NCBI GenBank assembly: GCA_965644295.1
Contig: CBFFRP010000597.1
Location: 1 to 5,593, forward strand
Length of the DNA: 5,593 nt
From: Paraphysomonas bandaiensis
Lineage: Eukaryota; Protista; Chrysophyceae
Reading direction: 5' to 3'
Shown here: piece by piece, positions 1-5,593 of the stretch
How positions within the stretch are numbered: position 1 is the first letter of the stretch
Layout of the letters: every line of letters starts with the position of its first letter
Translations under genes and position numbers: made by a program
The notes under the pieces: generated by a model
Databases searched by the model: none
Told to the model about the DNA's origin: nothing
What the model saw: the letters and a program-made list of their open reading frames with translations, nothing else

Positions 1-16
1 TTCATATAAGTCGGAG

Positions 17-216
17 GAAGGCGATGACCAGGTCAAATGGTCAAAACCAGGTCAAATATGCTATTAGCTAAAAGTTTGTATTTTATGTGTCTAGATTCTT
101 TCTAACATGTTTGTAGCTTGTTTCTACTGCTCAAAACATTATATTTGTTCATTATTTACAAAATAAAATTAGCGATATAAGCATTATAATTACCATATAT
201 ATAACTATTAACTATA
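17..216 (+). repeat. Left terminal inverted repeat (200 bp)
   Basis: gaaggcgatgaccaggtcaaatggtcaaaacc...taactattaactata matches the reverse complement of 5393-5593. By manual alignment there are 8 substitutions (positions 52, 59, 67, 74, 75, 98, 131, 178) and one 1-bp indel near 196. Confidence 0.97.
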
Positions 217-292
217 GAATATATATTATACATAATATAACAATATTCAACAGTTAAGTCATAACATATATAGTTAATAATGCGTTTCAGAA

Positions 293-1372
293 TTACTCAA
301 ACATACGAGCAGTGCAACTAATCCAAGATACAAACATGATTACATAGGCTGATACTGTGGGGGATACTGGAGGGGATGATACCACGTGTTGCTGTGACTG
401 CATACTCAAGATGAAAGCCTCATACGTCTGAACCTGCAGCTCAGCTTCATTCCAGCGTGAAGTACATTTACCTTGATTAAGCAGAGCTTGCGCTTGCACG
501 TATTGCAAAAGAGAGGAAAGGGTAGAAGAGCAGGGCCCAAGTGTCATTTGTTATACCGTTGGCTGCATATGAGGAGTGCATGTGGGTGTCACAGGTGGAT
601 ACCCGCCAGTGAAGTGTTGAGAAGGGGTCCCAACAACTTGAGGTACGTCTACCTTGATTAAGCTGAGCTTGTGCCCACATATACTGCAAAGGAGAGCAGG
701 GTATAGATGAGGGTGGCCCAATTGTCATGTGTTGGTCCGCTGGTTGCACTTGGCCCGAAGGTAGCATAATATTATATATTCCTTCCCAGATTTGAAATTC
801 CTAGTGCGGACCATTGATAAGTGAACGACCTTGTTGGTGCTTTTATTAACCCTAGCCCGAGGACAAAATAGTTGAAGAGTGTAGAAATGGATACCATGAC
901 CTCGAGGTTAAAACAAAAAGTCTCAGTGTGGTACCATGAACTTCTTCCGAACGTAACAGTGGCTCCTCCCTGAGTACTTGATGAAGAAGGAAGATTCAGA
1001 GGTCATATAATCATCCAAGAACTTAAATCCCCAGCTGGTTGTTGGTCTCACTTCCTTCTTTGTGTCCGCTTTCTTGTTCATATTATGGTTGTTGATAACG
1101 ACTCGTCGCCTGTGTGAAAATAAGATCATTTGTTTGATTTCACTCACTGCACGACTCACCATCTTCGGCTGTTTCTGTTTTATCATCATCAAATTCATCA
1201 AGGAATGCTGCAGCTGCATCCATAGCACACTGGGAGCACATCGAGGAGCGTACCCCTCTATCCGATGACAGAAACATTAAGAAGTGCAACAGACAGGACC
1301 CGCCGGCTCTTCCTGAGAGCCACCACTGGAGTACATATCTAGAGTGTTGGAATATGAATCCAAGTCATCCAT
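293..1372 (-). pseudogene. Degenerate second gene of the element, unknown function
   Basis: A minus-strand ATG at 1372 opens MDDLDSYSNTLDMYSSGGSQEEPAGPVCCTS*CFCHRIEGY[fs]MCSQCAMDAAAAFLDEFDDDKTETAEDGESCSE. It is followed by fragments in ORFs 923-1228, 477-767 and 293-547. The duplicated module in the last two ORFs differs by several synonymous third-position changes in this frame, which supports past coding function. Confidence 0.5.
460..752 (-). repeat. Diverged direct duplication (~110 bp, offset 181 bp) encoding a repeated peptide module
   Basis: taccttgattaagc.gagcttg...ggcccaa.tgtcat.tgtt occurs at ~469-552 and ~650-733. The peptides are MTIGPPSSIPCSPLQYMWAQAQLNQGRRTS and MTLGPCSSTLSSLLQYVQAQALLNQGKCTS. 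Confidence 0.85.
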
Positions 1373-1381
1373 TACTTTAAC

Positions 1382-1439
1382 ATGTATGCTGTATATATGT
1401 GTCTATATGTGTATATGTTTGTATGTGTATGTGTGTGAT
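1382..1439. repeat. Degenerate (TA/TG)n simple repeat
   Basis: atgtatgctgtatatatgtgtctatatgtgtatatgtttgtatgtgtatgtgtgtgat, a largely alternating purine-pyrimidine tract. Confidence 0.8.
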
Positions 1440-1581
1440 ATCACTGAGAGGAGTGGATTTGATGACAAAACACCAACTCAACTCAAAAAAATGATGGAAG
1501 AAATTCCGAATTCCGAATACGATCCTCTTTTTTTAGTTCAACACTTCGACTTCACTTCACTTCGACCTCATTCATCATCAT

Positions 1582-1651
1582 CACATGCATACATGTATAT
1601 ACATATATACATATATATTCCACTCATCCATAATATATACATACATACATA
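1582..1651. repeat. Degenerate (CA/TA)n simple repeat
   Basis: cacatgcatacatgtatatacatatatacatatata...atatatacatacatacata, complementary in composition to 1382-1439. Confidence 0.8.
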
Positions 1652-1853
1652 GCCTGAGGCTCTAGTAATATCGCCATCATTTAGATCAAACTCTCTGCAG
1701 TGCATCATAATTTTTCAGTTCGTTGCGCTATCTTCATCGTTTCAATCTGCTTGCTGTGTGAGCTGTGGAGTTGTTCGCAACAGGTATAGAGAATTTCAGT
1801 GCCCTCCACTCTCTGCTTATCGTGATATTGTCACCAACAGAACACAGCAATGG

Positions 1854-2825
1854 TGACTAGTTTGACGGTAGTGTGCTTCGCGTCAGCAGGTTACAGCATT
1901 AGCTGACTAGTTTGACGGTAGTGTGCTTCGCGTCAGCAGGTTACAGCATTAGCTGACTAGTTTGACGGTAGTGTGCTTCGCGTCAGCAGGTTACAGCATC
2001 AGCTGACTAGTTTGACGGTAGTGTGCTTCGCGTCAGCAGGTTACAGCATTAGCTGACTAGTTTGACGGTAGTGTGCTTCGCGTCAGCAGGTTACAGCATT
2101 AGCTGACTAGTTTGACGGTAGTGTACTTCGCGTCAGCAGGTTACAGCATTAGCTGACTAGTTTGACGGTAGTGTGCTTCGCGTCAGCAGGTTACAGCATT
2201 AGCTGACTAGTTTGACGGTAGTGTGCTTCGCGTCAGCAGGTTACAGCATCAGCTGACTAGTTTGACGGTAGTGTGCTTCGCGTCAGCAGGTTACAGCATT
2301 AGCTGACTAGTTTGACGGTAGTGTACTTCGCGTCAGCAGGTTACAGCATTAGCTGACTAGTTTGACGGTAGTGTGCTTCGCGTCAGCAGGTTACAGCATT
2401 AGCTGACTAGTTTGACGGTAGTGTGCTTCGCGTCAGCAGGTTACAGCATTAGCTGACTAGTTTGACGGTAGTGTGCTTCGCGTCAGCAGGTTACAGCATT
2501 AGCTGACTAGTTTGACGGTAGTGTGCTTCGCGTCAGCAGGTTACAGCATCAGCTGACTAGTTTGACGGTAGTGTGCTTCGCGTCAGCAGGTTACAGCATT
2601 AGCTGACTAGTTTGACGGTAGTGTGCTTCGCGTCAGCAGGTTACAGCATTAGCTGACTAGTTTGACGGTAGTGTGCTTCGCGTCAGCAGGTTACAGCATT
2701 AGCTGACTAGTTTGACGGTAGTGTGCTTCGCGTCAGCAGGTTACAGCATCAGCTGACTAGTTTGACGGTAGTGTGCTTCGCGTCAGCAGGTTACAGCATC
2801 AGCTGACTAGTTTGACGGAAGTGTG
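1854..2825. repeat. 50-bp tandem repeat (minisatellite), ~19.4 copies
   Basis: The unit agctgactagtttgacggtagtgtgcttcgcgtcagcaggttacagcatt recurs every 50 bp (tttgacgg at 1861, 1911 ... 2811) with no indels. Variants are T>C at 2000, 2250, 2550, 2750 and 2800, G>A at 2125 and 2325, and T>A at 2819 in the last partial copy. Confidence 0.99.
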
Positions 2826-2905
2826 TATTGTTATTCGTGTATTGTGTATATATAATATATTTTATTGATTAAAATATATATTATATAATCACAATAATAA
2901 CTGAA

Positions 2906-5316
2906 ATGTCTTCTGAAAACAGCCTACCAGGCATGCTGTTGCGTCGTATGTGTCATATATATTATATGTTGTTGCGCTTGTGAGGGGTGTACTGTATTTA
3001 CCATGCGTTGAATGGTACATTCTTGGACGACGCGCAGGACACTATGATCGATTGTATGAAAGAGGTGATAAAAAGAAGAATGCATAGCAGCCGAAGCAGT
3101 ATTTTCTTGATAAGTGCCGATCGTTTGAGTGTCGTGTAGCTGTGTGCGGGAAGTACAAGCTAAATTATTGCTGGTACTGGGACAACGTTTTCTGAGTGCC
3201 TACTGTACCTCGAAGTGGTACTTTGATAATATATATTGTGTCAATGATGAAGGCAGGTTATACTTGTGTAACTATACTTCCTTCAATTCCTTCAACGATC
3301 GTTCCGCGATACCTTAGACCGAAGACTTGTTGAAATTTGCTGATTCGTATGACATGGAAGTGTTTGGAAATGTAAAAATGCTTAATAGTGAGTCTTCACA
3401 CACAAGGAGGGAGGGCGCAGGGCTATCTTCTTGTGCGCTCTTCTCTTATTGCTGTAGCATGGATACTGCACTTTCTCAGTTTAGGGCGATTGTCCTCTTT
3501 GTGGTACCGAGGAATGTCACCTTGACCAATCGACAAAGCACAGCATCTACGATGAATACGTTAATGATATGTGTGCCTTTGGTAGTAGCAAAGATCTGCT
3601 TTCTGAGCGCTCCTTTTTAGACTGTGGAGAAATGTGTACAAGCACGTCAAACATCGAGTTCAAGCAAAGCTGTGGGAATGCCATGTATGTTCCGCTTTAT
3701 CCGAGTTAAGAAGGAAGTATCAGGAAAGGGAGGGTGCAGGGAGGTTACCATGCTGTTTAGCATGCACCGTACTGTATTACTTTCATGGGTGAGCGCCGCA
3801 TCTACTGTACACGACGAGCCCTGGGACTAATGGTCTTATATTTCCGGTATAACTGATTGAGTGTAACAGAATAGATGATGCTTGCTACCATGGTTTGGGA
3901 GGTCTTGACTCGGTTATTGCCCATACCCACGAGGATATAGATGTTCTCTTTGCCCTTATATGGAACTATCTAAAGGACAAACACTGTCTCAGTCCAGATG
4001 AGTTCGAAGGTGTTATCTAATCCGCGTTGCAGTACGAGGGCAAACTTGAAGTGAAGTATATACTTGTGGTCCCGGACTTTTCAGTTTATTTTCGACGGGT
4101 TTGTTGACCCAAAGGTTAAACTTTTCGTAAAGGAGGAATGGGCTCAGCTGCAGTTCATTTTTGAAAGCGTGGAGCCCTCGGAGAGGTATGAACATGGTGT
4201 GAAAGCCACTTGTTGGCGGCCGTATGGAAAAGACGAAGTGGTTGAGATTGTGGATGACCCTGACCAAGATTCGATCACCGAGTTGATCCCTCAGCTTACC
4301 AAGGTCAACATTCAACCTGCAGATGAAAACCCCCCCTTCAATTTTTTATTGCGGTTACCACGAGAGGCTAAAGTATTTAAGCCGGAGCCTTTTGTTGCGA
4401 TGAGTAGGCAACATGCATTAGCTTGCTCATACAAGATGATTCAATCCTACACTGGTAAGAATCCTGCTGTGGTGGATAGTTGGACGCGGTGGAGAGAGAT
4501 AATGTGTTGCCACAGTCTGATGATGCAGATGAACACGTAGCCGAGCATCCCATGTACATTCCCTTCAAGGACCAACTCTTCTCTGGTAATCCAGTTCCAG
4601 AGAGGAGTTCATTGGAAAGAGCAGATCATGCTACAACCCTTGATGGCGTGACTCTTCCGCCAATGAGAGTTTTCGAGAGTACAACAAGCAGTCTGTGTCA
4701 CTCTGGGAAGCCCAAACCTTCTTCCAAAAAACTCGAGACACCTGCTCGTCTTGTAGTCCGTGAGAGGGATGGTTCTGTGCCATCTCAACCAAAGGAGGCC
4801 CGGGCAGGAATTATTGTTACCCAGAAGACTCCAAGAAAAACGCAGACGAAGAAGGGGTATTCATCTGGCAAGAAGAAGGAGTCAGCGACAAAGAAGAAGG
4901 GCTCTTCTTTCAACTCTGACATAATTACTAGTGACGATATTGATGGTTTTGTTGCGGAAGTCGAAGACGAGGAAGAAGAGTCAGAATATGAGGAAGAAGA
5001 AGAGGAGGGAGTTCGAAACTTTGAACTTGGTGCTGTGATTCAGAACATGCATCGCCTGCGCGGGACTATCACAGCTTGACATGACGATGGATCCTATGAT
5101 GTGAAGTACAAAGACGGTAAAACTGATGAGAATGTGTCTTGGAAGTTGCTGTTCCCTCCTCCGGCTCCTCGAAAGAGTACTTCTAGTAAGAAAGGTTCGT
5201 ATGAAATGATGGTTGTTCCGGATGACTACAAGTGGGTGGATACTGGGGCTGTTTCTTCCGCCATTCACTCTGTATCCGGCAAGCGCAAGCGATCGAATGT
5301 AAATTATAAAATGTGA
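2906..5316 (+). pseudogene. DDE/D-type transposase pseudogene (DUF7869/Sola-like) with C-terminal Tudor-like domain
   Basis: Stitching + frames gives colinear motifs: GDCP..EECHLD..KHSIYDEYVND (~3486-3568); SF[fs]RLWRNVYKHVK (~3611-3650); KAV.G.CHVCSALSELRRK (CxxC at 3679-3690); MHR..FMGERRIYCTRRALGL (3782-3829); YISGITD*V*QNR*CLLPWFG (3837-3899); VLTRL[fs]IAHTHEDIDVLFALIWNYL (3902-3972); LVVPDF[fs]QFIFDGFVDPK..WAQLQFIFE (ORF 4064-4540); [fs ~4495] ORF 4480-5079; then in-frame ORF 5101-5316. There are many frameshifts and in-frame stops (e.g. 3858, 3864, 4018, 5077). The 5' boundary is uncertain. Confidence 0.75.
5020..5155 (+). other. Tudor/Agenet-like domain remnant at transposase C-terminus
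   Basis: ORFs 4480-5079 and 5101-5316 share one frame. Reading through TGA 5077-5079 gives FELGAVIQNMHRLRGTITA*HDDGSYDVKYKDGKTDENVSWKLL, which fits the Tudor-like pattern G.I....DG.Y.V.Y.DG....V. Confidence 0.6.
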
Positions 5317-5392
5317 ATTGGCTTGGGACTTTTGTATGATTGTATGGCATTATTTAACGTGTTTTATATATATGAATACTTACGTATATTAT

Positions 5393-5593
5393 TATAGTTA
5401 ATAGTTATATATTATGGTAATTATAATGCTTGTATCGCTAATTTTATTTTGTAAATAATGAACAAATATAATGTTTTGTGCAGTAGAAACAAGCTACAAA
5501 CATGTTAGAAATAATCTAGACACATAAAATACAATTTTTTAGGTAATAGCTTATTTGGCCTGGTTTTGACCATTTGACCTGGTCATCGCCTTC
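5393..5593 (-). repeat. Right terminal inverted repeat (201 bp visible)
   Basis: Reverse complement of 17-216. It runs to the last base of the window, so it probably continues beyond it. Confidence 0.97.

Follow-up and report, generated by a model that had tools for sequence, protein, structure and literature searches.

As far as is known, described Zator elements carry one gene. They resemble ISAzo13, their bacterial kin, and both make 3-bp target-site duplications (PMC10045372). Sola elements are large (2‒9 kb), have terminal inverted repeats (TIRs) of variable and sometimes considerable length, and, like the family studied here, possess a transposase that is otherwise unannotated; according to PMC10741241, which cites Bao 2009, they make 4-bp duplications. 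Majorek et al. assigned Sola, with RNase H1-type domains, to clade E, and integrase, mariner and cluster A.28 (Zator) to clade A (PMC3985635, PMC5751038). The family described below shares with Zator the 3-bp duplications and the TIR-bounded cut-and-paste design, and with Zator/ISAzo13 a compact mariner/integrase-like RNase H domain without an insertion domain. Its extras relative to Zator are a CxxC..H motif, a winged helix, a Tudor-like tail, a conserved second gene (hereafter gene 2), and a central tandem array.

The stretch of DNA analysed here (hereafter the window) is a whole contig of 5,593 bp. We consider it, with a probability of roughly 80%, to be a non-autonomous, mosaic and decayed copy of a ~5.95-kb family of two-gene cut-and-paste DNA transposons. 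From left to right, the window contains a TIR of ~200 bp, a leftward remnant of gene 2, a 50-bp tandem array, a rightward transposase remnant, and the second TIR. The first-pass annotation had proposed a DNA transposon with long TIRs and two divergent genes, one of them for a DUF7869-type transposase, around a central array, and the TIRs, the array, and both gene remnants were indeed located. An inverted repeat of 181 nt (96%) pairs positions 17‒197 with 5413‒5593, and a further 20 nt (100%) pair 197‒216 with 5393‒5412. Comparison with the ends of other copies places the left terminus at base 8, AAGTCGGAGG, instead of base 14 as originally annotated. Bases 1‒7 are flank, in which TAT at 5‒7 is presumably one copy of a 3-bp target-site duplication. 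The left TIR (8‒270, forward strand) starts with this tip and carries a CCAGGT motif 20 nt inward, while the right TIR (5385‒5593, reverse strand) is 9 bp short because the contig ends there. AAGTCGG is the start of all seven independent left or right ends (7/7), outside of which the flanks diverge.

The two genes expected from the first-pass annotation are both present as remnants, but both are pseudogenes in the window, with stops, frameshifts and core deletions. Gene 2, on the reverse strand, is represented by a C-terminal remnant (343‒755; residues ~365‒476 of the intact protein, containing one stop) and an N-terminal remnant (746‒1262; covering exon 1, the intron region and the beginning of the core, with two stops), the latter being 60% identical to the intact protein. 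Blast collinearity and gene-2 coverage locate the junction of a ~625-bp deletion at 643‒746, relative to positions 2662‒3285 of L017, the locus of the intact copy described below. Only residues 1‒160 and 365‒462 are covered, and most of the conserved core is gone. The C-terminal remnant also harbours a diverged internal duplication (453‒567 and 634‒748). A TG/TA-rich low-complexity spacer (1385‒1650) lies between gene 2 and the tandem array (1854‒2825), which occupies the divergent intergenic region as 19.4 copies of a 50-bp unit with 98% matches.

The transposase pseudogene of the DUF7869 family (2906‒5316, forward strand) contains many stops and frameshifts and resembles the intact copy in a mosaic manner, with 71‒80% identity at 3000‒3600 and 98‒100% from 4600 to the window end. 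Most of the motif series noted at first could be found on the forward strand of this remnant, namely the CxxC...H zinc-type motif (3491‒3529), ERxxYxxRR (3788‒3820), the first catalytic Asp motif SGITD ... CLLPWFG (3843‒3899, broken by stops), and HTHEDID (as AHTHEDID, 3919‒3942), where the third catalytic residue (E, or either D) is located. The second catalytic Asp motif, QIDGGSEN, is absent because of a 280-bp deletion (junction at 3898‒3902; L017 5971‒6250 and residues ~326‒419 of the intact copy). Since the window copy is broken, its HTHEDID fragment matches Pfam DUF7869 with only 20.8 bits (E = 3e-4), under the 26-bit cut-off. Positions 5029‒5151 (forward strand) correspond to the C-terminal tail of the transposase, weakly assigned as Tudor/Agenet-like. 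RIP-like or otherwise biased decay was not seen in the window copy (ts/tv ~1.4‒2.0; C>T not dominant).

An intact two-ORF sister copy of 5,951 bp is located on another contig of the host genome, C298 (G000:C298, L017 2002‒7952). Its TIRs of ~260 bp have the ends AAGTCG...CGACTT, with CCWGGT as a motif 20 nt inside the tip, and it encodes an 890-aa transposase and gene 2 of ~385‒476 aa. The transposase is composed of a winged helix, the CxxC..H motif, a compact RNase H-like DD(E/D) domain corresponding to Pfam DUF7869 (PF25273; 68.1 bits against a gathering threshold of 26 bits), a β-rich C-terminal domain, an acidic/basic linker, and a Tudor-like tail, whose matches to Pfam Agenet (E = 0.048) and the PTM/DIR17 Tudor domain (E = 0.097) are weak. 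Gene 2 runs leftward and has one 52-nt intron, a β-rich core, a basic tail, and a long C-terminal helix. The transposase ORF is present in polyA marine metatranscriptome libraries, as contigs assembled from libraries in which DNA may also be present. The gene-2 intron (GT..AG, minus strand) is spliced in assembled contigs from four runs, and in one run a leader intron precedes the ATG of the transposase. On these sequence features, the intact, transcribed C298 copy is a candidate for an active transposon in the host genome.

The first-pass annotation would have the TIRs accompany homologous genes at other loci, and this is the case. TIR homologues occur at at least 12 places in the host genome, and an AAGTCG-N14-CCWGGT end layout is common to four families. 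Exact 3-bp duplications (ATT, ATT, TAT, AAT and TTT) were found at five of five complete elements, representing five lineages, none of which can be read as having a 4-bp duplication. The C298 copy is nested in another repeat, and more than 20 uninterrupted copies of this repeat, paralogous empty sites compared by coordinates only, show a gap of exactly 6 nt, as expected for one ATT. TIRs, a target-site duplication, more than one copy, and empty sites, which together define a class II cut-and-paste transposon, are all found in this family. Inverted repeats of 363 bp on C345 (L024), starting with TACGTTG, were also considered as family ends and rejected, because they interrupt a gene-2 homologue and show no 3-bp duplication.

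An RNase H-like DD(E/D) fold, anticipated for the reconstructed transposase, is seen in an AF2 model with a pLDDT of 90.7. D164 lies on strand 158‒166 (β1), D244 follows strand 236‒243 (β4), and E282, D283 and D285 open the helix 282‒295. As modelled, the transposase is an RNase H-like DD(E/D) protein with acidic residues at the expected positions of the fold. The structures matched by the model include Metnase (Z 9.4), Mos1 (Z 8.9) and retroviral integrases (Z ~8.8), as well as TnsB and IstA; the winged helix matches RFX5 (Z 6.2), and the Pfam domain RFX_DNA_binding was detected in 21 of 58 members. Within the HEDID motif, the two D residues are invariant and E is retained in at least 90% of members, and hhalign aligns the Glu of ISAzo13 to the second D. 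The third catalytic residue may be the E or either D, and from this pattern of conservation a DDD triad is possible. In total, 89 transposase homologues were found, all unnamed; DUF7869 was matched in 58 of 58, and C104, C107 and H133 show no variation among 61 homologues. Apparent bacterial relatives from MAGs look like eukaryotic contamination.

Two further systems are instructive for comparison. The Tc1/mariner-IS630 group provides the closest solved structures, Metnase and Mos1, and likewise places the third acidic residue at a short distance (37‒40) from the second Asp. However, its duplication is TA rather than 3 bp, no match to the Pfam domains DDE_3, DDE_1 or Transposase_1 was obtained in the studied family, which has a much longer protein and two genes per element. 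PIF/Harbinger elements are alike in combining a transposase with an accessory protein, in making A/T-rich 3-bp duplications, and, in outline, in their working. In contrast, the transposase studied here is not of the DDE_Tnp_4 or Plant_tran type (0 of 58), its accessory protein is not of the Myb/SANT-like kind (a Myb domain was detected in none of 50 gene-2 members), and the termini differ.

Among superfamilies, the family seems best placed with the Zator/ISAzo13-type elements. This placement is provisional, with Zator and Sola compared by their published descriptions, and we regard it as somewhat probable, giving it less weight than the reading of the window as a transposon copy. The nearest fold neighbours in the Atlas beyond the DUF7869 clusters are ISAzo13 (PF07592, 'transposase 36'; TM scores of 0.41‒0.45 relative to the query and as high as 0.73 relative to the target) and IS630. 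One Atlas DUF7869 cluster contains 11% PF07592 cross-hits, and one member, P0080, matches the ISAzo13 model NF033519 (E = 2.4e-4). Weak ISAzo13 HMM matches were obtained for 49 of 172 family members, mostly in the region from the second Asp to the Glu, compared with 6 of 516 shuffled sequences. Together with the shared 3-bp duplication, these weak sequence matches argue against a separate, unnamed, compact DD(E/D) lineage of superfamily rank that would be Zator/ISAzo13-like in fold and duplication length only. We consider such a separate lineage unlikely, though it fares best among the alternatives. It would explain why the hhalign match to ISAzo13 is not significant (E = 0.078, probability under 1%) and why PF07592 matches none of 58 transposase members; the PF07592 profile likewise found nothing in the host genome. 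The invariant GHTHEDID and CxxC..H motifs also favour it, being without an ISAzo13 counterpart (ISAzo13 has SKWNKIEH in place of GHTHEDID), as does the literature searched, in which no paper mentions the name DUF7869. To our knowledge, an obligate second gene is not a described feature of Zator, and we counted this for the separate lineage as well.

The first-pass annotation had called the protein Sola-related, a suggestion that the data do not bear out. A Sola (Sola1-like) lineage whose DDD transposase happened to duplicate 3 bp rather than 4 bp would accommodate the length of ~6 kb and the long TIRs, which are within the Sola range given in PMC10741241, and the conservation of HEDID, where the two invariant Asp residues and the less strictly kept Glu make a DDD triad possible. 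However, 3 bp is the duplication at every complete element and at the empty sites, against the 4 bp given as defining Sola (PMC10741241). The best matches of the model are mariner and integrases, and the fold neighbours are ISAzo13 and IS630, whereas Majorek et al. put Sola, with its RNase H1-type fold, in clade E. We favour Zator over Sola because of the 3-bp duplication and the mariner/integrase/ISAzo13-type fold, and a Sola origin appears rather improbable.

Gene 2 has no known domain or recognisable fold, and its best structure match, a BAH domain (Z 5.6), is inside the noise range. A word-based protein search returned gene 2 itself only, and nothing usable was obtained from the Atlas features, the Atlas fold search, or Foldseek against the PDB. 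A gene-2 profile search, on the other hand, yielded 80 representative clusters. Gene-2 homologues adjoin DUF7869 genes in at least 10 diverged loci of the host genome, and the pairing is also found on metagenome contigs of other organisms, once within 29-bp TIRs. It holds down to ~31‒35% transposase identity, in divergent and convergent order, and inside TIRs. Judging from these sequences, gene 2 is an orphan family that stands next to DUF7869 transposases in many lineages, other organisms included.

The array is less constant. A homologous array is present in the C298 copy (53 bp × 9.5), but period and sequence vary between lineages, and one lineage has none. The idea that the units carry TIR-like binding sites was rejected, as the TTTGAC core shared with the TIR and the best local alignment do not exceed what shuffled units give (591 and 655 of 2000). 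The array taken alone may quite likely be a neutral minisatellite. That gene 2, too, is a captured or neighbouring host gene without a function in the element, beside a neutral array, would suit its lack of a known domain or fold, the variability of the array, and an array unit no closer to the TIR than shuffled units (591 of 2000 reach the observed score), but is very improbable, as gene-2 homologues track DUF7869 transposases across this range of divergence, orientation and organism, and a deletion derivative on C204 retains gene 2 100% intact.

For the two-gene transposon, we propose a predicted cut-and-paste cycle based on these features. The winged helix would bind the conserved subterminal motif, and the DD(E/D) core would excise the element and insert it, with a 3-bp duplication, at A/T-rich trinucleotides. 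Gene 2 may be a required or helpful accessory factor, as its conserved linkage suggests. The array may contribute the 5' leader of the transposase from the shared upstream region; in one polyA RNA library, the first exon of the C298 transposase begins in or beside the last array units. A bolder picture, which we regard as distinctly doubtful, is that DUF7869 elements are a distinct, unnamed cut-and-paste group of superfamily rank, widespread in marine stramenopiles and dependent on the orphan second protein, in which the β-barrel core of gene 2 (weakly BAH-like) and the Tudor/Agenet-like tail of the transposase would select insertion sites by reading chromatin marks.

The window itself is merely a dead copy. 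Through its family, DUF7869, a Pfam domain of unknown function, would gain a role as the catalytic core of a transposase whose ends and 3-bp duplication are defined. Marine metagenomes and metatranscriptomes contain hundreds of unnamed "hypothetical" proteins that would then belong to mobile elements and that gene catalogues otherwise count as host genes. The combination of a conserved orphan accessory gene with a compact mariner/ISAzo13-like transposase would offer a second testable two-protein system in the style of Harbinger, and the intact C298 copy may lend itself to use as a genetic tool or as a marker for genome dynamics.

The window is the entire contig C597 of a 62.6-Mb assembly in 669 contigs. 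Its anatomy as proposed in the first-pass annotation, with TIRs, a leftward gene, a 50-bp array and a rightward transposase, proved correct, since the repeats, array, motifs and gene pieces were all located. The inverted repeats lie at 17–197 and 5413–5593 (181 nt, 96%), with 20 nt more adjoining, and the array occupies 1854–2825 (50-bp unit × 19.4, 98% matches). On the right side, a transposase-like protein is spelled jointly by three reading frames, with rightward CxxC..H (3491–3529), ERxxYxxRR (3788–3820), ITD..CLLPWFG (3843–3899) and HTHEDID (3919–3942) motifs, and on the left side, the second gene (gene 2) is present as pieces on the minus strand. Numerous stops and frameshifts break up the transposase region, and a 280-bp deletion at 3898/3902 has removed the second catalytic Asp motif; gene 2 contains stops as well, and about 625 bp are missing from it at 643/746. 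Both genes are dead, and the window is an ordinary dead copy. Compared with an intact sister copy on contig C298, its identity is a mosaic of 98–100% from 4600 to the window end, 71–80% at 3000–3600 and 73–77% at 600–1200, with no strong mutational bias. This mosaic suggests that the window is an old and degraded copy of a subfamily, with a right end obtained by exchange with the younger lineage. The same subfamily is present on C254 and C661.

The window TIR matches at least 12 places in the genome. The C298 copy (extracted as L017) has two open frames, one for an 890-aa transposase (L017 4994–7666) and one of 476 aa for gene 2, for which the JGI model P0090 is spliced and 385 aa long. The C204 copy (G000:C204:23460–27155) is an internal-deletion derivative that has lost the array and the first 488 aa of the transposase, with gene 2 100% intact. 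Its left flank is identical to that of C298, whereas the right flank differs and a matching 3-bp duplication is absent; possible origins of this copy are haplotype variation and recombination. On C345 (L024), a DUF7869 transposase lies between 363-bp inverted repeats (2120–2482 and 8403–8763) that start TACGTTG; these repeats also interrupt a gene-2 homologue, leaving 1544–2152 outside and 2498–2956 inside. No 3-bp duplication is present at these repeats, and the arrangement may be a rearrangement or a nested element. A more distant family on C213 (L036 2572–9154; transposase 31% identical) has 251-bp TIRs at 99%, starting AAGTGAACC, and an ambiguous duplication (CT?); a gene-2 homologue was not detected.

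Seven ends from different loci all begin at AAGTCGGAGG, and their flanks differ before that point. Thus, the window element begins at base 8, and its right end is 9 bp short, cut by the contig end. Four complete elements of the genome are flanked by exact 3-bp duplications, namely ATT (C298), ATT (C656), TAT (C139) and AAT (C28), and share the layout AAGTCG, about 14 nt, CCWGGT; three of them belong to other families with transposases 40–50% identical. An element on a metagenome contig from another organism (L041 2488–8331) starts AAGCAAAC and has 29-bp TIRs and TTT flanks. A 4-bp duplication fails at all five of these complete elements. The C298 copy is inserted within another repeat (flanks at L017 1601–2001 and 7956–8360), and the roughly 40 genomic copies of that repeat provide paralogous empty sites. 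In more than 20 uninterrupted copies, a check by coordinates places the two flanks exactly 6 nt apart, the distance that a single ATT in the empty site would predict. These empty sites are direct evidence of insertion with a 3-bp duplication.

The intact transposase belongs to Pfam DUF7869, which it matches at 68 bits (cut-off 26). The 89 homologues of a first search were all unnamed and mostly from marine metagenomes, and a search with the homologue P0080 plus a cluster look-up contributed a small number of named sources among stramenopiles (Ochromonadaceae, Spumella, MMETSP). Invariant alignment columns include C104, C107, H133, R141, Y144, D164, G165 and H279–D285, and D244 is nearly invariant. 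In a confident AF2 model of residues 150–640 (pLDDT 90.7), D164 lies on β1, D244 directly follows β4 and the next helix begins with HEDID; an insertion domain is absent. The catalytic spacing is DD37E or DD40D; since the HEDID Glu is conserved in at least 90% of the members of a second alignment, whereas both Asp residues are invariant, either Glu or Asp is possible as the third catalytic residue. In an exhaustive structure comparison, Metnase (Z 9.4, 173 aligned) ranked first, with Mos1 (Z 8.9) next and retroviral integrases (Z about 8.8), TnsB and IstA after them; Foldseek weakly agrees. Model residues 19–99 form a winged helix (RFX5, Z 6.2), and Pfam RFX_DNA_binding matches 21 of the 58 transposase members. 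Behind an acidic/basic linker, the transposase ends in a small Tudor/Agenet-like module (window 5029–5151; L017 7337–7663), which has a faint Pfam Agenet/Tudor signal (E 0.05–0.1 only) and may be a chromatin-targeting tail. Another DUF7869 protein, P0228 (694 aa, Logan), also contains Pfam Peptidase_C48 (Ulp1 protease), which transposons of other superfamilies have often captured. A DUF7869 gene in exon-like pieces (42% GC) was also found on L051, a 732,614-bp contig of a Nitrospirales-labelled MAG (G003, 16 Mb). Since this MAG is far too large for a bacterium, L051 is probably eukaryotic sequence binned into it; seven other MAG matches sit on short contigs.

We consider the family Zator-like, with a probability of about 0.55, from comparison with ISAzo13 proteins and from published descriptions of Zator and Sola. 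Zator resembles ISAzo13, and both have 3-bp duplications (PMC10045372; also PMC5718144). Among ESM Atlas structures, two DUF7869 clusters came closest in shape, and next to them ranked bacterial ISAzo13 transposases (TM 0.41–0.45 by query, up to 0.73 by target) and IS630; in one DUF7869 cluster, 11% of the members also match PF07592. P0080 matches NCBIfam ISAzo13 (E 2.4e-4) over the second-Asp-to-Glu region. An HMM built from seven actinobacterial ISAzo13 transposases gave weak matches to 49 of 172 family members, versus 6 of 516 shuffled and 20 of 172 reversed sequences; the top-ranked real matches fell mostly at HMM positions of about 225–340, whereas control matches were scattered. The DUF7869 elements could instead form a separate lineage, which we regard as rather unlikely. 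Against a firm Zator assignment, hhalign to ISAzo13 aligned the right motifs (xDGGSxN, LPxG...E/D..F) at a non-significant E of 0.078 and a probability below 1%, and PF07592 matched none of the 58 transposase members in Pfam and nothing in the host genome. The Sola relationship suggested in the first-pass annotation is less likely still, since Sola elements encode DDD transposases, make 4-bp duplications (PMC10741241) and fall in clade E with RNase H1-type domains, apart from integrases, mariner and Zator (A.28) in clade A (PMC3985635, PMC5751038), whereas duplications here are of 3 bp and the fold neighbours are ISAzo13 and IS630. The evidence points to Zator rather than Sola.

Gene 2 has no Pfam match, and a word-based protein search returned only gene 2 itself. 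A Myb domain was absent from 50 gene-2 members, which gives no support to a Myb-like helper in this family. Homologues with 28–43% identity adjoin DUF7869 genes in divergent orientation at at least 10 diverged loci of the genome, and a profile from six paralogues reached 80 representative clusters among 1.84 billion proteins. On metagenome contigs of other organisms, whose transposases are 34–35% identical, a homologue lies just downstream in convergent orientation, and in L041 it lies within the TIRs. This linkage, kept through large divergence and a changed gene order, argues that gene 2 is a function of the element. The paralogues carry an N-terminal CxxC..CxxC ribbon, degenerate in the window's family. 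The AF2 model is confident for a β-rich core (aa 50–220, pLDDT >90); its basic tail is disordered, and residues 318–345 form a long helix. The best fold matches are BAH domains (Z 5.0–5.6, within noise), and other fold searches returned nothing. The C139 homologue (L030 3796–4194) has a 141-bp × 2.8 in-frame coding repeat in an N-terminal acidic region, adjoining a 259-bp × 3 intergenic array.

That array is unrelated to the window's and stands at the same position in a different family; the intact C298 copy has a homologous 53-bp × 9.5 array, and the C656 element has none. Since arrays are about 98% homogeneous internally and only about 84% identical between copies, they turn over quickly. 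The array unit resembles the TIR no more closely than shuffled units do. One polyA metatranscriptome contig connects sequence ending at L017 4917, 27 nt past the array, with the transposase ATG (4994), skipping a GT..AG intron, and short contigs also fall inside the array; the window and the C661 copy are without the 3' splice region of this leader intron. The array may serve as a promoter or leader; that it is a neutral minisatellite is about as likely.

Four polyA marine metatranscriptome runs from a single sample, and runs of several other studies, contain nearly the whole of the intact transposase ORF. RNA-library contigs cover both genes, and all four runs examined have the 52-nt intron of gene 2 (plus-strand CT..AC) spliced out; as assembled contigs, the sequences show presence and give neither expression levels nor transcript ends. 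A window-type gene-2 variant (window 1080–1109) continues loose ends of RNA-library contigs in two runs (X5 polyA, X2), and decayed copies of the window subfamily may be transcribed too, unless the libraries contain DNA. The family is a two-gene element whose limits are well defined. Its insertions duplicate 3 bp, its accessory gene is an orphan, its transposase domain is still catalogued as having unknown function, and the element is probably still active.
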